Positions 1 to 64,000 of a stretch of DNA of 64,000 nt are shown piece after piece. Both the position numbers and the translations under genes were made by a program. Each line of letters starts with the position of its first letter. Positions within the stretch are counted from its first letter, which is position 1. Under the pieces are notes generated by a model, which was given only the letters and a program-made list of their open reading frames with translations, made no database searches and was not told the origin of the DNA. This DNA comes from Candidatus Saccharimonadales bacterium. GTDB taxonomy: Bacteria > Patescibacteriota > Saccharimonadia > Saccharimonadales > UBA4665. The stretch is from the NCBI GenBank assembly GCA_050730755.1, contig JBOHNR010000008.1, positions 79,968 to 143,967 on the forward strand, in the 5' to 3' direction.

Positions 1-596
1 GTAACCCGCACCAGATTGTTAGTTTTGCTTATCCGGCTCTTCAGCATTTGCCATGGATGGTTCATTTGTCACACAATATTCATGATTTTGATGCTACCTT
101 GTTTGGTGTCGTCAACTTGACTCGTGTCGCAGTCGGCAGTCCGGGCATTTATCTACCAGCCATGGCTCTGGCTCTTGGTAGTGCTGTTGTCCAATATTTC
201 CAAAGTAAGCAGCTGTTGGTAACAGATAAAAATATGCGAAAATTACGCGATATCTTAAGAGACGCCAGCAGCGGTAAGCAGGCCGACCAGTCTGAGATAA
301 CCTCAGCCGTCAACGGTTCAACCAGATATTTCATTCCAGTCTTAGTTTTTATCGTATATATTAGGCTGGCGTCGGCTTTAAGTCTTTATTGGTTTGTTGG
401 CGGCCTGATTGCTTACGGCCAACAATCATTAGCCTTACGGGAGGATGAGACTCAGCTCGAATCGCTGGCCGACGGAGTAAAGGAACGGGATGTCGACTCA
501 ATTCCCGAGGCTGAAGTAGTCGAAACTGAACCTAAAGCCCAAAATTTTTCGGTCAAAACAAAAAAGCAGAAGCGTAAGAAACGGAGGAGGAGATGA
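1..596 (+). CDS. yidC: Membrane protein insertase YidC/Oxa1 family, C-terminal part (5' end upstream of window)
   Basis: Reading frame is open from the window edge (no stop before the listed TTG at 48). Hydrophobic segments, SLYWFVGGLIAYGQQ motif and basic tail KKQKRKKRRRR. ATGA overlap with downstream jag matches the conserved yidC-jag synteny. Confidence 0.75.
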   Translation, partial: NPHQIVSFAYPALQHLPWMVHLSHNIHDFDATLFGVVNLTRVAVGSPGIYLPAMALALGSAVVQYFQSKQLLVTDKNMRKLRDILRDASSGKQADQSEITSAVNGSTRYFIPVLVFIVYIRLASALSLYWFVGGLIAYGQQSLALREDETQLESLADGVKERDVDSIPEAEVVETEPKAQNFSVKTKKQKRKKRRRR

Positions 597-1132
597 CTGT
601 TGGTAAAAATAAATCGAAAGTATCAAAAGACAAGCCTATTATTGACGACCCTAAGTTGGCGGAGGGCACTGAAGAGGATTTAGAGAAGGCGATCCAATTT
701 GCTAAAAAATACCTCGAAGATTTACTGTCATTTTTAGGCCTCAATACCGATGTCCATGCCAGCCACGACGATGACGTTATCCAACTAAATGTACCAACAT
801 CGCGCCTGAACGGTTTTCTAATTGGTCAGCATGGTGACAATATGCGCTCGATACAGTTCCTAGTTGGCAGTGTTTTGAAAAACCAAAACTATAACTATAG
901 CCGAGTAAACGTTGATATAGCTGGCTACAAACAACAGCGGGCGGATAGACTGGTTAGAATCGCCGAAGATTGGATTAAGCAAGTCAAAACTAGCGCTCAG
1001 CCGATGGAGTTAAGGCCTATGAATGCCTCTGATCGACGTATTATCCATAAAGTGGCCGGAGAAGCCGGCCTTTCTACCGAGTCGATCGATGAAGGGCGTG
1101 ACCGGCATATTATACTTAAACCTGCCGACTAA
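593..1132 (+). CDS. khpB: Jag/KhpB RNA-binding protein (KH-like + R3H domains)
   Basis: C-terminal R3H-type motif RRIIHKVAGEAGLSTESIDEGRDRHIILKP. Position directly after yidC with a 4-nt overlap. Confidence 0.75.
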   Translation: MTVGKNKSKVSKDKPIIDDPKLAEGTEEDLEKAIQFAKKYLEDLLSFLGLNTDVHASHDDDVIQLNVPTSRLNGFLIGQHGDNMRSIQFLVGSVLKNQNYNYSRVNVDIAGYKQQRADRLVRIAEDWIKQVKTSAQPMELRPMNASDRRIIHKVAGEAGLSTESIDEGRDRHIILKPAD

Positions 1133-1173
1133 AACATTTCAGCTTACTTAAGGCATTTGTATGTTATATAATA

Positions 1174-2271
1174 ATGATGCCAAAAAGCTTCCGAGCCATC
1201 AAAAACAAAAACGATCTAACTATGCAGCCCTACGCTTATACTCGATCTAGACAATCGCAGCAGCCAAACCGACGCCGGGTATCTTCTCAGCCTAGTAAGA
1301 GCCACCACGGCTTTATTATTGCTGTCGTTGTATTTCTGGCCGTTATTTGGTGCTTTGCCTTTTTAACGATTAAAGCGCATGCCGATTCGGCCGAAATCAA
1401 ATCAGGTCTTAACGGCTATTGCCTAGACGATTACGGAAATAATACCGCCGCTGGAGCGACTGTGGACGCCTGGGGCTGTAATGGTACCCAGGCCCAGGAT
1501 TGGTCTTTTAATGGTACGCTTGTTAAACACTCTGGCACTGAATGTCTAAGTGTTCAAAATAACGCCACCATTAAGGGCAGTCATGTTGTTCTTAACACTT
1601 GCAGTAATGCGCCGGGTCAGGTTTGGCTTAGAGATAGAGGTGGTTACGCTAACCCCAATAGTGATTTATGTCTTAACGTGCCGAACTCTCAATCAGGCGT
1701 ATCTCTAATAATTTCATCTTGTAACATTCTATCGCAGCCCAGTGAGCTGTGGACGCCCGTTACGGCCAATGGCACTAATCTTAGTGGCATGTCTTGTAAT
1801 CGTGGCACTGAGGGCCAAAGGGTTGCCTGCTACGCCGAAAAAGAGTGGACGATCTGGCAGTCTGGTTCACCGAGCCATGCGACACTTCTCAATCAGTACA
1901 GTGATGGCAACGGCTATGAAGAATGGTGTGCTGATTTTGTCAGCTATATCTATAGAGAAGCCGGCCATCCGTTTACACAAGGCGAACGTGGCAACAATGG
2001 TTGGGATGAATATAATGCCAACGACATCCAGTATATGGGCTTTACAGAACATAGCGCCGAAGGCTACAACCCGCAACCCGGCGACGTCGCTTACTTTGAT
2101 TATTCGGGTGGACATGTCGAGATAGTTGTCAGTGGCGGCCAGACACCGACATTTATTTATGGCGACTCCGGTCGAATAGACCCGGCTACTGGTAACGGCG
2201 AAATGGAAGCCAATACGATTACCAGTGACGGCAATCAGGGCCAAGTAATTTATTACCTTTCACCCAATTAA
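1174..2271 (+). CDS. Membrane-anchored ricin-type beta-trefoil lectin + CHAP-domain peptidoglycan hydrolase
   Basis: N-terminal TM anchor (FIIAVVVFLAVIWCFAFL). Ricin-B-like repeats (CLDDYGNN...VDAWGCNGTQAQDWSF, NTCSNAPGQVW, SSCN...SELW). C-terminal CHAP signature CADFVSYIYREAG ... GDVAYFDYSGGHVEIVV. True start may be the internal M at 1222. Confidence 0.65.
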   Translation: MMPKSFRAIKNKNDLTMQPYAYTRSRQSQQPNRRRVSSQPSKSHHGFIIAVVVFLAVIWCFAFLTIKAHADSAEIKSGLNGYCLDDYGNNTAAGATVDAWGCNGTQAQDWSFNGTLVKHSGTECLSVQNNATIKGSHVVLNTCSNAPGQVWLRDRGGYANPNSDLCLNVPNSQSGVSLIISSCNILSQPSELWTPVTANGTNLSGMSCNRGTEGQRVACYAEKEWTIWQSGSPSHATLLNQYSDGNGYEEWCADFVSYIYREAGHPFTQGERGNNGWDEYNANDIQYMGFTEHSAEGYNPQPGDVAYFDYSGGHVEIVVSGGQTPTFIYGDSGRIDPATGNGEMEANTITSDGNQGQVIYYLSPN

Positions 2272-3155
2272 TTAGTTTGAGATTTTTTGTCGCTCAGTTT
2301 TTGCCTGGCGTGAAGGCTTAAGGTAACTACTAAAATAATTAGCAGGAAAACTAAATAGACCGAGCGATCAATGACATTAGCCACTAAAATGTGGCCGCTA
2401 CTAATGTGATGCAAATGTTCGGTGAAGACTAAAAAGGCCTCTCTGATGCCAATGGCTCCAGGAGTTAACGCAACGAAGAGCGCCAAATCAGCGGCACCGG
2501 TGTAGGTTATAACTTGATGAAGGGCAATATGGGCCCTAGAACTACCGTGTAACTCAACAGCATAGATAATGATTTGGATAATAGCCTGCAAAATAACAGC
2601 CAGAACTAGGTAAGCAATATTTTTTAGACCAAAATTAAATTCAGCTATATGAAACTTAGAACGCCTAGCATATAACCTGGCAAGGACAATTCCAGCTACG
2701 ATCATTAAGATGCCAAGCGGTAGGGTATACCACCAAGGCTGGCTGCCAAGAGAGATTAGCATTAAGCTGATAATGCCGTAGATCAAGTAGTAAAGTAATG
2801 TGATGGCTATATAATTACGGACCTTTAGGCCATAGCACCTTTTTAAATAGTAACCCCTATAGACTGGACCGTTTTGACCCGGGATAAAGAAGTTTATGAG
2901 GAGAGTATAAGCATTGAGTAAGAAATTCTCCTGATTTTTTATCTTGGTGCTACATAGTCTCAGGTTAGCATCGAGTACGACTAGTAAAACTCCCAGCATA
3001 ACGACGTATAGCAACAGAACTACTATGATAACCCAAACTGGCGTATGGGCTAGCTGGGTTAGCAAGCTACGGTGTTTTATCAGGTAATAAACACCGAAAG
3101 ATAGAGCGGCTATTAGAAGCACAATACTAACGACTCGCCGCAGCGTTTTATTCAT
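2268..3155 (-). CDS. Flippase-like multi-pass membrane protein (LPG-synthase-TM / UPF0104 type)
   Basis: About 8 predicted TM helices and the LTPGAIGIREA motif typical of this family. Sits inside a glycosyltransferase cluster. Confidence 0.5.
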   Translation of the reverse strand: MNKTLRRVVSIVLLIAALSFGVYYLIKHRSLLTQLAHTPVWVIIVVLLLYVVMLGVLLVVLDANLRLCSTKIKNQENFLLNAYTLLINFFIPGQNGPVYRGYYLKRCYGLKVRNYIAITLLYYLIYGIISLMLISLGSQPWWYTLPLGILMIVAGIVLARLYARRSKFHIAEFNFGLKNIAYLVLAVILQAIIQIIIYAVELHGSSRAHIALHQVITYTGAADLALFVALTPGAIGIREAFLVFTEHLHHISSGHILVANVIDRSVYLVFLLIILVVTLSLHARQKLSDKKSQTN

Positions 3156-3251
3156 TTTGATTTAACTTTACAGACCTCATGACCATTAGTCTATAATTTA
3201 TGACAGATTGATTCAGCTTAGATACAGTAATAGGATATTAATATAACATTC

Positions 3252-4784
3252 ATGGCGAGGATTGCAGCCGGTAAGATTTGGGCAATACTGAGTAGCCGAC
3301 GTTTTTACCTATTAATTTTAGGTTTTTTCGTCTTTGAGTCAGCCTGGATTGCCCTGTCGGCCGTTTACCCCCAAGCTTTCGATGAGGACTTCCATTTTGG
3401 CCTCATCAAGCTCTATTCTCACTACTGGCTGCCGTTTCTTGCCCACCAACCACCCGGGGGTGATGCCTTTGGAGCGGTAGCTCGCGACCCTTCGTACCTT
3501 TTTCACTACCTGATGAGCTTTCCTTACCGGTTGATAACACTCTTCACTCACAATCAAACGCTCCAGATAATTTTGCTTCGTTTTATCGATATTGTCTTCT
3601 TTGGCATCGGTTTAATTCTATTTCGTCGTATCTTACTTCGAGTTGGCGTTTCTCGGGCGCTGACTAACACGACACTTTTTTTGTTTACCCTTATCCCGGT
3701 CGTACCCCTAATTGCCGGTCAGATCAACTACGATAATTTACTTTTCCCGCTGGTCGCCTGGAGCTGTCTGCTAACTTTTCAAGTTATAGATGAAATTAGA
3801 CAAAAGAAACCGTCGGCCAAAAGTTTAATCATATTAATCACTGTTTGTTTGCTGACTAGCCTAGTAAAGTACGCTTTCCTACCGATTTTTGCGGCCATTT
3901 TTCTGTTTGTACTCTATTTGATATTTCGAAATTACCGATCTCAGTTTAAAAAATTCTGGCAAGAACTTTTGGATAGCTTTGGCCATCTGAACCTGTTTTC
4001 AAAGATAATCTTAATTTTAATACTCCTTCTTAGTCTTGGCATGTTTGCCGAGAGGGACGGCGTTAATCTTGTAACCTATCGTACTATCGCCCCGAATTGC
4101 AGCCAGGTCTTAAGCCTAAAACAATGCGACCAGAACAGTATTTTCTCAACCGATCTAGGGCGGCACCAAAAGGTCGTCGCCGATCCGGCCTTAGTTTCCC
4201 ACGACCCGATTACTTATGTCGGCCAGTGGTTATATTGGATGTGGTACCGCCTATTCTTTTCTATAAATGGTCCAACTAGTAACTATGTTAATTACCCGCC
4301 GCTACCGCTACCGGCTTTAGGCGGCGCCTTGATAGCTACCCTAGCTACCTTGGCTATCATTAGGTGGTATAAGCGTCTTTTTTATAAGAAACCTTATCTT
4401 TCGTTCCTGGCTCTAGCTAGCTTGATCTATATCTTGGCTCTTATCTTTGAAGGTTACGAGTACTACAAATACACCGGCGTTTTGGAACTAATGAACGGTC
4501 GTTATCTGTTGCCGGTACTGCTACTGCTGGGCGCTATGGCGGCACTGGCTTTTAGCTGGGCACTTCGTAACCGGATGACTTATAAACTAATTGCTGTCTT
4601 TGTAGCTTTTATTTTATTTATGCAAGGTGGTGGATTTTTGACGTTTATCGCTAGCAGTGACTCGACCTGGTACTGGCCTAACCAAACTGTCGTCAAGGCT
4701 AACGCTGCCGTTCGCCACGTGACTAACCATGTCGTCGTCAAAGGCAAAAAGACCCCCCCCAGCCAGTTTTGGATCATTCCGTAG
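3252..4784 (+). CDS. GT-C-fold-like polytopic membrane glycosyltransferase (ArnT/PMT/DUF2142-like)
   Basis: 510 aa with more than 10 hydrophobic helices. First-loop acidic motif AFDEDFHFGL resembles the DExxHF of the DUF2142 paralog at 18124. Confidence 0.45.
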   Translation: MARIAAGKIWAILSSRRFYLLILGFFVFESAWIALSAVYPQAFDEDFHFGLIKLYSHYWLPFLAHQPPGGDAFGAVARDPSYLFHYLMSFPYRLITLFTHNQTLQIILLRFIDIVFFGIGLILFRRILLRVGVSRALTNTTLFLFTLIPVVPLIAGQINYDNLLFPLVAWSCLLTFQVIDEIRQKKPSAKSLIILITVCLLTSLVKYAFLPIFAAIFLFVLYLIFRNYRSQFKKFWQELLDSFGHLNLFSKIILILILLLSLGMFAERDGVNLVTYRTIAPNCSQVLSLKQCDQNSIFSTDLGRHQKVVADPALVSHDPITYVGQWLYWMWYRLFFSINGPTSNYVNYPPLPLPALGGALIATLATLAIIRWYKRLFYKKPYLSFLALASLIYILALIFEGYEYYKYTGVLELMNGRYLLPVLLLLGAMAALAFSWALRNRMTYKLIAVFVAFILFMQGGGFLTFIASSDSTWYWPNQTVVKANAAVRHVTNHVVVKGKKTPPSQFWIIP

Positions 4785-5762
4785 GGTCGTGATAATTGAA
4801 TGATTAATTGGCTTATCGCTGTAGCGAGCGCGTCTTTGCTCTTCTAAAATGTCTTCAATCAGAGTCCGGTTTATCCGGATTAAGTTAGCCACCACACCGA
4901 GAGTAAACGAAATAAACGAGGCGTTTAGCAACACTGTGCCGACAATTAACGACTGCAAGTGATGACTGCCAAACGGCTGTTTGTCGATGACAATAATGTA
5001 CAAATAATGAATGAACGGAACTAGGCCACCGAGCAGCAGTATGACACCCAGCGTCAAAAAAACAGCGTAAGGCTTATACATGGTGTAGGCATTGAGCAGG
5101 GCAAAGATCGATTTTCTAATGTGTTCCCAAGAAGACTTAAATAGTCTTGATTCACGGGTCTTGCGGTTGGTTTTAATCTTGATAGTAGCAATCGCTAAAC
5201 GTTTATAGCCGGCCTGGAGGTTAGTTTCCATGGCAAAATTAAAACGGCCGACCAAATTGAGCTTAATAGCTGCTTCTTTAGAGTAAGCCCTAAAGCCACT
5301 GGTACTATCTGGAATTTGGGTGCCGGAGGCCTTATTCGAAACGAAGGTGCCAAGTCTTTGGAGAAATTTCTTAGTAGCTGAAAAATGCTCGATAGTGTGT
5401 ACTTGGCGGTCGGCAATCACCGTATCGGCTTTGCCTTCGACGATTGGTCGTACTAGATCGTGTATACGCTCCTGGGGGTACTGATTATCTCCGTCAGTTA
5501 AGACAATAATATCGGCACCTAGCTCCAAAGCTCCCCTCATACCATCACGGAGCGACAGAGCCAGTCCGCGGTTTCTGGCGTGGTTTATGAAGTGTCTAAC
5601 GCCGTTGGCTTTGGCGACTTCAACCGTTTTATCGCTTGAGCCATCGTTAATGACCAAAATATCGATATCATCAATACCCGAAATTGCTCTCGGAATTGAT
5701 TTTAGGACTGTCGGTAACGTCTTTTCTTCATTAAGACAGGGGATTATGATCACTAATTTCAT
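4614..5762 (-). CDS. GT2 polyprenol-phosphate glycosyltransferase (DPM1/GtrB-like) with C-terminal TM helices
   Basis: IIIPCLNEE...INDGSSD...LTDGDNQ GT-A motifs and two C-terminal TM helices. The 3' 171 nt overlap the convergent ORF 3252..4784. Confidence 0.7.
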   Translation of the reverse strand: MKLVIIIPCLNEEKTLPTVLKSIPRAISGIDDIDILVINDGSSDKTVEVAKANGVRHFINHARNRGLALSLRDGMRGALELGADIIVLTDGDNQYPQERIHDLVRPIVEGKADTVIADRQVHTIEHFSATKKFLQRLGTFVSNKASGTQIPDSTSGFRAYSKEAAIKLNLVGRFNFAMETNLQAGYKRLAIATIKIKTNRKTRESRLFKSSWEHIRKSIFALLNAYTMYKPYAVFLTLGVILLLGGLVPFIHYLYIIVIDKQPFGSHHLQSLIVGTVLLNASFISFTLGVVANLIRINRTLIEDILEEQRRARYSDKPINHSIITTLRNDPKLAGGGLFAFDDDMVSHVANGSVSLDDSLVRPVPGRVTASDKRQKSTTLHK

Positions 5763-5887
5763 ATAATTTTACTTTCTCCGGCTTAATTCAAATACACCAC
5801 GAGCGACACTGAACTTAAGATCATTTAGCTGTGATAAGCCTGAATCATTACTCTTATTATACCCGCATATTTTATAGCCTTAGAAAG

Positions 5888-6994
5888 TTATGACGCTTCA
5901 CCTAAGATGTTCTTATAAATTGAGAGTGTCTGTTCGGCCATTCGTCGCCACGAGTATTTTTTAACTTGCGCCTGGCCTTCATTAATTAATTTTTCCCTCA
6001 GATTTGGTTTAGTTAAAACATCTGTAATAGCCTTGGTCATACTGTCGACATCAAGCGGATCAAAAAAGTAAGCGGCCTCGCCATAAATTTCTGGCAAACA
6101 GGTAGCATTGCTACTAACAACCGGCGCTCCATGAGCCATCGCTTCCAGCCCAGGTAGGCCAAAGCCTTCTGATAATGAAGGGAAAACATAGGCTGCCGTG
6201 TGTTCGTAGAGCCAGCGTAGTTGCCCGTCAGTCACAGAACCGGTGAAATAGACATCTTTTATACCTTCCTCCTCAACCTCGCTAGCATAGTGCTTATATA
6301 GGCTGTCGCGCTTACCGGCCAGCACTAAATTTAGCTCAGGCATATCTGTTTTGAGAACGGCAAAAGCCTCAATCAGGCGATCTAAATTCTTATGAGGGTT
6401 AGGCCGGCCGACGTACATAATAAACTTTTTATCAACCAGGCCAACAATTGGCTCCGGTTCGTCTACGAACTTTTTACCAGCTTCATAAGTAACAGTAATC
6501 TTGCGGCTATTTAAGCGCATTACTCTGGCCACGTCGTCTTTAACATATTCGCTACCGGTTATGATGACTTTTGATTTATGGGCAGCAATATAGTTGACCC
6601 ACCTATAAACTGATTGTTTAACCTGGAAGACCATGCGGTTCTTGGAAGGGTTATCAAAACGAAGTGTTGTCAGGTCGTGCATTGTAGTTACGACCTTACC
6701 TTGAAACAATATCGGTTGCTGGACCATGGCGAAGTGTACTAGATCAGGACTGAGCCGGACAAGCTGCCAAAGTAGCCCTATTTGCTCGGCAAAAGTGAAT
6801 TCTTTATAAGGGCAAGCAACTTTAGTAAATCGCTTACTAATCGGCTCCCAAGTTTCCATGTCTTTTGGTTTTAGTAGTACCACATAGCGATGAGATAAAT
6901 CGGTATCGATTTCTTGCAGGTAATGAAGCAGTCGTTCCATATACCGGCCGGTACTAGTCCGTAATTCTCTAGCATCAATTACTATTTTTTTCAT
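5888..6994 (-). CDS. Glycosyltransferase family 4 (GT-B, group 1)
   Basis: C-terminal EGFGLPGLEAMAHGAPVVSS motif (E-x7-E type). Confidence 0.75.
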   Translation of the reverse strand: MKKIVIDARELRTSTGRYMERLLHYLQEIDTDLSHRYVVLLKPKDMETWEPISKRFTKVACPYKEFTFAEQIGLLWQLVRLSPDLVHFAMVQQPILFQGKVVTTMHDLTTLRFDNPSKNRMVFQVKQSVYRWVNYIAAHKSKVIITGSEYVKDDVARVMRLNSRKITVTYEAGKKFVDEPEPIVGLVDKKFIMYVGRPNPHKNLDRLIEAFAVLKTDMPELNLVLAGKRDSLYKHYASEVEEEGIKDVYFTGSVTDGQLRWLYEHTAAYVFPSLSEGFGLPGLEAMAHGAPVVSSNATCLPEIYGEAAYFFDPLDVDSMTKAITDVLTKPNLREKLINEGQAQVKKYSWRRMAEQTLSIYKNILGEAS

Positions 6995-8006
6995 TTTTTC
7001 CTCTTATTTGCCACCACCAGGTGCGCAACTTACGTAAATTATAGGCGTTAGTTGGTAAATCGTGAGTCATCATACTCCAAATATAGTCATTGCCAACTGA
7101 TTTTTGGGACTGGATAAAGCGCCGTTGCCGCCATTTTTTAGGCATTTTACCTAGACAGGCAAGAAGGCCTTTAAAGGCTGCTAGACCATCACCCCGGCCA
7201 ACAGCCCGGCCAATAAATAAGCTATAGGCTAGTAAAAACCTTGGCCAGACTGTAGATAATAATCCGCCAGGCACGTTTCTAACTAACAGCCAGGGTAAAT
7301 TTTTAATCGTTTGAAAAGTCGTAAAACCTTTTATTTTACTACTGGTTGCCCCAATTTGATGGTAGGCAATGGCTCGAGGCGTATAACAAACCTTCCAACC
7401 GGTTAACTGGGCTCGGAAGCTTAGATCGACATCTTCATAATAGGCAAAGAAATCTTCATCGAAAAGGCCAACCTTTTCAAGCATTTTTACTCGGTATAAA
7501 CTGGCCCCGCCAGTGGCCGCAAATATATCGGTATTATCGTCATATTTCGTTGATACAAGTTCACCTCGCCCTCTTGGATAAGGTAACCCCCAGACGGTGT
7601 AGGTATCACCGGTGCTATCTAGGTATTTATTGTTGGCATCAACCAGCTTACAAGTCACGATACCAATATCAGCGCGATCATCGAGAACACTTACTAAGTT
7701 CTTAAGCCAATCTTTGTCAGCTACCGCATCGTTATTAAATAATCCGACGTAATCAAAATTATTACGGATTGCTTCGCGGATGCCGCAGTTTGCGCCACCA
7801 GCAAACCCCAAATTTGTTTGGTTAACGATTAATCTTAAGTCTGGGTAGCTTTTCTTTAAATATTCTAATGACCCGTCTGTTGAGCCATTTTCTACTACAA
7901 AAATAGTAGATTGAACGCTTTGAGCTAATAATGATTCCAGGCACGGCTTTAATGAATCTTTACCATTCCAATTGAGTACAATAACAGCTGTGCTTCGCAT
8001 CGACAT
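6975..8006 (-). CDS. Glycosyltransferase family 2 (rhamnosyltransferase-like)
   Basis: VIVLNWNG...GFAGGANCGI...FNNDAV...YYEDVDLSFR motifs. Confidence 0.75.
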   Translation of the reverse strand: MSMRSTAVIVLNWNGKDSLKPCLESLLAQSVQSTIFVVENGSTDGSLEYLKKSYPDLRLIVNQTNLGFAGGANCGIREAIRNNFDYVGLFNNDAVADKDWLKNLVSVLDDRADIGIVTCKLVDANNKYLDSTGDTYTVWGLPYPRGRGELVSTKYDDNTDIFAATGGASLYRVKMLEKVGLFDEDFFAYYEDVDLSFRAQLTGWKVCYTPRAIAYHQIGATSSKIKGFTTFQTIKNLPWLLVRNVPGGLLSTVWPRFLLAYSLFIGRAVGRGDGLAAFKGLLACLGKMPKKWRQRRFIQSQKSVGNDYIWSMMTHDLPTNAYNLRKLRTWWWQIRGKNEKNSN

Positions 8007-8040
8007 GAATCAATTCTTCTTCTATAATACCCTATAACAG

Positions 8041-8844
8041 ATGTTCAAACGCATATTTTCAAAGCGGAATCGCGTCCTGCTTGCCGAGCTGGTCCGTACT
8101 GATTTCAAGCTTCGTTATCAAGGATCAATTCTTGGTTATGCGTGGTCGTTACTGCGTCCATTGCTTATCTTTTTAATTCTGTATGTCGTCTTTGTGAAAT
8201 TCTTGAAGCTCGGCACGGGTGTACCTCATTACCCGGTTTATCTGTTATTTGGTATTGTCATCTGGAATTTTTTTGTTGAAATGACATCCCAGAGTTTAAC
8301 TTCTATAGTTTCACGCGGTGAGCTAATACGTAAGATCAGTATTCCACGCTGGATAATTATACTTTCTACTAGTATGGCTGCATTGATTAACCTGGGCCTT
8401 AACTTAATAGTGGTAACTGTCTTTATGTTTATAAACCACGTTGAATTACTTAATTCAACGATATTTTTGCCACTGATCTTACTCGAAGTTTATATATTAG
8501 CGCTGGGACTATCATTTCTTTTATCGGCTTTATTCGTCAAATTTCGTGATCTAAGCTATATCTGGGAGGTTATTCTACAGGCTGGCTTTTATTTAACACC
8601 AATACTTTACCCCTTGTCTAGAATCCCTGGTTTAACATTTCAAAAATTTATCATGATCAATCCCATGGCTCAAGCTATACAAGATGCACGGTACACAACT
8701 ATTACTCATTCCACGGTAACTGTTTATAGGTTATTTGGAAGCGAATATTATAAATTTATACCATTTGTTGTGGTTGTAGTAGTAGCTACTATTGGCGTTT
8801 TCTATTTTAGAAAACAATCCAAATATTTTGCGGAGGATATCTAG
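8041..8844 (+). CDS. wzm: ABC-2 type polysaccharide/teichoic-acid export permease (Wzm/TagG-like)
   Basis: 267 aa, 6 TM. N-terminal LVRTDFKLRYQGSILGYAWSLLRPL signature of ABC-2 glycan exporters. Confidence 0.8.
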   Translation: MFKRIFSKRNRVLLAELVRTDFKLRYQGSILGYAWSLLRPLLIFLILYVVFVKFLKLGTGVPHYPVYLLFGIVIWNFFVEMTSQSLTSIVSRGELIRKISIPRWIIILSTSMAALINLGLNLIVVTVFMFINHVELLNSTIFLPLILLEVYILALGLSFLLSALFVKFRDLSYIWEVILQAGFYLTPILYPLSRIPGLTFQKFIMINPMAQAIQDARYTTITHSTVTVYRLFGSEYYKFIPFVVVVVVATIGVFYFRKQSKYFAEDI

Positions 8845-8845
8845 A

Positions 8846-10027
8846 ATGGATAAAGACGTTGCCATTAAAGTCGAACATATCAGTAAAACTTTTAAGCTGC
8901 CACACGAAAAAGCTTCTTCTCTAAAAGGCGCTCTAATTGATTTCACTCGTCATAAAAAAGGTTACGAAAATCAACGAGTCCTCCAAGATATTTCCCTAGA
9001 AATAAAAAAAGGTGAATTTTTCGGTATAGTTGGCCGTAACGGCTCGGGTAAAAGCACCTTGCTAAAATTGTTAGCTGGTATCTATTTACCAAATAAAGGG
9101 GAGATCCATATAAATGGTAGATTAACGCCCTTTATCGAACTTGGTGTTGGTTTTAACCCGGAGTTGACTGGTAGAGAAAATGTATTTCTGAATGGTGCTC
9201 TTCTTGGATTTAATCGCCGAGAAATGAAAGCTATGTATCAAGATATTGTTGATTTTGCCGAGCTTGATAAATTTATGGACCAAAAGCTCAAGAATTATTC
9301 TTCAGGTATGCAGGTTAGACTAGCATTTTCGGTTGCCATTCGTGCCAATGCAGACATCCTACTTATTGACGAAGTACTAGCAGTAGGCGATCAAAGTTTT
9401 AAAGAAAAATGCCTAGATTATTTTGCCAAAATAAAGGATTCTGGTAAAACAATTGTTTTTGTAACGCACGATATGGATAATGTAGAACGTTTTTGCGGCC
9501 GAGTGTTTGTTCTGGATAAACAAGCAGGGATAAACGGATTATATTCAGTTCCAGAAGCGGTATCAATTTACAATGAACTTAATCATGAAAGTGCCACAAA
9601 CATCGATTTTGAAAAAAGGGAAAAAGGAGAGGTTTATATCAAAAAAATTCGTCTCCTCGGGAGCAATAGAAACGAACAAGCTATATTTATGCAAGGTAAG
9701 CAGCTTACCATTGAGATTCAAGTTGATAGTACTCTGGAAACTCCAGAAAAAATCACTGTTGGTCTTGCGTTTCATGACAAAGACAACATTAATCTCGCGG
9801 GTCCTAACAGCCGCGGTCATAGTTTCTCAACTGAAAATAAGAGTATCTTGTATACCATCAAGAAACTGCCATTTAATATTGGTGAGTATAATTTAACAGT
9901 TGCTCTACTAGACGGTAATTCAGCAAAGCAATATGACATTATAGATAGAGGAGTTAAGTTTTTTGTAAATACCCCAAAGGGCTACCTAGGGAAAGTGATT
10001 CCAGAAGATTCCTGGAAAATAAAATAA
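8846..10027 (+). CDS. wzt: ABC polysaccharide export ATP-binding protein with C-terminal Wzt_C-like domain
   Basis: Start taken at ATG 8846, with GGAGGA 8 nt upstream and 1 nt after the wzm stop. Walker A GRNGSGKST, signature YSSGMQVRL, Walker B ILLIDEVLAVGD. About 125 extra C-terminal residues (9647..10027) are beta-rich. Confidence 0.8.
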   Translation: MDKDVAIKVEHISKTFKLPHEKASSLKGALIDFTRHKKGYENQRVLQDISLEIKKGEFFGIVGRNGSGKSTLLKLLAGIYLPNKGEIHINGRLTPFIELGVGFNPELTGRENVFLNGALLGFNRREMKAMYQDIVDFAELDKFMDQKLKNYSSGMQVRLAFSVAIRANADILLIDEVLAVGDQSFKEKCLDYFAKIKDSGKTIVFVTHDMDNVERFCGRVFVLDKQAGINGLYSVPEAVSIYNELNHESATNIDFEKREKGEVYIKKIRLLGSNRNEQAIFMQGKQLTIEIQVDSTLETPEKITVGLAFHDKDNINLAGPNSRGHSFSTENKSILYTIKKLPFNIGEYNLTVALLDGNSAKQYDIIDRGVKFFVNTPKGYLGKVIPEDSWKIK

Positions 10028-10031
10028 GATT

Positions 10032-11036
10032 ATGAACTCACTAGAGCTCGAGAAAGTAGTTCCATTTGACCAGTATAGTAGACAATTTCAAGTTTCCATT
10101 ATCCTAAAAATTTTGAAAAAAAATAAAAAGCCACTGGCTATTTTGGATGTTGGTGGCTACAAGGGTAGAAGCAAAGATTTCTTACCGTCAGATGACGTAA
10201 CGGTCGTAGATCTTTACGACATCAAAGAAGAGGGATACGTAAGAGGCAGTGGTTTTGATTTGCCGTTTCCATTTAGAAGTTTTGATTTCGTTGTGAGTTT
10301 CGACACGCTAGAACATATACCTGTTAATAAGAGAGACAACTTTATAGAAGAGTGTGAAAGAGTAGCTAAAAGGGGGATCATAATATGCGCTCCTAACAAA
10401 ACCCCAGAGAATGAACTAATTGAGGAAAAATTAAACGATTTATATAAAAAATTGCACCACAAATCGCACAGATGGCTTGAAGAGCATATGGAATACAAGA
10501 TCCCAGATTTTGATTTGCTCGAAAAAAAAGTACAAGAGCATGGTATTTTTACAAACCGATTCTACAGCAATAAGAGTCAGCTCTGGTTTCTTATGCAACA
10601 GGCCATATTTATGAATTCAAAATTTACTTTTGGCGCAGAAAAACTAATTGAATTAAATGAGTTTTATAATAAAAATTTTAAATATGATGGTGGTGGCTCA
10701 GATATAACTTCTTATAGACAAATTCTTTGTGGTTTAGAAAATGAAGATGAATCGACGAACTTGAATAAGGCAATGAGTAAGTTCAATAATCCAATTGAAC
10801 CGCTCATAGAATTAGAATTGATTGAAAAAATAAATGATTACTTTACAACCTTAATTATTAAAACAGCCCAGCAGTCTAAAAACTATGAAGATCTATATAT
10901 GTTTAATATGAACCTAGCCGAAGAACGCGAAAAGATAAATAAAAATTTGCAGACACGCATAAATCAATACGAGAAATTGTTACCCGCAAAGATTATTATA
11001 AAAACTAAACAAATGTTACGAAAAGTGAAGAAATGA
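10032..11036 (+). CDS. Class I SAM-dependent methyltransferase with helical (coiled-coil-like) C-terminal extension
   Basis: ILDVGGYKG and FDFVVSFDTLEHI motifs. The last ~80 aa are heptad-like and charged (EEREKINKNLQTRINQYEKLL). Confidence 0.6.
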   Translation: MNSLELEKVVPFDQYSRQFQVSIILKILKKNKKPLAILDVGGYKGRSKDFLPSDDVTVVDLYDIKEEGYVRGSGFDLPFPFRSFDFVVSFDTLEHIPVNKRDNFIEECERVAKRGIIICAPNKTPENELIEEKLNDLYKKLHHKSHRWLEEHMEYKIPDFDLLEKKVQEHGIFTNRFYSNKSQLWFLMQQAIFMNSKFTFGAEKLIELNEFYNKNFKYDGGGSDITSYRQILCGLENEDESTNLNKAMSKFNNPIEPLIELELIEKINDYFTTLIIKTAQQSKNYEDLYMFNMNLAEEREKINKNLQTRINQYEKLLPAKIIIKTKQMLRKVKK

Positions 11037-12820
11037 CCGCAGGAAAAATGATCAGCGAGCTGTTGCCCCAAGGATCGAGTCGTAGACTGATGGTTAAGAA
11101 GATTATCTCCCGTTTTAAAAAAAATTTAAGCATGAGCGGAGTTCTTCCTGACATTTCATACTCCAAGTGGATTAAAGACTGTGAGCCACAACTATTTACT
11201 ACAAATAAACTGCCTTCTTTCAAACCCCTTCTAACTATTGTTGTTCCGGCATTTAATACTCCTGACAAGTATATATTGCCACTTATTTATTCATTGATCG
11301 AACAGAAATATCCAAACTGGCAGCTTTGTCTAGCGGATGGTTCAACAGATCCTTTAAGAGCGATGGCTATAAAAAGTGCATCAGGGAAAGACTCTCGAAT
11401 TCAATACATCAAGTTGAAGAGGAATTTAGGTATAGCAGGTAATACTAACGAAGGCTCAAAGCTGGCCAGGGGTGAATATATTGCTTTTGTTGATCACGAT
11501 GACACACTCTCACCCCATGCGCTCATGGAAGTAGTCAAGCTTTTAAATAAACGTCCTAATGCAGAAATAATTTATAGCGATGAAGATAAACTTTCTGATG
11601 ACGGCAAGTCACGATTACTCCCATTCTTTAAGCCAGACTGGTCTCCATCTCTCCTAGAAGGAGTTAACTACATGCCTCATTTTTTAGTCATAAAAAAAAG
11701 GCTTTTTGATAGTGTTGGTGGTCTAAGGCTCGGTTTTGATGGTGCTCAAGATTATGATTTATTACTTAGAATTACTGAAAAAACTAAAAAAATCTATCAT
11801 ATTCCAAAGATCTTGTATCACTGGAGGATGGCAGCAGGATCAACTGCTCGAGCTATCGGCGAAAAAAAATATGCTGACGACGCAGGTCAAAGGGCTCTAA
11901 CAGAGCATATTAAACGCCAAAATATTAAAGCTAACGTAGTAGCGATAGAAGACCGTCCCACAAATTACAGGTTACAGTATACCCTGCCCAAGAACGCAAA
12001 AGCGTCAATCATCATTCCGTTTAGAGACAAAGTTGAATATCTCAAAAAACTAATACCCACTATTATTAAGAATTCAAACGGAGTTAATTTTGAAATCATC
12101 CTTATCTCAAATAATAGCGTTGAGCAAAAAACCATTAAATATTTGCAAAATGCCACGAGAATTAGTCCAAAAATAAAAATTTATAAATTTGACAAACCTT
12201 TCAATTTTTCTGCTATCAATAATTTTGGACGATCAAAAGCAACAGGAAATTATTTAGTATTTTTAAATAATGACACTGAAGTTCTAACTGATAATTGGCT
12301 TGAGGAACTAATCGGAGTTGCTGCACAAAAAAATACGGGCGCAGTCGGACCGATGCTACTTTACCCTGATACGAGGATCCAACATGCTGGTGTTATTTTA
12401 GGTATGAAAACTATGGCCGGTCACGTCTTTCGTTTGCGGAAAGAGGATGAATTAACTCCATTTGGATTGGCAAGTTGGCCACGAAACTATCTTGCGGTGA
12501 CTGGCGCATGCTTAGTAGTTAGTGTCCAAAAATTTGATGAAATCGGTGGTTTTGACGAAAAAATGATAGTTGCCGGTAGCGACGTAGCGCTTTGTATTAA
12601 ACTTTATGAAAAAGGATATCAGATGGTATATTGGCCATTCGTGAAACTCGTTCATTATGAAAGTGTCACAGTTGGTACATATGATAACGGTATTATAGGA
12701 GACTATAATAGATCACTAACGTATTACACACCATATCTGGACTGGAAAGATCCATATTTTAATCAGAACTTAGATCTTATGAATGAATCGGTAGACTTAA
12801 GGAGTAAATATGAGGAGTAA
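11033..12820 (+). CDS. Two-domain GT2 glycosyltransferase
   Basis: Two GT-A modules: TIVVPAFNT...FVDHDD and SIIIPFRD...FLNNDTE. ATGA overlap with the upstream gene. Confidence 0.7.
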   Translation: MTAGKMISELLPQGSSRRLMVKKIISRFKKNLSMSGVLPDISYSKWIKDCEPQLFTTNKLPSFKPLLTIVVPAFNTPDKYILPLIYSLIEQKYPNWQLCLADGSTDPLRAMAIKSASGKDSRIQYIKLKRNLGIAGNTNEGSKLARGEYIAFVDHDDTLSPHALMEVVKLLNKRPNAEIIYSDEDKLSDDGKSRLLPFFKPDWSPSLLEGVNYMPHFLVIKKRLFDSVGGLRLGFDGAQDYDLLLRITEKTKKIYHIPKILYHWRMAAGSTARAIGEKKYADDAGQRALTEHIKRQNIKANVVAIEDRPTNYRLQYTLPKNAKASIIIPFRDKVEYLKKLIPTIIKNSNGVNFEIILISNNSVEQKTIKYLQNATRISPKIKIYKFDKPFNFSAINNFGRSKATGNYLVFLNNDTEVLTDNWLEELIGVAAQKNTGAVGPMLLYPDTRIQHAGVILGMKTMAGHVFRLRKEDELTPFGLASWPRNYLAVTGACLVVSVQKFDEIGGFDEKMIVAGSDVALCIKLYEKGYQMVYWPFVKLVHYESVTVGTYDNGIIGDYNRSLTYYTPYLDWKDPYFNQNLDLMNESVDLRSKYEE

Positions 12821-14105
12821 ATTAGTTAAAAAGGCTACTAATACTTATAAAAACCAGGGCAGTAAAGCACTTGTAAAAAAAACTCTACGTTTTGGATATA
12901 GAAAAACGACAGATCCTATATTCCGAAGGAAAGACAGGAAATACTACAAACAGCTATGGGAAGAATATGCTTTTGTCTCAAACCCCATATTTCAAATTAC
13001 ATCTGAAGATATTCGAGAAAGTCAATTATTAGTGGAGCGAACAAAGCTAACTAAAATATTAACTGCAAATTGGTTCGTACCGAACTTCGATCATCTTAGC
13101 TTTGGTGGTATTTTTACGATATTCCGGTTTGTTGAAAAATTTTCCTCTGAGGGAGTAATAAATCGGATTATTATTTACGACAAACCTTCTTTTGATGTTG
13201 CTAAATTAAAATTAGATATCAAAGACAAATTCCCAAATTTAAAAAAATACGAAATAATAATTTTTGACCACAATAACGACGATGTAAATAAATTGCCTGA
13301 ATGCGATATTGCAATCTGTTCGTTTTGGGTCTCTGCTTACTTACTGCTTAAATTTAATAAAACCAAACGAAAATACTATTTCATTCAAGACTACGAACCG
13401 CTTTTTTACCCCGGCGGTTCAACTTATGCCCTCGCAGAATCTACATACAGATTTGGGTTTAAAGGTTTGGTAAACACACCTGGACTGCTTGCAGCTATCA
13501 ACAAACGACACGGTACGGAGGGAATTAGTTTTATCCCCGCTGTAGATCAAACGATATACCATCCTGATCCAAAAAGAAAGAAAGCCACAAAAACAAGAGT
13601 TTTCTTTTATGCTAGACCCAATAACCCTCGGAATGCATTCAATCTAGGTATCACAATTATCAAGCAATTGCTAGATAATTACGGGAAAAATATTGAAATC
13701 ATAACAGCAGGAGCGAAGTGGAAAGAGTCAGCTTATGGTTTACGCGGTAAAATAACAAATTTGGGCTTAATAGAGTCAGTTAGTGAAGTAGCAAACCTCT
13801 ATAGGAATTGTGATATAGGCTTCGTGTATATGCTATCCAAACATCCTTCATACCAACCGTTCGAGTTTATGGCGTCTGGGATGGCAACCGTAACAAATAA
13901 TAATGAAGATAATTTATGGTTACTCAAGGATGGCGAAAACTGCCTACTTAGCGAGCCGTCAGCCTCCGCCATGGTTGAGAAAATATCATTATTGATTGAA
14001 AATGAGAAACTCAGAAGAAAGATTGCTAATAATGGGCTTAATTCTTTGGGCTACACATGGTCCCGGCAACTTGAGATGATCTGGAGCGATATCAAGCAGT
14101 ATTGA
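12810..14105 (+). CDS. GT-B glycosyltransferase (GT4/WsaF-like)
   Basis: 431 aa. C-terminal half has a GT-B pattern (VFFYARPNNPRNAF...PSYQPFEFMASGMATV). Family assignment is approximate. Confidence 0.5.
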   Translation: MRSKLVKKATNTYKNQGSKALVKKTLRFGYRKTTDPIFRRKDRKYYKQLWEEYAFVSNPIFQITSEDIRESQLLVERTKLTKILTANWFVPNFDHLSFGGIFTIFRFVEKFSSEGVINRIIIYDKPSFDVAKLKLDIKDKFPNLKKYEIIIFDHNNDDVNKLPECDIAICSFWVSAYLLLKFNKTKRKYYFIQDYEPLFYPGGSTYALAESTYRFGFKGLVNTPGLLAAINKRHGTEGISFIPAVDQTIYHPDPKRKKATKTRVFFYARPNNPRNAFNLGITIIKQLLDNYGKNIEIITAGAKWKESAYGLRGKITNLGLIESVSEVANLYRNCDIGFVYMLSKHPSYQPFEFMASGMATVTNNNEDNLWLLKDGENCLLSEPSASAMVEKISLLIENEKLRRKIANNGLNSLGYTWSRQLEMIWSDIKQY

Positions 14106-14119
14106 GATAAAAAAGTACT

Positions 14120-14941
14120 CTATCTCTCAGTAAATTCTAGGTTTTTAATGTTTTGAAGTATGGATTCCGAACGAGAAATTTTCTCAAGAATTAAAATATC
14201 TTGACCATTTGATCCATTCATACCTGACCACATACCACGATGGGCAAAATTACCATGTACTCCTAGACTTGCACTTTTAAGCATTGATCGTATTTTCCGA
14301 GGCGTATATCCAATAGCGCCTTCAGGATAATCCTTGTCATTGATATAACAGTACCTGTTCATCTTGTACTTGAATGATAGGGGATGGCGGTGCCCTTTAC
14401 TTTTACCTCTATTGAGAGAATCAAGTGCTTTGTCGTCAATGATAAAAAAAGATGCTAAAACTAATCCATCAGGCTTAAGTACTCTACCAAACTCTTTTAA
14501 ATAATAAACTATATCACCCTCAAACATATGCGTAAAAACAGAGTGCAAAAATATTCTATCAACTGAGTTATCTCTTGCTGGAAGCTTAATATCCCTTGGC
14601 GTTATAGAGCCACTGCTATTATGAATCTGGCTTTTAATATCATAATAGTAAAATTTAAAGTTTCCATGGCGCTTAGTTATATTCTGCTGCGACCAATCTA
14701 TACTTGGTTTAATAATGTCAAAACCGACATACTTGCCTTTGTCGGATAGAATCTTAGCTAGTTGAATTGCATCACGTCCAACACCAGAACCAACCTCAAG
14801 TACAAAATCGTTAGGATTTAATGGAGTATACTTACGGTACATTTCAACGTGATATTGGGATATAGTTTCCCAATCATCAATTCCGCCACCGGTCAAAAAA
14901 ATTAATTCTTTTGGTATTTTATAGCCATCGTAGCTAAACAT
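14120..14941 (-). CDS. Class I SAM-dependent methyltransferase
   Basis: VLEVGSGVGRD motif I and DRIFLHSVFTHM. Start moved to the first ATG (the track ORF begins at a TTG at 14956). Confidence 0.65.
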   Translation of the reverse strand: MFSYDGYKIPKELIFLTGGGIDDWETISQYHVEMYRKYTPLNPNDFVLEVGSGVGRDAIQLAKILSDKGKYVGFDIIKPSIDWSQQNITKRHGNFKFYYYDIKSQIHNSSGSITPRDIKLPARDNSVDRIFLHSVFTHMFEGDIVYYLKEFGRVLKPDGLVLASFFIIDDKALDSLNRGKSKGHRHPLSFKYKMNRYCYINDKDYPEGAIGYTPRKIRSMLKSASLGVHGNFAHRGMWSGMNGSNGQDILILEKISRSESILQNIKNLEFTER

Positions 14942-15039
14942 TTTATTTCTACGCAAAAAAACTCCGTATTTTCTCAGATATTATTAATTTTATGTTACCT
15001 ATGATACGTTGATGCGGAATTGAATACAATAATCTATTG

Positions 15040-17424
15040 TCAGTAAAGAGTTTGACTAATCAAAAATAGAGAAAGATCAGCGTTATTAATTACACTTGCC
15101 GGATGATTTAGTCCGCCATACGCAATGAAAGCGCTCATAGTAGCGACATAATGAATTGCCCCACCTGATGCATAATATATTTCACTGTTATCTGTATCGT
15201 ATAAGAAAGGCGAAAGCTGAGGAGCCTGAACGTTCTTTATTGTTTGAGTGCTAGCACTTTGAAATTGTGAGTTGATTACACCGTAATCACCAGCAATTCC
15301 CGATGGAAGACTATACATGCTATTTGTACCCACAATATAATAGACATTGTTTGCCAGACTATTTCCTAAAGGTAATGACGCCACGGGGTAATCGCTGACT
15401 ATTGTAGAAGGACAATTTATTACACCTCCCCAATTAAACCCATAAGCGTTGAAAATGGTTGGACTAGGAATCCATGTAGTTTCACCGTTATTTATAACAT
15501 ACAGCTTTTGCTGACTGTCTCCTTGAATAGCAATAATAGTACCGTCACCAAGAGCATAATTACCCTCGGTTGCGCCCTGTACTTTATCTGGCTCCAAGTT
15601 TGTTGTCTGATCTGCTGTTATCCCCAGGTTATAGTAATCCGTCATAGTTGGTACATAGTGAGTCATTCCGTTACTTAGCTCATAAATATCTTGCCCGGTC
15701 CACACATATTCCTGTAAAGTGGTCTCTGGCAAGCTATTTGCAAGAACCTGGGGCTGTTTATTAAATGTCGCATATTGCCATACGCTCTGAAGAGATGTTG
15801 GGATTTGGATGCGACGCCCTTGGTTAATTATGTATAAACTATCACTCGAGTCCTCATACCATGGGCTTAGGGTTAAAGAACTGGGCGGAGTTGTTGTGTA
15901 ACTGGAGGTTGGCACGGCTAATTTTGGGGCATTATTAAGAGCCCAATCGTAGTAGCTTTCCATGTTAGGTACTGAATAGTAAGTAGATCCATCATAATAA
16001 TAAATCGTTGAGCCAGGTGAAAATTCCAAAACACCTGGCGTTGCCATGAGAAGAGATCCCAGTGGCTGATTTGAGTTCTCAGCGGATGATACGAGGACAT
16101 CCGTGCTATTGAGGCCAAGATCAATTAATGTTTGGGGATTTGCTATTGGTAGCTTTTGTCCAGCTGACATCTCATATATGACACCATTTTGATCAGCTAG
16201 ATTTGTAAGTGGCCAACCAGTTTGCAAAAACTGATTTTCGAATGTAGTACCTAGATCCTGAACTACCGTATCATCGTAGCAACTTAGTCCCCAGGCGGTG
16301 CACATAGTCGGGGAAAGATAATAAGTAAAACCATTATTAACTAAGTAGACGTTCCCATTATCAGATATTAGATTTGAAAGTGTTCCTTCATTTGTATATT
16401 GGGATAATGTAGCATCAGATACGGTCTGCACTGGGTAAATACTAAGACCGTAATTAATCATAGTATCCCAGTTAGGGATGTAATAACTACTTGAGCCAGT
16501 TATGAGATAAATCATACCTGTTGACTGTTGGTAATCCAGCGATGCTCCTAGGGGTTGAGCAAATATGGTCGAACCAAACCAGGACGTAAATATGTTATAA
16601 AAATTCTCGTTACCAGCAAAATGTGGAGTGTACCAATAAAGAGCTGCCGTTGCCCCATCGTCCATCTGAACTGAAGAGCCGTCTATCGTTGTGTAGCCGT
16701 CATAGTAAGTGCTGCCTCCGCCTGGGCAAATCTGCCAAGTTCCTTGTGTCATAGGTCCGCTGTAGCATGTTTGAGGATCATCGGAATTATTCCAATTACC
16801 TTGGATTACCGCCCAGCTTATATTGCCTTCTGATCTTTGGTCACCAAACTCAAGTAACCACGCAGCGTGAATGACTTGTTGCGAAAATCCAACCTCTAGC
16901 GACTTATTGACACATGTGCCACTAACGGATGTTACAGCGACTCCGTTGATGGAATATAGTTCTATCCCAGAGTAATTATATTCAGTACCACCATCAGGGC
17001 ATCCATAGCCAGTAGCTGCCGCGTAGCGTAAAGTGCTACACCCAGAACTGCCGTCAACAAGACTTTGCTCCTTTTGGAGCGTCGTAAGTAAGACCTCAGG
17101 ATTAATACCATAGGCTTGCGAAGCATCATAAATTACTTGTCCTGCACTTACATTACTTCCGTAGAGAAAACCATCTGTTGGGTTATATCCTGTAGGGTCT
17201 GGTGCACTAAAACCAGCGTCAGTGCTTATACAGCTCGTACTACCAAAATTCGAGTTTAGCCAACTATCTATTTGGGTAGCATTCATTGTGTTTGTATTGT
17301 TAAATACTCCATCATCAATAATATTGTCTGGATTAAAACTGTCAGCAGTAGCGTTGGAAACAAGCGATAAACAGCACGTTATTGCTATAAACAGTAAGAC
17401 CAGAACACGGATTCCATGCTTCAT
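15040..17424 (-). CDS. Secreted 794-aa repeat protein, function unknown
   Basis: Signal peptide MKHGIRVLVLLFIAITCCLSLVSNATA. N-terminal Cys-containing domain with GINPEVLLTTLQKEQSLV. Nine C-terminal repeats of the type [IVL]Y-x4-G-x3-Y-[IV]-P-x7-[YW]-G-[LF]. Confidence 0.6.
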   Translation of the reverse strand: MKHGIRVLVLLFIAITCCLSLVSNATADSFNPDNIIDDGVFNNTNTMNATQIDSWLNSNFGSTSCISTDAGFSAPDPTGYNPTDGFLYGSNVSAGQVIYDASQAYGINPEVLLTTLQKEQSLVDGSSGCSTLRYAAATGYGCPDGGTEYNYSGIELYSINGVAVTSVSGTCVNKSLEVGFSQQVIHAAWLLEFGDQRSEGNISWAVIQGNWNNSDDPQTCYSGPMTQGTWQICPGGGSTYYDGYTTIDGSSVQMDDGATAALYWYTPHFAGNENFYNIFTSWFGSTIFAQPLGASLDYQQSTGMIYLITGSSSYYIPNWDTMINYGLSIYPVQTVSDATLSQYTNEGTLSNLISDNGNVYLVNNGFTYYLSPTMCTAWGLSCYDDTVVQDLGTTFENQFLQTGWPLTNLADQNGVIYEMSAGQKLPIANPQTLIDLGLNSTDVLVSSAENSNQPLGSLLMATPGVLEFSPGSTIYYYDGSTYYSVPNMESYYDWALNNAPKLAVPTSSYTTTPPSSLTLSPWYEDSSDSLYIINQGRRIQIPTSLQSVWQYATFNKQPQVLANSLPETTLQEYVWTGQDIYELSNGMTHYVPTMTDYYNLGITADQTTNLEPDKVQGATEGNYALGDGTIIAIQGDSQQKLYVINNGETTWIPSPTIFNAYGFNWGGVINCPSTIVSDYPVASLPLGNSLANNVYYIVGTNSMYSLPSGIAGDYGVINSQFQSASTQTIKNVQAPQLSPFLYDTDNSEIYYASGGAIHYVATMSAFIAYGGLNHPASVINNADLSLFLISQTLY

Positions 17425-18014
17425 GGTGATATCTTCAGGTCCATAGCGTCAAATGCTGTTTTATTTTGCCCATTAAGGTTAGCAGTAGCTTGTATCTGCC
17501 ATGTCCCAACAGTCAAGCCTATGCTTTGTAATGTCCAGTTATTCCAGTATGCTGACCCATCACTGTTTGTTATTTGGCTTGGTAAAGATTTTGTATCACC
17601 GTTACTGGTAAAGCTTATAATACAACTGGCTCCAGGCGTAGTATTACAAACAGAAGTTATCGTATTTGGCGCAGGAGAACCGCTTAGGTTTGGGTGGTGG
17701 TCGCTTACAAAATCACCCATAGGCATTAGTAGGCTTTCATTAGTTGTTGATCCGCTGACTCCACTCTTATTGCCGTTTGATTGTGTAGAAGTACCAGGTA
17801 AAGGGTTAGTTTGAGGCTCACCTTTTTGGTTATTACTACTTCCTCCGCCACTGGTATCGAGATGACCAGTAAATGCTGCCGGAGGTTTTTGGAATAAATG
17901 AACGAACCCAGTTAGTTCTAAGCCACCCATTACCAACACAATCAGCAATATAATACCGGTTACAAAAAATAAATATTTTTTGCGATTCGAAAAACGATAA
18001 TATTTGTTAGGCAT
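17421..18014 (-). CDS. Membrane-anchored extracytoplasmic protein, function unknown
   Basis: N-terminal TM (LFFVTGIILLIVLVMGGL), Gly/Ser/Asn-rich linker, beta-rich C-terminal ~90 aa. 4-nt overlap with the downstream 794-aa gene. Confidence 0.5.
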   Translation of the reverse strand: MPNKYYRFSNRKKYLFFVTGIILLIVLVMGGLELTGFVHLFQKPPAAFTGHLDTSGGGSSNNQKGEPQTNPLPGTSTQSNGNKSGVSGSTTNESLLMPMGDFVSDHHPNLSGSPAPNTITSVCNTTPGASCIISFTSNGDTKSLPSQITNSDGSAYWNNWTLQSIGLTVGTWQIQATANLNGQNKTAFDAMDLKISP

Positions 18015-18123
18015 GTATTTATTTTAATAACTTCTCGTTTATTTTAACATAATTATTTTCCCATAAGGAGGATTCTACCCAAAGAGCTACTTATCACACA
18101 ACATGATAAACTAACACCTAGAA

Positions 18124-19536
18124 ATGAAAAAAATTCTTGAGAGTCTACTGGAAACCCACGTACTTTTTTTGGTAATAGCTCTTATTTTTGGGCTAATATT
18201 TATTAAAATTACTCCACCTCTATGGGGGCTTGATGAGCCATCTCATTTCGACAGGGTATATCAAATAACCAGGGGCGAAATTATCCCTAATAGAACTGCG
18301 GATAATTATGGGGGTAAAGTACCAATAAATCTTTACAATCTAGGAAATTACTCTATTGGCGATCTGGTAGACGATAAAACTAATAACTTAGGACCGAGTC
18401 GGAAGGATGTAGACAACGAAAGTATATATGTACAGTTTGAAAAACAAGATTTCTCAACGAAGATGCACAATTCTCCCTCTAGTTCATCTTATTCCCCAGT
18501 TGCTTACATAGGTCCAATAATAGGTGTTTTATTGGCTAAAGCTGTAAATTTAGATATAGGAAATACATTGTTTCTTGCACGGTTGTTTACTTTATTAGTG
18601 TATGTATCAACTGTGGTTATTGCTCTTTTAGTACTAAAAAGGACAAAAGTAAAGTGGTTATTTTTTATGATAGCACTTTTGCCAACTGTGATGTTTCAAG
18701 CCTCAGTTGTTACAGCAGATAATATATTGATAGGATTATCACTTCTATTCGCAGCTTTATTAATAAGATTATTCAAAAATTCAGATGAAGCGGTATCGCA
18801 AAGACTTTTTCTAAGTCTTATGTGTGTAGGCGTACTGCTTCCCCTCGTTAAAGTTAATTATGTTTTCCTTAGCTTAGCAATTTTGTTGGTTCCGTATAAT
18901 ATGTATAAATCAAAGAACTTATCTATCCTTATAAAATTTATAGGGGTCAGCCTTGCGATTTTCTTTGGCTTACTGTGGTCGACACTAGCTAAAGTAACGG
19001 GACAGGCCTCAATATCGCAACGTCCGGATGGAGTTCAAGTGATTATTGCCAATCAGATTGCCAACCTGGTTCACGACCCGTTTCATTTTATTGAATTGTT
19101 TATCAGAAGCTTGCTTCAGTACAGTGATTCATACATTCAGCAATCGACTACATTAGTAGGTTGGAATTATGTAAGTTTACCTTTATTTTTTATCATTTTA
19201 CTTAGCATTATTACGGTGTTTGCGACCATGCACGCGAAAGATGAATTTATTAAATTTAGGGGAAAAATATTTGTGCTATCAGGATTCGCGATTTTAGGAT
19301 TGGGGAGCATTTTTGCTTCATTTTTTATTACTTTTACTCCTACAACTAGTGCTGTCATACAGGGGGTTCAGGGAAGATACTTTATACCATTCCTTATTCC
19401 TATATTCTTAGCGGTAGCCATATTGTTGCCCGTAAGAGTTAGTATCAAAGAAAGGATGGCACCTTCTATATTCGGAATAACTAGTTGTTTCTGCCTACTT
19501 CTAACAGTGGTTTATTATTATGTAATCACTTACTAA
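18124..19536 (+). CDS. DUF2142-like polytopic membrane protein (GT-C-like)
   Basis: 470 aa, many TM helices. First-loop motif WGLDEPSHFDRVYQI characteristic of DUF2142. Confidence 0.6.
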   Translation: MKKILESLLETHVLFLVIALIFGLIFIKITPPLWGLDEPSHFDRVYQITRGEIIPNRTADNYGGKVPINLYNLGNYSIGDLVDDKTNNLGPSRKDVDNESIYVQFEKQDFSTKMHNSPSSSSYSPVAYIGPIIGVLLAKAVNLDIGNTLFLARLFTLLVYVSTVVIALLVLKRTKVKWLFFMIALLPTVMFQASVVTADNILIGLSLLFAALLIRLFKNSDEAVSQRLFLSLMCVGVLLPLVKVNYVFLSLAILLVPYNMYKSKNLSILIKFIGVSLAIFFGLLWSTLAKVTGQASISQRPDGVQVIIANQIANLVHDPFHFIELFIRSLLQYSDSYIQQSTTLVGWNYVSLPLFFIILLSIITVFATMHAKDEFIKFRGKIFVLSGFAILGLGSIFASFFITFTPTTSAVIQGVQGRYFIPFLIPIFLAVAILLPVRVSIKERMAPSIFGITSCFCLLLTVVYYYVITY

Positions 19537-19724
19537 GTTAAGTTCACGCCTCTTATTTCTAATAGGATCGCAAATTGCGCAAAGTATTTTTCTTTGATAT
19601 TAATGCGATATGTTAACCTCGTGAACCAGCAGTCTTGATAAGTGGCGGCATTTTCGACAGTCAATTGCGATCGACGATTGTCTTTATAAATAAGGAAGTT
19701 ATATTAATTTTATAAAAAATAAAG

Positions 19725-20078
19725 CTATCCCTTGAAGTTTAGAAAGGCTAGGCCTACTACAATTAGAGCTATGCCTGCGATCTTCAATATTGTAAATGCT
19801 TCATTGAAGATAAAAAATGAAGCAGTAAATATAAGAATATATACCAGAGCTGTCGTTAATGGAATTATATAGCCTAGTTGATATCTTGAAATTAAATATA
19901 GGTACACAAAAAAACTTAGACCGTATAGAGCAACTCCTGCTACGATGTACGCATTAATATTAAATTGTAGTTTATGATCTATATAATTTACCGGTGCGCC
20001 AGTCTTAGTCCCAAGTTTCAAAACTACAAGCGCAGATGATGTGGCTAAAACGTACACAGCTAAGATAATTTTTGACAT
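19725..20078 (-). CDS. Small 4-TM EamA/SMR-like protein (ArnE/ArnF-like candidate lipid-linked sugar flippase)
   Basis: 117 aa, four hydrophobic helices, C-terminal ...AFTILKIAGIALIVVGLAFLN pattern. Confidence 0.45.
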   Translation of the reverse strand: MSKIILAVYVLATSSALVVLKLGTKTGAPVNYIDHKLQFNINAYIVAGVALYGLSFFVYLYLISRYQLGYIIPLTTALVYILIFTASFFIFNEAFTILKIAGIALIVVGLAFLNFKG

Positions 20079-20099
20079 CTAGTTGTATTTTATAGAACT

Positions 20100-21326
20100 C
20101 TATACAAAGATGAAATCATAAAGTTTATTTAAAATTAGATTTCTTTCGAAATGTTTAAAATGATAATCCTTACCCAAATCTCCCATCTTCTTTCTTTCCT
20201 TTATCGACATTGAGTAAACTTTTTTAATATTTTCAGCGAGTCTTCTTGAGTTATCTGTTGGCCCCACAAAACCACAACCTATAGTGTCATTAACTAATTT
20301 TTGTACCTCTCCGTCCATTGCCAATACCATTGGTCTACCCGCAGCAAAGTACGACATTACTTTAGCCGGTACTGTAGCTTCAAGTAATTCACTTTTTACT
20401 AGACACCCAAGCAACACATCTGCCAGGTCGGTATATTTCGGTATATCTTCAATTGGCTTAAAGCCTTCAAAGTAGAATATATCCTTAAGATTAGCTTTTA
20501 TCACTGCATTCACGACCTGCTTTCTAGACATACCGTCACCAACAATTATCCAATTTATATTCTTGAAACCAGCTTTCTTAAGTATAGCTGCTGCTCTGAT
20601 GATTGTATTAAATGACTGAGCGGGACTGATATTGCCGGTGTAGAGTACGTTGAAGCCCTTAGTAAACCTTTTTGTTAATTGATTATCATGTGTTTCAATT
20701 TCAAATATTTTTTCGCAAGCTTGAGGTAGCACAATTATCCTCTCTGCTGAAGTTTGAGTGATGTCTATGAGTTGATCCTTCATCTTTTCGGACAGCACAA
20801 CTAACTTATCGACATGCCGGTAATGCCAGTAGGACCATCTTGTCATAAAGCCGCGCAGAAGCGGATTCTTTACTTTTAAGACTGAAAATAAATTTTCAGG
20901 CCACAGATCAAGTACGTACATTGTTGTTTCGATCCTTTTTATTTTACCGACTATTATTCCAGCTATAGACATCATTACAGGCGATAGCTGATAAATAAAA
21001 ATCTTGTCATATTTTTTGATTAAAAGTCTCGGCAGATGGAAGAGACTAGCAAATGGGAAGGACATGTAATTTAAAAATATGCGTATATTTGTATTGCTAC
21101 CTCTCGGTATTTCAAATGTGCGCCGTATTTCTACACTTTTATGAATTTGCTTTCTGTTGCGAAAATAGGAATAACCATCAAAAAACTTACCTTGGGGATA
21201 GTTGGGTATTCCGCACAAAACTTCGAGGTCACAATCTTTCTCTACAAAAAAATCGCAGATATCATTTATCCGAAAAGATTCTGGCCAGAAATGTTGGCAA
21301 ACTACTAATATCTTTTCCTTTCGCAT
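20100..21326 (-). CDS. wbuB: GT4 glycosyltransferase, WbuB-like (L-FucNAc transferase type)
   Basis: N-terminus KILVVCQHFWPESFRINDI typical of the WbuB family. Directly downstream of the fnlABC-type genes. Start set at ATG 21326 (the ORF extends to 21374). Confidence 0.65.
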   Translation of the reverse strand: MRKEKILVVCQHFWPESFRINDICDFFVEKDCDLEVLCGIPNYPQGKFFDGYSYFRNRKQIHKSVEIRRTFEIPRGSNTNIRIFLNYMSFPFASLFHLPRLLIKKYDKIFIYQLSPVMMSIAGIIVGKIKRIETTMYVLDLWPENLFSVLKVKNPLLRGFMTRWSYWHYRHVDKLVVLSEKMKDQLIDITQTSAERIIVLPQACEKIFEIETHDNQLTKRFTKGFNVLYTGNISPAQSFNTIIRAAAILKKAGFKNINWIIVGDGMSRKQVVNAVIKANLKDIFYFEGFKPIEDIPKYTDLADVLLGCLVKSELLEATVPAKVMSYFAAGRPMVLAMDGEVQKLVNDTIGCGFVGPTDNSRRLAENIKKVYSMSIKERKKMGDLGKDYHFKHFERNLILNKLYDFIFV

Positions 21327-21580
21327 AGTAATTTTTAGTGAAGTAGCTGAGTCTTTGGCTCTTTTGATGTACAATTATGCCCCTTACCCAAGCCTATAAA
21401 CATCTCCTTATAACGAGTAACATAAAAATAAGTAGCGCACGTCGTATATAGATTCTGACGTATGACTCATCTTGGTGTTAGAAGTTTCAATGTAGTTATT
21501 AAAGAATTTGCTAAAGAATTGCTGATTAGCCCTCTTTGTGTTAAGTATCGTTTTTTTACCATTACTCATATTTTGACCTT

Positions 21581-22747
21581 TTAAATATTTGGCTGTAGCT
21601 TTACGCATACCGAAAATATCTTATTTTCCCATACGGTTTGATTTATTATTTTTGTGTAGCTCTGTATGATTTTCACAACCTTTATAGAAACATTTTGATC
21701 TTGATAGTCTTCTGACAAAACAAATAGCTCATCGTTTTTCTTAAGCTCACGAGAAAGTTCAATTGCTTGTTCAATGTCTTCTCCTGTAATCCCACCTATA
21801 AGTATGGAACCCTTATCGAGGACCTCAGGCCTTTCGGTTGATGTTCGGATCAAAACCCCGTAAAAACCTAAAATTGCGCTTTCCTCTGATAGCGTGCCGC
21901 TGTCAGAAAGAACGCAAAACGCATTCATTTGTAAGTGGTTATAGTCAAAAAAACCAAAAGGTTTAAGTATTTGTATGAGGGGATGTAATTTAAAACCTCT
22001 TTTAGTAATCCTATCAAGACTCCTGGGATGCGTTGAATAAACTATTGGCAACTTATATTTGTCAGCAATGTTGTTAAGAGCGGTCATCAAAGAGTTGAAA
22101 TTTTGCTCATTATCAATATTTTCTTCACGATGAGCAGATACGAGCATATATTCATCCTTCTTAAGCTTTAAGTCCTGAAGAACGTCGCTGCTTTTTATCT
22201 CAGCCAAGTGTTTTTCAAGCACTTCCGCCATTGGGGAGCCTGTAACAAATATATGCTCCTTACGTATACCTTCTGACAATAAATATCTGCGAGAATGCTC
22301 TGTGTATGGAAGGTTGATATCAGATATATGGTCGACTATCTTACGATTGATTTCTTCGGGGACATTCTGATCGAAACAGCGATTTCCGGCCTCCATATGA
22401 AAAATTGGAATTTTGAGTCTTTTAGCGGATATAGCACTCAGCGCACTATTTGTATCACCGAGCAACAAAACTGCATCTGGTTTTTCTTTAAGCAAAACAT
22501 CGTATGACTTGCTAATAATATTTCCCATAGTTTCACCCAGAGATGTGCCCACACAATTAAGATGAAAATCTGGTTTCCGCAACTTAAGGTTTTCAAAGAA
22601 TACCTGGTTGAGTGAGTAATCGTAATTTTGACCAGTGTGTACTATAAGGTGATTAAAATACTTATCACATGCCTTCATAACTTCGCTTAATCTTATGATT
22701 TCTGGGCGGGTCCCAATAATTGTCATAACCTTTAACTTATTCATCAT
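21581..22747 (-). CDS. fnlC: UDP-N-acetylglucosamine 2-epimerase, non-hydrolysing (FnlC/CapG type)
   Basis: MTIIGTRPEIIRL N-terminus, HMEAGNR and SDSG motifs. Synteny with fnlA and fnlB. Confidence 0.8.
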   Translation of the reverse strand: MMNKLKVMTIIGTRPEIIRLSEVMKACDKYFNHLIVHTGQNYDYSLNQVFFENLKLRKPDFHLNCVGTSLGETMGNIISKSYDVLLKEKPDAVLLLGDTNSALSAISAKRLKIPIFHMEAGNRCFDQNVPEEINRKIVDHISDINLPYTEHSRRYLLSEGIRKEHIFVTGSPMAEVLEKHLAEIKSSDVLQDLKLKKDEYMLVSAHREENIDNEQNFNSLMTALNNIADKYKLPIVYSTHPRSLDRITKRGFKLHPLIQILKPFGFFDYNHLQMNAFCVLSDSGTLSEESAILGFYGVLIRTSTERPEVLDKGSILIGGITGEDIEQAIELSRELKKNDELFVLSEDYQDQNVSIKVVKIIQSYTKIINQTVWENKIFSVCVKLQPNI

Positions 22748-23882
22748 TACCTCCGGTTACTATTTCGACTTTTTCATAATTAGTGTCAGGATGATTCTTG
22801 TCAAGAATTTCATTAGCCCAGAAAATCGTAATCAGATCCGTTGATCCTGTATTTTTAATCGTATGAACGTATCCGGTCGGCATGTCTAAAACAGTTGGTT
22901 TATCTCCGGTAACTTTATATCGTATTATTTTTCGGCTGTTTATCTTGTTGCGAAAGGATATTTCTGCTTCACCCTCCACAACCAAAAACTTCTCTATCTT
23001 TGTGTGATGCCAATGATCTCCTCTTGATATACCTGGTTTCGTTGTTGAAATAAAGACCTGGCCAAATTGTTTTGATTTTATAAATTCTGCTAACCAACCT
23101 CGATTGTCAACGTGCATTTCTAGATCATATGAAAAGTTGTTGGTACTTAAATAGGAGATGTAAGTTGCGTATAGAAATTTATTAAAAATATCTTCGAAAT
23201 TTGGGACCACCAATGTTGTACGAACACCACGAAGGGCAATTATTCTATCTTTAAGATCACCTAGGTCCATCTTAAACGTTCTTGGAATAGTGTAGAAACT
23301 ATCTTTAGACGGGATAAAGCTTCCAGTAAGCTGTCTGATAAACATATCCACCACATCGTCTATGTATACTAGTGTTATTTCTTTTTTAAGGTCTGACACT
23401 TGTACAGGTAAATTATGGGCAATGTTATAGCAAAATGTTGCCACAACTGAGTTATAGTCCGGTTTACTCCATTTGCCGAATACGCCAGGCAGTCGATAAA
23501 TATAGATACTGTTATTGGACTCATTACTCCACGCCAGTAAAGCTTTTTCTGCGGCGAGCTTACTCTTGCCATAAGGATTATCAAGGTTAGCTTGAGTAGA
23601 AGATGTCAAAAGTATTGGAGCTTTGCTATTTGTACTACGTGATAGCTCAATTATGTGTTTAGTTAAGATTTGGTTATCTTTTGTAAAGTCTTCTTCATCT
23701 TTCGGGCGATTAACACCTGCTAAATGAAAGATAAAATCAGCTTCTTGCACAAATTTAGCGAGTTCTTTGAGAGTATTGTTGCGAGTATACTTAAGAACTT
23801 TAATACCATCGGTTAACATAAGTTGCGAACAAAGATTCTTACCTATAAAACCTGAAGCTCCAGTTACGAGAACAGTTTTCAT
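22737..23882 (-). CDS. fnlB: FnlB/CapF-type bifunctional reductase/epimerase (SDR + C-terminal cupin)
   Basis: N-terminal VLVTGASGFIGKNL Rossmann motif. C-terminal cupin GDHWHHTKIEKFLVVEGEA. Confidence 0.8.
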   Translation of the reverse strand: MKTVLVTGASGFIGKNLCSQLMLTDGIKVLKYTRNNTLKELAKFVQEADFIFHLAGVNRPKDEEDFTKDNQILTKHIIELSRSTNSKAPILLTSSTQANLDNPYGKSKLAAEKALLAWSNESNNSIYIYRLPGVFGKWSKPDYNSVVATFCYNIAHNLPVQVSDLKKEITLVYIDDVVDMFIRQLTGSFIPSKDSFYTIPRTFKMDLGDLKDRIIALRGVRTTLVVPNFEDIFNKFLYATYISYLSTNNFSYDLEMHVDNRGWLAEFIKSKQFGQVFISTTKPGISRGDHWHHTKIEKFLVVEGEAEISFRNKINSRKIIRYKVTGDKPTVLDMPTGYVHTIKNTGSTDLITIFWANEILDKNHPDTNYEKVEIVTGGNDE

Positions 23883-24904
23883 TTACTAAGGCCTGATTTT
23901 TTTAACTCTTTTTGTATATAGTCTACCGTTAATATCTTTTGTATCGTCTCTTGAACATTTAATCTTTTAGTATTATGTGAAGTATATTCTTCGACTTCAT
24001 TAACTTTTTTACTGCCTTCTTCGAAATATTTTCCATAGTTAAGGTCTCTATTATCTGCAGGAATACGATAGTAATTACCGAGGTCTTCTGATTTGACTTT
24101 TTCTTCACGCGTCATAAGAGTTTCGTGAGCCTTTTCTCCATGACGTGTGCCAATTACTTTTATTGAGACACCTGACTTAAAAAGTTGTTTAACCGCTTGG
24201 GCTAAATCACCTACGGTGCTGGCGGGAGATTTCTGAACAAAAAGATCACCTTGTTTGGCATTCTCAAAGGCAAACAAAACCAAATCGACTGCTTCATCAA
24301 GATTCATTAAAAAGCGAGTCATATCTGGGTCTGTAACAGTAATTGATTGTTTTGAATTAATTTGTTCAACAAAAAGAGGTATCACAGAACCTCTAGATGC
24401 CATAACGTTGCCGTAACGAGTACAGCAAATTGTTGTGACGGCCGGGTCGACATTTCGAGATTTTGCAATGATTACTTTCTCCATCATAGCTTTCGAAGTG
24501 CCCATGGCGTTAATTGGGTAAGCAGCTTTGTCGGTAGAAAGGCAAACTACTTTATTAACACCCTCGTCTATTGCTGCGGTCAATAGATTATCAGTTCCCA
24601 AAATATTAGTGCGTACCGCCTCCATGGGGAAGAACTCACAGGAAGGTACCTGCTTGAGTGCAGCAGCATGAAAAATGTAATCTACTCCTTTGACTGCTTC
24701 TCGTAGACTTTCAAGATTTCTAACATCGCCAATGTAAAACTTTATCTTTTCGTTCTTAAATTTTTTCCGCATATCATCTTGCTTTTTCTCGTCACGAGAA
24801 AATATCCGAATTTCCGCAATGTCACTGTCTAAGAATCGCTTAAGAACGGCGTTGCCAAAAGATCCAGTACCACCTGTAATAAGCAAGGATTTGCCTCGAA
24901 ACAT
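23879..24904 (-). CDS. fnlA: UDP-GlcNAc 4,6-dehydratase/5-epimerase (FnlA/CapE type)
   Basis: LLITGGTGSFGNAVLKRFL...IRIFSRDEKKQ...HAAALKQVPSCEFFP...TRYGNVMASRGSVIPLF closely resembles CapE/FnlA as I remember it. Confidence 0.85.
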   Translation of the reverse strand: MFRGKSLLITGGTGSFGNAVLKRFLDSDIAEIRIFSRDEKKQDDMRKKFKNEKIKFYIGDVRNLESLREAVKGVDYIFHAAALKQVPSCEFFPMEAVRTNILGTDNLLTAAIDEGVNKVVCLSTDKAAYPINAMGTSKAMMEKVIIAKSRNVDPAVTTICCTRYGNVMASRGSVIPLFVEQINSKQSITVTDPDMTRFLMNLDEAVDLVLFAFENAKQGDLFVQKSPASTVGDLAQAVKQLFKSGVSIKVIGTRHGEKAHETLMTREEKVKSEDLGNYYRIPADNRDLNYGKYFEEGSKKVNEVEEYTSHNTKRLNVQETIQKILTVDYIQKELKKSGLSK

Positions 24905-24984
24905 ACAACTCCTAAAGATTAGTTACGCTTCATCTACATTATCAGATTTAATAGGCTAACACCACTGTTAACTACTAGGCTAAC

Positions 24985-25497
24985 TTATATGTATTGGGCT
25001 TGGAGTTTACGAAAAGCTACAGCTGAGTATGTATCATGTGTTTGTGAGTCGTCAGGTATGAAAAGAGTACTGGCAATTACTAAAAGTACAGTTTCTTTAT
25101 TTTTTACTTCATAAGTGTGCAATATAAAGGGTGGTATCCATAGTCCACTTTTGGGGCTTAAATTAAATACTTTCTCGTTGCCAAACAGGTCTTCACATGT
25201 CCACTTTACTGACCCTTTGATATTAAAAACCAACTCGTTACGGATTCTATGCCATTCGTTTGCGCCGATTTGCTTCTTTTGGATATCGCTGACCGTATAA
25301 AGCCTTAAACCTTTAATATCTATCGGAACTTTTTTCATCTCTGAGTTATCATACTGAAAATATTGATTTATGATTTGGTCAAAAGGTATGCTTGCTAGAA
25401 CGTCAAGCTTGCCACCAGATTTTGTTTCCCACGGACCCTTACTCTTTATTATGCGTATTTTATTTAAACTAGGCATAGAGTTGGGTGGATTAATCAT
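24985..25497 (-). CDS. WxcM/FdtA-like cupin-domain protein (possible sugar 3,4-ketoisomerase)
   Basis: 170 aa with a cupin-like core (WHRIRNELVFNIKGSV...GLWIPPFILHTYE...LLVIAST). The canonical RGxHAH motif is not conserved, so function is uncertain. Confidence 0.4.
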   Translation of the reverse strand: MINPPNSMPSLNKIRIIKSKGPWETKSGGKLDVLASIPFDQIINQYFQYDNSEMKKVPIDIKGLRLYTVSDIQKKQIGANEWHRIRNELVFNIKGSVKWTCEDLFGNEKVFNLSPKSGLWIPPFILHTYEVKNKETVLLVIASTLFIPDDSQTHDTYSAVAFRKLQAQYI

Positions 25498-25870
25498 CTT
25501 TTTTTGGTCGGGAAGTGCCAGTACCTGATAGTCTGATCGATAATTCTTGATGTAAGTCCTGTACCCGATGTTCTAGTGTATCCAGTTTTATGCGCGAACG
25601 GCTTTCCATGTATAGAATCACAATAATACCGGTAATTTCAATAACGTCGAATAAACTCAATGGCTCAGTTTGGGTTAATTTGTTTGAAAATAAAAAGTCA
25701 TAAATAGGCTGTGCACATGCTAACCCTGTAAAAATTACTAGCCAAAAAATTACATGTCTGGTAAAAATTTTGCGAGAGAACCTACCCATTTTGTAGTCAA
25801 CTACTGCGCTTAAAAGTGCTGCCAAAACCAAAGGTGTATTTAAGATTACAAGGATAAGATATCTACTCAT
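25490..25870 (-). CDS. DUF2304-like small membrane protein
   Basis: 126 aa, 3-4 TM plus a charged C-terminal helix. Overlaps and follows a GT2 gene, the usual DUF2304 context. Confidence 0.5.
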   Translation of the reverse strand: MSRYLILVILNTPLVLAALLSAVVDYKMGRFSRKIFTRHVIFWLVIFTGLACAQPIYDFLFSNKLTQTEPLSLFDVIEITGIIVILYMESRSRIKLDTLEHRVQDLHQELSIRLSGTGTSRPKKDD

Positions 25871-26579
25871 TAAAGAACTCCACTAAACGTCTCCGTAGTA
25901 ATGACTTAACGATGTTAAATGCATTCCAACTATTTTGCCCTTTTGCTATAGAGTAGTTTGTATATATGGTTTTAATAGGATACTCGTCGATATTTAGACT
26001 GAGTTGTTTTGCCCTCCACAGCATCTCAGAGCAAAATTCATATCCGCTAGTCTTCCATTTGAGACTTTCAAGCGAATGTTTCGAAAACACTCGTAAACCA
26101 GACTGTGAATCGGTTACATTAATACCAAATAGCAAATAAGTAATGATGCTTAGACCCTTATTACCCATGACTTTTATTTGAGACATATCTTGTTTATTAA
26201 GGAGGCGGCTTCCTATCAGAAGATCAATAGTACCATGAGCCATTAAATCGGTGCCTTTTAGGACGTCTTCGGGTGAGTGTTGACCGTCAGCATCTGAGGT
26301 GGTAGCAATATCGAAACCGTTTTGATAAGCATAGCTTAAACCTGTGGCAGTGGCACTCCCACTACCCATATTTAAAATATGTTTAATCACTAAGGCCCCA
26401 CCAGACTGAGCTTGCTGAGCTGTGTCGTCTTTTGACCCATCATCAATGACAATAATTTTAAAGTTATAAGATGTTTTTTTAAACACTTTGTTGAGGTCAG
26501 TAACGACATGCTTGATGACCTTACCTTCATTGTAGGCAGGGATAACAAGCGCCACACTTTTTTTATCCGCACTCTGCAT
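25863..26579 (-). CDS. GT2 glycosyltransferase (polyprenol-phosphate sugar synthase-like, soluble form)
   Basis: LVIPAYNEG...VIDDGSKD...TSDADGQH motifs. Confidence 0.7.
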   Translation of the reverse strand: MQSADKKSVALVIPAYNEGKVIKHVVTDLNKVFKKTSYNFKIIVIDDGSKDDTAQQAQSGGALVIKHILNMGSGSATATGLSYAYQNGFDIATTSDADGQHSPEDVLKGTDLMAHGTIDLLIGSRLLNKQDMSQIKVMGNKGLSIITYLLFGINVTDSQSGLRVFSKHSLESLKWKTSGYEFCSEMLWRAKQLSLNIDEYPIKTIYTNYSIAKGQNSWNAFNIVKSLLRRRLVEFFNE

Positions 26580-26583
26580 AGTA

Positions 26584-27441
26584 CTAAACTAATCTTAACA
26601 GATAATTTCCATAGCCAGATTTGCTAAGTGGTTCTGCAAGCGCTAGGAGTTGTTTATTTGTTATGAAACCTTCTTGCCAAGCGACCTCTTCGATACAACC
26701 GATCTTATAACCTGTTCGTTTTTCAATAACCTCAACAAACTGAGTGGCATTGTTCATTGATTCAAAAGTTCCCGTGTCTAGCCAAGCTGATCCACGACCC
26801 ATCGTCTGAACTTTAAGTTTACCCCTTTGCAGATATGCTTCATTGACCGATGTGATTTCCAGTTCTCCACGACGACTTGGTTTAACATTTTTTGCTATCT
26901 CTACAACACTGTTATCATAAAAATATAGGCCCACTATTGCATAGTTGGATTTTGGTTTTTCTGGTTTCTCTTCGACTGATATAGCACGCCGACTAGTGTC
27001 AAATTCGACAACACCGTATTTCTCTGGGTCTGATACTTGGTAAGCAAACACGATACCTCCATCGGGGTTTACACAACGTTTAAGACTATTGCCAAACCCG
27101 TGACCATAAAAAATATTGTCTCCTAGTATCAATGCAACCTTGTCCTTACCAATAAATTTTTCCCCTATAACAAAAGCTTGCGCTAGACCCTCTGGTTTTG
27201 GCTGGAGTGCGTATTTGAATAGACACCCCATCTGGGAACCATCACCTAATAATTGTTTAAATATGTCTTTATCTTCAGGTGTGGTGATGATGAGAATTTC
27301 GCGAATTCCGGCCATCATAAGTGTGCTAAGAGGATAATAAATCATAGGCTTGTCATAGATAGGCATGAGTTGCTTAGAAACGGCTTTAGTAAGTGGATAC
27401 AACCGTGTGCCGGAACCGCCAGCTAAAATAATACCTTTCAT
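26584..27441 (-). CDS. rfbA: Glucose-1-phosphate thymidylyltransferase
   Basis: [18 protein letters not shown], ...LGDNIFYG..., 285 aa. Confidence 0.9.
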
Positions 27442-27495
27442 AACTCTGATTCCTTTCCAAAGTAGTTTTTGTATGCCGTTATTATCTTCATTCTC

Positions 27496-28554
<1,059 letters not shown>

Positions 28555-28752
28555 TTAACAATAAAAATAACCAACCCAGTAACAAAATTACTAGCAGTAT
28601 TACAAGAATCGATTTGTTTGGTGAGTGCATCCACGGGGGATATACCTTTGCTTACGTTTATGCTGCTCAACCGACACGTTTCAAGTGTTAGCTATTTACA
28701 GATTATGTCTAGAAAGCTAAACTGTCAAATCAAGAAGATTCAATTATTAAAC

Positions 28753-29877
28753 TTATCCTCCAATGTATCCGCCGGCATATTGAAACAAAAAATATGTCCA
28801 AACAACGCTAGTAACTATCAAGGCGAAAGTGTAACCAAGTTTTTTATCGCGTAGATAGCCGTAGAGCATAAGCTCTAAAGGAAAAGCCATCAAGACGTAT
28901 CTGTTAAAGCCACCAAATTGTTTACCGACTAATGGAATAAGAATAAATAGTAATGAATAAATCGAAAAACTTCTTTTACGGTTCCACCAATATATAGCTG
29001 TAATGATCAGTAGAATTATAAAAATTAGATTTAAGAAATCGACTGTAGTTAGTAGGTTGGAAAAACCGTGTTGCAGCCAGCCATGATTTGATACCTGTGA
29101 AGTAATAAAGGCTAAAGGTTTATTAAAGTTAACTTTTAAGAACAAAATGTATCCGAGTAAGCCCAAACTCCCTACAATGATCGTTCCCGCAAAAGTTTTT
29201 ATTTTTGCCTTTTGTTCTAGCAAGATCATAGCTAATAGTGCCAATACGAATATACCGGTTACGTGTGTAGCGGTTACAAGCATAAGCAATAATGCCGCCA
29301 CGAGGTATTTTTTGCGCAGGGCGCTATAAATGGCCCCTAAAGATAGAAACGCAAACAGGCTTTCTGTATAAGTAGCTAGAAAAAATACGGCTGTCGGGAA
29401 TAGTATGAAAAACAGAAGCCCTTTGATAGCCTCCATATTGTCTGTGATCTTGAATAGAAATTTGACGATTTTGAGGTAAAAATAAATTACTCCAACAAAG
29501 CTCAGCCAGGACACAGCGAGAGCGCTGTTAAGCGGGGAACTAATAACCATGTTAATTATTCGTGCAATCAAAGGATATAAAGGGAAAAAATTAGCTTGAG
29601 TTGCGCTGGTATAGCTGTTTTGTTCAATGTTCAAGTAGTCTGGTCCATCCCAATTCGACAAAAAACTAAGGGGATTAGTTTGTTCTTGGTTGTAGTGGGC
29701 GATTACTGATGGGTTTGTCAATACGATTTTGTTGTTATACCACCCTAAAAACACCCCACACGATATAACAATTACGGCAACTACTATCGATAGATAGAAA
29801 TCTTTAGTAAGGATAAAATGCTTTATTTTGGAGTACGCAGCTAAAATGTTATTTATTGAAGGCATATTCACTTGCAT
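28753..29877 (-). CDS. Polytopic membrane glycosyltransferase-like protein (PIG-V/GT-C-like)
   Basis: 374 aa, about 9 TM. First-loop motif WDGPDYLNIEQNSY resembles the WD..Y..IA..GY of PIG-V-type mannosyltransferases. Confidence 0.45.
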   Translation of the reverse strand: MQVNMPSINNILAAYSKIKHFILTKDFYLSIVVAVIVISCGVFLGWYNNKIVLTNPSVIAHYNQEQTNPLSFLSNWDGPDYLNIEQNSYTSATQANFFPLYPLIARIINMVISSPLNSALAVSWLSFVGVIYFYLKIVKFLFKITDNMEAIKGLLFFILFPTAVFFLATYTESLFAFLSLGAIYSALRKKYLVAALLLMLVTATHVTGIFVLALLAMILLEQKAKIKTFAGTIIVGSLGLLGYILFLKVNFNKPLAFITSQVSNHGWLQHGFSNLLTTVDFLNLIFIILLIITAIYWWNRKRSFSIYSLLFILIPLVGKQFGGFNRYVLMAFPLELMLYGYLRDKKLGYTFALIVTSVVWTYFLFQYAGGYIGG

Positions 29878-30046
29878 TATCTATATTTAATACTGGAAAT
29901 CAATTAGCTTTTCTACCGTATAGCACCCTAAATTTTAGTATAATCCGATACAATTATATCTATATACGTACCATAGCTGCTAATAAGCTGAGTAATTTAG
30001 TATTTGTTAGGATTCAATGAATTGAAATTACGCATCAGTAATCGGA

Positions 30047-31879
30047 TTATTCCACAGTAACCGATTTGGCAAGATTACGAGGTTTATCAACGTCGAAGCC
30101 TTTTTCAAGAGCCATATAATAGGCGAATAATTGCATCGGAATAGTTTGCAAAATTGGCGCTGTTTGTTCAAGGGTTTTCGGTATAAAGATAGTATCATCA
30201 ACTAACTTCTGAATAACTTTATTGCCTTCAGTGGCAATCGCTAGAATTGGTCCTCGGCGGGCTTTGATTTCTTCTATATTAGAATAAATTTTTTGCATTA
30301 AGTCAGAATCTGTCGCAATAGCTAGGGTTGGAAAGTTTTGGTCGATCATGGCAATCGGCCCATGCTTGGTTTCCCCTGAAGCAAAGCCTTCAGCGTGAAT
30401 GTACGAGACTTCCTTTAGTTTAAGTGCTCCTTCTAATGCGCACGGATAACCATATCGTCTACCCATAAATAGAAAATCATGGTACTGGCTGTATTTTTTA
30501 ACTAATCTCTCGATTGTCCCAGCTTGATTTAGTAAAATCTGTGTTTTTCCGGGCAAAGCCTCAATCTCGGTTAGTAGAGGCTTGTATAATTTATGCTTAC
30601 CTCGGCTAAGACCTAAGGCTATTTGCAACAACACAATGACCTGGGCAATAAATGCTTTCGTAGAGGCAACTGCTTGCTCCGGCCCAGCATGGCAATAAAC
30701 ACCGGCATCGGTCATTCTAGCTACAGTTGAGCCGACGACATTGACAACCCCTAGCCGGAGAACTCCGTAATCTTCAACTTTTTTAAGAGCTGCAATCGTA
30801 TCAGCTGTCTCGCCAGACTGCGATATTGCAAGCAGGGCAGTGCCGCGAGAAAAAGGCTCATCGCGATACCGAAACTCGCTAGCAATTTGTACTTCAACTG
30901 GAATGCCGGCTAACTCTTCGATCAGGTATTCACCGACAAGTCCTGCATAATAAGCTGTTCCACAAGCCACAATTACAATCCGCTCAATACGATCTAGTTG
31001 CTTTCCAACCAACTCTAAGCCGCCAAGCTTAAGTGTCCCACTAATGGCATGGACTCGTCCGGCAGTTGCTAATTGTATAATCTGAGGTATTTCGAAAATT
31101 TCTTTGAGCATGAAGTGAGGAAATTGACCGAGACTGGCTTGTGTCACGTCATAATTTAGTAATTCAACTTTGCGGTTAACTGGGCCTTGCTTGTTAAGAT
31201 TCACTAGATGATATGACTTTTTGTTAATTACAACTATTTCGTCGTCCTCAACATAAACTATTTGATTAGTGTGCTTCATTAACGCGTTTGGGTCAGAGGC
31301 AATAAACATTTCGTCTTTGCCAATTCCTAATACTAAGGGGCTCGAAAGCCGAGCCGCAAAAAGTTTATCCGGCTCATAGGTAGTAATAGCAACGATGGAA
31401 TATGCGCCTTTTAAATCCTTAATTGTTGCTTTAAAAGCTTCCTCAAAAGAAGCTGTCTTCTTGTAGTAGTAATCAATAAGTTGGGGAATAACTTCAGTAT
31501 CAGTATCGGTGACAAAGGCATAGCCTTTGTCTGTAAGACGCTTTTTAATGTCCAGATAATTTTCAATGATACCGTTATGGACGACAAAGATGGTTTTGTC
31601 ACTATTCGTGTGAGGGTGGGCATTATTAACCGTTGGTGCCCCGTGAGTAGCCCACCGAGTGTGTCCAATACCGCTGACACTACTACCTAAGTGAGCTGTC
31701 GTTATAAGTTTCTCCAGTTCTTGAACACGGCCCGCCTCTTTTAGGAGGGTAGCTTTATGATCTTTAGTGATAACAGCTAACCCAGCCGAGTCGTACCCAC
31801 GGTACTCAAGTGCTTTGAGCCCGTCGATGATAATTTTTGGAGAAGCTTTAGGGCCAACATAGCCAACAATACCGCACAT
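30047..31879 (-). CDS. glmS: Glutamine--fructose-6-phosphate aminotransferase
   Basis: MCGIVGYVG N-terminal nucleophile, two SIS domains, C-terminal ...DKPRNLAKSVTVE, 610 aa. Confidence 0.95.
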   Translation of the reverse strand: MCGIVGYVGPKASPKIIIDGLKALEYRGYDSAGLAVITKDHKATLLKEAGRVQELEKLITTAHLGSSVSGIGHTRWATHGAPTVNNAHPHTNSDKTIFVVHNGIIENYLDIKKRLTDKGYAFVTDTDTEVIPQLIDYYYKKTASFEEAFKATIKDLKGAYSIVAITTYEPDKLFAARLSSPLVLGIGKDEMFIASDPNALMKHTNQIVYVEDDEIVVINKKSYHLVNLNKQGPVNRKVELLNYDVTQASLGQFPHFMLKEIFEIPQIIQLATAGRVHAISGTLKLGGLELVGKQLDRIERIVIVACGTAYYAGLVGEYLIEELAGIPVEVQIASEFRYRDEPFSRGTALLAISQSGETADTIAALKKVEDYGVLRLGVVNVVGSTVARMTDAGVYCHAGPEQAVASTKAFIAQVIVLLQIALGLSRGKHKLYKPLLTEIEALPGKTQILLNQAGTIERLVKKYSQYHDFLFMGRRYGYPCALEGALKLKEVSYIHAEGFASGETKHGPIAMIDQNFPTLAIATDSDLMQKIYSNIEEIKARRGPILAIATEGNKVIQKLVDDTIFIPKTLEQTAPILQTIPMQLFAYYMALEKGFDVDKPRNLAKSVTVE

Positions 31880-31988
31880 GGTGTTAAAGTATACCAGTTC
31901 TATAGTTATAGTAAATATTATTCATTAAACATTACACTTTATGATAATAATTATTGGAATTATACTTAATTGAATTATTTAAGAATTA

Positions 31989-33155
31989 TTATTTTGGTAG
32001 TTGTTTTTGAGCCTTAAGGCTAGGGCTAGCCATAATTTTTTTAATTAACAAGGACATTCTATTATCAAAATGTTGAGGCGAAAAGTTATCGGTGGAAATT
32101 GAGATAGCTTCACTGTTGAACTTACGATTGGCAAACTGCTTAATAGCTAGAGCTAGACTCTTAGCTGATTGTTCTTCAAAGAATAAGCCTGTCTTATTAG
32201 GCACGACATAATCAAGGGCACCGCCACCCTTGCAGGCAATAACTGGCGTGCCAGCAGCCATGGCTTCAAGAGGTGTAATACCGAAATCATCAATCCCCGG
32301 AAAGAGGAGAGCACTTGCATTACCAAATTCCTCGGCTACCACCTCATCGGACACCTTACCTAGGAAAGTGACTGATGGTCCGGCTAATTTATGGAGCTGT
32401 TTATAATCGGGTCCATTACCTATGACAGTCAAAGGTAGCTTTAGTTGAGTGCAGGTTGATACGGCTAAATCAAATCGTTTGTAAGGGGTCTGACGACCCG
32501 AAATTACAAAGCCGTATCGGTTTCTATTAGTTGACCAAATTTTGAAACGATCAGTCGGGACTGGTGGGTAGATGACAATTGACGAACGGTCGTAGTATTT
32601 ATGGATTTCGGCTCTGGTGTGATTTGAGTTGGCGATGATGAAATCCGGGCGCTGAGCAGCCTTATAGTCCCATCGCCTTAACGGTCCAACTAGAAATTTC
32701 AAGCTACGCCGGGCTAACCAGTTAAAAGCGCCAAAACCGGGATTTTGTAGATATTCGTTATATCGACTCCAGTAATAATGTGTTGGTGCGTGGCAGTAAT
32801 TGATATGTACAGTTGAAGCTGGCGTCTTAATGCCTTTAGCCTCAGCCCCGGAGCTACTAATGATTAGATCGTAACCTTTAAGTCTTAGATGAGTAAACCA
32901 CCAAATACGCAATACCGGAATGTATTTGCGCAACACCGATAACGGCCAGTACTGAAGTATTCCCGTCTTGACTTTACCATCTAACCTCTTGCGCCACTGA
33001 CGGTTGCAATAGGAAGTATAAATTGGAGCATCAGGAAATAACTTGTGCAGTTGCTCAACGACCAACTCAGCACCCCCACCGATCAACCAATCGTGAACAA
33101 TAGCTACTTTGAGCTTTGATTTTGAGCGCGGTTCTTTTGAAACATCATTTACCAT
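31989..33155 (-). CDS. Glycosyltransferase family 4
   Basis: VAIVHDWL N-terminus and FGITPLEAMAAGTPVIA motif. Confidence 0.7.
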   Translation of the reverse strand: MVNDVSKEPRSKSKLKVAIVHDWLIGGGAELVVEQLHKLFPDAPIYTSYCNRQWRKRLDGKVKTGILQYWPLSVLRKYIPVLRIWWFTHLRLKGYDLIISSSGAEAKGIKTPASTVHINYCHAPTHYYWSRYNEYLQNPGFGAFNWLARRSLKFLVGPLRRWDYKAAQRPDFIIANSNHTRAEIHKYYDRSSIVIYPPVPTDRFKIWSTNRNRYGFVISGRQTPYKRFDLAVSTCTQLKLPLTVIGNGPDYKQLHKLAGPSVTFLGKVSDEVVAEEFGNASALLFPGIDDFGITPLEAMAAGTPVIACKGGGALDYVVPNKTGLFFEEQSAKSLALAIKQFANRKFNSEAISISTDNFSPQHFDNRMSLLIKKIMASPSLKAQKQLPK

Positions 33156-33234
33156 GTCATATATCCTGCAATTCTAGATAAGTACTTGGTCCAGACAATA
33201 ACAGCAGTGTTCAAGTTTCGCTTTCGCATAACGT

Positions 33235-34668
33235 TTACTGGGCGCCTTTTCGAGAGACGACCGCGCTGACTGTTTTGAATAGTATGACAAGATCTAGCCA
33301 AAAACTCCAATTCTGAACATAATATAGATCGAGTTGACGGCGATCTTCAAAACTAATAATGCGTCGACCGGAGACTACTGCCAAACCAGTTAAACCGGTC
33401 TTAACACTTAACATTAGGTTCTTTTTATCATAATTATCGAGCTCAAATGGCTCTAGTGGTCGGGGGCCAACTAAACTCATTTCACCCTTTAAGACGTTTA
33501 GTAGTTGAGGTAGCTCGTCTAGGCTTGTTCGGCGCAAAAATCGGCCAAGTCGAGAAAGCCGCGGATCATCTTCCAAAAAATCACCGTTCTGACGGTAGCG
33601 TTTGGCTAGCTCTGAGCGACCCATCTTGGCAAAACCTTCCTCAGGTGTCATCCGGTGATAGCTATGAAGCTGCGTTCGGAATTTGTAAATTTGAATTATC
33701 TCCCCAAAGCGGCTTAATCTAGCTTGAGTAAATATCGGGTCTCCATGGTCGAACACTATCATTAACAGACTGATGATGGCTATGACTGGTATTGCTATTA
33801 TGAAAAGTAACGTACCAATCACTAAATCAAATATACGTTTAACAACTTTCCCCCAGCCCAGAAGTGCTGTCTGATTAACTGTAATAACTGGTGTTGAACC
33901 TTGGAACAACTCAACCTTAACGTTACCGACAAATAACTCGCTATTACCCGGCACAAAACGGTAAGTAGCATGGTGTTCTTGGGCGTAGGTTAATATCTCA
34001 GTATTTCTACTTTCGTCAACGTAAAGCTCAGTCTGTAAAATGCTGTGAAGATTAGGTTCGGGATGCTCTCTTAAAAATTGAATGAAATTGGCATAAAGCG
34101 CTAAATTGTGATTACCCAAGGCTAGTTTGCCACCAACAACAGCTACTATCTTATAGCCAGAATGTCGAGTATTGGTTAGGGCATTAATCAACTGTCGTGA
34201 CATTTCGGTGTTGCCGACGATCAAAACACGGTTGAGACCAATTGCGTAGCCGAATAACTGGCTGCGTATCAGACGGGCTAAATTTCGATAAACAACTAGA
34301 AAAATAAAAGCTAGCGCAAAGCCATAAATTGGTACTAATTTAGCTGGAAAGAGTGGTTTAACACTAATGAAATCTAGAAAGATAAGGAATGTCAGCCCTA
34401 TGAATGAGCCGACAAATAATCTAGGCAACTCACTAAAACGTCGTTCATAGATGTTGCTGTTATATAACCCGACTAGCGCAAAAACTAGAATCCAGAATGG
34501 CAGTACTAACAAAAATGTATTTATAAATGTGTGCACAGGAATCGGATGATGAACCGGAGAGCTTGATGCCGCTCGTAAACCATAACCGGCTAGAAAAGCA
34601 GCCACCAGCGCTAAAAAATCGCCCACAACCAAAGAGATACTGTAAACTAGCGAAGCGTTATTTTTCAT
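33235..34668 (-). CDS. Polyprenyl-phosphate sugar phosphotransferase (WbaP/CpsE-type initiating enzyme)
   Basis: N-terminal TM bundle plus a Bac_transf domain: KRIFDLV...DELPQLLNVLKGEMSLVGPRP. Confidence 0.8.
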   Translation of the reverse strand: MKNNASLVYSISLVVGDFLALVAAFLAGYGLRAASSSPVHHPIPVHTFINTFLLVLPFWILVFALVGLYNSNIYERRFSELPRLFVGSFIGLTFLIFLDFISVKPLFPAKLVPIYGFALAFIFLVVYRNLARLIRSQLFGYAIGLNRVLIVGNTEMSRQLINALTNTRHSGYKIVAVVGGKLALGNHNLALYANFIQFLREHPEPNLHSILQTELYVDESRNTEILTYAQEHHATYRFVPGNSELFVGNVKVELFQGSTPVITVNQTALLGWGKVVKRIFDLVIGTLLFIIAIPVIAIISLLMIVFDHGDPIFTQARLSRFGEIIQIYKFRTQLHSYHRMTPEEGFAKMGRSELAKRYRQNGDFLEDDPRLSRLGRFLRRTSLDELPQLLNVLKGEMSLVGPRPLEPFELDNYDKKNLMLSVKTGLTGLAVVSGRRIISFEDRRQLDLYYVQNWSFWLDLVILFKTVSAVVSRKGAQ

Positions 34669-34691
34669 GAGCTATACTTAGTGTAACACCT

Positions 34692-36032
34692 ATGTATACC
34701 CAAAAATTTGTTAACTGGATCACATGGTTTATGCCTACTGTAGCACTGTTAATTATTGTGCTTGTCCCGTTTCAGGGTATCTTGACTGTCGGCTTATCAC
34801 AGCTGTTTGGCCACTACACAATTCTTCGTCTTTGGAAAGAATTTTTAATGATACTCCTCGCCATTGGTGCCGTTTACATAGTTGTCAAAAACAAAAAAAT
34901 TCGGACTCAGTTATTCAAATCTAAGCTGACATGGCTAATAGCCACCTTCATTTTTGTAGAGTTACTTTGGGGTATAGTCGCTTACCTAACGCATCAAGTA
35001 AGCACTAAAGCTCTTGGTTACAGTTGGATTAGTGATAACCGCTATTTTATCTTCTTTTTAAATGTCTGGATTATCGCCGCTGCTACACCAAAAATAAAAA
35101 ATAGTTGGCCGAAAATTGTTTTCTGGCCGGCAGCAGTAGTTATTGTTTTCGGCTTATTGCAGTATTTTATATTGCCCTATAACTTTATGACTCATTTTGG
35201 CTATAGCTCAGCCACTATCTTTCCTTACGAAGATATTAACAGTAATATTCATTACATTCGTATTATGTCTACTTTGCGTGGCGCCAATCCGTTGGGCGCC
35301 TACCTGATTGTGGTCTTAAGTTTGGCTATCGTCCTTTGGCGTCAACAAAAAAAATGGTGGTTGGTAGCACTAGCTGGAGCTGGGACTTTAGCTCTAATTT
35401 TTAGCTTTTCTCGGGCGGCTTGGCTTGGCCTTGTTTTAGGTCTTATCACATTATTTTGGATTGGGCTAAAAAGTAGAGGCAAGCGGCAATGGACATTAGT
35501 TGGCTTAGTTGTCTGTCTAATAGTTGCGGTGGTTGTCGGTTTAGGGTTACGAAATAATGCAACTTTTCAAAATATTTTTCTTCACACTCAAACGAGTTCA
35601 GTCGTTCAATCAACCTCAGATCAAGGTCACGTTTCAGATATTCAAAGTGGACTAGGTAATGTCTTGACAGAGCCGCTCGGACGGGGACCGGGCACAGCTG
35701 GTCCGGCATCAGTCTATAATAGTGGGCACCCAGCTCGAATTGCTGAAAATTATTTCATCCAAATCGGTCAAGAAACCGGCTGGATTGGTCTAGCCCTATT
35801 TGTAGCCATTAATCTAGCAGTCGCAGTTGCTCTTTGGCGCCGCCGGGCACATCCTTTAGCATTAGGCTTATTAATTGCTCTGATTGGGATCAGTTTTGCT
35901 AATCTTTTAAGTCCCGCCTGGACTGATGATACGCTGTGCTATTTATGGTGGGGTTTGGCGGCTATTGCTTGCACTATACCGCTTAAGCGACTAAAGCCTG
36001 AAGATTACCGGCGGCGGTCATTAATTGAATAG
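34692..36032 (+). CDS. O-antigen ligase/polymerase-like membrane protein (Wzy_C family)
   Basis: 446 aa, more than 10 TM. FSFSRAAWLGLVLG motif and a large periplasmic-type loop. Confidence 0.65.
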   Translation: MYTQKFVNWITWFMPTVALLIIVLVPFQGILTVGLSQLFGHYTILRLWKEFLMILLAIGAVYIVVKNKKIRTQLFKSKLTWLIATFIFVELLWGIVAYLTHQVSTKALGYSWISDNRYFIFFLNVWIIAAATPKIKNSWPKIVFWPAAVVIVFGLLQYFILPYNFMTHFGYSSATIFPYEDINSNIHYIRIMSTLRGANPLGAYLIVVLSLAIVLWRQQKKWWLVALAGAGTLALIFSFSRAAWLGLVLGLITLFWIGLKSRGKRQWTLVGLVVCLIVAVVVGLGLRNNATFQNIFLHTQTSSVVQSTSDQGHVSDIQSGLGNVLTEPLGRGPGTAGPASVYNSGHPARIAENYFIQIGQETGWIGLALFVAINLAVAVALWRRRAHPLALGLLIALIGISFANLLSPAWTDDTLCYLWWGLAAIACTIPLKRLKPEDYRRRSLIE

Positions 36033-36059
36033 TCGTAAACTGAGTAGTAGGATCTAGGT

Positions 36060-36548
36060 ATGAGCGAGAAACTAACTGATCCCTCAAAAATGCTCAGACC
36101 AACCAAGAAACAACGCCAGCTACTGACATATATTGAGCAGTTTATTACTGAACACGGCTACAGTCCCAGTTATCGGGAGATAATGACCGGGCTTAATTAT
36201 ACTTCCGTGGCAACGGTAGCACTGCATGTTAATAACCTTATATCGCGCGGTCATTTAAAAAAGCGCGGCTACTCAGCTCGTTCTATAGAGTTAACCAACC
36301 AGGTAGGGGAGTTGTTAGTTACGACCAATCAGGTTGAACCGGCCGAAGAAAAATGGCTGGTTCAAAAGGTCGAACACAGTTTCAGACAAGTTGAACAATC
36401 AGGTGGACTCTTCAGTGACAGCCAACTTAATGGTTTATATATTTTAGTCGGAGCCTTGAATGTGCTTGGTCTGGAGGCTGCCGCCCAAAGCTTCCAATCT
36501 CGTCTGAGCGTACTCAAAAAACGCTCTACCGATCGCCGACCAGCTTAG
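36060..36548 (+). CDS. LexA-type winged-helix DNA-binding-domain protein lacking the S24 peptidase domain
   Basis: PTKKQRQLLTYIEQFITEHGYSPSYREIMTGLNYTSVATVALHVNNLISRGHLKK matches the LexA N-terminal domain. The C-terminal 90 aa show no Ser/Lys autoprotease motifs. Confidence 0.55.
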   Translation: MSEKLTDPSKMLRPTKKQRQLLTYIEQFITEHGYSPSYREIMTGLNYTSVATVALHVNNLISRGHLKKRGYSARSIELTNQVGELLVTTNQVEPAEEKWLVQKVEHSFRQVEQSGGLFSDSQLNGLYILVGALNVLGLEAAAQSFQSRLSVLKKRSTDRRPA

Positions 36549-36595
36549 ATTAACCTTAAGGGTTATAATACAAAAGGTAAACAAAAAAAGTATTT

Positions 36596-37267
36596 ATGTA
36601 TCGCTTGGGCCATAGAATTAAACGCCATTATCGGCTGTACATTACCCTTTGCTTGTTGGTTATAGCATTGGTAGTAATCGTATCTATTTTTCAGCACGTT
36701 TTACGCCCTAATACTACTCTCAAACAAGTTGGCTCAAGCAGTAGTTATTACTCAGCTGGCAATACGGCCACTCAATTGATTAGCGAACCAAATTTTACGA
36801 TTGACTTACCGGTCGGTTGGCACAGCGTTCCTGATCCAGGTAGCCCATACAACGTATATAGTTGGCAAGGTACTGGGACTGACGCTGATCGCCACCTTGA
36901 TGTCTATATTAGTGATATACCAACTAACCTGGCGATTAATCATCTGCTACCCGTTCAAGCTGTCGACAACCACATTAATGTGATTGGTAATGCCTCAGAT
37001 AACTGTACGAACTTTACTCCCGCTGCCACGGAAGACGTTTCGGCCGGAACAGCTGCCGCCGAATGGGATGGTGTCAGCTTTATTTGTGATATGGCTAATT
37101 ATGAACGAGATGTCGTGGCAATTGGCTCAGCTGAGGGTGTTAATGATATCACATTGGTTGGAAGTAGTGGCGATCAGCGTCAGGTTTTACTTGTTTATAC
37201 TGACAATAACACGAACCCGGACTACTCTATTTTCAGCTCGATAGTCGAGAGCTTTCACCTGCAATAA
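36596..37267 (+). CDS. Hypothetical membrane-anchored protein
   Basis: N-terminal TM (ITLCLLVIALVVIVSIF). No recognisable motifs. Confidence 0.45.
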   Translation: MYRLGHRIKRHYRLYITLCLLVIALVVIVSIFQHVLRPNTTLKQVGSSSSYYSAGNTATQLISEPNFTIDLPVGWHSVPDPGSPYNVYSWQGTGTDADRHLDVYISDIPTNLAINHLLPVQAVDNHINVIGNASDNCTNFTPAATEDVSAGTAAAEWDGVSFICDMANYERDVVAIGSAEGVNDITLVGSSGDQRQVLLVYTDNNTNPDYSIFSSIVESFHLQ

Positions 37268-37344
37268 ACCGAGCTAACTTCCGCCCAGTTTTTTAGGGCT
37301 TGTTGAATTGGCTAGGGGATTTATGAGTTAAACTTTTAGACAAT

Positions 37345-37695
37345 CTAGTCTTCCAAGGCAGCAGTCGTGTTATTTTGCGCCAAAGCATCTATCGCAATAG
37401 CCCCTATGGCTTTATCAGTCAGTTCAAAACCATTTTTACGAATTGAAACCGCTAATTCTTCGGTTTTTCCGCCTAGAGGGCGAATAACAAACGCCCCAAT
37501 ATTTCTTTCTAATAGACTCTCAACAGGTGTTGAAATTTCATAATCCGCGGAAACACCAGGCGATGAGTGGACCCTAACGCCTGTCAAAGCATCACTATCA
37601 ATTGGAACAATTTCTCGACTAACCTCTACTTTACCAAAACCAGGCAGAAAAGCAGGAGCATCACTGCCGTCATATCCAACCTCTACAGTAGTCAT
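37345..37695 (-). CDS. Hypothetical protein (116 aa)
   Basis: Clean ORF with an ATG start. TATAAT (minus strand, 37704-37709) lies 8 nt upstream of the ATG. No recognisable motifs. Confidence 0.4.
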   Translation of the reverse strand: MTTVEVGYDGSDAPAFLPGFGKVEVSREIVPIDSDALTGVRVHSSPGVSADYEISTPVESLLERNIGAFVIRPLGGKTEELAVSIRKNGFELTDKAIGAIAIDALAQNNTTAALED

Positions 37696-37794
37696 TAATC
37701 AGAATTATAAACATACTACTTTAAAACGCAAGCTTTTTAATTTAGTAGACCTTATTAACTTGCTAAAAGTACTTATTTGTGCTATGGTAGTATA

Positions 37795-38481
37795 ATGCCA
37801 CATAAACAAAATCAGTTTCCGCGCTTGCCAAAAGAAACATCACAGTTATCACAACTATCCCCAAAACCAGAAAAACCGTCTAGATTAAATCAAAAATTTA
37901 AGCGAAAAGTTGCAGCTGGTATAGCAGCTGCCGGACTTTTGATTGGTGCCGGGGCTTACGTTTCAAATACTCAAAATAAAGTTAATTCCCAGAAACAAGA
38001 AATTAGCACACTACATAAAGATCTAAAAGCAAATGTCATAAATGCTCAGGAAGCTGCCTCCGCGGCAGCCGCCTACACTGAAGTGCTTAACAGCGGTTCA
38101 AAGGCTTATGTCCAGATATTGTATGGGAAATTGGACTATATAGGTGCCAAACCGAGTTTAAACTCGATTGAAGCACCGATAGTACTTATTAAAAATGGTA
38201 AATCTCTAACAGGAAGCTGGCTAGGTGCTATAGTCGACGAGCCTATTGGCCGGGTAGTAGTTGAAGCCATACCTTTCCAAGGTGGTCAATACCGGTTTGA
38301 GCCTTATGATCCTCAGAGCGATAATGCCCTTAAAATAGTTGATTTAGAAACTAATTTTGGTAAAACCGGTGTTTATGTAACGGCTATTGAGGGATCTAAT
38401 AGCGATCCATCCCATCAAAAGACTCTAACCAGTCCTGATGGATCGATTTTACAGCCTGGGCTGCAACTAGGCATGAAATAA
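37795..38481 (+). CDS. Hypothetical membrane-anchored protein
   Basis: Start placed at ATG 37795 (the track gives TTG 37777). TTGCTA-17nt-TATGGT promoter ends 6 nt before the ATG. TM AAGIAAAGLLIGAGAYV. Confidence 0.45.
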   Translation: MPHKQNQFPRLPKETSQLSQLSPKPEKPSRLNQKFKRKVAAGIAAAGLLIGAGAYVSNTQNKVNSQKQEISTLHKDLKANVINAQEAASAAAAYTEVLNSGSKAYVQILYGKLDYIGAKPSLNSIEAPIVLIKNGKSLTGSWLGAIVDEPIGRVVVEAIPFQGGQYRFEPYDPQSDNALKIVDLETNFGKTGVYVTAIEGSNSDPSHQKTLTSPDGSILQPGLQLGMK

Positions 38482-38540
38482 GACACGCCTTTTGAAAATG
38501 TTAATTTGATAATATTACTTCTTGTAGACACCTGAGTGTA

Positions 38541-38570
38541 TTTATGGGCGCTGGTCTAGGCTGTTATAAT
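38541..38570 (+). promoter_or_regulatory. Sigma70-like promoter (extended -10 TGTTATAAT) for the riboswitch-led transcript
   Basis: TTTATG (38541-46), 18-nt spacer, TGT-TATAAT (38562-70). The predicted TSS lies a few nt before the aptamer. Confidence 0.4.
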
Positions 38571-38584
38571 ACTAAACGTTAACA

Positions 38585-38715
38585 ATCAAAACCGGAATCA
38601 GGGTGAAATTCCCTGGCTGTGCCGCAACTGTTATAGCCAGATACGGTTAAAGTCTCCCGAGCAGGAGCGGCGAATTGATTAAAAAACCCTGGCTCGGCAA
38701 AAGAGTGAGGGTATT
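38585..38715 (+). promoter_or_regulatory. Candidate cobalamin (B12) riboswitch, compact/variant type
   Basis: Core string AACCGGAATCAGGGTGAAATTCCCTGGCTGTGCCGCAACTGTTATAGCCAGATACGGTT (38590-38648). It contains a CAGGG/CCCTG hairpin with a GUGAAAUU loop, GCCGCAACTGT (consensus CCCGC[AC]ACUGU) and AGCCAGATAC (B12-box-like AGCCAGGAGAC). The closing helix is AACCG/CGGTT. A CCGAGC-AGG/CCT-G-GCTCGG hairpin (38657-38697) and SD GAGGG (38707-11) follow. Confidence 0.55.
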
Positions 38716-38723
38716 TTTTAAAA

Positions 38724-39881
38724 GTGGCCGCAAGAGCTGAAAAGCTACCTGGACAATATGACAATCACGATCAAATTGATCGTCAGTTAGGTTTATACGA
38801 TGAAGCTTCGACTTTATTCGCCGAAACTCTTGATGGCAACATGCGGACCGAGTTTTTACTCCGCTTTGACGGAGAAGAGCTTTATAGTCACGACGGCCAG
38901 GCCTTAAAGTCTGTTTTTCAGGATTCGATAAATGCGGCTGAGAAACTAGCCGAAAGCCAACCTAATTTTTTATTCGAACTAAGACGACGTCAAATCGAAC
39001 TAGAAGAGTATCAGGATATGCTGGCTTTGGCACGAAGTGGAAAGCATAACACCATGGTAGTAGTATCGGACTTTCCACCTGAACTGATGACTGCAAAAGA
39101 AAGTATGGGTGGCTATAATAAAAGCCGCCAACAAACGATGTTAAGAGTCATTACGCGGCAAGCTGGCGGGTCGCTGAGAATGATCTCGCAGAGCTTGGAT
39201 CGTTCCAACCGCCCAGCTCTGGAGGCTATTTACGCTCATTTCGGACTTAAACCAAATGACGGCGAATTGTTAGGCCAGCGGATCTTCACTGAAATTGCCC
39301 AGGAAGAGCAAGTTTATCTGGATGATTTTTTAACTGGTCTTTATGATAAGTCTTTGACTGATCAATACGGTGGTCATTGGTATGCTGGGCGAAGTAGTGG
39401 AGACACCGACAACACCTATGACTTTGTCAGGCGGCAATCTGATTTATTGCACTATTATGTCCAGTCCAGGCTAGATAATTCAGATTGGGTTGAAAAACTA
39501 GACTATAACGTGGCGGCAACTTTTGCCAAACGTTTCAAGCGATATTCAGAGCTTAAATATGACTACCAGTTTAACCCCTCTGGACTACCCCACAATCTAA
39601 TGGCTGAAGTAGCCAATGACGGCGCCAAAGCTCAGGCTCAAGGTCTTAGTTTCAACAGCTGTGGTACTACGCTTGGGCCGTCTGAATCGGATCTTCAAAA
39701 GGCCGGTTATGGGAATAAGACAAATGAAGCTAGTTCGTATAAGTTTGATAAAAAGATGTACTGCGTTGTTTGCCAGGTACCACCCAAAGAAACCGAGAAA
39801 CCGAAAATGTGCGGACCTTGCGGCATCTGTCAAAAGTGTGACCTAAAACTTAGTAGTCACCCAAAAGTCACAGTCATTTAA
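38724..39881 (+). CDS. Uncharacterised 385-aa protein with a C-terminal six-Cys cluster
   Basis: Long clean ORF. GTG start 12 nt after GAGGG (first in-frame ATG only at 38838). No TM or signal peptide. C-terminus MYCVVCQ-x14-CGPCGICQKC (zinc-ribbon-like). I recognise no family. Confidence 0.55.
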   Translation: MAARAEKLPGQYDNHDQIDRQLGLYDEASTLFAETLDGNMRTEFLLRFDGEELYSHDGQALKSVFQDSINAAEKLAESQPNFLFELRRRQIELEEYQDMLALARSGKHNTMVVVSDFPPELMTAKESMGGYNKSRQQTMLRVITRQAGGSLRMISQSLDRSNRPALEAIYAHFGLKPNDGELLGQRIFTEIAQEEQVYLDDFLTGLYDKSLTDQYGGHWYAGRSSGDTDNTYDFVRRQSDLLHYYVQSRLDNSDWVEKLDYNVAATFAKRFKRYSELKYDYQFNPSGLPHNLMAEVANDGAKAQAQGLSFNSCGTTLGPSESDLQKAGYGNKTNEASSYKFDKKMYCVVCQVPPKETEKPKMCGPCGICQKCDLKLSSHPKVTVI

Positions 39882-39981
39882 GTAAAGATTAATTTAAGAT
39901 AACTATTTCCCGATCAACCAGGTGTCAATTCATTCAAATACCAACCTAAGATTGGTCTAATCGGATTTTTTCAATAAGTTT

Positions 39982-40644
39982 CTAGCTTGGATTTTGCTTA
40001 GCTATGGCCGCATTCAGATAGGTCGAGAAGGCAGCCACGCTTGGTTCATCGTTAGAACCGATCAGATTTTCGTTATTTAAAGTTTTACCGTCAAGAATAA
40101 AGGTGGGTGTGGCCATTTCGTCGCCAGTCTTATTGAAGGCAGCGATGTCAGCGTTGATAGCGTTATTGACTTGATTGCTGGCGTAGTCCTTGTTAAAAGT
40201 AGTCATATTTAAGCCAAGTTGTTTGGCATAGGAATCGAAGTAGGTTAGGGGGTTACTCGATGATACCCACTGGGTTTGGTTATCGTAAAGTAAATCGTGC
40301 ATCTGCCAGAATTTATTCTGGTCACTGGCCGCTTCAGCTGCCCGAGCACCGGCAAAAGCATTAGGGTGAATTTGGGTCAGCGGCAGATTACGGAACTGGA
40401 ACTTTATTTGAGTTATATAATCGGCCACGACTTGCTTAACTGTCGGGTAAAACTCTTCGCAAATAGGGCATTCATAATCGCCATACTCGATTAAGGTAAC
40501 ATGTTTAGTGTCACTGCCCTCGACATGCTCAGTTGGCTTAGTGTTAGTATTGCCTGAGTTTGCCTGATTATGATTAGTCACTAAGACAATGCCACCAAGT
40601 ATAGCCGCGATAATTATAACTGCTAACCAAAATTGTTTTGACAT
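39982..40644 (-). CDS. DsbA-family thiol:disulfide oxidoreductase, membrane-anchored
   Basis: N-terminal TM and thioredoxin-fold CxxC (YECPICEEFYP). Confidence 0.7.
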   Translation of the reverse strand: MSKQFWLAVIIIAAILGGIVLVTNHNQANSGNTNTKPTEHVEGSDTKHVTLIEYGDYECPICEEFYPTVKQVVADYITQIKFQFRNLPLTQIHPNAFAGARAAEAASDQNKFWQMHDLLYDNQTQWVSSSNPLTYFDSYAKQLGLNMTTFNKDYASNQVNNAINADIAAFNKTGDEMATPTFILDGKTLNNENLIGSNDEPSVAAFSTYLNAAIAKQNPS

Positions 40645-40785
40645 ATGACGGCTATTCTCCTCAACTAGAATTGACTAGTAATAGTTAGTATACAACACTG
40701 TACTAAAGACAAAATGTAAAGCCTTTTTGGCTAGAGTAATCACCATAGCCCAAAGCGCTTAGTAAATGCTAAGATAAGAAATAGT

Positions 40786-41844
40786 ATGATCGCCTTTATA
40801 CTAGCAATTATTTTGATCTTATTAGCTATTGTGGCTCTAGCCCTCGAAAAGACTTACTTTAATCTTCCAGCTAAGGAATTAAAGAGATTGGCTGTCCTAG
40901 GTGATCCACTATCTAAAACTTTGTACCGAGCTGAAGCGTACGGCTCGGAACTAAAATTACTGCTCTGGCTTATAGCCGGGCTAAGTGCCGCTGGCGGCTT
41001 CGTTCTTTTGGCTCGCCTTGCTCCGGCCTACTTGGGATTTTTAGTTGTTGTGATCAGCCTTTGGCTAGCTTTTGTGTGGATACCCCGTAGCCGGCTAACT
41101 AATGCCGGCGTCAAACTGGCGGTGATTTGCACGCCAACGCTGGTCCAAGTCTTAAGAATTTTTCATCCAGTTGCCGTCTTTATGGCTAGTTATAGCGGCC
41201 GCTATGTCGCCGATCCGCACACCGGTCTTTATGAAACAGACGATGTCCTTGAGCTAATCGAAAGACAAAAAGGTCAACCAGATAACCGGATTGGCCAAAG
41301 AGAACTGGAACTGATGCGCAATGTTTTGCAGTTTGGCGACCACCACGTCAGGGATTTAGTTATACCTAAACGAAAAGTTAAAGCGCTTAATCTGGACGAT
41401 AATATCGGGCCGGTCTTACTTGATGAGCTACATGCTAGCGGTCATGTCCGTTTTCCGGTTTATGAGAGTAAGTCGACCAACATAGTCGGTACATTTTCGA
41501 TCGATCACCTGAAGGATATAACTACTCAAGGTAAAATCAAGGACTATTATGAACGACGAGTCGCCTATGTCCACGAAGAGGATAATCTGCAGGCAGGTCT
41601 AAGGGCATTTTATGAAACGCAGCAGCCGCTGTTGGTTGTGGTCAATGGCTTTAATGAATACGTTGGCATTATCACCCTGCACGATACTCTCCATCGTTTA
41701 CTAGGTACCGATGATGGCCAAACCGCTGAAAGTCATAGCGACCGTAAAGCGGTGGCCGCCCGTTATACCCATCCGGATGATCCGCTGCCTGAGCCAAAAC
41801 TAGAAGAAAATGTAATTGAAAACTCATCTGAGGTGGTAGAATAA
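40786..41844 (+). CDS. CNNM/DUF21 + CBS-pair membrane protein (HlyC/CorC-type transporter without CorC_HlyC domain)
   Basis: Four N-terminal TM helices, then a CBS pair (VRDLVIPKRKV...GIITLHDTLHRLLG). Confidence 0.7.
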   Translation: MIAFILAIILILLAIVALALEKTYFNLPAKELKRLAVLGDPLSKTLYRAEAYGSELKLLLWLIAGLSAAGGFVLLARLAPAYLGFLVVVISLWLAFVWIPRSRLTNAGVKLAVICTPTLVQVLRIFHPVAVFMASYSGRYVADPHTGLYETDDVLELIERQKGQPDNRIGQRELELMRNVLQFGDHHVRDLVIPKRKVKALNLDDNIGPVLLDELHASGHVRFPVYESKSTNIVGTFSIDHLKDITTQGKIKDYYERRVAYVHEEDNLQAGLRAFYETQQPLLVVVNGFNEYVGIITLHDTLHRLLGTDDGQTAESHSDRKAVAARYTHPDDPLPEPKLEENVIENSSEVVE

Positions 41845-41920
41845 CTTCAAAGATGAGCCGAGAGCCGATTAGGCTCATAGCTAGAGTAATAAATTTAGCT
41901 GAGCAAGGGAAAGAGTATAG

Positions 41921-43231
41921 ATGAGAATACTGAGTAATGACGTCAAAAACCACGTTGGTGAAAAACTCCAGGTTGAAGGCTGGCTTCACAAAAAGCGTCT
42001 GCTCGGTGGCTTAACTTTCATAAACGTTAGAGACCGCCGTGGTCTTATCCAAGTTGTTCTCGAAGATAAAACTGAGGTTGAAAAACTACGGGGTTTGCAA
42101 ATTGGCACGATTTTAAAAGTTAACGGCACAGTCGTTTCGGAGTCCCGGGCACCAGGCGGGGCTGAACTACATGACGCCAGCTTGGAAATTATGGTGCCAG
42201 TTAGCGCCGAGCCGCCAATTGAAATCGACAAACCAATCGATCACAAAGCCGAGAATCTTGATACCTTGTTTGAGTACCGTGTTTTAAACGTTCGCAATTT
42301 GACCGAACAAACAATTTTTAAAATCCGCTCAGCAATGCTAGGTTATCTGCGAGACTTTCTAACCGACCATGAATTCATTGAGATTCAAACGCCGAAACTA
42401 ATTGCCGGCGCCACTGAAGGCGGTACCGAACTGTTTAAGGTCGATTATTTTGGCCAAGAAGCCACCTTAGCTCAAAGTCCTCAGCTTTATAAGCAAATTA
42501 TGGTTGGTGCCTTTGAGCGAGTTTTTGAAATCGCTCCAGCTTTTCGGGCTGAACCGAGCGCTACCACCAGGCATATGAGTGAAGTCATGATGCTTGATTT
42601 GGAAATGGGTTTTGTAAATAGCCACGATGAAGTTCTGGATATGATCGGCGATATGACGGTCTATGCTCTTAAAAAGGTTTACCAGCAGCACGAACCGGAA
42701 TTGAAGTCTTTAAACGCCCCGCCTCTAATCCTTAACGGCAAGGTGCCTAAAATGACCGTTACCAAAATCCATCAACTTTATAGCCAAGCGATGAACAAAG
42801 ACACGACTAAAGAAAAGGATCTTATACCAGAGGAAGAACGTTTCATCTGCGATTATGCCAAGGAAAAGATGGGCAGTGAACTAGTTTTTGCCACTCACTT
42901 TCCAGTCGAAGCCATGAAATTTTATCATCAGGTTAACCCAGATGACCCAAGTACCGTTTTATGGGGTGATTTGCTCTTCCGTGGTTTGGAAATCGCTACC
43001 TGTCCGCTGCGCGAATATCACTACGAGAAATTAATCGAACAAATGAAAAAAGCCGGCTTAGACATTAATCACCCGGGGTATAAATACTATTTACAAGCCT
43101 TTAAATACGGTTTGCCCCAACACGGCGGCTGCGGCTTCGGGATCGATCGTTTTGTCGAAAAAACAATTGGTCTTTCTAATGTTAAAGAGGCAACACTGTT
43201 TCCAAGAGACATAAACCGACTGACTCCATAA
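41921..43231 (+). CDS. aspS: Class IIb aspartyl-tRNA synthetase, short archaeal/eukaryal type (AsnRS not excluded)
   Basis: N-terminal OB fold (VEGWLHKKRLLGGLTFINVRDRRG), motif 2 FRAEPSATTRHMSE, motif 3 GGCGFGIDRFV. 436 aa. Confidence 0.7.
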   Translation: MRILSNDVKNHVGEKLQVEGWLHKKRLLGGLTFINVRDRRGLIQVVLEDKTEVEKLRGLQIGTILKVNGTVVSESRAPGGAELHDASLEIMVPVSAEPPIEIDKPIDHKAENLDTLFEYRVLNVRNLTEQTIFKIRSAMLGYLRDFLTDHEFIEIQTPKLIAGATEGGTELFKVDYFGQEATLAQSPQLYKQIMVGAFERVFEIAPAFRAEPSATTRHMSEVMMLDLEMGFVNSHDEVLDMIGDMTVYALKKVYQQHEPELKSLNAPPLILNGKVPKMTVTKIHQLYSQAMNKDTTKEKDLIPEEERFICDYAKEKMGSELVFATHFPVEAMKFYHQVNPDDPSTVLWGDLLFRGLEIATCPLREYHYEKLIEQMKKAGLDINHPGYKYYLQAFKYGLPQHGGCGFGIDRFVEKTIGLSNVKEATLFPRDINRLTP

Positions 43232-43276
43232 TTTTCGAAGTCACAACATAAGCTAAAATTCACCAAGACTATTTTT

Positions 43277-43711
43277 TTAAGCAGTTGGACCAAATTCGGG
43301 CAGTATAAAATTATCGGTCGATATGTCTTTGGCAACCCGGGCAGCCTCGGCTATTAGTTGGTCTGGCGTCAGGGACGGAATATCTTCCCAGAAATCCTCA
43401 CTCAAACCTAGATCTACCCGATCATCTTTGGCGGGCCCCGTGTAGCCGTGCTCACAAACTCTTTCAGCTAAGGCAGCCAATCTAATTTCTCGGCCACGAT
43501 GTACCAAAGCACCTAAAAGGTCATCATGGGTATGTCTTAAGAATCTCCGTTGATAGGTTAAAAAATATTCAGAATCTTCTTTGGCGCTTTGAATATCACG
43601 ATTTTTGAGAATCGTCCGAAGCTGGACATCGCTGCCGAGATGTTTATGTATCTGTTCAATATTGAATCTAGCTGGGCTGGGCTGAATTGGTCGTTTCTGC
43701 CATGTACTCAT
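43277..43711 (-). CDS. Hypothetical protein (144 aa)
   Basis: Clean ORF. No recognisable motifs. Confidence 0.4.
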   Translation of the reverse strand: MSTWQKRPIQPSPARFNIEQIHKHLGSDVQLRTILKNRDIQSAKEDSEYFLTYQRRFLRHTHDDLLGALVHRGREIRLAALAERVCEHGYTGPAKDDRVDLGLSEDFWEDIPSLTPDQLIAEAARVAKDISTDNFILPEFGPTA

Positions 43712-43952
43712 AAATTTAGTCTACATCAGCTGTCAATAATCTTTCAAATAAGTTAAACTTTTTGGCTGTCTAGGCAGCCTAAAAAGCCTCTAAATCGCAG
43801 GCTAATCAATGAATTGAAACCAGCCTATGCAAATGTAGGTTAAAAAAGCAAAATTAATCTGTTATTTTTAATTTCTTTTCTACCTATCCTTTATATATAA
43901 TATATATACTTCATAAACTTACTTATATTAATGGTGGGATTAAGAGTCAATC

Positions 43953-44735
43953 ATGAAGACCATTCCCGTATATCGAAGACCATTAAATAAATCGCAAATA
44001 AAACTTTTAAAAACACTTTATAGATTCCGTTTCGCTAGCAGTTACCAGATAGCTAAAAGTCAGGGTAGATCGGTCAGAGTTATTTATGATCGGTTAAAAG
44101 TACTTCGTGATCAAGAATTTATTGGTCAAAACTATGACAGTAGTTACCGGATTAAAGACAAACCAGCCAGTTATTATCTTAAATCTAAAGCTATCCGTAA
44201 TTTAGCGTCGCAACCCGATACATCTAAGAAGGTGCTTAACAATATCTATCATGATAAAAATGCTTCTAAAGCCCATATTGACCATTGCCTGAGCCTCTTT
44301 ACGATCTACCTTGAAATCCAGCGGCTCTATAAAAATCAGCTCCAGTTTTTTACCAAGAGTGAGCTCTCTGGTCAGCCAGATTTACCAGACTATTTGCCAG
44401 ATGCCTTACTACGCCAAGCCGGCCGGAACGGTTATCCGGATGAAAATTACTTTCTTGATTACTATCAAGAATCCGTCCCTAATTTTCTACTCAGCCGGAA
44501 AATTAAAAATTACCTTTATTTTGTCAATATTGATTGGCTAAAACCAAAGCCGCCGACCATCTTAATGATCTGCCAGACAAAAATGATGAAAAGAAAGATG
44601 ATCGAAGTAGTTAAACGAGAACTCGATTTTTATTCCGCTGATATCAAATTTTTAGCTACTAGCTTATATGAACTCAAAAAGTGGCCAGATAAAAAAGAGA
44701 CTTACTGGCAGGAAGTTGATAACGACTATAACTAA
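43953..44735 (+). CDS. Replication-relaxation-family-like protein (wHTH N-terminus)
   Basis: LNKSQIKLLKTLYRFRFASSYQIAKS...RLKVLRDQEFIG wHTH pattern, then H..L / PDA / acidic motifs in the order I associate with the Replic_Relax family. Preceded by a very AT-rich 240-nt spacer. Confidence 0.45.
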   Translation: MKTIPVYRRPLNKSQIKLLKTLYRFRFASSYQIAKSQGRSVRVIYDRLKVLRDQEFIGQNYDSSYRIKDKPASYYLKSKAIRNLASQPDTSKKVLNNIYHDKNASKAHIDHCLSLFTIYLEIQRLYKNQLQFFTKSELSGQPDLPDYLPDALLRQAGRNGYPDENYFLDYYQESVPNFLLSRKIKNYLYFVNIDWLKPKPPTILMICQTKMMKRKMIEVVKRELDFYSADIKFLATSLYELKKWPDKKETYWQEVDNDYN

Positions 44736-44953
44736 CCAAATTTTTTAAAAAATAACTCTTTCTCGTATTTCGCTTTCCTTTTAGCTCATCAGCATAAGAA
44801 AATATTACTTATGGATACGAAAATCGATGACCTGGAGACTAAAAACTGCAAAAAGCAGTTAAAATCAAATCCAGGCCATCACCCCGGAGAGGTTTGGAAC
44901 AATTATGTCCCTCTCCCCTCCGGGAAAATGACTTTTTGACCACTTGGTCACTT

Positions 44954-45328
44954 TTAAGCGAGCCTTTTCAGCTGGAACCACTTACGGCCATCACCACCCG
45001 GAAGAAGCCATTGGCCAATATGCATGACGATGCCTATTAGAGCACAACTCAGCCCAATTAAGCCGCCTAGAAGCGCTGCCGTAACTGACCATACCATTAA
45101 CTCGGCCAGCGGTCCCAACAGGAAGCTCCAACGCCTTGTTTTGAGGCTTACGTTCTTAGGGTCATAGGCCCAGCCCAAGCCAAGCGACCAAATTAGTCGT
45201 TTGCTGGAATGATGCAGCAGAGCTGAAACTGGTTTACCGCCGCCAGCTTTGAGAACCACGTAGTGGGTGCCCTCATGGACGATAGTAGCCAACAAAAGTA
45301 TGACTAGCAGGACCCAGGTCGGATTCAT
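44954..45328 (-). CDS. Small membrane protein with an intramembrane HExxH motif (DUF3267/zincin-like)
   Basis: 124 aa. TM1 followed by VHEGTHYV. GGAG 9 nt upstream of the ATG. Confidence 0.5.
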   Translation of the reverse strand: MNPTWVLLVILLLATIVHEGTHYVVLKAGGGKPVSALLHHSSKRLIWSLGLGWAYDPKNVSLKTRRWSFLLGPLAELMVWSVTAALLGGLIGLSCALIGIVMHIGQWLLPGGDGRKWFQLKRLA

Positions 45329-45417
45329 GTTCCAAGCTCCGAGGTTATCATCTCAGCTTGGTCAGCCGGTCTGTTCACAGGTAACCTCCTTAAAGCCAAA
45401 AATTGGCAATTAACCTG

Positions 45418-45606
45418 TTAGCATCGCTCCATAAATGGAGTGCTAGCCAGCCATCTTTTAGCGCAATCTCGAGCGGCATTATCACTTCGGTGCTTATGTT
45501 GACAGTGCCAAAGAGTGTGACCGCCTTCGGCAATCACCTGAGCCTGTCTGGTGTGCTTGGAAGAGGCATGGCGTGGTCTTGAGAGTATCTTAATCCTGAC
45601 TATCAC
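45418..45606 (-). CDS. Small basic His/Cys-containing protein (62 aa)
   Basis: GTG start with GGAG 7 nt upstream. Motif HTLWHCQHKHRSDNAARDCAKRW. Confidence 0.35.
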   Translation of the reverse strand: MIVRIKILSRPRHASSKHTRQAQVIAEGGHTLWHCQHKHRSDNAARDCAKRWLASTPFMERC

Positions 45607-45666
45607 CTTTTTCTCCGCTTGAAAGGCGGCTAACTGGAGTTCTATTTTTAGAACTTCACCAACAAA

Positions 45667-45879
45667 CTACGAAGTATCTTGAACTTCGCTGACTAGCCAG
45701 GCACAAAAAACCAAGCAGCAGACTGGAGCGATGGCTAGAATGACTAGAGCCAGCAAGCCTAGATTGATAGCAATTTGCTCGATTAAGCCTGACGACGTCC
45801 AAATTGCCAGCAAGAAAGCAATGCCCCAGGCAACGGCTGAGCCCACTAGGGCTGCGGCATAAGCCGGCAGGTAGTGCAA
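45667..45879 (-). CDS. Small 2-TM membrane protein (70 aa)
   Basis: TTG start preceded by GGGGG. Two clear hydrophobic helices. Confidence 0.4.
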   Translation of the reverse strand: MHYLPAYAAALVGSAVAWGIAFLLAIWTSSGLIEQIAINLGLLALVILAIAPVCCLVFCAWLVSEVQDTS

Positions 45880-45992
45880 CCCCCAGTCGATTATCTTATC
45901 GGCTTTTTAAAAAGACTCCTCCTTTTTCCATTCCCAGTATGCCTGCCTGGGCGGTGTCTCGCTCGGAACTTGGTGCACGGGGTCTCTCCTTT

Positions 45993-46301
45993 TTACAAAT
46001 CGCTATTTTTATCCCTGTATTCTTTTAAATCAGCTAGGAAGCTTTCCCGCCACTTGGCATTGTCTCTTCGTTCTAAGACGGTTATTGGGAAGAAAATCAG
46101 CAGCCAGACACTTAGTAGCAACAGGGCTGCTCCAATGGACCAAGCCAGGCTAAATTGGCTGGCTTTACCCCATTGGAGAAAGAAACCGGCGCCGAAGAAA
46201 AAAACCGTCAGACCAGTTGACAGTGAAACGGTTAGAACCAAGTCGCACTCTTTGACTGATAACTTCGACTTGTTGGGCAGAAGATACCTAAGCACAACCA
46301 A
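45993..46301 (-). CDS. Small 2-TM membrane protein with a charged C-terminal tail (about 101 aa)
   Basis: AAGGAG immediately upstream (start TTG 46301 or GTG 46298). Two TM helices. Confidence 0.45.
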   Translation of the reverse strand: MVVLRYLLPNKSKLSVKECDLVLTVSLSTGLTVFFFGAGFFLQWGKASQFSLAWSIGAALLLLSVWLLIFFPITVLERRDNAKWRESFLADLKEYRDKNSDL

Positions 46302-46337
46302 TTCTCCTTATTTTATGATCTATCAGTTAACAGTTGG

Positions 46338-46547
46338 TCACATAGAACTCAGGGAAGTTGCTGACCATATCCTGACTGACAAGGTACCTATTGCTACCAG
46401 GGCAGCGAAGATAGAAGTCATCATCAGATCGAACGATTGATGGGAATTAATCGTCACAGCAGTTGTGATGAAGTAACAAAAGACGAGACAGAAGTCGACT
46501 AAAATTGTTCGGCGCCTTTTCTCCCTAGATTTATTGCTGGCCCTCAA
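46338..46547 (-). CDS. Small 2-TM membrane protein (69 aa)
   Basis: TTG start with AAGGAG 9 nt upstream. Basic N-terminus plus two TM helices. Confidence 0.4.
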   Translation of the reverse strand: MRASNKSREKRRRTILVDFCLVFCYFITTAVTINSHQSFDLMMTSIFAALVAIGTLSVRIWSATSLSSM

Positions 46548-46895
46548 GGCGCTAACTCCTTTTGATCAGGTTAATAGTCCAATTCCCCAAGATGAGGAGC
46601 CAACCGACAAGTAGCTATCTATCAGGCTCGCTTCTCACCTTGAGATTGATCTTAGTGGTCAATAAATTGTCAAAGTACCTTGGAGATAAAGACCTACCTC
46701 AACAAAGTAGGCCTATTTTAACATCAACTATGCTGTATATCAATTTTAGCTGGACTTTTCAACCCTTTTATGGTAATAATTAATTACTCTATAGGGAGTA
46801 TTCCTAGCAATCGTTAGGTGGCTAAAGACGTCAGTTTTTAGTAACAGCGGTCCGGAGCTTGAACCGAGACATTTGACAAGGGGGACTGGTGTCCT

Positions 46896-47237
46896 ATGAC
46901 TAGGTCGGTTTCGATCATTGGCGGTGGTGATAAATTTACTCTGCTGGCACAAATGGGGTATCAATGCCAGTTTTCTACCGAGCGTCGTCCAGGTTTTCCA
47001 TTACAAGTAACTCCTGCCAATGCGCCGGAAGAAACTTGCTGGGTCAAGGCACAGATCGATTCGATCAAACCTCTTAGCGAAGAGGAATCGAAAATCACTG
47101 GTTTCATCGAACGGGAACGCTCAATGCCTAAGTGGCTTCAAGAGCTTTTTCCAGCGGCTCACCCAAAGATGTTCCATTTTAGAGGATTATATAACACACG
47201 CCTCCGAAAGGGTCAATTCGGCGAAGAGCTGAACTAA
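46896..47237 (+). CDS. Hypothetical protein (113 aa)
   Basis: ORF preceded by GGGGGA. No recognisable motifs. Confidence 0.35.
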   Translation: MTRSVSIIGGGDKFTLLAQMGYQCQFSTERRPGFPLQVTPANAPEETCWVKAQIDSIKPLSEEESKITGFIERERSMPKWLQELFPAAHPKMFHFRGLYNTRLRKGQFGEELN

Positions 47238-47244
47238 TAACCTA

Positions 47245-47280
47245 GGGGGGCGATGTTGATGCCTAATCGCATCGCCCCCC
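47245..47280 (+). terminator. GC-rich perfect hairpin (terminator-like, no U-tract)
   Basis: GGGGGGCGATG (47245-55) and CATCGCCCCCC (47270-80) form an 11-bp perfect stem with a 14-nt loop, 8 nt after the stop of 46896..47237. Confidence 0.4.
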
Positions 47281-47405
47281 AACCCTCAACACCTATCTCT
47301 CCTTGTCAAAAACTTATCAATTAGACCCAAAAGGTCTTGAAGATATTCAGCAAAAGTATTTTAGTGACTAATCTTATACTTTCGGAGCGTGCTAAGCTAA
47401 TAGGT

Positions 47406-47675
47406 ATGGAACCAACTAATCCCTCTGAGGGGCAGCCAACTGAAAAGCCGATCACACCAGTTATGGATGTCGTTGCTCCTCAACCCCTGGAAGCGACTAA
47501 AGCCCCAGTTAAAGACGAAGCCCAGCAGACTCCCAAGAACACCAAAAAACCTAGTGTCGCTAAACCACCGAAACAGCCAGGTAGCGGCGTTGGCTTAGCT
47601 ATCTCAGCGACCGTTATAATTGTGCTCGGCCTAGCCGCTCTGATGGTCTACGCCTATTTGAAAACCAAAAATTAA
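47406..47675 (+). CDS. Pro/Lys-rich protein with a C-terminal TM anchor
   Basis: First ATG of ORF 47337..47675. C-terminal GLAISATVIIVLGLAALMVYAYL. Confidence 0.4.
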   Translation: MEPTNPSEGQPTEKPITPVMDVVAPQPLEATKAPVKDEAQQTPKNTKKPSVAKPPKQPGSGVGLAISATVIIVLGLAALMVYAYLKTKN

Positions 47676-47680
47676 ACATT

Positions 47681-48247
47681 ATGTTTAGCCAGGCCAAAGA
47701 ACTGCTTGAGCATCCCGGCTCGATTGGTGTTATGCCGACTGACACGGTTTACGGTGTAGTTGCTCGGGCCACTGATAAAGTAGCCGTTGAGCGGTTGTAT
47801 CAGTTAAAAAAACGTGATCATAAACCTGGCACGATTATTGCCGCCGATATCGAACAGTTGGTCAGTTTGGACCTTAAACGCCGCTATCTGAAGGCCGTTG
47901 AGCAGTTCTGGCCAGGCAGCATTAGTGTCGTTATTTCTTGTGGCTCGGCAGAGTTAGAATATTTGCACCTTGGCTTATCGTCTTTAGCAGTTCGTATACC
48001 AGCCGATGAAGAATTACACCAATTACTTAACCAAACCGGACCATTACTAACTAGCAGTGCCAATACGCCAGGTGATCCAACCGCTAATACGGTAGCTGAA
48101 GCTAAACGCTATTTGGGTAACAGAGTCGATTTTTATGAAGACGGTGGTGACCTATCCGGCCGACAGCCTTCAACCCTGATCCGGATGGTTGATGATGCTG
48201 TTGAAGTTTTACGCCAAGGCGCTGGACCAAAACTAGATTTATCTTAA
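47681..48247 (+). CDS. tsaC: L-threonylcarbamoyladenylate synthase (TsaC/YrdC type)
   Basis: PTDTVYGVVA, KKRDHKPGTII, LTSSANTPGDP motifs. 188 aa. Confidence 0.8.
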   Translation: MFSQAKELLEHPGSIGVMPTDTVYGVVARATDKVAVERLYQLKKRDHKPGTIIAADIEQLVSLDLKRRYLKAVEQFWPGSISVVISCGSAELEYLHLGLSSLAVRIPADEELHQLLNQTGPLLTSSANTPGDPTANTVAEAKRYLGNRVDFYEDGGDLSGRQPSTLIRMVDDAVEVLRQGAGPKLDLS

Positions 48248-48330
48248 TCCGATAATTCAATTGCTTCTAAGTCATGATTACTGACGCCAAGTTGTTCCAA
48301 AATCAAAGATGTGTCTTGGATTTTGAAGGA

Positions 48331-49632
48331 TTATCCAGCTTGAAATTCCCGTCTTAACCATTCGTCCAGACTAGATCCACCACCCCCAGCCATGCCGACA
48401 ACCATCGCCCCATCGGCTAAATTTTTTTGGATAACTTTTTTTAAACTATTATCAAGCTGCGCCGGTTCGGCTAGAGCTGGATCAGCTAAACGGCCAATTA
48501 ACTCAGCCGGTGGCATAATTCGTTGGCTCGGATCCTCCCGCGCCAGATAGCTCGGCAGCCAGTAAACTTTAGCAGCGCCAGTAAAGCAGTCTTTATAGTC
48601 GTCGATAATAAAATGTTGGCGCCGGTTAGTCAGTGGCTCGTAAATAATAACGACCGCTTGATTTTTAAGCTTGGCTATTTCTAGGGCTACACCCAAGCCA
48701 CCTCTAATTTTTTCCGGTGTGTGAGCGTAATCGCTATATAACCCAGGTACAATTTCTTCCATCCGCCGCTGCAAACCCGGAAAATGGTTATTCAGCTCGA
48801 TCAACTTATCCAACGGCTGGTTAGTGATAGCCGAAACAGCCTTTAGGGCCAGCCAGCCGTCCAGCCGGTTAGTCGGTCCGACTAACTTAAGATTCGATAG
48901 GACCGGATCATGGCTGTCTAATATCTTAAGTTTAGCCGACGAACTATCAAGGCCTAAGTACTGGGCATCTTGGTCCCAGATGAAAGTCTGTTGGCTGCTA
49001 CCAATAAAATCAACGAAGGCCGTCTGGTAATCAACCTGGGTCGGAAAGATTTCATGGTGGTCCCAGGTTACCCCGGAAATTAAGCTAATATAGGGCGCAA
49101 AAGCCAAAAAATTACGGTCAAACTCGTCGGCTTCATAAATAAAATACTGTGAATTTTGATCGTAGCTGCCCATATCGCCGAACTCGATTTTAGCGCCAAC
49201 TGAATAGCTGATTGGCAGCCCAAGTTGCTTAAAAAGCCAAATCACCATCGCCGTGGTGGTTGTTTTACCGTGGGTGCCAGCGATGGCCACCAGCTTTAGT
49301 TTTTTTTGTTCCAAGATGAAATTCAGTAGCTCATCCCGTTTGGAGATCTTAATACCTTGATCACGGCAGTAGGTAAGCTCCGGCGGGTTAGGGTTTTCTA
49401 GGGTAAGGGCTGAAGTATAGACAAACCAGTCAATTGGACGATCCTTATGGATATTAGCAATTTGATCCCGAGTCTGACCGATATGAATATCGGAAAGTCC
49501 GTGTTTGATCAAATAATCAATATAGCCTGATGTTTGCTTATCCGAGCCGGAAACGTTAAAGCCAGCTTCTTTAGAGATTAAAGCCAGTGGTCCAATCGCT
49601 GTGCCACCGATGCCGGAGAAGAAGATATGCAT
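48331..49632 (-). CDS. Mur ligase family protein (MurC/Mpl-like)
   Basis: MHIFFSGIGGTAIGPLA N-terminal Rossmann-like domain and AIAGTHGKTTTTAM P-loop. Isolated from any dcw cluster, so MurC and Mpl cannot be distinguished. Confidence 0.7.
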   Translation of the reverse strand: MHIFFSGIGGTAIGPLALISKEAGFNVSGSDKQTSGYIDYLIKHGLSDIHIGQTRDQIANIHKDRPIDWFVYTSALTLENPNPPELTYCRDQGIKISKRDELLNFILEQKKLKLVAIAGTHGKTTTTAMVIWLFKQLGLPISYSVGAKIEFGDMGSYDQNSQYFIYEADEFDRNFLAFAPYISLISGVTWDHHEIFPTQVDYQTAFVDFIGSSQQTFIWDQDAQYLGLDSSSAKLKILDSHDPVLSNLKLVGPTNRLDGWLALKAVSAITNQPLDKLIELNNHFPGLQRRMEEIVPGLYSDYAHTPEKIRGGLGVALEIAKLKNQAVVIIYEPLTNRRQHFIIDDYKDCFTGAAKVYWLPSYLAREDPSQRIMPPAELIGRLADPALAEPAQLDNSLKKVIQKNLADGAMVVGMAGGGGSSLDEWLRREFQAG

Positions 49633-49688
49633 GAACTTAAGTATATAGAATGCGGATTGATTAAAAAGTATCGGTATAATTAGGGCTT

Positions 49689-50291
49689 ATGGACTGGGTA
49701 GACAGAAAAACCCTAAGCGATCGGCTGAAAGAACTCAAGCCCTGGTATTTGCTGGTCATTACCTTGGTTGCCGGAATCGTTTGTATCGTTGCTCTAAGAG
49801 CCAATAACCTAGAAATGGTTAGTTTACGCAATCAGGTTTACAGTGCCGATAAAAACAACGGTGATGTCATTAAAGCACTCCAAAACCTGCAAGTTTATGT
49901 GAACTCGCACATGAACACTGATTTATCAACTGGCCCGAACGCTCCCTATCCACCGATCCAACTTGAGTATTCCTACGACCGGGCCGTTGAAGCGACCGGT
50001 TCGACAGCTAACTCCGATAATACCCAACTTTACACCAATGCCCAAAATTATTGCCAGTCGCTTGACCCAACAGACTTCTCCGGTCACAACCGGGTGCCCT
50101 GTATTCAGCAGTATGTTGAAAGTCACGGTGTTAAACTGCCGAATATTCCAGTTATCCTGTACGAGTTTGATTTTATCAGCCCGGCTTTGTCGCCGGATCT
50201 AGCCGGCTGGAGCCTAGTTGTGACGATCGTCAGTTTTTTGTCATTTGCCGTTCTTTGGTCATGGCAGCGCCTAACGGACCATCGCCACTAG
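49689..50291 (+). CDS. Hypothetical 2-TM protein (200 aa)
   Basis: TM helices near both termini. No recognisable motifs. Confidence 0.45.
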   Translation: MDWVDRKTLSDRLKELKPWYLLVITLVAGIVCIVALRANNLEMVSLRNQVYSADKNNGDVIKALQNLQVYVNSHMNTDLSTGPNAPYPPIQLEYSYDRAVEATGSTANSDNTQLYTNAQNYCQSLDPTDFSGHNRVPCIQQYVESHGVKLPNIPVILYEFDFISPALSPDLAGWSLVVTIVSFLSFAVLWSWQRLTDHRH

Positions 50292-50340
50292 GAGCTAGAC
50301 GTTGCCTAACTGTTCTTAAAGACGCTCCCTTTTAGTTAAA

Positions 50341-50967
50341 TTATTTGCTAGTTGTGTTTTGAAGCGTACTTGAGTTAGTATCCGGTGCTTGGGTTTGAGT
50401 ACAAGTCTGACCGTTCGGATGAGCTTTGTTGAACTGGGCGACCGCTTCAGCTACCTGGCCGGACGGCTGTAGGTTCTCCCAGAAGGTAACTTCACTATTA
50501 TTTATTATCATCTGGTCATATGGCTTATGCAGTTCACAACCGAGCTTAACCAAAGTCACGTTTTGGTTAGCTGACGAAGTTGTAGTGGTTGTACTACTAC
50601 TGTTTGTCTGGAGGTAAAAAACATTGGTTAAAACGACATACTGATTATTCATAGCCTGAATATTACCAAAATAGACTTGACCAGTATTCAGGAAAATAGC
50701 TTGGAGCTTTGAGGTGTTGATATAGCTAGCCTGCGAATTCGGCGATGAGGTGAAGATCAGCCAAGCAACTGTAGCAACTAGAAGGGCAACCACGAAAAGC
50801 AGTAAGTTTGTGCCAATCCGGCTCCACCGACCAAAAAGATCAGGCTTCATTTTACCGCCATGCCTAGCTTCAGCTTTATCTCGGCTGCTAGGTAAGTCGA
50901 CTGAATCGGGTGGTGGCGCAACACGAGACGGCGGTTGGTTTGGTGTCACACGATTGATAAAATCCAT
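50341..50967 (-). CDS. Hypothetical membrane-anchored protein (208 aa)
   Basis: Pro-rich N-terminus, one TM, Ser/Thr run SSSTTTTTSS. Confidence 0.45.
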   Translation of the reverse strand: MDFINRVTPNQPPSRVAPPPDSVDLPSSRDKAEARHGGKMKPDLFGRWSRIGTNLLLFVVALLVATVAWLIFTSSPNSQASYINTSKLQAIFLNTGQVYFGNIQAMNNQYVVLTNVFYLQTNSSSTTTTTSSANQNVTLVKLGCELHKPYDQMIINNSEVTFWENLQPSGQVAEAVAQFNKAHPNGQTCTQTQAPDTNSSTLQNTTSK

Positions 50968-51212
50968 AAATATAATTTCTCCACTCTTTTAAAGGTTTAT
51001 GCTTAGTGATCAGATTTCAGTGTAGTACAACAGCTTTGGTGAAGCAAGATGGTTATGCTAGGGCCAAACAAATGTTGCTAAAAATATATGTTTTAGTAAC
51101 AGAGGTCAAAAGGGGTTATAAGTCATAAAAGTTAGGATAATTGCTTGACAAGTGAAAAGCCAACAGAGTATTTTTAGGATACCAACTAATTACAAGAGAG
51201 GGAGATGCAGAG

Positions 51213-51407
51213 ATGGCATACAAGCACACTAATTCAAAGGGTGTAACTTACTACTTAAACTCAAAGGACGTTACGCTCCGTGGTGGCAAAAGGCAGACGA
51301 TTTACTACTTCAGTAAAGACCAGCGCCCAGAAGCAGCTGAGTTACCAGCCGGTTTCATGGTCAACGAGAACCCACGCAACGGTTTTCTAACTGTCAAGCG
51401 CAAATAA
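51213..51407 (+). CDS. Small basic protein (64 aa), function unknown
   Basis: GGGAG SD 8 nt upstream of the ATG and a terminator downstream. Sequence MAYKHTNSKGVTYYLNSKDVTLRGGK... Confidence 0.45.
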   Translation: MAYKHTNSKGVTYYLNSKDVTLRGGKRQTIYYFSKDQRPEAAELPAGFMVNENPRNGFLTVKRK

Positions 51408-51432
51408 ATAAGTAGAAAACTAAAGGTGAAAT

Positions 51433-51461
51433 GCCCGGCTAATTAAAAGTCGGGTATTTTT
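51433..51461 (+). terminator. Rho-independent terminator
   Basis: CCCGGC / GTCGGG stem (one G-U pair), 9-nt loop, then TATTTTT. Confidence 0.5.
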
Positions 51462-51498
51462 GTGTCCGTTCCTTTAACTCTGTATAATCACAGCCTGT

Positions 51499-52257
51499 AT
51501 GAGCGAAACTGTTCTAGTAGTTAAAGACTTGAAAAAATCGTATGGTGACAAGCAAGCTGTTAAAGGCGTCAGCTTTGAAGTTAAAAAAGGTGAAGTTTTT
51601 GGTATCTTAGGCCCTAATGGAGCTGGCAAAACGACTACCCTCGAGATGATTGAAACTCTCCGTAGCATCGACGGCGGTACGGCGGCCATTGACGGTGTCG
51701 ATGTTGCTACTGAGCCGTATAAAATTCGAGCGATGATTGGCGTCCAACCTCAACAACCGGGTTTTCAGGATAAAACCAAGCTGAGCGAAATGCTACAACT
51801 TTTCGCCGCTGCTTACGGTGAGAGGGTTAACCCTCAAGAATTTTTAGATAGTGTCGGCCTAGGCGCCGAAGCCAATTCCTACGTTGAAAATTTGTCCGGT
51901 GGCCAAGTCCAACGCTTCAGTATTGCCGCCGCCCTGGTCCACAACCCAAAAGTTTTCTTTATGGATGAGCCGACGACTGGCTTAGATCCCCAGGCTCGAC
52001 GTAATCTCTGGGACCTGGTTAACCACGTCCGTTCGAGGGGCATTAGCGTCATTTTAACGACTCATTATATGGACGAAGCCGAACAACTCTGTGACCGGGT
52101 AGCGATTATGGATAATGGCAAAATTATGACTCTTCATACTCCCCAAACTCTGATCAAGGAACTGCTAGCCCGTGGCTTTAAGAAGAAGCAGCACGTCGAG
52201 CAGGCCAACCTCGAAGATGTCTTTATTGACCTGACCGGAAAGGACCTAAGAGAATAA
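51499..52257 (+). CDS. ABC transporter ATP-binding protein (ABC-2/DrrA-like)
   Basis: Walker A GPNGAGKTT, signature LSGGQVQR, Walker B FFMDEPTTGLD. Confidence 0.85.
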   Translation: MSETVLVVKDLKKSYGDKQAVKGVSFEVKKGEVFGILGPNGAGKTTTLEMIETLRSIDGGTAAIDGVDVATEPYKIRAMIGVQPQQPGFQDKTKLSEMLQLFAAAYGERVNPQEFLDSVGLGAEANSYVENLSGGQVQRFSIAAALVHNPKVFFMDEPTTGLDPQARRNLWDLVNHVRSRGISVILTTHYMDEAEQLCDRVAIMDNGKIMTLHTPQTLIKELLARGFKKKQHVEQANLEDVFIDLTGKDLRE

Positions 52258-53516
52258 TGAGTAATTTATATGTCTATATTATTATCGCTCTGGTGGCCTT
52301 TGCGGCTTTCCAATTGGGACGCCGTCTGATGAGGACTAAAAAATCAACTGCTGAGATGATTCAGACTTCCGTTTCGGCCCAACCGGCCAAACTGCCACTC
52401 ACTGCTTGGCAGCGCCCACTTTACACCGTTTGGATGTTTTTCTTAATTAATACCCGCCGAGTTTTTCGGGACCGGGTAGCTTTATTTTTTACCTTCCTGT
52501 TCCCGCTAATATTTCTCTTCATTTTCGGCGGTCTTTTTGGTAGCAACCAAAGTACAACTTTTAGCGTGGCTATTATTAATAACTCCCACTCGGCGTTTTC
52601 TAAACAATTTGTCGCTCAAGCTAGCAAACAAAAAACACTGAAAGTCGACAACAGCGTCAAAACCTTAGCTCAGGCTAATGATAAGATGAGCCGAGGCGAG
52701 CTCGATGCGACGATTCAATTACCAGCTAGTTTTGGAGTTATTCAGCCTGGTAAATCCTATCCGACGGGGCAAGCCATTGTTCACTACACCGAGAATAACC
52801 AGCAAGCAGCTGAGACTTTAGCTTCAGTCTTGCAGGCTGAATTCCAGGGTATTAATGCCAGCTTTATTAAGCCAATAACGCCTTTTACGGTCACCACCAA
52901 GCAAACTAATACTCTTAGCTTGTCGCAGTTTGACTATACTTTTACCGGATTGCTTGGGTTTGCTATCTTAGGTTCTGGTATTTTCGGCCCGATTAATGTT
53001 TTTCCGGAACTAAAGAAAATGGGAATCTTAAGGCGGCTACACACCACACCACTGCGGGTTTGGCAATACTTCTTATCGACAATGCTCGGTTACGCTTTCA
53101 TCGGCTTTTTGTCACTAGCTTTAATGTTTGTAGTTGCCATGATTGTTTTCCACCTCAGAGTAATCGGTAACTATTTTGAGCTGGCGGCCTTTTTGGTCTT
53201 TGGCATAGTTATGGTGCTGGGCATCGGCCTGGCCCTTGGCGGTTGGGCTAAGAACGAACGTCAAGTTGCCCCACTGGCTAACATCATTGTCTTTCCAATG
53301 ATGTTTCTGACTGGCGTCTTTTTCCCGAGGTACCTAATGCCTGACTGGCTACAGGGCATTACGACCTATATGCCCTTAACACCAGTTATTGATGGCGCTA
53401 GGTTAATTGCGACAGAAGGGAAGTCACTGATTGATATCGCGCCCCAGCTTGACGTAATGGCTGTCTGGACAGTCATCGTTTATGCCATCGCCTTCCGACT
53501 CTTTCGTTGGGAGTAA
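52257..53516 (+). CDS. ABC-2 family permease with a large extracytoplasmic loop
   Basis: 419 aa. One TM, a ~170-aa loop, then 5 C-terminal TM helices. Start overlaps the ATPase stop (TAATG). Confidence 0.75.
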   Translation: MSNLYVYIIIALVAFAAFQLGRRLMRTKKSTAEMIQTSVSAQPAKLPLTAWQRPLYTVWMFFLINTRRVFRDRVALFFTFLFPLIFLFIFGGLFGSNQSTTFSVAIINNSHSAFSKQFVAQASKQKTLKVDNSVKTLAQANDKMSRGELDATIQLPASFGVIQPGKSYPTGQAIVHYTENNQQAAETLASVLQAEFQGINASFIKPITPFTVTTKQTNTLSLSQFDYTFTGLLGFAILGSGIFGPINVFPELKKMGILRRLHTTPLRVWQYFLSTMLGYAFIGFLSLALMFVVAMIVFHLRVIGNYFELAAFLVFGIVMVLGIGLALGGWAKNERQVAPLANIIVFPMMFLTGVFFPRYLMPDWLQGITTYMPLTPVIDGARLIATEGKSLIDIAPQLDVMAVWTVIVYAIAFRLFRWE

Positions 53517-53540
53517 GGCAGCTTTTTGAACGACTGGTCA

Positions 53541-54560
53541 ATGATAATGGATTTATTTGAAAATTTGCCAAAACCATTTTTCGTACTGTCGCCGATGGAT
53601 GATGTGACAGATACAGTTTTCCGCCAGGTGATAGCCAGCCTCGCTGCCCCAGATTTGTTTTTTACAGAGTTTGTCAATGTTGATGGCTTGCAAAGTCCTG
53701 GCCGGATTAAACTTTTAGATAAATTAAAGTTTAGCTCCCGAGATACACCATTGATAGCTCAGATCTGGGGTAAGGATCCCAATAACTTTTATAAAACGGC
53801 CCAACAGTTAGCTGACGGCACCTTTGCCGATGAACTAGATTTGCCTAAGGGTCTTAATTTCGCCGGCATTGATCTTAATATGGGTTGCCCGGAAAAAACG
53901 GCCGTTAAAAACGGCACCTGTAGCGCCCTGATTAACAATCGTCCGTTAGCGGCCGAAATCATTGCTGCTACTTTAGAAGGGGCAGCCGGTCGGCTGCCAG
54001 TCAGCCTGAAAACCCGCCTTGGCTTTAGCAGCATCGATTTAAGCTGGCCGGAGTTCTTACTCGGCCAGCGGTTAGCGACGCTTAGTTTCCATGCACGTAC
54101 CCGACAGGAAATGAGTAAGGTGCCGGCTCACTTGGAAGTCTTAGGCCAGATTAGTGCTCTTCGCAATAAGTTATCGCCAACCACGAAAATTGTTGGTAAC
54201 GGCGATATAATTAGCCGCCGCCAAGGCATGGAGTTGGCTAAGCAGTACGGTTTAGATGGCATTATGATCGGTCGCGGCATTTTTCAAGACCCTTTTCTGT
54301 TTGCTAAAAACAGCCTATGGCCAGGCTATACCAAGTCGCAAAAAATCAGCCTATATGAGAGCCACGTCAAACTTTTTGCCAGGACCTGGAACCGAACTAG
54401 CCGTTCACTACTGCCGCTTAACAAGTTTTGTAAAATCTATATCCAAGGTTTTGATGGCGCCAAGGAGCTACGGGAACAGCTCATGCATAGCCAAACCATC
54501 GATGATCTACTCAATTTGCTGGAGCTAAATCAACATAAAGATTTGGTCAACAGCCAATGA
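53541..54560 (+). CDS. dus: tRNA-dihydrouridine synthase
   Basis: LSPMDDVTDTVFRQ, DLNMGCP, catalytic-Cys region and HARTR motif. Start at the first ATG (the track gives TTG 53526). Confidence 0.8.
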   Translation: MIMDLFENLPKPFFVLSPMDDVTDTVFRQVIASLAAPDLFFTEFVNVDGLQSPGRIKLLDKLKFSSRDTPLIAQIWGKDPNNFYKTAQQLADGTFADELDLPKGLNFAGIDLNMGCPEKTAVKNGTCSALINNRPLAAEIIAATLEGAAGRLPVSLKTRLGFSSIDLSWPEFLLGQRLATLSFHARTRQEMSKVPAHLEVLGQISALRNKLSPTTKIVGNGDIISRRQGMELAKQYGLDGIMIGRGIFQDPFLFAKNSLWPGYTKSQKISLYESHVKLFARTWNRTSRSLLPLNKFCKIYIQGFDGAKELREQLMHSQTIDDLLNLLELNQHKDLVNSQ

Positions 54561-55492
54561 TTGCCTATACTTTTAGGCAAATGATTAAAACCGAGCACTT
54601 AACTAAGCGCTTTAAGAAAAAATTAGCTGTTGACGATATTTCGTTTGAAGCCCAGTCGGGTAAAGTAACTGGTTTTCTTGGTCCAAATGGAGCCGGTAAG
54701 TCGACTACCATGCGTCTGATGCTCAGTCTAGACAACGGTGGTGGCCGGACTACTTTTGGTGGTAAGAAATTAAGTGAGTACAGCCAACCCTCCAAGGTAG
54801 TCGGTATTTTATTGGAGGCTAAAGCCTTTCACCCGACTCGGACAGCTCGTAACCACTTAAGGGTTTTAGCCGATGCCGGCAATATACCGATGAGGCGGGT
54901 CGATGAGGCGATTGACCTAGTTGGGATGACCACCGAAATCAAAAAAGGGCCAGGTAAATTTTCACTCGGGATGGCTCAACGTTTAGGTATCGCCGCTGCT
55001 GTTCTAGGAGAGCCAAAATACTTGGTTTTGGATGAGCCGGCTAATGGCTTAGACCCGGAGGGCATTGCTTGGCTACGTAATTTTTTAAAGGAATATGCCG
55101 ATAAAGGTAACGCCGTCTTTGTTTCTAGCCACTTACTCAGCGAGATGTCACAGATGGCTGATGACGTCGTTGTGATAGGCAAAGGTAAGCTGATAGCTAA
55201 TACTTCGATGGCAACGATCATTGCTGACAGCTCCCGCACGGGCATCTTTGTCCGAGTTACTAAAACGGCCGAGCTAGAGAAAGTTCTTAGGCAAAAGTCA
55301 TTTAATTTCACCAAAGAGGATGACGGCTTTAAGATTACTGGGGTGGCAACCGACGAAATTGGCAAACTAGCTTTTGCGGCTGGACTACCGATTTTAGAAT
55401 TGGCTAAACAAAACGCCTCGCTTGAGGAGGCATTCTTGGATCTGACTGAAGGGGCTGAAGAATTCAAGATACCGAGCGGGGGAAAGAAATGA
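54557..55492 (+). CDS. ABC transporter ATP-binding protein
   Basis: Walker A GPNGAGKST, FSLGMAQR signature, LVLDEPANGLD. ATGA overlap with dus (alternative start at 54581). Confidence 0.8.
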   Translation: MIAYTFRQMIKTEHLTKRFKKKLAVDDISFEAQSGKVTGFLGPNGAGKSTTMRLMLSLDNGGGRTTFGGKKLSEYSQPSKVVGILLEAKAFHPTRTARNHLRVLADAGNIPMRRVDEAIDLVGMTTEIKKGPGKFSLGMAQRLGIAAAVLGEPKYLVLDEPANGLDPEGIAWLRNFLKEYADKGNAVFVSSHLLSEMSQMADDVVVIGKGKLIANTSMATIIADSSRTGIFVRVTKTAELEKVLRQKSFNFTKEDDGFKITGVATDEIGKLAFAAGLPILELAKQNASLEEAFLDLTEGAEEFKIPSGGKK

Positions 55493-56244
55493 TATCGACC
55501 CTTAAAGCCGAATTCCGTAAACTGCTGACTATTCGCTCAACCTATATCATCACGGGGCTAGTTATAGCTCTGGTTATTTTTGTAGCGTTTTACGTTGAAG
55601 GTTGGCGGGTAGCCGGCGGCCCAATCGTTCATAGTCCGACTTTGCTATCTAGTGATGTCTTAGGCGGCCTGAGCGTGACCGTTTTCGGAGCAATTGTCGC
55701 TATTTTAGCGATGACTCACGAGTACCGCTACAGCACAATTATGTATACTCTCACCTCTAGCAAAAGCCGAAGCCGAGTCCTACTATCTAAAGTTATTGTA
55801 ATTAGTGTTTACGCTTTGGTTCTAGCTACAATTGTGGCAATCCTATCGCCTCTGATGAGCGATCTTGGTATTCATGCTGCCGGCGGTACGCTAGTTCACC
55901 AGACTCTAAATGTTTGGGACCTGGCTTGGCGAAGCTTGTTCTACGGTTGGGGCTACAGCATGGCCGGTCTACTGATCGCTGTTATCGCTCGTAATCAAGT
56001 AGCTTCCATAGCCACCTTATTTTTGGTACCGGATTTGGCAGAGTCGTTACTGTCGTTACTACTTAAAAATAGTACCATTTATTTGCCGTTCACTTCTTTA
56101 AACGAAGTAATTGGAGCCTCTTCTCATAGCCAGTTGGTAACAACTAGCTTAACACCCTCCAAAGCAGCTCTGGTCTTTGCCGGCTACTTGATAGTTGCCT
56201 GGGTTATCGGCTGGGTGCTCTTCCTGCGCCGCGACGCAATCTAA
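55489..56244 (+). CDS. ABC-2 type permease
   Basis: 251 aa, 6 TM. ATGA overlap with the upstream ATPase. Confidence 0.65.
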   Translation: MISTLKAEFRKLLTIRSTYIITGLVIALVIFVAFYVEGWRVAGGPIVHSPTLLSSDVLGGLSVTVFGAIVAILAMTHEYRYSTIMYTLTSSKSRSRVLLSKVIVISVYALVLATIVAILSPLMSDLGIHAAGGTLVHQTLNVWDLAWRSLFYGWGYSMAGLLIAVIARNQVASIATLFLVPDLAESLLSLLLKNSTIYLPFTSLNEVIGASSHSQLVTTSLTPSKAALVFAGYLIVAWVIGWVLFLRRDAI

Positions 56245-56271
56245 GACTAATTTATTGATAAATATAAAATA

Positions 56272-56347
56272 TGGTGGGGATGGTTGGATTTGAACCAACG
56301 ACCAATCAGTTATGAGCCGACTGCTCTAACCACTGAGCTACATCCCC
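56272..56347 (-). tRNA. tRNA with anticodon CAT; candidate tRNA-Ile2 (lysidine-modified) rather than elongator Met
   Basis: Minus-strand sequence GGGGATGTAGCTCAGTGGTTAGAGCAGTCGGCTCATAACTGATTGGTCGTTGGTTCAAATCCAACCATCCCCACCA folds as a 76-nt cloverleaf with encoded CCA. The G27-U43 pair and TGGTC variable loop resemble E. coli ileX. Confidence 0.85.
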
Positions 56348-56411
56348 ACGCCCTAGGTCAACAGAGATGAGTATACCAGATTAGGTATACTAGATTGTAG
56401 CGGTAGGTCAT

Positions 56412-56873
56412 ATGTTGCCATTGAATAAAATCAAACAATACAGCGAAATCGCATATAGATACGTTAATCAATTACGTGACGTTCGTTTTGCTGGTCAAGT
56501 GATCTTTGTAGTCATAGTGCTTCTCGTTAGCTGGAGCGGTGTTAAGGCTATTGATGCCAATTATGCTTTGCAAAAACAAATTACAACCATACAGCAGCAG
56601 AATGAAATCCAAAAATTAGAAAATAATAATATTAACCTACAGAATCAATACTTTAAAAGTAACCAGTACCTGGAGCTTTCAGCCAGGCAGAATTTTGGTC
56701 TAGCGGCACCTGGCGAAACTGAACTTATCGTGCCTAAAAATGTGGCTTTATCATATACAGTACCAGAGCCAAAAGTTGCATCATCAAAACCAGTCACCAA
56801 ATCACCACTTTACGAGCGTAATCTTAGAGCCTGGGTGAATTTTTTCCTTGATCGTAAGCAAGCTACAGATTGA
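56412..56873 (+). CDS. Septum formation initiator family protein (FtsB/DivIC-like)
   Basis: N-terminal TM, coiled coil QKQITTIQQQNEIQKLENNNINLQNQ, then YLELSARQNFGLAAPGETELIVP. Confidence 0.65.
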   Translation: MLPLNKIKQYSEIAYRYVNQLRDVRFAGQVIFVVIVLLVSWSGVKAIDANYALQKQITTIQQQNEIQKLENNNINLQNQYFKSNQYLELSARQNFGLAAPGETELIVPKNVALSYTVPEPKVASSKPVTKSPLYERNLRAWVNFFLDRKQATD

Positions 56874-56919
56874 CAAAACCACCCCTGTTTGTTATGGTTA
56901 CAGTAAAGTTCAAATGTAT

Positions 56920-56994
56920 CGCGGGGTGGAGCAGCGGCAGCTCGCGTGGCTCATAACCACGAGGTCGCAGGTTCGAGTCCTGTCCCCGCAACCA
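56920..56994 (+). tRNA. Initiator tRNA-fMet (anticodon CAT)
   Basis: CGCGGGGTGGAGCAGCGGCAGCTCGCGTGGCTCATAACCACGAGGTCGCAGGTTCGAGTCCTGTCCCCGCAACCA. C1xA72 mismatch and an acceptor stem identical to E. coli tRNA-fMet. Only two of the three canonical G-C pairs are present at the base of the anticodon stem. Confidence 0.9.
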
Positions 56995-57037
56995 AGTCAT
57001 GCACCAACAGGGGTAGACTGGGTTCCTAGACCGGTCT
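56970..57037 (+). repeat. Repeat R copy 1: tRNA-fMet 3' part plus its terminator hairpin
   Basis: GGTTCGAGTCCTGTCCCCGCAACCAAGTCATGCACCAACA... aligns with 58246-58314 (35 of the first 40 positions identical by hand alignment). Confidence 0.8.
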
Positions 57038-57050
57038 TTTTCTTTTCTTC
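57015..57050 (+). terminator. Rho-independent terminator of tRNA-fMet
   Basis: AGACTGG / CCGGTCT stem (one G-U pair) followed by TTTTTCTTTTCTTC. Confidence 0.5.
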
Positions 57051-57073
57051 TTAGAACTTTACCTCTGTAATTA

Positions 57074-57085
57074 GGTTCGAGTCCT
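57074..57085 (+). repeat. Isolated T-arm-like fragment GGTTCGAGTCCT
   Basis: Identical 12-mer to the T-arm of tRNA-fMet and to R copies 2 and 3, with no tRNA body upstream. Confidence 0.5.
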
Positions 57086-57093
57086 ATTCCCAT

Positions 57094-57207
57094 TGGCTCG
57101 AACCGCCCAAGAGCATCATTGTAGCGCAATTAACTCCTAGCACAGTTTCTAAAACTGTCCAACCCTTATCATAGGTACTGGATGCCTCAAAACTAGACCG
57201 TGTTCCA
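57094..57207 (+). repeat. Repeat S copy 1 (114 nt, unassigned non-coding element)
   Basis: Aligns along its full length with 58385-58497. Shared blocks: TGGCTCGAACC, CATCATT, TTAACTCCT, CACAG, AAAACTG, ATAGG, CTGGA, ACTAGACCG, GTTCCA. Confidence 0.7.
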
Positions 57208-57227
57208 GGGCTGTTCCTAATAGTTAA

Positions 57228-57263
57228 TCGTGAAAATTTATATATTATTGCTATTTTTCACGA
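57228..57263. promoter_or_regulatory. 9-bp perfect inverted repeat (operator-like) upstream of the Fic promoter
   Basis: TCGTGAAAA (57228-36) and TTTTCACGA (57255-63) separated by 18 nt. TATAAT at 57273-78. Confidence 0.35.
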
Positions 57264-57284
57264 TGAGTATGATATAATGGTAGT

Positions 57285-58178
57285 ATGATCAACCAAATTA
57301 CTAAAAGTCGAATTACAACCCTCTCTGACAAGTACAAAAAATTAGCGATTAATAAGACGCAGGCGATTAGTGAAATTGCGTTAGCCGAGATTCCTGAGAT
57401 GGTCTATAACAGCAACGCAATAGAGAACTCGACACTTACGCTTAAAGACACTGAGGATATTTTGCTCCGGGATACAATCAAAAAAGACCACGATATTCGA
57501 GAGGTGTACGAAGCCAAAAACTTAGCCAATATTACTGAGTACTTACTCAAAAATTCAGATAAGCCCTTAAACGTTGAGCTTATCTTATCACTCCACAAAA
57601 TGTTACTTTCGGGTATTCGTGATGATTGGGCTGGTCGGTTTCGTAGAGGCAAGGAATGGGTACGCGTTGGTGGGTATGTTGGAGCAAACCCCGATTTTGT
57701 GCCCAGTCTCATGAGCACCCTGCTAAAGGATTACGGACAACAGGATGACGGCTATTTTCTGGATAGCATCGCCTGGTTTCATGCGGAGTTTGAAACCATC
57801 CACCCTTTCAATGATGGCAATGGTCGGATAGGTCGTGTCATTATAAACCAGCAACTCACCAGACGAGGTTATCCACCCATTATCATTCCCAACAAGGGCA
57901 AATACACTAGTTACTATCCAGCCTTCGATGCCTATCGTACGACTGGAAAGTACGACGACTTCACGGGGTTACTTGCCAGTTTATTGATCGAGTCACTCTA
58001 TAAACGAATTACTCTCCTATCGGCACCAAAGACCATTACCGTATCTGCATGGGCTAAGGCAAATGGCATAGCCGGCAATATTGCAGCCAATAAAGCAAGC
58101 CGCGGTACTATTCCAGCATTTAGAATGCGCGAAAAGTGGATGATTGCAGCAAACTTTCGCGAAGAGAAGAGCAAATAA
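57285..58178 (+). CDS. Fic-family protein (AMPylase type, class II with an N-terminal inhibitory helix)
   Basis: Fic motif HPFNDGNGRIGR. N-terminal SNAIEN matches the [ST]xxxE[GN] inhibitory motif. Confidence 0.85.
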   Translation: MINQITKSRITTLSDKYKKLAINKTQAISEIALAEIPEMVYNSNAIENSTLTLKDTEDILLRDTIKKDHDIREVYEAKNLANITEYLLKNSDKPLNVELILSLHKMLLSGIRDDWAGRFRRGKEWVRVGGYVGANPDFVPSLMSTLLKDYGQQDDGYFLDSIAWFHAEFETIHPFNDGNGRIGRVIINQQLTRRGYPPIIIPNKGKYTSYYPAFDAYRTTGKYDDFTGLLASLLIESLYKRITLLSAPKTITVSAWAKANGIAGNIAANKASRGTIPAFRMREKWMIAANFREEKSK

Positions 58179-58245
58179 AGTAGTTTACAATTAAAGGATG
58201 CAAGCTAAGGTGAAGTAAGCTTGAAACCAGGTGGTATTGGGAGGC

Positions 58246-58314
58246 GGTTCGAGTCCTGCCCCCGCAACCAGATCATGCATCAAAAATACGAGACCGTGTT
58301 CCATGACCGGTCTC
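58246..58314 (+). repeat. Repeat R copy 2: partial tRNA-fMet 3' end (no 5' half) plus hairpin
   Basis: GGTTCGAGTCCTGCCCCCGCAACCAGATCATGCATCAAAA..GAGACCGTGTTCCATGACCGGTCTC. The upstream sequence cannot form an acceptor or T stem. Confidence 0.8.
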
Positions 58315-58384
58315 TATTTATTTACCCCTGTTAGATCCTACCCAAAAGGCTAGACTATTAATACCATGGAGACCTAGGTGAGAC

Positions 58385-58497
58385 TGGCTCGAACCACCCA
58401 GAACATCATTTCATTACGGTTAACTCCTTACACAGGTTCCAAAACTGACCTATTACTACCATAGGGGCTGGACACCTCCAGACTAGACCGCGTTCCA
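58385..58497 (+). repeat. Repeat S copy 2 (113 nt)
   Basis: See copy 1. Occupies the same relative position, about 70-115 nt after an R copy. Confidence 0.7.
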
Positions 58498-58543
58498 TGA
58501 CCGATGCCCATGCCCATATCGGTTCATAGGAGTAAGCTGATAA

Positions 58544-58975
58544 CTACTTATCTTCTAGGTGGGGAAACAAATACTTTACTGAGCTTGTATGCATAATTTT
58601 TGTATTATGAAATTCTTTAAGATGTAGTAAATCGGGATCAGCAGTAATGATTAAATCGGCTTTGGCTTCGAGCGCACATTCCAGTATTTTGTTGTCATCC
58701 GGGTCACGCTCTGTTAGCAGATCTACCTTTTGGCGGGGTCTAATGACGGTCACAGCTTCCTCTATCCGACTTAACCACCTAACGACAGTATCTCGAGGAA
58801 ATTCAAACTTATTCTCTAACTTATCTTGCAGTTCTTGCAATATTTCTGGCGAAGTATAGTAGGTGCCTAAGTATTGGGCAGCTGAATCTTCGACAATCTT
58901 GTAAATTATGCTCTGCGGATTTAAAGCAGCCGCGACGTAGACATTAGTATCCAAGACTACACGGACGGGTTTCAT
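58544..58975 (-). CDS. PIN-domain toxin (VapC-like)
   Basis: VVLDTNVYV N-terminal acidic motif, ...DPDDNKILECA..., ...LIITADPDL. 4-nt overlap with the upstream antitoxin gene. Confidence 0.75.
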   Translation of the reverse strand: MKPVRVVLDTNVYVAAALNPQSIIYKIVEDSAAQYLGTYYTSPEILQELQDKLENKFEFPRDTVVRWLSRIEEAVTVIRPRQKVDLLTERDPDDNKILECALEAKADLIITADPDLLHLKEFHNTKIMHTSSVKYLFPHLEDK

Positions 58976-59187
58976 CCTAGATATTTTTCTATATCGTCAA
59001 CACTCGTTAGGTTCAGGGAATCGAGCTTTTTGCGCAATTGTGTCGACATATCTTTCCAGGTCCGTTCCCAGGCGGCTTGTGCTAACAATCGACGGACGAT
59101 GACGCTCTTAGAAACACCGTCCTCTTTAGAGAATCGTTCTATCTCTCTTTTTAGTTCTTCGTCTAATGAAATACTTAATGTTGTCAT
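58972..59187 (-). CDS. Ribbon-helix-helix (CopG-like) antitoxin
   Basis: 71 aa. N-terminal beta-strand LSISLDEELKREIERFS. Coupled to the PIN gene. Confidence 0.65.
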   Translation of the reverse strand: MTTLSISLDEELKREIERFSKEDGVSKSVIVRRLLAQAAWERTWKDMSTQLRKKLDSLNLTSVDDIEKYLG

Positions 59188-59208
59188 ACGAGAACTATAA
59201 CAAAATTA

Positions 59209-59237
59209 CTAACAATTCGCAATACTATTATTGTTAG
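59209..59237. promoter_or_regulatory. 8-bp perfect inverted repeat, probable RHH-antitoxin operator
   Basis: CTAACAAT (59209-16) and ATTGTTAG (59230-37), 22 nt upstream of the RHH start codon. Confidence 0.35.
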
Positions 59238-59314
59238 ATAATGATTATGACATTGGTAGGCACTATGCTAGCATGGGTCGAGCCGCAAAAGCGACAGCAG
59301 TATATTAGTGACTC

Positions 59315-59337
59315 GGTTCGAGTCCTGCCCCCGCACC
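59315..59337 (+). repeat. Repeat R copy 3: partial tRNA-fMet 3' end
   Basis: GGTTCGAGTCCTGCCCCCGCA-CCA. Identical to copy 2 over 21 nt, then a 1-nt deletion. No 5' half upstream. Confidence 0.75.
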
Positions 59338-59357
59338 AAACTGATTAGAGCATATGT

Positions 59358-59390
59358 GTCCGTAGAGTCTATACTTTACGGACATTTTAT
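59358..59390 (+). terminator. Rho-independent terminator-like hairpin after R copy 3
   Basis: GTCCGTA / TACGGAC 7-bp perfect stem, 12-nt loop, then ATTTTAT. Confidence 0.5.
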
Positions 59391-59514
59391 ACTGGGATTG
59401 AAATTAATCTGGTTCTAAGAACTTAGAGCCAAAGTGGTTAATAATGGTTGGGCTACACTTACCATCAGCAGAGCACAATAGGCTATTAGGCGAAGAAGAG
59501 GCTTTACAAAGATT

Positions 59515-59538
59515 ATACCATCGTATATACTATGGTAT
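59515..59538. promoter_or_regulatory. 7-bp perfect inverted repeat overlapping the relB promoter
   Basis: ATACCAT (59515-21) and ATGGTAT (59532-38), abutting the ATG at 59539. TATACT -10 box at 59526-31. Confidence 0.35.
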
Positions 59539-59826
59539 ATGAGTAGTTTAGATAAAACCATTATTAACTTGAAGGTTAACAAGAGTTTGAAGCATGAAGC
59601 TCAGGAGGTAGCTAATGAGATTGGCGTACCTCTCACTACGGTTGTCACCGCTAGTCTCAAGGAGTTTGTACGTAGCCGCTCTTTAACCCTGTCTGCCTTC
59701 CCCCGGCTAAAACCAGAGATTGAAAAAGAGCTTGGTGTGGCTATTAATGATTACAAGAAGGGGAGAAATACCTCTAAGGTTTACTCCAAACACGAAGATG
59801 TTGCCAGCCATCTTAGTACTCTATGA
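59539..59826 (+). CDS. RelB/DinJ-family antitoxin
   Basis: INLKVNKSLKHEAQEVANEIGVPLTTVVTASLKEFV RHH-like N-terminus. ATGA overlap with the toxin gene. Confidence 0.7.
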   Translation: MSSLDKTIINLKVNKSLKHEAQEVANEIGVPLTTVVTASLKEFVRSRSLTLSAFPRLKPEIEKELGVAINDYKKGRNTSKVYSKHEDVASHLSTL

Positions 59827-60083
59827 ACGTTATTTTCCATAAGCGTTTTGATAAGATGGCAGCAAAGTTGTCTCCAAAATTAAAGACTCAAATGGTGAAG
59901 CGCATAACGCTATTTAGTAAAGACCCACTAACGCCCGTATTAAAAAATCATGCCCTTAATACGGCTTATAGGGGCAGTTACAGTATAAATATTACTGGTG
60001 ACTACCGGGCAATTTATCACTTAGTAGATACCCAGACGGCTATGTTCACCCACATTGGCACTCACAGCCAGCTTTACCGATAA
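59823..60083 (+). CDS. RelE/YafQ-family mRNA interferase toxin
   Basis: 86 aa. ...KNHALNTAYRGSYSINITGDYRAIY...HIGTHSQLY pattern. Confidence 0.75.
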   Translation: MNVIFHKRFDKMAAKLSPKLKTQMVKRITLFSKDPLTPVLKNHALNTAYRGSYSINITGDYRAIYHLVDTQTAMFTHIGTHSQLYR

Positions 60084-60177
60084 CTAGAAGTATCGTTTCT
60101 TATGTTGTTATTACTTAGAATATGAGGTGTATTGACTTGGGATTCCAGACCATGGCGCTCAACCATGGGTATCTTAA

Positions 60178-60204
60178 CCTCTATATTTCTATAGGGGTTT
60201 TTAT
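60178..60204 (+). terminator. Rho-independent terminator
   Basis: CCTCTATA / TATAGGGG stem (one G-U pair), loop TTTC, then TTTTTAT. Confidence 0.55.
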
Positions 60205-60270
60205 TACATTAAAGACAAAAGTAGCCCAATAGTGTCTTTGAGTTGGTAGGTTTGAAGGCGAAACTGGATA

Positions 60271-61332
60271 TTATGCCAGTACGATACCAGCTAATTTACG
60301 CCTCACTTTATTAATCGTCTCAGATGTCTTTGGCCTTTTCGGGTAGGTCCGATTAGATAACACGACTAGACATCTTTTTTTAAATGGATCGGCTAAAAAC
60401 ATAGTTCCCGTAAAACCGTCTTTGCCAAAAATCTTGGGCGAAACATCAGAGCCCATATAGTCCGATTGATTCATTTCCCAACCAAGAGACATTCCGTAAC
60501 CCCCGTTATTGATAACTTCAAGTCTCATTTTTTTGACAGTCGAAGGCTCAAGATAACGGCGATTATTTAACTGACCATTTGAAAGCAGCATTTGGCCAAA
60601 TATTAATAAGTCCCTAGCCGACGAAAAGAGCCCAGCATGGCCACTAACTAGACCTTCTTTGTGTAGAGCCCAAGCTGTTTCATCGTGAACCTCACCCAAA
60701 ACCTCGCCGCGTTCATTAATCTCTGTTGGTGCGATCGAAGCCGGTGCGAGCCTTTTAGGGTAAAATGTAGTACTGTTCATCTGAAGAGGCTTAAAAAACA
60801 TCTCATCGGCAATTATATCTAAAGGTTTTTTGACGATCCTTTCCGCCACCATACCGAGCAGAAGTGCTGGAATATTGGAGTATTGATACCGCTTACCTGA
60901 TGGGTATTTTAATGGAGCGTTATAGATTGTACTGAGTATAGCCGCCTTGCCACCGTGGGCGTAAAAAGATAAAGGTTTAGGCAAGTCAAAGACGGTCGTA
61001 AAGGTTAACAGGTGCTTGATTAAGATCTTATCCCGGTTGTTAGTGTTTATTTCTGGAATAAATTCAATTACTTGATCGTCGGTCGATAATAATCCTTTTT
61101 CAATCAGCGATAAAATAATTGAGTTTGTCGGAATAACCTTTGTTAATGAAGCTAGGTCATAAACGGTTGCTTTAGTAACCTGTTCGGCATTAGCTTCATA
61201 TGTCAGATGCCCAAAAGGCAAGATACTCAGATTGTTGTCTTTAACAAAGCCAACTACAGCGCCGGGAAAGACTTGTTCCAAAATAGCTGCTTCGATTATC
61301 TCTCGGATTTCAGATTTCTCTCGATCCACCAA
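60271..61332 (-). CDS. Serine hydrolase, beta-lactamase/PBP4*-like (class C fold)
   Basis: S-x-x-K motif ASLTKV, Y-x-N motif YSN, HAGLFSS near the C-terminal third. GTG start. Confidence 0.75.
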   Translation of the reverse strand: MVDREKSEIREIIEAAILEQVFPGAVVGFVKDNNLSILPFGHLTYEANAEQVTKATVYDLASLTKVIPTNSIILSLIEKGLLSTDDQVIEFIPEINTNNRDKILIKHLLTFTTVFDLPKPLSFYAHGGKAAILSTIYNAPLKYPSGKRYQYSNIPALLLGMVAERIVKKPLDIIADEMFFKPLQMNSTTFYPKRLAPASIAPTEINERGEVLGEVHDETAWALHKEGLVSGHAGLFSSARDLLIFGQMLLSNGQLNNRRYLEPSTVKKMRLEVINNGGYGMSLGWEMNQSDYMGSDVSPKIFGKDGFTGTMFLADPFKKRCLVVLSNRTYPKRPKTSETINKVRRKLAGIVLA

Positions 61333-61446
61333 GATACTATATCAAAGGATCCAGAGTTGGGAGATAGGACAAGAATGTTGTAAGGAAGGGCTAATGCTTT
61401 AGCCTCTAGATCGGTTTAGTTATTAGGTAGCTCTATTTTTAAATAT

Positions 61447-61474
61447 TTGACAAATTATAGATTTTGTGTATAAT
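61447..61474 (+). promoter_or_regulatory. Near-consensus sigma70 promoter
   Basis: TTGACA (61447-52), 16-nt spacer, TATAAT (61469-74). Confidence 0.55.
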
Positions 61475-61527
61475 ATCTTTTGTTGTATTAAAAAATAAAA
61501 AAGAATCAATAATTAAAAGGAGACGAT

Positions 61528-61623
61528 ATGAAAAATAGTAACAATCTAGCGTTTGAATATGTCTACGTAGACTCTTCTGATCAAAGATTTCTGAAGATAG
61601 ATAAAATACTAAGTAAAATATAA
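61528..61623 (+). CDS. 31-codon micro-ORF MKNSNNLAFEYVYVDSSDQRFLKIDKILSKI
   Basis: AAGGAG 5 nt upstream of the ATG, consensus promoter about 50 nt upstream, strong terminator 30 nt downstream. Not in the ORF track because it is too short. Confidence 0.4.
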   Translation: MKNSNNLAFEYVYVDSSDQRFLKIDKILSKI

Positions 61624-61652
61624 ATTAGATAAGTCCCTAAATTAAAGGAGCA

Positions 61653-61685
61653 GCTCTGGATTAGCCAGGGCTTTTTTATTTTTAA
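61653..61685 (+). terminator. Rho-independent terminator
   Basis: GCTCTGG / CCAGGGC stem (one G-U pair), loop ATTAG, then TTTTTTATTTTT. Confidence 0.6.
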
Positions 61686-61767
61686 ATAAGGCTAAACGCC
61701 AGCTATGTTGCCGACACACCCTAGTTATGTTATTGTTATTTTTTGTAAGGTAATTTGGAAAATTTCA

Positions 61768-62109
61768 ATGGAGATTGAAGACCGGAAGATAATTGAGTTA
61801 TTCCCGCCAAAATGTCTATCGGCCGTGATTGATGCTGCGCAGCATTCGAGTAGACAAGAAGAGATGATTTTAGCCAACTCGACTTATATAGTCGAGTCAC
61901 AGAGGCAAGTAGACGGTCTGACTCGGAAAATTCTGGCTTGTCAACTCTGCTCAGTCGTTGTTTCGATGGTCAATAACCCAGACCTAAATAAGGTCGAGAT
62001 ACAGCCGCCTGAACCATCACCTAATCTTTGTCCTAACGTAATTGTTCAATCCCATAGTAAAAGCTTTGAAAAAGAATCTAGAAAATACCTACATTGGCTC
62101 ACTTGGTAG
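61768..62109 (+). CDS. Hypothetical protein (113 aa from the internal ATG)
   Basis: ORF 61705..62109. No SD and no recognisable motif. Weak call. Confidence 0.3.
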   Translation: MEIEDRKIIELFPPKCLSAVIDAAQHSSRQEEMILANSTYIVESQRQVDGLTRKILACQLCSVVVSMVNNPDLNKVEIQPPEPSPNLCPNVIVQSHSKSFEKESRKYLHWLTW

Positions 62110-62181
62110 GAACTCATTGGAACAAAATTATGCGAGAGCTGATAGCTACACGGCGGATAGTAGAACAAATAAAGTAAGAGG

Positions 62182-62619
62182 CTATAAGCTACGAAGGTAT
62201 TGTAGAAATAATCCGGGTGTAAGCAAGACGATTTGAAAGTCTTGGTTTATTTTTTCTGCCTTAAAGTCACGGATATTATAAGAGACGATAAAAGTTGCTT
62301 TAGCTTCTTTAGCACCAGCCACAATATGAGCATCATCTATGTCGCTTACATATCCCGCAAATCGTTGCTTCACTGTATTGAGCGATTGGCCAATATTAAT
62401 AGCCACTAATTGACTATTTATTAGATCGTGCAGGTCTTGTATTGCAAGACGAAGTCGACTAGCGACTTTTTCAAGCTCTGTTATGGATAGATTTGAGACA
62501 TATAATTCTAGCTGCTGGTTGTTCTGCAGAAGAGTATAGGCAGCACCAGATTTTGAAATTAGAGAAGAGATAACGACATCTGAGTCAATGAAGACTCTTA
62601 TTGAGGCGTGGTTGCTCAT
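62182..62619 (-). CDS. PIN-domain toxin
   Basis: VFIDSDVVIS, ...DDAHIVAGA..., ...IVSYNIRDF acidic-residue pattern. Three nt downstream of its HTH partner. Confidence 0.7.
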   Translation of the reverse strand: MSNHASIRVFIDSDVVISSLISKSGAAYTLLQNNQQLELYVSNLSITELEKVASRLRLAIQDLHDLINSQLVAINIGQSLNTVKQRFAGYVSDIDDAHIVAGAKEAKATFIVSYNIRDFKAEKINQDFQIVLLTPGLFLQYLRSL

Positions 62620-62621
62620 GG

Positions 62622-62888
62622 CTACTGTTCTTTGCGGACTGCCGAAAGTTCTCTTTGTATTTGAGGTAGCGAGATACTGTCTACTTGCTCAGCTTCGTAT
62701 AAATCTGCGTCTAAACCATTAAACATAAAAGATATAGAACTTGCCGGTATACGGTAAACCCTACCAAATCGTTTTGCCACAAGCTCTCCATGACTAATTA
62801 GGTCGTACACGGTATTTTTAGAGAGCTGCAACATGCTTGCAACTTGTTCGGGGGTATAAACACTATCAGGGATAATTCTACTAGACAT
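62622..62888 (-). CDS. Excisionase/MerR-type helix-turn-helix antitoxin
   Basis: YTPEQVASMLQLSKNTVYDLISHGELVAKRFGRVYRI HTH motif. Confidence 0.65.
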   Translation of the reverse strand: MSSRIIPDSVYTPEQVASMLQLSKNTVYDLISHGELVAKRFGRVYRIPASSISFMFNGLDADLYEAEQVDSISLPQIQRELSAVRKEQ

Positions 62889-62931
62889 GACTACATGGTA
62901 TCAAATTGTACTCAGCACGTCAATACGTATA

Positions 62932-63007
62932 TGGTAGCGGCGAGTGGACTTGAACCACTGACCCCAGGCTTATGAGTCCTGTGCTCTAACCACTGAGCTA
63001 CACCGCC
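62932..63007 (-). tRNA. Elongator tRNA-Met (anticodon CAT)
   Basis: Minus-strand sequence GGCGGTGTAGCTCAGTGGTTAGAGCACAGGACTCATAAGCCTGGGGTCAGTGGTTCAAGTCCACTCGCCGCTACCA. GAGCAC...ACTCATAA...GGGGTCA resembles E. coli metT. G1-U72 and A31/G39 are non-Watson-Crick. Confidence 0.8.
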
Positions 63008-63113
63008 ATGATTTAAGGATCTTATGCCAAAGGGTAATATAGCACGCTTTCTATCTGTTGACTATAAAAGATAAGCTTCAAGACTCATAAAGTAGCTTTA
63101 GTATACTAAAGCC

Positions 63114-64000
63114 ATGATTATTGAGCTAAATCCAGGCAACTATGTCATCGGTGTTAGTGGCGGTGTGGATTCGATTGTCCTGCTTGACCTGCTCAAAAAC
63201 CAACCGGCAGTCCAATTGGTCGTTGCTCATTATGATCACGGAATTAGGGCTGATTCAAAAAAAGATCGGCAATTTGTTCAGAAAATTGCCAAACAACTTA
63301 AGTTACCTTTCGTATACGAAAGTGGAGAACTTGGACCAACTACCAGTGAAGCAATGGCTCGAAAAAGGCGCTATGAATTTTTGGAAAAAGTTCGTAAAAA
63401 TAACGACGCCCGAGCCATCGTCACCGCCCATCATCAAGATGATCTACTTGAGACAGCCATTCTAAATATCCTGCGGGGGACAAATCGCCGGGGACTAACG
63501 TCACTCGGAAGCGGACCTTTACTTATTCGACCGATGCTACATTTATCAAAAAAGGAAATCTTGGCTTATGCCAAAGCCCGGCAACTAAAATGGTATGACG
63601 ACCCTACGAACGATGACGAGAGGTATCTCCGGAACTACGTCCGGCATCAGATAGTAGTTAAATTTCAAGCTAAACAGAGAAGACAGTTACTAAGTATTAT
63701 TGAAAAAACACGCCAGACTAACGAAGAACTGGATAAGCAGCTTGTTAATTTGATGCAGAATGAGTTAAATTTGCAATACTTGGACCGGACCTGGTTCATT
63801 AGCTTGCCTCACGAAGTTGCCAAAGAGTTTTTAGCTACTTGGTTTCGTATCCAAAACATCGGAAATTATGATGCGTCGACTTTGGAACGAATTGTGATCG
63901 CGGCTAAGGTGGGTAAGGCGGGAGCTTTGATCGATATTATTGATGGTGTGTCGCTTAATCTTAAAAAAGACTCTTTAGCACTCGTGGGGTTAGAGCGCTA
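63114..64000 (+). CDS. tilS: tRNA(Ile)-lysidine synthetase, N-terminal ~295 aa (3' end outside window)
   Basis: Hand translation of frame 63114: MIIELNPGNYVIGVSGGVDSIVLLDLL...VAHYDHGIR...TAHHQDDLLET...RPML. PP-loop SGGxDS motif, and open to the window end. Absent from the ORF track because there is no stop codon. Confidence 0.85.
   Translation, partial: MIIELNPGNYVIGVSGGVDSIVLLDLLKNQPAVQLVVAHYDHGIRADSKKDRQFVQKIAKQLKLPFVYESGELGPTTSEAMARKRRYEFLEKVRKNNDARAIVTAHHQDDLLETAILNILRGTNRRGLTSLGSGPLLIRPMLHLSKKEILAYAKARQLKWYDDPTNDDERYLRNYVRHQIVVKFQAKQRRQLLSIIEKTRQTNEELDKQLVNLMQNELNLQYLDRTWFISLPHEVAKEFLATWFRIQNIGNYDASTLERIVIAAKVGKAGALIDIIDGVSLNLKKDSLALVGLER

Follow-up and report, generated by a model that had tools for sequence, protein, structure and literature searches.

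A compact class-II cobalamin riboswitch precedes a gene with a probable part in cobalamin handling in Saccharibacteria

Positions 38576–38653 (+ strand) of a 64,000-nt stretch of a Candidatus Saccharimonadales MAG (GCA_050730755.1, contig JBOHNR010000008.1, 79,968–143,967 forward; the whole stretch is hereafter ‘the window’) form, on comparative sequence grounds, a genuine compact class-II (AdoCbl-II) cobalamin riboswitch aptamer that is predicted to bind its ligand. The locus is best explained by this aptamer together with a relay acting as an OFF switch and a cytoplasmic gene product involved in cobalamin handling, a combined reading that we consider likely. Cobalamin riboswitches are the most widespread riboswitch class, and the element itself is an ordinary, though neatly minimal, representative of an already known class.

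Searching the whole window with cmscan at gathering thresholds matched RF01689 (AdoCbl-II) at 38576–38653 (+) with 46.2 bits and E 5.8e-8, against a gathering score of 36.5 bits; the alignment spanned the full model (positions 1–81 of 81), with two deletions in the window aptamer. Apart from three tRNAs there were no other Rfam matches in the 64 kb and no second riboswitch, and as the only riboswitch match at such a score, RF01689 lies far beyond chance. Our own covariance model, CM R1, built from 17 leaders, scored 98.4 bits over 38567–38670. RF01689 was the best match within clan CL00101 (overlapping lower-scoring clan matches were dropped), and the aptamer was not assigned to class I (RF00174), as it has no P6 insertion and RF01689 scores higher. 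A first-pass annotation, made from the sequence alone, had proposed a compact class-II-like aptamer here, and the checks that it suggested, a covariance-model search with RF01689 and a look for conserved, covarying stems in relatives, both came out in its favour: beside the Rfam match, the element is conserved upstream of the ortholog in nearly every related genome and its proposed stems covary strongly.

The aptamer resembles RF01689 and its structural prototype env8HyCbl in its four-way junction P3–P6, its core strings and a P6 without peripheral extension. P1 (38576–38581 with 38648–38653) is weak, A/U-rich and formed by five of six pairs in the Rfam alignment; a TTAACAA box (38579–38585), whose sequence is kept across leaders, covers the 5′ strand of Rfam P1 and the start of J1/3. 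P3 pairs AACCG (38590–38594) with CGGUU (38644–38648), P4 is a hairpin of CAGGG (38599–38603) and CCCUG (38611–38615) around loop L4 UGAAAUU (38604–38610), P5/L5 (UGU-GCC-GCA) occupies 38618–38626, and P6 pairs CUG (38628–38630) with CAG (38638–38640) across a 7-nt loop. The string GCCGCAACUGU lies at 38621–38631 and the B12-box-like AGCCAGAUAC at 38635–38644. J3/4 GGAA, L4 GUGAAAUUC, GCCGCAAC and AGCCAGAUAC are upper-case consensus positions of the RF01689 alignment, and their columns are invariant among leaders; the L5 loop has one nucleotide fewer than that of the model. All strings that had been read on the + strand in the first pass were found in place, including CAGGG-UGAAAUU-CCCUG (38599–38615), GAGGG (38707–38711) and the GTG at 38724, the closing helix AACCG/CGGUU proved to be P3, and the absence of a P6 extension agrees with the 7-nt loop.

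We found this architecture preserved throughout the relatives of the regulated gene. CM R1 matched 61 times, in 60 of 64 sources, every match lying on the + strand and upstream of the orthologous gene; at Rfam gathering thresholds, 8 of 16 loci had a cobalamin-clan match ahead of the ortholog. Of 53 leaders, 52 carried the L5 motif and 47 that of the downstream hairpin P13, and the L5 core was invariant in 60 of 61. Across the 61 leaders P3, P4, P5, P6 and P13 all covary, 15 of 20 pairs changing on both sides; paired cells amounted to 95.6%, versus 78% in shuffles and 31–47% with slid partners, and compensatory cells to 200 versus 59 ± 6, pairing counts that are somewhat inflated because the alignment (A5) was fitted to our own structure. 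Within the aptamer helices P3–P6, 11 of 16 pairs change on both sides and 88–100% of cells are paired per helix. These changes affect four of the five P3 pairs (ACCG/CGGU versus GCUG/CAGC) and, as compensatory changes, four of the five P4 pairs, where 95.4% of cells are paired; the closing pair of P5 is U-A in 52 leaders, A-U in 7 and G-C in 1, and the middle pair of P6 is G-C in 39 and U-A in 19. All four stem pairs of P13 change on both sides (98.7% of cells paired; variants CUCC/GGAG, CUCU/AGAG, CUUC/GAAG, AUCC/GGAU and UUCC/GGAA). Covariation of P1 was not established among the leaders, the flanks being A/U-rich and poorly aligned.

The lack of a P6 extension is shared by 22 of the 61 orthologous leaders; P6 inserts range from 5 to 98 nt, and 39 leaders carry 10–98 nt. 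Some leaders with P6 insertions score as RF00174 in Rfam, and so do those of L002, L003, L004 and L007. Class-I riboswitches (RF00174; E. coli btuB, T. tengcongensis) share clan CL00101, the core and the kissing-loop principle with the window aptamer but also have a P6 extension and further peripheral parts that it lacks. The ortholog leaders form a natural series in which one riboswitch runs from zero P6 extension to 98 nt, and which could help to study the contribution of the extension to ligand selectivity.

Upstream of the aptamer, a candidate extended −10 element (TGnTATAAT; TGTTATAAT, 38562–38570, +) would place the transcript start near 38576–38578. This element, already noticed in the first pass, fits by sequence and position, and in 40 of 56 related leaders a −10-like TAnACT box precedes the TTAACAA box by 7–9 nt; a simple sigma-70 consensus scan nevertheless called no promoter in 38400–38800, because a −35 box was not found. 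Downstream, the regulated gene (38724–39881, +) encodes 385 aa from a GTG start, 12 nt from its Shine–Dalgarno (SD) sequence GAGGG (38707–38711), compared with 7–9 nt in relatives, in which the order GAGGG, U-rich spacer and AUG is kept.

Between aptamer and gene we identified three elements that could form an expression platform, all on the + strand. P13 is a short hairpin of CUCC (38654–38657) and GGAG (38664–38667) around loop L13 CGAGCA (38658–38663). Next to the gene, RNAfold predicts a terminator-like hairpin (38686–38712; −14.4 kcal/mol) in which ACCCUGGCUC (38686–38695) and GAGUGAGGGU (38703–38712) enclose the loop GGCAAAA, with the SD in its 3′ arm and an A followed by six U directly after it (38713–38719). 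The third is an alternative pairing across 38657–38697, of CCGAGC(A)GG (38657–38665) with CCUGGCUCGG (38688–38697). Of the claims made in the first pass, an SD between aptamer and GTG stood, with the addition that it lies within a further hairpin followed by a U-run; a second hairpin at 38657–38697 can form but is best read as an antiterminator alternative; and translational control is compatible with a sequestered SD but overlooked that the hairpin is also terminator-like and that switching would run through a P13/kissing-loop relay.

We propose that cobalamin bound in the P3–P6 four-way junction would bring L5 (38620–38624) into a kissing interaction with L13 (38658–38663) and so lock P13 (38654–38667). 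CCGAGC would then be unavailable, the hairpin at 38686–38712 would form, and with the SD buried and a U-tract behind it both transcription termination and a translation block would be possible. In the absence of cobalamin, CCGAGC(A)GG would instead pair with CCUGGCUCGG, the 5′ arm of the hairpin, as an antiterminator and anti-sequestrator, leaving the gene on. B12-dependent repression is therefore the predicted effect and the most likely sign of regulation.

Several observations bear on this relay. In the window, six base pairs (CCGAGC/GCUCGG) are possible between the P13 segment and the terminator 5′ arm. In 43 leaders these segments shared a longest complementary run of 6.7 bp on average, compared with 4.8 bp for control windows; stretches of at least 7 bp occurred in 53% of leaders versus 9% of controls; none of 5000 simulated means reached the observed complementarity, a count that gives no exact probability, since the leaders are related. 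Matching changes in the antiterminator pairing were seen in L010 (CUAGCA with UGCUAG) and L016 (CGAGCUA with UAGCUCG). The energies favour one state: the terminator state of the window was computed at −21.0 kcal/mol and the forced antiterminator at −14.1, and with the terminator about 7 kcal/mol more stable, expression without ligand would need kinetic control.

The proposed kissing loop joins UGCCG of L5 (38620–38624) to CG(A)GCA of L13 with −4.3 kcal/mol. L5 and L13 are nearly invariant among leaders; the L13 variant CUAGCA in L010 is uncompensated in L5, and U38620 and G38624 are also paired with each other in P5 by the model. PMC10327014 gives UCCCG as the L5 consensus of the class and describes a kissing loop with a bulge for env8; the window differs from the consensus in reading UGCCG, with a matching G-to-C change in L13 (CG-A-GCA). 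An initial candidate pairing, of L5 GCCGC with GCGGC at 38667–38671 (part of the long hairpin's loop), was abandoned in favour of the conserved CGAGCA loop of P13, as the GCGGC string is conserved in no relative.

As in env8HyCbl, P13 lies downstream of the aptamer and its loop is complementary to L5 with a bulge, but the P13 of the window does not contain the SD and is followed by a separate putative antiterminator/terminator relay. [quoted passage not shown] The window differs in that the competing strand is the P13 5′ half plus loop (CCGAGC), or loop plus 3′ half (GAGCAGG), rather than the 3′ side alone, in a terminator 3′ arm that includes the SD and would allow dual action, and in its compact class-II aptamer.

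It is possible, though rather unlikely in our view, that the switch is purely translational, the hairpin at 38686–38712 only hiding the SD and the U-run being an A/U-rich spacer at which no termination occurs. Control of translation is known from class-II cobalamin riboswitches, env8 among them (PMC10327014), and a strict consensus scan called no terminator in 38400–38800, because the stem has an internal G-G mismatch. In 14 of 53 leaders, moreover, our own one-mismatch scan found no hairpin with U-run, while the SD-containing complement was usually retained. Against this, the same scan detected the hairpin followed directly by at least five U within 8 nt in 39 of 53 leaders, the window included, with the SD in the 3′ arm in 34 of these, and in the window an upstream A-run (38681–38686) complements the U-run, as in strong terminators. 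The transcriptional and translational modes are in any case not mutually exclusive, and a combined OFF relay remains our preferred reading, whatever balance between the two modes it may strike.

The regulated protein is identical to the NCBI entry ‘MAG: hypothetical protein ACREF5_01810 [Candidatus Saccharimonadales bacterium]’ and has 409 homologs. No family was matched above cut-off in Pfam (best zf-HC3, 14.1 bits versus 25) or NCBIfam (a cytidine-deaminase model, 20.8 bits versus 129), a PDB profile search gave a best E of 0.6, and Foldseek searches against PDB and BFVD with two independent models gave no match at E ≤ 1e-3, with TM ≤ 0.19; the AF2 model has a pLDDT of 89.1. A PCGxC similarity to cytidine/blasticidin deaminases was set aside as far under cut-off and limited to the Cys motif, and the source-record names ‘Mn-containing catalase’ (P0005) and ‘DUF1610 Zn-ribbon’ (P0267) had no Pfam support.

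Profile comparison by hhalign did link the Saccharibacteria orphan family to a Levybacteria/Microgenomates family, C1 (95.7%, E 1.1e-8, 328 columns; unrelated controls at most 1%), and in AF2 models of the two proteins the secondary-structure elements follow in the same order. We group these in a CPR ‘C-G motif + Cys-ribbon’ superfamily, defined in the present analysis rather than curated, marked by a Ser-Pro strand and a ‘C-G’ cysteine, both invariant, and by a Cys ribbon at the C-terminus. The small clusters C3, C5, C18 and C20 and several singletons were not significantly linked to the orphan family by hhalign, and their putative membership follows from motif architecture. The first-pass description of the gene as an orphan thus held for annotated families but missed that its product is a cytoplasmic, soluble member of a large, CPR-wide and structurally unassigned superfamily tied to B12 uptake, adenosylation and NrdJ.

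These ties came from gene neighbourhoods. We had expected the L5 and CGAGCA pattern to be private to the orphan gene, but the orphan was found at just 4 of 81 metagenome sites (HMM, E ≤ 1e-5), and the search was therefore widened to a larger regulon. Superfamily members often come first behind riboswitches of this type: among 59 metagenomic sites, the leading gene encoded a ribbon-architecture protein in 21 cases, a DUF4430/transcobalamin-like protein in 15 and PduO in 2. One locus (L033) has the order riboswitch, DUF4430, DUF6580 and a homolog of the orphan. In two Levybacteria genomes we found NrdR, NrdJ (TIGR02504, 588.8 bits versus a cut-off of 399.95), an RF01689 riboswitch (57.5 bits), PduO (TIGR00636) and the C1 protein in this order, and in L186 the PduO stop overlaps the start of the C1 gene. 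The fifth gene of L111 (788 aa) was rejected as NrdJ, its sequence resembling a P-loop ATPase. In Saccharibacteria the gene stands alone behind the switch at most loci: no PduO or NrdJ was found within ±4 kb at 63 loci or within ±10 kb at L188. The window likewise holds no B12 enzyme, transporter or biosynthesis gene among the 37 ORFs scanned, in agreement with the first pass, and local HMMs found no DUF4430, DUF6580, PduO or transcobalamin-like protein there.

By guilt by association, we infer that the product acts in cobalamin handling after uptake, processing the cofactor or passing it towards PduO adenosylation and NrdJ. Candidate roles are removal or exchange of the upper ligand, cobalamin reduction, or escort from a DUF6580-type importer to PduO and then NrdJ. 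The known cobalamin-trafficking proteins BtuM, CblC/MMACHC and PduO-associated reductases we take to be functional analogues of this role; like them, the regulated protein would be a conserved-Cys protein whose gene accompanies those for B12 uptake and adenosylation and is under B12 repression, but it resembles none of them in sequence or fold and is soluble, whereas BtuM is a membrane protein. We advance more tentatively, as a serious possibility that still falls short of probable, that the superfamily has a novel fold and fills a gap among the cytoplasmic steps by which ultra-small bacteria salvage cobalamin, with the 385-aa protein as its Saccharibacteria member.

The product might instead be a B12-independent substitute, following metE or nrdAB logic, behind a real aptamer. 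B12-independent isozymes such as MetE are classic targets of OFF cobalamin riboswitches, the solitary position of the gene in most Saccharibacteria loci would suit such a substitute, and the protein is enzyme-like in its many invariant charged residues and invariant Cys. We nonetheless judge this unlikely: no similarity of the product to a known enzyme fold was found, the relative in L033 is co-transcribed with B12 capture and uptake genes, and others lie directly after PduO and next to NrdJ, contexts that a function in cofactor supply fits better than the replacement of a cofactor user.

The same contexts bear on the sign of the switch, which would be reversed if, as in A. halodurans cobT, ligand-stabilised P13 prevented the terminator or sequestrator and turned the gene on with B12. 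An ON corrinoid riboswitch of this kind is known (PMC10327014), and the terminator is the thermodynamic ground state in the window, so that some input must oppose it. In the ON design, however, P13 and terminator share nucleotides, whereas here 38654–38667 and 38686–38712 do not overlap, and P13 overlaps the strand that pairs with the terminator 5′ arm, as in the OFF geometry of the metE type. This type of riboswitch otherwise precedes uptake genes and PduO, classic targets of repression by B12, and we regard an ON switch as very improbable. A chance match or decayed, non-sensing relic, which a score that clears the gathering threshold by only about 10 bits, the weak P1 and the two deletions might suggest, has next to no probability and appears effectively refuted by the comparative data: the element keeps its place in about 60 genomes with proteins only 27–53% identical, and this, together with the invariant core and the many compensatory changes, indicates purifying selection on the structure.

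Among the papers searched, none connected Saccharibacteria or any other CPR bacteria with cobalamin riboswitches, and nothing relevant was found on CPR/Patescibacteria with DUF6580 or B12-dependent RNR. Saccharibacteria symbionts have tiny genomes and no B12 synthesis, and yet about 60 genomes keep a structured 150-nt leader for one gene without an assigned function. In other CPR lineages, related riboswitches govern this gene's relatives along with transcobalamin-like binders, a DUF6580 membrane protein and PduO, beside the AdoCbl-dependent NrdJ, which suggests that CPR bacteria have a regulated bottleneck where B12 is supplied to deoxynucleotide synthesis. The pairing of riboswitch and gene throughout the group points to an undescribed protein family, probably one that handles B12. 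The riboswitch serves here as a signpost, and the true lead is the protein that it regulates, which can be tested as a candidate for a new cobalamin-handling step; if the proposal is true, it would be a new component of B12 trafficking found through its riboswitch.

We scanned the window with cmscan at Rfam gathering thresholds and found a single riboswitch, a match to RF01689 (AdoCbl-II) at 38576–38653 on the + strand (46.2 bits, gathering score 36.5; E = 5.8e-8; model positions 1–81); the other Rfam matches in the 64 kb were three tRNAs. The first-pass annotation had proposed a compact cobalamin riboswitch before ORF 38724 from a set of strings, all of which were found on the + strand by sequence inspection: the P4 hairpin CAGGG-UGAAAUU-CCCUG (38599–38615), GCCGCAACUGU (38621–38631), the B12-box-like AGCCAGAUAC (38635–38644), and AACCG (38590–38594) with CGGUU (38644–38648), its closing helix, which is P3 and is supported by covariation. 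Aligned to RF01689, the window places its P4 hairpin, GCAAC-GU string and B12-box-like AGCCAGA at conserved model positions; loop L5 has one nucleotide fewer than the model, and pairing is weak in the outer part of P1/P3. Its score, covarying helices P3–P6, conserved core and lack of a P6 extension place the aptamer in class II (RF01689), and it does not qualify as class I. This RNA is very probably a genuine cobalamin riboswitch, with ligand binding predicted.

Scanning a single genome for each species gave 63 loci encoding relatives, and every record that names a lineage is from Saccharibacteria/Saccharimonadia. Of the first 16 loci, eight had a cobalamin-clan match at Rfam gathering thresholds, to RF01689 or RF00174, immediately 5′ of the gene and in its orientation. 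Of 53 leaders, 52 contain the L5 motif NGUGCCGCN'AC and 47 the CUCC-CGAGCA-GGAG hairpin. We built a covariance model on 17 compact leaders, annotated with P3–P6 plus the downstream hairpin P13; it gave 61 matches, spread over 60 of 64 sources, every one upstream of the gene on the gene's strand, and matched the window once (38567–38670, 98.4 bits). Standard pairs filled 95.6% of cells in the alignment of these matches, compared with 78% after shuffling and 31–47% with slid partners; both sides had changed in 15 of 20 pairs, and all five helices were individually supported. Compensatory cells numbered 200, against 59 ± 6 in shuffles and at most 35 in slid controls, counts that are biased upward by an alignment fitted to the model but exceed the controls by a very large margin.

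The P6 loop or extension is anywhere between 5 and 98 nt long in an alignment of 61 leaders of this single orthologous riboswitch family (A5; ≤9 nt in 22, 10–30 nt in 25 and >30 nt in 14), and four leaders (L011, L047, L049 and L052) carry L4 insertions of 21–44 nt. Rfam splits these orthologues, some to RF00174 and others to RF01689. Several contigs held two matches to the riboswitch covariance model: L062 (462–576 and 641–739), L135 (418–531 and 1130–1229), L128 (532–579 and 1075–1182) and L078 (255–366 and 1456–1560). The L062 matches, only ~65 nt apart, may be a tandem arrangement, and those of L078 head separate operons.

The extended −10 element proposed upstream is present as a string, TGTTATAAT (TATAAT; 38562–38570, +), but a strict consensus scanner called no promoter, and no terminator, at the element. 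A −10-like box (TACACT, TATACT, TAGACT or TAAACT) occupies the equivalent position in 40 of 56 related leaders, mostly 7–9 nt 5′ of a TTAACAA box that lies at the 5′ edge of the aptamer and is kept as sequence, not through covariation; P1 is weak in the window.

Directly 3′ of the aptamer lies P13 on the + strand (CUCC, 38654–38657; loop CGAGCA, 38658–38663; GGAG, 38664–38667), with four of four stem pairs covarying and a loop, L13, that is almost invariant. L13 is complementary to L5 (UGCCG, 38620–38624) as CG-A-GCA with one bulged A (duplex −4.3 kcal/mol), a pairing for which the near-invariance of L13 leaves covariation uninformative; a bulged kissing loop is known in env8 (PMC10327014). 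Compared with the class consensus L5, UCCCG (PMC10327014), the window has a C-to-G change, and L13 carries the matching G-to-C. Further 3′ on the + strand, ACCCUGGCUC (38686–38695) and GAGUGAGGGU (38703–38712) form the arms of a hairpin (−14.4 kcal/mol) followed directly by A + U6 (38713–38719), with the SD GAGGG (38707–38711) inside the 3′ arm and the GTG start at 38724. A hairpin with a U-run recurs in 39 of 53 leaders, and in 34 of these the SD lies within its 3′ arm.

In a competing fold, CCGAGC(A)GG of P13 can pair with CCUGGCUCGG (38688–38697, +), the 5′ arm of the SD hairpin; a ‘second hairpin’ described earlier can form, but we re-read it as this alternative pairing. Among the relatives, the P13 segment and the stretch immediately 5′ of the SD share a longest complementary run of 6.7 bp on average; windows drawn at random from those loci give 4.8 bp, and runs of ≥7 bp occur in 53% versus 9%. 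Variants of L13 are mirrored downstream (CUAGCA with UGCUAG in L010; CGAGCUA with UAGCUCG in L016). In the window the terminator state is favoured over the antiterminator by ~7 kcal/mol, so an ON state would have to be under kinetic control. An extra hairpin, with a loop of about ACUCGUAAG, lies between P13 and the terminator, 10–45 nt after P13, in nine of 56 orthologous leaders (L028, L031, L032, L035, L042, L045, L046, L047 and L049) and is absent from the window; its CUCG complements CGAG of L13, so it could be an additional L13 competitor or decoy.

[quoted passage not shown] The window shows the same layout of P13 and antiterminator, with a putative kissing loop and a putative terminator that, here, contains the SD. 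By analogy, L5–L13 kissing in the cobalamin-bound state would stabilise P13 and the SD-containing terminator hairpin would form, and in the ligand-free state CCGAGC(A)GG would pair with the terminator 5′ arm. Because the platform matches this mutagenesis-dissected architecture, the element would be an OFF switch through which B12 represses the gene by way of termination, translation initiation or both; the translational control first suggested is one part of this reading, in which the SD hairpin also resembles an intrinsic terminator. An OFF switch working through this relay is the likely reading. An ON switch would run against the metE-like platform and is improbable, and a decayed relic, for an element whose helices covary as here, is extremely so. 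As a riboswitch, it is an ordinary addition to the known RF01689 (class II) type, given its class II features and metE-like platform, with minor variations: a UGCCG L5 with compensating L13, and orthologues ranging from no P6 extension to 98 nt.

The regulated ORF (38724–39881, +; GTG start) encodes a 385-aa protein, hereafter the orphan, identical to an NCBI protein of a Candidatus Saccharimonadales MAG. It has 409 homologues of about 380 aa, all unannotated, and an HMM run exhaustively against 1.84 billion representatives found 475 members of the family. Pfam returned only a below-threshold zinc-finger match for it and no domains for ten more distant members (465–503 aa), and its profile matched no PDB sequence. 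Cytidine-deaminase identity was rejected, the NCBIfam match being a PCGxC motif below threshold. A confident AlphaFold2 model from an 84-sequence alignment (pLDDT 89.1, pTM 0.79) had no Foldseek match in PDB or BFVD at E ≤ 1e-3 (TM ≤ 0.17). The family conserves an RRRxIExxEY helix, a NTMVVVSDFPPEL strand, ELLGQR, an invariant Cys in FSGCG and a C-terminal CVVCQ...CGPCGxCxxC cluster. In P0092, P0110 and gene 1 of L073, CVVCQ...CGPCGICxxCD is swapped for C..S.CxTRP...VGPCSVCxxCQ...D.G.DP plus a longer tail, and since these minority members carry a different Cys motif the ribbon module appears exchangeable. Inspection by eye showed neither a signal peptide at the N terminus nor a hydrophobic membrane-spanning segment, so the orphan is probably cytoplasmic.

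In Saccharibacteria the orphan is usually alone behind the switch, within a conserved neighbourhood of LexA-like protein, orphan, NadD-like protein, DsbA and CBS. The first of these is a 162-aa protein in the window (36060–36548, +) with a LexA DNA-binding domain only (PF01726, 46.9 bits) and no peptidase domain match, conserved upstream in 38 of 64 clustered sources (63 related loci plus the window). The gene for the NadD-like cytidylyltransferase (PF01467) comes next after the orphan, in the same orientation, at 48 of the 63 loci (for example, L033 2575–3180 and L188 11554–12153); it is absent at window 39882–39981, the next gene being a convergent DsbA-like ORF (39982–40644). No other B12-related gene was found in the window, in agreement with the first-pass annotation. 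Two large ORFs of a cell-envelope polysaccharide gene cluster, 15040–17424 (−; 794 aa) and 3252–4784 (+; 510 aa), had zero Pfam matches.

In L033, a locus from Saccharibacteria, three genes in one operon follow the riboswitch: DUF4430 (57.5 bits), a domain found in the C-terminal region of transcobalamins (PMC4350170), then DUF6580 (148.9 bits), a polytopic membrane protein, and last an orphan homologue. A metagenome scan with an L5...L13 DNA pattern gave at least 80 loci, and the covariance model confirmed at least 71 sites among the pattern matches listed. Of 59 sites with a readable downstream gene among the matches listed, the first gene encoded a ribbon-architecture protein (‘SPPG’ strand, ‘G-C-G/P-G’ motif and CxxC...CxxC ribbon) at 21 (6 by orphan HMM, 15 by motif rule), a DUF4430 or transcobalamin-like binder at 15, the adenosyltransferase PduO at 2 and DUF6580 at 1; 20 were unclassified, several of them also with ribbon motifs by eye. 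Pfam confirmed DUF4430, DUF6580 and Cob_adeno_trans among downstream genes and matched none of ten ribbon proteins. On contig L101 (Ga0172381_10070239; riboswitch 2606–2735, −), DUF4430, DUF6580 and a heliorhodopsin gene (PF18761, 317.9 bits), unexpected beside B12 uptake genes, form one apparent riboswitch-controlled operon. The riboswitch type precedes two other genes at L097 (3205–3329, +) and L086 (5833–5943, −), and gene 1 of the former (526 aa), judged by eye, has twin-arginine and Fe-S motifs and looks like a reductive dehalogenase; given these genes, the L5/L13 variant would extend beyond CPR-like contigs.

C1, the biggest of the remote clusters, has its members in Candidatus Levybacteria, Microgenomates and ‘Patescibacteria group’ bacteria, and it is homologous to the orphan family over nearly its full length (hhalign 95.7%, E 1.1e-8, 328 columns; unrelated controls ≤1%). 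The term orphan, from the first pass, is apt in that there is no annotated family, but by this homology the protein belongs to a CPR-wide superfamily. In the C1 AlphaFold2 model (pLDDT 88.5), the secondary-structure elements follow one another as in the orphan model, and it too lacks a PDB match. Two Levybacteria genomes have the gene order NrdR, NrdJ, riboswitch (RF01689, 57.5 bits), PduO (TIGR00636) and C1 protein; this NrdJ is an adenosylcobalamin-dependent RNR (TIGR02504, 588.8 bits against a 399.95-bit cut-off), and in L186 the C1 gene start overlaps the PduO stop.

The best-supported inference is that the orphan handles cobalamin in the cytoplasm after import and ahead of adenosylation or NrdJ use, because its relatives are co-transcribed with capture/import genes and PduO, adjoin NrdJ and share a B12 repression that is itself predicted. 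We propose this role tentatively, at or a shade short of an even chance; the main rival, in which the orphan replaces a B12-dependent function without needing B12, is unlikely beside these capture, import and PduO partners. The literature searched contained no account of this superfamily. What is new here seems to be the target of the riboswitch: a CPR-wide protein superfamily without structural match, one of those most often encoded by the first gene after riboswitches of this type.

Follow-up and report, generated by a model that had tools for sequence, protein, structure and literature searches.

What does a cobalamin riboswitch control when the only gene behind it matches no known protein? 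The question is raised by a stretch of 64,000 nucleotides from a Candidatus Saccharimonadales bacterium (the window, to which all positions refer), in which a gene that we call T stands alone behind such an element. Saccharibacteria, whose genomes measure 0.6-1 Mb, live as obligate epibionts, and in the lineage that bears T the synthesis of DNA precursors relies wholly on a vitamin that the lineage cannot make. The sole gene apparently under direct B12 control there is a conserved protein without known family or fold, and it probably points to a step in the B12 handling of Saccharibacteria that has not been described. No paper that we found links Saccharibacteria, cobalamin riboswitches and protein T.

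The open reading frame at 38724-39881 on the plus strand is a real gene, as the frame itself, its homologs, the conserved N-terminus and the AlphaFold2 model show. It encodes a soluble protein of 385 aa (43.6 kDa, pI 5.5) from a GTG start. A sequence-only reading of the window had called the start codon uncertain, yet the gene can start only with the GTG at 38724. This choice is unambiguous because the frame upstream is open for just five codons (an open frame of 390 aa), M40 is preceded by no further in-frame ATG, GTG or TTG, and T30, A33, E34, L36 and G38, all upstream of M40, are invariant in the family; the start M-A-A-x-A-E is also common to T and several homologs. The same reading saw neither a transmembrane segment nor a signal peptide, and both statements hold: the highest 19-residue Kyte-Doolittle mean of T is 0.48 (median of this maximum over the 120 closest homologs, 0.79), and the N-terminus is not signal-peptide-like. 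The map of open reading frames confirms T as the only gene downstream of the B12 element on the plus strand; the gene after it, for a DsbA-like thioredoxin, lies on the minus strand at 39982-40644.

The B12 element, put forward as a candidate, proved to be a genuine AdoCbl-II (class-II cobalamin) riboswitch. Its aptamer at 38576-38653 on the plus strand scores 46.2 bits with Rfam RF01689, above the gathering score of 36.5 (E 2.6e-10), and is the only match to this model in the whole 648-kb source genome. A lineage-specific covariance model of the riboswitch built in this analysis, R1, places the aptamer at 38575-38657 with 81.7 bits. Across 66 related leaders, in an alignment fitted to the covariance model and thereby biased towards pairing, 99.5% of the aptamer cells are paired, 131 cells are changed on both sides and 7 of the 13 pairs show double changes; none of 500 shuffles reaches the observed level, and slid controls are 22-55% paired. 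Within this model-fitted alignment, compensatory changes maintain the aptamer structure in the orthologous leaders.

Just 3' of the aptamer lies a conserved block, CCCGAGCAGGAGC, which is kept in nearly all related leaders and starts with CCCGAGC (38656-38662, plus strand). Judging from the sequence, base pairing of CCCGAGC to GCTCGG (38692-38697) could serve as an anti-terminator or anti-sequestrator. MFE and centroid folds place an expression-platform hairpin at 38686-38719 of the plus strand, with the 5' arm ACCCUGGCUC (38686-38695) and the 3' arm GAGUGAGGGU (38703-38712) followed by AUUUUUU. Hairpin and U-run look like a terminator, and the Shine-Dalgarno GAGGG (38707-38711) is located inside the 3' arm. 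The layout, ACCCTYGCTC...GAGCRAGGGT followed by ATTTTT and the start codon, can be recognised in more than 25 of the related leaders; the conserved hairpin and U-run adjoin the T start codon, and their switching is presumably coupled to the ligand. With cobalamin bound, the aptamer would hold its 3' flank, and the hairpin with its U-run could form directly before the GTG, stopping transcription, hiding the Shine-Dalgarno, or both; without cobalamin, the flank would pair with GCUCGG and T would be made. The predicted repression of T by cobalamin via the AdoCbl-II riboswitch, as an OFF switch, is well supported. A simple promoter and terminator scan of the plus strand was uninformative, and the hairpin was missed by the terminator scan because its stem has an internal mismatch. 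A 21-codon upstream frame in the leader (38675-38740), with a good Shine-Dalgarno, is not conserved in relatives and probably arose by chance.

The suggestion of a cobalamin-related role had been made to depend on whether homologs of T are associated with cobalamin riboswitches or B12 genes, and they are associated with both. In 67 of 67 loci one same-strand riboswitch lies upstream of the T homolog; R1 finds exactly one match per source, directly before T in all but two. In these two lineages (L034 and L092) riboswitch, DUF4430, DUF6580 and T follow one another in this order, so that T is the third gene of an operon shared with a B12-uptake pair, and in L034 the reading frames of this operon overlap. 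DUF4430 is the transcobalamin C-terminal domain (PMC4350170); DUF6580 is an ECF-S-like membrane protein. Similarly, 31 of the 33 Rfam matches across 50 genomes lie directly upstream of T on the same strand. A weak relative from outside the class (L097), which retains an A-C-G loop and a C-terminal CxxC...CxxC, is also found behind an AdoCbl-II aptamer (38.3 bits). B12 acquisition is a usual target of the riboswitch in the class, since other Saccharimonadia lineages place DUF4430 with DUF6580, or DUF4430 with prenyltransferase-like binders, under the same switch. Two distant metagenomic members of the T family (L098, L099) show the same housekeeping synteny, with no extra B12 genes.

The protein had been described as an orphan, which it is not: one search returned 409 homologs and another 457 clusters at 50% identity, and every traceable homolog belongs to Saccharibacteria. 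The further statement that it holds no motif that can be placed is correct, as Pfam and NCBIfam gave nothing above cut-off for T. The outcome was the same with PHROGs and PADLOC, and for 34 close and 62 diverse members as well as for T; PADLOC returned one 17-bit match for a distant member and none for T itself. Among PDB sequences T had no match by sequence or profile search. The AlphaFold2 model is confident (mean pLDDT 86.8, pTM 0.76), and Foldseek searches of PDB and BFVD with it, which ended without a match (best values E 0.02-0.07, TM <=0.17; best BFVD match E 0.023, TM 0.10), bear out the earlier judgement of an unknown fold. Membership in an unrelated family, for example of phage structural proteins, had been named as evidence that would tell against a cobalamin role; PHROGs, PADLOC and BFVD contained no match for T. 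Known cobalamin binders, transporters and processing enzymes (BtuF, BtuM/DUF6580, CbrT, DUF4430/transcobalamin, CblC, CobA, PduO and the B12-binding domain PF02310) showed no similarity to T in sequence or fold, as compared through Pfam, NCBIfam, PDB sequence and profile searches and Foldseek against PDB. T is a conserved protein family without known family or fold, and it is structurally new. Over 62 members of 15-54% identity the polar residues T30, E34, R88, S115, S157, D159, Y207, D208 and C313 are near-invariant. Because T is soluble, folds confidently and has kept these residues, it looks like an enzyme or a ligand binder.

The cysteines deserve separate attention. Cys313, the one cysteine of the seven outside the C-terminal cluster, is invariant and sits in an S-C-G sequence at the tip of a beta-hairpin (F310-L317, 39651-39674 on the plus strand; strands 310-312 and 315-317 in the AlphaFold2 model). 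Among 62 diverse members C313 is kept in 62 and G314 in 43. The cluster of six cysteines that had been noticed at the C-terminus is present, with a spacing that needs correction from x14 to x12: it reads C347-x2-C350-x12-C363-x2-C366-x2-C369-x2-C372 (39762-39839, plus strand). Its positions are conserved in 62 (C347), 52 (C350), 19 (C363), 57 (C366), 57 (C369) and 54 (C372) of the 62 members. The two CxxC knuckles (C347/C350 and C366/C369) with their short linker, kept in 52-62 of the 62, have the form of a zinc-ribbon or treble-clef Cys4 site. Curated zinc-finger models gave nothing above cut-off for T (zf-HC3 14.1 bits against a cut-off of 25, others similarly sub-threshold). The cluster is presumed to be a metal-binding zinc ribbon plus spare cysteines.

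Which B12-dependent reaction could T serve? The only PF02867 protein of the source genome is NrdJ (NF005122; 1366 bits, cut-off 859). NrdD was not found in this genome, and the B12-binding domain PF02310 is absent from all 40 genomes checked. Going by gene content, NrdJ is the only visible B12-dependent enzyme in T-bearing genomes and their sole ribonucleotide reductase (RNR). Co-occurrence with NrdJ had been proposed as a check on the role of T, and it was found: in a sample of the order, T is present in 17-18 of 25 NrdJ-type genomes and in none of the 21 whose RNR is of class I or class III, as raw counts that ignore shared ancestry, and the pattern also holds inside the single family f2. 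About six genomes of the same order have NrdJ and CobA but lack both T and the riboswitch; NrdJ can therefore do without T. CobA occurs in essentially all NrdJ-type relatives carrying T; T as the missing adenosyltransferase was rejected on this ground, although PduO is absent. No CobA was seen in the source genome itself, possibly through an assembly gap, since SmpB, the usual neighbour of cobA, sits at a contig edge. DUF6580 and DUF4430 are lacking in most T-bearing genomes, the source genome included; most have no recognisable B12 importer anywhere, and none lies beside nrdJ or cobA in the source genome or 12 relatives.

The links to the riboswitch, to uptake genes and to NrdJ, together with the lack of an unrelated family, support the proposal that T may have a cobalamin-related function not described before. 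The best explanation, to which we give slightly less than an even chance, is that T is a B12-repressed cytoplasmic cobalamin-handling protein serving NrdJ. T would act on scavenged intracellular cobalamin and so contribute to the AdoCbl supply of this sole B12-dependent enzyme. It might capture cobalamin from the importer, reduce, decyanate or dealkylate it by thiol chemistry that would use the hairpin-tip Cys313 and the Cys-rich zinc-ribbon tail, and hand it to the CobA adenosyltransferase or to NrdJ. The activity is purely what we infer, because T has no similarity to a known cobalamin binder, transporter, reductase, decyanase or adenosyltransferase. Against cobalamin handling, co-operon support comes from only two lineages (L034, L092), and the linkage to nadD in about two thirds of the loci is left unexplained.

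Comparison with known systems puts this reading into perspective. With the Gram-positive-type operons for B12 uptake and processing under Cbl riboswitches (ECF-CbrT, BtuM-type solitary S-components, DUF4430 binders, btuFCD-btuR), T shares its type of riboswitch, an RF01689 OFF switch. Two lineages also have it in one operon with DUF4430 and the ECF-S-like DUF6580, and sister lineages put only those uptake genes under the same riboswitch. Unlike these operons, however, T is soluble and similar to none of their components; it mostly stands alone behind the switch, and most genomes have no recognisable importer. CblC/MMACHC is a decyanase-dealkylase, and in BtuM a cysteine ligates cobalt and decyanates B12. 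The likeness of T to both is conceptual only: T is co-regulated with B12 uptake and has an invariant exposed cysteine as well as others capable of redox chemistry. None of the solved PDB structures of these proteins matches T in fold or sequence, and the thiol chemistry of T is putative. A role for T would fill a gap in cobalamin trafficking, as a new binder, a reductase/decyanase or a bypass. It would help to explain how CPR bacteria acquire and use host-derived cofactors and bring a structurally new protein family into B12 biology. The novelty lies in the regulated protein, the OFF riboswitch being an ordinary regulatory frame. Small, soluble and confidently modelled, T is practical to study.

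Alternatively, B12 could be only a cue, for instance of host contact, and T a protein that responds to it and acts on neither cobalamin nor nucleotides. It could be a zinc-ribbon regulator binding nucleic acids or, via co-transcribed nadD, a factor of NAD metabolism. Nucleic-acid binding is frequent among zinc ribbons, and a nadD-like gene is closely linked 3' of T in about two thirds of the loci, with gaps of -4 to 26 nt between T and this cytidylyltransferase in many of them. Yet the riboswitch is retained with T where nadD is absent (the source genome, L012, L028 and L044), and T follows NrdJ, not nadD. The riboswitch itself can drive genes that do not look related to B12, as in family f21, where it controls a low-complexity protein of 620-790 aa and a ClpB-like AAA+ protein. 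The polar residues conserved across the 300-aa globular body of T nevertheless suggest an enzyme or ligand binder over a simple DNA binder, and we consider the cue reading unlikely.

A bypass of B12 is doubtful to a greater degree. Here T, switched on when cobalamin is short, would secure deoxyribonucleotides without NrdJ, being either a reductase of a novel type or an enzyme of salvage, by analogy with riboswitch-controlled metE, nrdAB and nrdDG. The B12-independent isozymes MetE, NrdAB/NrdEF and NrdDG are reportedly under Cbl riboswitches (Rodionov et al. 2003, J Biol Chem 278:41148); like them, T would be repressed by B12 in an organism with a B12-dependent enzyme for an essential reaction, and unlike them it is unrelated to any such isozyme by sequence or fold. 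A bypass would suit genomes in which NrdJ is the sole RNR and the sole recognisable B12 enzyme, to which T is confined and most of which miss a recognisable importer. Nevertheless, B12 does reach these cells, given that they have kept NrdJ, CobA and the riboswitch, and a place within an uptake operon is what one expects of a handling gene rather than of a bypass isozyme. The Cys-rich C-terminal domain (CRD) of class II NrdJ (NrdJd, or the separate NrdJb) has six cysteines, four binding Zn and two shuttling electrons (PMC5704485), and T ends in a comparable array of CxxC, linker, CxxCxxC, short spacer and C, with spacers of x12 and x2 where NrdJ, including that of the source genome, has x9 and x5. 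This layout is found in T and its close relatives, but in the wider family only 19 of 62 members have C363. Homology to the CRD of 150-220 aa was not detected when the T profile was aligned by hhalign with the C-terminal 270 aa of the source-genome NrdJ (probability 0.9%, E 0.064, 13 columns), and the 300-aa body of T shows no relationship to RNR. The invariant cysteine at the hairpin tip recalls the radical cysteine in RNR finger loops; against it, the 385-aa protein gives no match in Foldseek to RNR, a ten-stranded alpha/beta barrel, or to glycyl-radical enzymes (best TM <=0.16) and no RNR match in Pfam or NCBIfam. The bolder form of the idea, a B12-independent deoxyribonucleotide route in ultra-small CPR bacteria by way of a new-fold thiyl enzyme or a factor by which NrdJ could operate in the absence of AdoCbl, is very improbable. 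In it the riboswitch would de-repress T once the sole RNR, the AdoCbl-dependent NrdJ, is unable to function, Cys313 on its finger-like hairpin would be the radical or redox cysteine, and the RNR-like Cys-rich tail would deliver electrons.

Just as little weight goes to T as a redox partner of NrdJ, either the physiological reductant of a class II RNR with a Cys-rich tail or a repair factor reactivating NrdJ with damaged cofactor: CRD-type NrdJ still has no identified native reductant, thioredoxins and glutaredoxins having failed (PMC5704485), the source-genome NrdJ has such a tail, and T has a similar cysteine layout and strictly co-occurs with NrdJ, but a turnover partner would be expected with B12 present and not B12-repressed, some NrdJ genomes are without T, and T never adjoins nrdJ in the loci seen. 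The neighbours of nrdJ and cobA in the source genome and 12 relatives are NrdR, a small thioredoxin-like gene, IleRS, ATP synthase genes and a glutaredoxin-like gene.

The open reading frame at 38724..39881 (+), present as the sequence-only reading had claimed, encodes a 385-aa protein (here T) that is real and conserved and has a cobalamin riboswitch dedicated to it. The AdoCbl-II aptamer lies at 38576-38653 (+), scoring 46.2 bits against the Rfam gathering score of 36.5, and a whole-genome search found it to be the only cobalamin riboswitch in G000, the genome carrying the window. The next gene after T codes for a DsbA-like thioredoxin (39982-40644) and runs on the opposite strand, so T is, as had been proposed, the only gene that the element can control here. 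In 50 genomes carrying homologs, the Rfam model with strict filters gave 33 matches, 31 of which lie directly 5' of a T homolog on the same strand, partial protein matches being allowed for. R1, a lineage-specific covariance model built from 20 of the leaders upstream of T homologs, matched exactly once in each of 67 sources (713 kb, both strands) and once in the 64-kb window. Its match falls just 5' of the T gene in 65 of the 67 sources; at two loci in relatives, L034 and L092, it precedes two uptake genes that come before T in the same operon.

Across 66 leaders, aligned by fitting to the model and so biased towards pairing, 99.5% of cells are paired, seven of 13 pairs carry compensatory changes and 131 cells have both sides changed. 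This was reached in none of 500 shuffles, and slid controls were 22-55% paired. An AdoCbl-II aptamer (38.3 bits) also precedes a weak T relative (L097 in G359; E 4e-4) that falls outside the class Saccharimonadia and retains the A-C-G loop and the C-terminal CxxC...CxxC.

The expression platform follows a layout found in more than 25 related leaders, in which a conserved CCCGAGCAGGAGC block 3' of the aptamer is followed by a variable hairpin, a conserved stem (ACCCTYGCTC...GAGCRAGGGT), ATTTTT and the start codon. In the T leader, MFE and centroid folds both pair 38686-38695 with 38703-38712 (+), followed by AUUUUUU, and a GAGGG Shine-Dalgarno (38707-38711, +) sits within the 3' arm of this stem. 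An alternative pairing is possible between CCGAGC (38657-38662) and GCUCGG (38692-38697). According to the usual OFF logic, ligand binding would fix the 5' block and the terminator or sequestering hairpin would form; we infer such OFF switching for the T leader. The regulation of T is of a known kind. A 21-codon uORF at 38675-38740 (+), with a TTG start and AGGAG 7 nt upstream, overlaps the start of T in a different reading frame; not kept in related leaders, it probably arose by chance.

The start codon of T, previously considered uncertain, is settled as the GTG at 38724. Upstream of it the frame is open for just five codons, no other in-frame start was found between it and M40, M40 is preceded by the invariant T30, A33, E34, L36 and G38, and several homologs share the M-A-A-x-A-E N-terminus. 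The protein lacks a transmembrane segment, as had been stated, its maximal 19-residue Kyte-Doolittle mean being 0.48. It has seven cysteines: C313, which the sequence-only reading had missed, and the C-terminal cluster C347-x2-C350-x12-C363-x2-C366-x2-C369-x2-C372, whose longest spacing had been misread as x14. A word-indexed search yielded 409 homologs and an exhaustive profile search 457 clusters at 50% identity, almost all 350-500 aa long; all loci encoding T relatives come from Saccharibacteria MAGs. Among 62 family members, 15-54% identical to T, C313 and C347 are invariant, and T30, E34, R88, S115, S157, D159, Y207, D208, G222, C366 and C369 nearly so. Neither 34 close nor 62 diverse members matched Pfam above cut-off, T had no match in NCBIfam, PHROGs or PADLOC, and no PDB relative was detected by sequence or profile. 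AlphaFold2, run on 34 sequences, gave a confident model (mean pLDDT 86.8, pTM 0.76, 269 residues at pLDDT of at least 90) that places C313 at the tip of a β-hairpin (strands 310-312 and 315-317). Since Foldseek returned nothing for this model from the PDB (best E 0.067, TM at most 0.16) or BFVD (best E 0.023), we treat the predicted fold as new relative to these libraries. As T fits no known family or fold, the latter judged on its predicted structure, and has no assigned function, it is far from anything described.

The distribution of T follows ribonucleotide reductase (RNR) type. The G000 assembly (648 kb, 17 contigs, 96% complete) encodes one PF02867 protein, the B12-dependent class II RNR NrdJ (NF005122, 1366 bits versus a cut-off of 859), with a C-terminal six-Cys tail, CxxC-x9-CxxCxxC-x5-C, of the kind described for NrdJd (PMC5704485). 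No class III RNR and no PduO-type adenosyltransferase was found in G000, and the PF02310 B12-binding domain is absent from G000 and 39 relatives; this inventory leaves adenosylcobalamin for the sole RNR as the one visible use of B12. Of 40 genomes, 28 encode a CobA-type adenosyltransferase; among these is every NrdJ-type relative tested apart from G054 and G066, which have PduO instead. An assembly search did not find CobA in G000; this apparent loss may be an assembly gap, since SmpB, which relatives encode a few genes away from cobA, is cut by the edge of contig C1 (C1:61-162). The nrdJ locus, beyond the window (C11:9740-13552), reads NrdR, NrdJ (948 aa, with the six-Cys tail), a thioredoxin-fold protein of 90 aa that lacks CxxC, and IleRS, with no B12 transporter or adenosyltransferase nearby. 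T did not lie next to nrdJ or cobA at any of the loci inspected.

Among 151 genomes sampled evenly across the class Saccharimonadia, the close-family profile matched nine, and the broad profile, combined with HMM and jackhmmer analysis of ORFs behind the riboswitch, added G088, G103, G109, G118, G163, G178, G190 and G196; G181 probably also carries a family member. All T-positive genomes of this sample belong to the order Saccharimonadales, of which 46 genomes were sampled. NrdJ-type RNR occurs in 25 of these and T in 17-18 of the 25, as raw counts that ignore shared ancestry; class I RNR, verified in one case as NrdA (NF005101, 1132 bits versus 988), occurs in 15, none of which has T or the riboswitch, kinship again being ignored. 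The six genomes without a PF02867 protein, with NrdD in both of the two checked, likewise have neither. Family f2 alone displays the contrast: G106, G133 and G175 combine NrdJ with T, and its class I members have neither T nor NrdJ. T is confined to genomes whose sole RNR and sole B12 enzyme is NrdJ; about six genomes with NrdJ and CobA lack T and the riboswitch (kinship ignored).

T sometimes shares an operon with B12 uptake genes. At L034, whose T is 40% identical to that of the window, the riboswitch (246-340) is followed by DUF4430 (388-801, 137 aa), a DUF6580 membrane protein (786-1325, 179 aa), T (1325-2548) and nadD (2575-), with overlapping reading frames; L092, from a different family (G072), has the same order from riboswitch to T. 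Transcobalamin-type binders have DUF4430 as their C-terminal domain (PMC4350170), and DUF6580 resembles ECF S-components. Within the order DUF6580 occurs only in G072, so no importer is recognised in most T genomes. In T-less Saccharimonadia lineages the same riboswitch governs one of three gene sets: DUF4430 with DUF6580 (L065, L066), DUF4430 with a prenyltransferase-like toroid protein (L074, L076, L079) or, as seen in family f21, a low-complexity protein of large size with a ClpB-like AAA+ protein. The f21 target has no obvious B12 link; at L063, L064, L068, L069 and L073 the AdoCbl-II riboswitch is followed by a low-complexity ORF (620-790 aa, acidic and Pro-rich) and by a ClpB-like double-AAA+ protein of 579 aa. 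G058, which has a riboswitch before its DUF4430-DUF6580 pair, shows a second, weaker AdoCbl-II match (29.8 bits; L075, G058:C7:2400-6900) 5' of a 789-aa protein matching no known family.

Riboswitch, NrdJ restriction and uptake operons together suggest that T acts in the B12/NrdJ axis, and support the earlier proposal that a protein of unknown fold behind a B12 riboswitch is a candidate for an undescribed cobalamin-related function. The reading we favour, at somewhat less than an even chance, is a cytoplasmic cobalamin-handling protein. It would capture cobalamin from the importer, carry out thiol-based reduction or decyanation and hand the cofactor on to CobA or NrdJ. We favour it because genes found alongside importers in Cbl-riboswitch operons typically serve handling, because the riboswitch serves acquisition in sister lineages, and because T has an invariant exposed cysteine and spare cysteines beside a putative Zn ribbon.

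The neighbourhood of T is mostly housekeeping and strongly syntenic (LexA-like HTH, UppP, T, nadD-like, Na/H exchanger, DsbA-like, CNNM/CBS, AspRS). A nadD-like cytidylyltransferase (PF01467, HxGH and ISSTxIR-type motifs) lies 3' of T in 46 of about 60 loci, directly so at L001, L005, L009, L013, L022, L025, L034 and others. Since the two genes are often just -4 to 26 nt apart, the riboswitch would repress both in tightly linked loci; the nadD-like gene is absent from 39882-39981 of the window, and nadD has no match anywhere in the G000 assembly. A role for T outside B12 would account for this tight linkage but leaves its tracking of NrdJ unexplained, and we consider it unlikely. A LexA-type HTH protein lacking a peptidase domain (36060-36548, +) recurs two or three genes 5' of T in 41 related loci, which looks like synteny and not a functional link.

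More doubtful still, though attractive, is a B12-independent bypass: the Cys layout of T resembles the NrdJ tail and an importer is lacking, yet Foldseek finds no RNR-like fold, T has no homology to the Cys-rich C-terminal domain of NrdJ, and the six-Cys array is incompletely conserved in the family. That T is a redox partner of NrdJ is the least probable reading, being at odds with its repression by B12.

Two homologs are disrupted, a close one by an in-frame TGA (G112:C2:233944-235143; L015/L090) and another by a split into two ORFs (L059:786-2147). Pseudogene decay or sequencing error may account for either case, and the two hint that some lineages can do without T.

Follow-up and report, generated by a model that had tools for sequence, protein, structure and literature searches.

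A putative composite island of recombinase-less cassettes at the tRNA-fMet 3' end of a Saccharibacteria genome

In a Candidatus Saccharimonadales bacterium, an intact initiator tRNA gene is followed by truncated copies of its own 3' end, and small segments of one or two genes lie between the copies. How did these segments come to be there, and which enzyme could have placed them? An earlier note on this DNA had read the copies as scars of site-specific integration, occurring twice in tandem, and the segments as either decayed islands or small cassettes mobilised in trans. We address this question for the window, which is the whole stretch of 64,000 nt that was analysed, and for related arrays in other Saccharibacteria. 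We judge it rather probable, from sequence comparison, that the region 56,970-60,200 holds a composite integrative island, set at the tRNA-fMet 3' end and made up of three recombinase-less cassettes from an island family with a large serine recombinase (LSR).

The tRNA-fMet gene, its copies and the cassettes

A single intact tRNA-Met(CAT) is called at the tRNA-fMet site of the window by both ARAGORN and Rfam (56920-56994, plus strand, 60.3 bits in Rfam), and it shows initiator features. The synteny of tRNA-Met(-), DivIC and tRNA-fMet is kept in about 50 Saccharibacteria loci. The repeated block is the last 25 nt of the gene (56970-56994), where the 25-mer GGTTCGAGTCCTGCCCCCGCAACCA matches with 1 mismatch. 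The same 25-mer is found with 0 mismatches at 58246-58270 (copy 2) and with a 1-nt deletion (CCCCGCA-CCA) at 59315-59338/9 (copy 3), while the number of chance matches expected from 100 shuffles is 0. The start-to-start distances between copies 1, 2 and 3 are 1276 and 1069 nt, in agreement with the segments of about 1.28 and 1.07 kb described before. As was also seen then, the 5' half of the tRNA is absent from copies 2 and 3. The would-be T-stem 5' strands at these copies (GGCGG and ACTCG) are unable to pair with CCTGC, and no tRNA or tRNA-like gene is called over copies 2 to 4 by ARAGORN or by Rfam, either at the gathering threshold or at E<=10.

A pattern scan places a fourth copy, a degenerate R-type end (GGGATTCCAGACCATGGCGCTCAACCA; ..TTCCAGACCATGGCGCTCAACCA), at 60139-60165 on the plus strand. 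It has only ..CAACCA in common with the tRNA, and its pattern occurs once in the window against 0.01 expected, and it is identical to the left end of the Fic cassette in the related array L120 (5670-5692). Given this copy, the RelB-YafQ pair is a third bounded cassette. The window therefore holds four tRNA-end copies bounding three cassettes (Fic, RHH-PIN and RelB-YafQ), and not three copies bounding two as first counted. The G+C content is 0.45-0.48 upstream and drops to 0.40-0.42 over the array.

Cassette 1 encodes a Fic/DOC family protein of 297 aa (57285-58178, plus strand; Pfam PF02661, E=1.9e-20), which has relatives in more than 120 clusters at 73-89% identity. A Fic cassette with the same boundaries is also present in L120 and L122-L124. 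Cassette 2 is a type II toxin-antitoxin pair on the minus strand (58544-59187; Pfam PIN_3 and RHH_1), with the PIN_3 toxin at 58544-58975 and the RHH/CopG antitoxin at 58972-59187, and its PIN homologues are 80-91% identical. The RHH-PIN cassette sits between two T-type copies in L129-L131, and 58545-59335 of the window corresponds to 5002-5814 of L129rc at 75%. Pfam hence bears out the cargo first assigned to these two segments. Cassette 3 (59539-60083, plus strand) encodes a RelB-like antitoxin (59539-59826; weak Pfam match) and a YafQ/RelE-family toxin (59823-60083; YafQ_toxin, 7e-8), and in L067 a YafQ pair with 41% identity lies between a tRNA-end copy and an R-type end. The cassettes stand in both orientations, each with its own promoter-like sequences.

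The repeat extends well past the CCA. The homology of copies 1 and 2 had been taken to end about 45 nt beyond it, in the terminator hairpin, but it really covers about 250 nt with gaps (56970-57046 versus 58246-58322 at 77%, and 57094-57207 versus 58385-58497 at 73-75%). This long repeat is more than the terminator of a tRNA: it is an element-side arm that is conserved and measures about 85-250 nt. The first arm, M1 (type A1; 56995-57217, plus strand), has a spacer and, at 57015-57042, a T-run hairpin. At 57061-57091 it has an S motif that includes a T-arm-like partial copy (the T-arm-only part at 57073-57091); the inverted T-loop is at 57096-57106 and the 114-nt core at 57094-57207. M1 shows no coding signal and a weak fold, with -7.65 kcal/mol for the M core. 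The second arm, M2 (type A2; 58271-58509, plus strand), is a direct repeat of M1 at 68-77% identity overall. Besides a spacer and a degenerate S motif, it contains the hairpin GAGACCG..CGGTCTC at 58290-58314, which has a T-run, and a core of 113 nt at 58385-58497.

On the other side of each copy lies a distal arm. That of cassette 1 (about 55 nt; 58190-58270 with copy 2, plus strand) is conserved in L120, L122 and L123, at 77-83% identity to L122 and L120. The distal arm of cassette 2 (59255-59338 with copy 3, plus strand) is homologous to the sequence upstream of copy c3 in L129rc. The terminator scan gave a hairpin after copy 3 (59356-59385, plus strand; a 13-bp stem then TTTAT), which is neither of type A1 nor A2 and serves as the left arm of cassette 3. 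Two observations count against the reading as cassettes of an LSR island family: the distal arms of cassettes 1 and 2 show no homology to each other, and cassette 3 is without an A1 or A2 arm. The same scan gave a hairpin terminator with a T-run after copy 4 (ACCTCTAT..ATAGGGGT; 60176-60199, plus strand). A similar terminator (ACCTCTGTTATTGGGACAGAGGTTTTTT) comes straight after tRNA-fMet in L063, L086 and L087, the closest relatives, and the one after copy 4 is probably the native tRNA-fMet terminator, displaced.

Junctions are built to one plan: the distal arm of the upstream cassette, a tRNA 3'-end copy (or the degenerate ..CAACCA end) and the next proximal arm, a module of 85-250 nt that has a hairpin terminator at its start. 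At the 3' end of tRNA-fMet, where an element arm follows the tRNA, the junction is tRNA-proximal and attL-like. The distal arm of cassette 1, copy 2 and M2 together form an attP-like junction.

Related arrays and the large serine recombinase

The shared module recurs in other Saccharibacteria, directly 3' of a tRNA end or of a copy of one. Arms of the M1/M2 type follow tRNA-fMet or its copies in L120, L122, L125 and L129 (identities 74-88%), and in L127 an M-type arm follows a different, intron-containing tRNA. M1 is 87.6% identical to the arm that opens the LSR island in L122 and 86.7% in L129. M2 matches the arm after tRNA-fMet at 82.6% over 86 nt in L125 and at 73.9% over 268 nt in L129, as well as the arm beside the other tRNA in L127 at 76%. 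By these matches, M1 and M2 are to be regarded as element DNA and not as a local duplication.

The earlier statement that the window has no integrase stands. No integrase or recombinase was found in its 64 kb by Pfam on the cassettes and unassigned ORFs, precomputed Pfam over 1-22.8 kb and tblastn with four LSRs, some housekeeping-looking ORFs being assessed by eye only. The tblastn search also gave no LSR pseudogene fragment in or near the cassettes. Tyrosine recombinases were found neither in the window (Pfam) nor in the flanks of related arrays (regex scan, weak). A large serine recombinase of about 421 aa, with Resolvase, Recombinase and Zn_ribbon_recom domains, is by contrast located near a junction with such an arm in all four related arrays examined, at 1.0 kb (L122), 1.5 kb (L129), 2.4 kb (L125) and 7.7 kb (L127), and in the three arrays at tRNA-fMet the LSR and the tRNA are convergent. 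Two of these, L125 and L127, were found via the LSR itself and are therefore unbiased with respect to att. Comparison with the relatives indicates that the end copies of the window belong to the attachment-site type of an LSR-encoding Saccharibacteria island family, with the LSR as the presumed catalyst at these junctions. The island family is absent from IMG/VR. This absence counts against the reading as an LSR-family island, and so do the negative searches for an LSR or its fragments in the window.

The relatives also differ from one another at the repeat. L122 and L124 come from a single metagenome and agree at 100% identity for 6,982 nt, as far as ..CAACCAAG, a point 2 nt beyond the displaced copy. 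Beyond this breakpoint, L122 continues with arm A1, a trypsin, the LSR and a type I R-M system, whereas L124 continues with native flank, as in L123 (99.4%). In L122/L124, the counterpart of the window's copy 2 is the exact breakpoint of island presence and absence, and each arrangement was assembled in 2 samples. The displaced copy of the copy-2 type appears to be a live integration site in L122/L124, with the reservation that metagenome assemblies which break at a repeat may hold a chimeric join. In another clade, L106 and L104 carry a Fic insert of about 1.44 kb flanked by a duplicated segment of ACCA, terminator and element E, while L071 and L102, empty where these are occupied, have a single copy. 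The distal copy in L106/L104 is nearer than the proximal one to the single copy of the relatives. A comparison across relatives had been set beforehand as the test that could refute the reading as att scars. It revealed breakpoint polymorphism at the repeat (L122 versus L124/L123; L106 versus L071/L102), and the copies are not tRNA-like genes, so that the reading survives and is strengthened by the junctions of the relatives and by the L122/L124 breakpoint. For the window genome itself, no strain-level relative was found (best DivIC identity 73%), and no circular or excised form or empty site was seen; a Logan contig from the same sample is continuous through copies 2 and 3. These negatives, too, count against the reading.

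The cassettes do not follow their hosts. The Fic protein of the window has 83-85% aa identity to those of L122 and L120, and the non-coding arms 74-83%, whereas the hosts in the same comparison have 49% in DivIC, 58% in Dus and 46% in TilS, with 48-59% in host spacers. The closest relatives (DivIC 70-73%) have neither the Fic nor the RHH-PIN cassette. The order of the arrays also varies: Fic, PIN, then RelBE in the window; Fic only in L123; Fic then an LSR island in L122; CBASS-like genes, then Fic, with the array continuing, in L120; helicase-HicAB, PIN, then an LSR island in L129. L122 and L129 join recombinase-less cassettes with an LSR island. From these identities, the Fic and RHH-PIN cassettes can be taken as discrete units that spread horizontally. 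Independent decay to the same single-gene units in distant hosts is unlikely, so it must have been the minimal unit that spread.

Mechanism and rival explanations

One SNP in the block is informative on the point of crossover. The tRNA reads CCTGT, as in the closest relatives, copies 2 and 3 read CCTGC, and the three copies of L129 have T, C and G. The SNP follows the arm rather than the host, so the crossover would be 3' of this position; R-type ends share only CAACCA. Crossover would then take place within the final ~11 nt of the tRNA gene or the 2 nt that follow it. The tRNA would remain intact and host-derived, with a new terminator coming from the element. The distal end of the element would be a mimic of the last 25 nt of the tRNA, joined to native downstream DNA, and mimic and native flank together would re-create an attB-like site as the landing point for the next element. 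Repeated landings would result in tandem cassette accretion. LSRs are normally inactive on attL- or attR-like hybrids, and tandem accretion therefore needs the proposed attB regeneration. The cassettes of the window would be non-autonomous members of the family, kept through their addiction or defence genes, and most likely they move, or moved, by an LSR supplied in trans from a co-resident island.

It is also conceivable, though unlikely in our judgement, that the array consists of two to three full islands with their own integrases, shrunk by deletion bias to loss-resistant genes and now immobile, the repeats being dead scars. The window has no recombinase, as decay would predict, yet it has no integrase pseudogene remnants either. 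Toxin-antitoxin cargo is the expected survivor, and other genomes have full islands that carry the same arms and exceed 10 kb; however, Fic-alone and RHH-PIN-alone units with the same boundaries occur in hosts more distant than the relatives that are without them. The 1-nt deletion in copy 3, the heavy degeneration of copy 4 and the M1/M2 identity of only 68-77% also fit decay, but the non-coding arms of the cassettes are better conserved than host spacers, and a displaced copy of the same type appears live in L122/L124. That intact cassettes are distributed horizontally favours mobilisation in trans over decay.

Homologous recombination is a less probable route, and we consider it a poor candidate. 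DNA uptake and RecA-type recombination could use the near-invariant tRNA-fMet and the modules of 85-250 nt as portable homology, either by Campbell-type insertion, with circles that loop out between direct repeats, or by double-crossover replacement, and small cassettes would need no site-specific enzyme. Natural competence is reported for Saccharibacteria, and the repeats are long (to ~250 nt) and imperfect, exceeding the needs of a recombinase core. At about 190 nt, the duplicated segment in L106 takes in the host-type E element, and the duplicate in L094 is 58 nt of terminator at 90% identity with a diverged tRNA part. Against this, L094 and L106 share a 37-nt R-type end at 92% identity, with only 33% in their Fic proteins, so that ends are better conserved than cargo, and the R-type pattern is common to the window and L120. 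The conserved ends, the L122/L124 breakpoint at the end of the 25-nt block and the steady link with the LSR gene therefore indicate a sequence-specific site. It is very improbable that we are dealing with functional genes for tRNA-like or regulatory RNAs, or with chance similarities. A hairpin and T-run after each copy could end a transcript, and related genomes keep the structured element E, at whose end stands a copy of the tRNA-fMet 3' end. However, the copies are covered by no call for a tRNA, a tmRNA or an Rfam family, T-stem pairing is lost, the sequence upstream tracks the cargo and not an RNA structure, the M core folds weakly and the chance expectation is 0.

Comparison with known mobile systems

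The closest analogue of the array is given by the staphylococcal SCC composite islands with ψSCC elements, as an analogue and not as a member. SCC elements use large serine recombinases (CcrAB/CcrC) and insert into the very 3' end of a conserved housekeeping gene; they stand in tandem between direct repeats of the integration site, ψSCC without a recombinase adjoin elements with one, and the cargo comprises restriction-modification, resistance or defence genes (PMC3900703). The window likewise has tandem recombinase-less cassettes between site repeats, and related arrays hold the LSR. True membership was rejected, as the target is a tRNA gene (tRNA-fMet, or another tRNA in L127) and not rlmH (orfX), and the host is a CPR bacterium (Saccharibacteria). 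Additionally, there is one LSR of ~421 aa here, likened to Ccr by shared domains only, and the units have one or two genes, 0.8-1.3 kb and arms of 85-250 nt, whereas ψSCC are multi-kb.

In Islander-type tRNA islands, an intact tRNA and displaced 3' copies mark the ends, and tandem arrays, foreign cargo and integrase-less remnants are common (PMC4383910). The window shares the intact tRNA and the displaced direct copies of its 3' end bounding inserts. The integrase inside the bounded segment is missing from it and present only in the related L122, L125, L127 and L129. Those islands use tyrosine integrases with a crossover inside the tRNA, whose new 3' end comes from the island; in our arrays the enzyme found in association is an LSR, the tRNA body is host-derived by its SNPs, and the repeat runs far into a conserved element arm.

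The CIMEs of accretion-mobilisation (ICESt1/ICESt3 of Streptococcus thermophilus), IMEX and the pdif modules of XerCD are att-bounded, recombinase-less and tandem, and depend for their mobility on an enzyme whose gene lies outside them; many pdif modules consist of a single gene or a toxin-antitoxin pair. The cassettes of the window are also att-bounded, stacked and without their own recombinase. CIME and pdif systems use tyrosine recombinases (the ICE integrase, XerCD) and target the fda 3' end or dif, and no Xer-type 28-bp site was seen in the array. Integrase-less elements stacked between att repeats are hence already known from ψSCC, CIMEs and dif modules, and the claim that such a mechanism was not described holds only for this phylum, within the literature searched.

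The earlier note had called the mechanism integron-like, and here an SCC-like one replaces it, with an LSR in the family. Integrons do hold small, mostly single-gene cassettes between recombination sites beside a fixed platform, with toxin-antitoxin cassettes common in chromosomal ones, and the window likewise holds an array of small cassettes split by recombination sites. An integron was nonetheless rejected: IntI, attI, attC and Pc are absent, the junctions are tRNA-end copies and arms with no attC hairpins, the cassettes point in either direction and have promoter-like sites of their own, and the associated enzyme is a serine recombinase.

As a tentative proposal, Saccharibacteria may have a class of non-autonomous single-operon cassettes for Fic, toxin-antitoxin and other defence genes, each with a complete attP-like site (a tRNA-fMet 3'-end mimic and a conserved, terminator-bearing arm). 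An LSR specific to the family and acting in trans would capture them at tRNA-fMet, stack them there and exchange them, the landing site being regenerated at the distal end each time. If true, an ultra-small CPR genome would thus possess a counterpart of the integron cassette array that works with a serine recombinase.

The cassette array downstream of tRNA-fMet

The host of the window is a member of the Saccharibacteria (TM7, Patescibacteria/CPR); the best relatives of the DivIC-like gene directly upstream of the tRNA, at 51-73% identity, all come from Saccharibacteria MAGs. The window contains three tRNA-Met(CAT) genes by ARAGORN and Rfam, of which the initiator-type gene is at 56920-56994(+). 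The 25-nt 3' end of this gene (copy 1) recurs as copy 2 at 58246-58270, without deviation from the consensus, and as copy 3 at 59315-59338, with a 1-nt deletion. The spacings are 1276 and 1069 nt, and no such copy is expected in the window by chance. Copies 2 and 3 have no 5' half, and neither ARAGORN nor Rfam, even at E<=10, gives a tRNA-like call for them. The earlier note's truncated copies are confirmed.

Pfam agrees with the cargo reported before, namely Fic (57285-58178) and a PIN_3 (58544-58975) and RHH (58972-59187) pair, and also confirms a RelB-like and YafQ pair at 59539-60083. A degenerate end, GGGATTCCAGACCATGGCGCTCAACCA (copy 4, 60139-60165), lies 3' of YafQ and occurs only once in the window, against 0.01 expected. 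The array therefore consists of three cassettes, not the two first described. A terminator scan places a hairpin at 60176-60199 after copy 4, which is similar to the terminator that L063, L086 and L087, the closest relatives, have directly 3' of tRNA-fMet, and would represent the displaced native flank of the tRNA gene. Two short-read Logan contigs of SRR27067711 from the same genome (L082, L083) are broken inside tRNA-fMet and tRNA-Met(-) and are continuous across copies 2 and 3; that assembly thus gives no sign of an abundant cassette-less variant.

Copies 1 and 2 had been described as homologous for about 45 nt past the CCA; their homology really extends, with gaps, over about 250 nt. The shared module is composed of a spacer, a hairpin with a T-run, a short motif termed S, and a 114-nt core (57094-57207 against 58385-58497, 73-75% identity). 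A structured RNA or a gene remnant was rejected for this module, as it has no Rfam match, an RNAalifold energy of -7.65 kcal/mol, substitutions without codon phase (8/7/11) and stops in common on both strands; it is read as a non-coding element arm. A pattern scan of metagenomes with the core gave no matches, the pattern being too strict. The S motif, (A/C)CCTCTGTAAnTTAGGTTCSAGTC, is found 3' of the A-type hairpin (that of these arms) in several lineages, including the window (57061-57091), L093 (10628-10655), L112 (about 615-650) and L122 (5773-5805 and 7060-7090), and in copy 1 it contains, at 57073-57091, a partial T-arm-like copy. The opening 8 nt of the motif are those of the 5' half of the ACCTCTGT..ACAGAGGT terminator of other relatives, joined to T-arm-like sequence; did the motif perhaps come from an old junction?

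Beyond the array, a 31-aa ORF (61528-61623, MKNSNNLAFEYVYVDSSDQRFLKIDKILSKI) has a promoter of perfect sigma-70 consensus (TTGACA-16-TATAAT, 61447-61474) and is followed by a terminator at 61652-61672. A similar 32-aa ORF (..GLAFELIEAHDPAISEIDRILSSL) occurs in L123 (4090-4253) ahead of tRNA-Met(-)/tilS, and L069 has a ..GLAFEV.. ORF. The matching region of L070 and L076 holds radical-SAM genes, so a peptide precursor is a possible role for the 31-aa product. Another PIN_3 toxin (62182-62619, -) forms a pair with an HTH_17 protein, an excisionase-type helix-turn-helix (62622-62888, -). The pair directly adjoins tRNA-Met(-) (62932-63007) and tilS (63102-63998), G+C falls to 0.33-0.39 over 61.2-62.6 kb, and the pair may be a separate insertion at this other tRNA. 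Far upstream, an AdoCbl-II (cobalamin) riboswitch aptamer (38576-38653, +; Rfam RF01689, 46.2 bits) precedes an ORF at 38724-39878.

The tRNA-fMet locus in related Saccharibacteria

The gene order tRNA-Met(-) / DivIC / tRNA-fMet(+) is kept in about 50 loci. Beyond tRNA-fMet lies a variable stretch of 2.3 to 9 kb, followed by a second tRNA-Met(-) and tilS; in a survey of 110 ORFs this segment was mostly non-syntenic among distant species. Species-level relatives have no copy of the window's Fic or PIN. Several other lineages carry small segments between repeats of the tRNA-end or terminator region, with a hydrolase and a different Fic (L094), another Fic (L104/L106), a methyltransferase and then a 145-aa ORF (L093), or RelB-YafQ (L067). 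L106 is collinear with L071 and L102 save for an insert of about 1.44 kb between duplicates of ACCA, terminator and E element, and its distal duplicate is nearer than the proximal one to the single copy of L071/L102. This alignment sets an occupied site (L106) against an empty one (L071/L102).

The window Fic has homologues in more than 120 clusters at 73-89% identity, and the coding loci looked up for two of them provided the key loci L120 and L122-L124. L123 is a single-cassette state, reading DivIC / tRNA-fMet / arm / Fic / copy 2 / native terminator / tRNA-Met(-) / tilS. L122 encodes an identical Fic protein and has the same locus through copy 2, and beyond it has another arm (87.6% identity with window 56966-57110), then a trypsin-like gene, a large serine recombinase (LSR) of 421 aa encoded on the other strand, and a type I R-M system. 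L122 and L124, contigs of one sample, are 100% identical across 6,982 nt, to 2 nt past the CCA of copy 2, and split completely after CAACCAAG, where L124 goes on like L123; each arrangement was assembled in two samples. In L120, a window-type Fic cassette sits mid-way in a longer array, with an end of the window's copy 4 pattern (R-type) beside CBASS-like genes on its left, and a copy of the 25-nt block (T-type) followed by another arm on its right. Presence and absence in these relatives, L122 against L124 and L106 against L071/L102, support the earlier reading well: the tRNA-end copies are very probably att scars.

Homologues of the LSR number in the hundreds in Saccharibacteria, at 65-89% identity. 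Two of them led to L125 and L127 without reference to any att site. In L125, the distance from the LSR to tRNA-fMet is 2.4 kb, and after the 3' end of that tRNA comes an A2-type arm with 82.6% identity over 86 nt to the window's arm after copy 2. In L127, 7.7 kb separate the LSR from the 3' half of a different tRNA, which a group I intron splits, and then a window-type arm follows at 76% identity; this target had been considered as a tmRNA, which was rejected. L129, reached through a homologue of the window PIN (89% identical), reads DivIC / tRNA-fMet / A2 arm / helicase and HicAB / T-copy / RHH-PIN / T-copy / A1 arm / DUF4238 / LSR. The boundaries of its RHH-PIN cassette equal those of the window (58545-59335 against L129rc 5002-5814, 75%). 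The window's junction type is thus present in all four arrays with this LSR (L122, L125, L127, L129). In L122, L127 and L129, small ORFs of 61-131 aa adjoin the LSR.

Other features of these loci may be recorded. The E element is a conserved, non-coding stretch of about 150-190 nt, 3' of the tRNA-fMet terminator in one Saccharibacteria clade (L067 1955-2108; L071 11005-11156; L072 11015-11170; L074 10665-10790; L075 6035-6169; also L088, L102 and L104/L106). It starts with an inverted tRNA 3' half, forming a palindrome of about 100 nt with the gene end, holds a conserved hairpin (GCAGGWGCTTGCWCCGAG) with a compensatory change, and ends with a copy of its own genome's tRNA-fMet acceptor strand and a second terminator; it has no Rfam match and does not occur in the window. 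Two tRNA genes of relatives are split by group I introns (Rfam RF00028, 71 and 82 bits), in L063 (6499-6698, -, in the tRNA-Met(-) upstream of DivIC) and L127 (18973-19227, -, in the tRNA adjoining the LSR island), and ARAGORN misses both genes. Three relatives, L095 (8309-9307), L080 (8338-9318) and L107 (271-1224), have a serine-recombinase-like gene upstream of tRNA-Met(-)/DivIC, with 29-31% identity to the island LSR; these genes may indicate islands at the adjacent tRNA-Met gene.

Recombinase and proposed exchange

The statement that the window holds no integrase stands. Pfam, run on the cassette genes and all ORFs not assignable by eye, recognises neither an integrase nor a resolvase nor a transposase, with some of the ORFs from 22 to 47 kb being assigned by eye only; precomputed Pfam for 1-22.8 kb lists cell-envelope genes only, and tblastn with four LSR queries detects no LSR fragment in the window at E<=0.01. 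This tblastn replaced a regex scan for tyrosine- and serine-recombinase motifs that returned nothing, its serine pattern being too strict since the LSR has YARKSS. For the 110 ORFs surveyed in relatives, the top 25 Pfam families were uninformative on integrases. A 260-aa ORF at 43953-44732 (+) with a weak Replic_Relax match (PF13814, E=2.5e-6) is possibly a remnant of another mobile element; L079 has a homologue (32% identical) about 8 kb 3' of tRNA-fMet.

Viral contigs offered no attP: all 62 matches to the 25-mer are complete tRNA-fMet genes (phage tRNA arrays) or contig-edge truncations, and all 42 matches to the junction 17-mer CGCAACCARRTCATGCA are chance hits inside coding DNA, none with the T-block or an LSR. 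Fic was considered as a mobility function because Fic genes recur 3' of tRNA-fMet in at least four lineages, and was rejected: those proteins are only 27-33% identical, Fic is no recombinase, and PIN, RelBE, HicAB and methyltransferase cassettes have the same ends. The LSR family is probably the catalyst.

The block has one variable position, at which the window tRNA reads CCTGT, like its closest relatives, and copies 2 and 3 read CCTGC; the three copies of L129 carry T, C and G. From this pattern, the variant goes with the arm on its upstream side, which would put the crossover 3' of the variant. Because the variant tracks the arm, R-type ends and the tRNA have only CAACCA in common, and L122 and L124 split where they do, the exchange would fall in the last ~11 nt of the tRNA gene or the first 2 nt beyond. 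The tRNA would then stay host-derived, while the new terminator would come from the element's proximal arm; at its distal end, the element's 25-nt tRNA mimic and the native flank together would form an attB-like site again. We propose that such a re-created site explains both the L122 island distal to Fic and the building of arrays by a serine integrase.

The window cassettes could instead be dead remnants, islands decayed to their cargo. Compared with L063, L085 and L087, the L122/L123 hosts are much more distant from the window genome: identity to the window is 48.6% against 70-73% for DivIC, 57.8% against 69-70% for Dus and 46% against 62% for TilS. The Fic cassette is nevertheless common to the window and these distant hosts only (83% amino-acid identity), not L063/L085/L087, and its non-coding arms are 74-83% identical, compared with 48-59% for host intergenic spacers and 62% for the DivIC coding sequence. 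The order and neighbours of cassettes vary among genomes. That large islands decayed independently to one identical single-gene unit is improbable, and therefore the small unit itself has spread. Mobilisation of the window cassettes in trans is plausible, if not quite probable.

Known systems and significance

The closest analogue of the window array is the staphylococcal SCC composite island, in which LSR-type recombinases target the 3' end of a conserved gene, and several elements, including ψSCC elements without recombinase genes, lie between integration-site repeats (PMC3900703). Target, host and enzyme lineage differ, so the window array is not an SCC. Classical tRNA islands (PMC4383910) share the displaced-fragment signature, but differ in enzyme class and crossover position. 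The array is not an integron, since it has no IntI, attI or attC. The literature on integrases, serine recombinases and tRNA islands of Saccharibacteria or Patescibacteria, searched in full text within incomplete coverage, gave no account of such a system.

Were the array nothing more than scars of decayed islands, the conservative reading, the finding would be ordinary. For the tiny Saccharibacteria genomes, the loci represent a concrete and apparently widespread route for swapping defence and addiction genes, its breadth given by hundreds of LSR clusters and more than 120 for the Fic cassette. A serine integrase is normally a one-shot system; an attB-regenerating end, if true, would explain cassette arrays built by such an enzyme, and the model is testable. 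Genetic tools for Saccharibacteria are scarce, and here a compact serine integrase (about 421 aa) comes with a natural landing site, the near-invariant tRNA-fMet gene; this pair is a candidate tool that could serve site-specific integration in these bacteria and extends the catalogue of LSR/att pairs. Mobile elements of this group are poorly described, and the main value is a CPR-wide system of cassettes and islands for which both the serine integrase and the landing site are defined.
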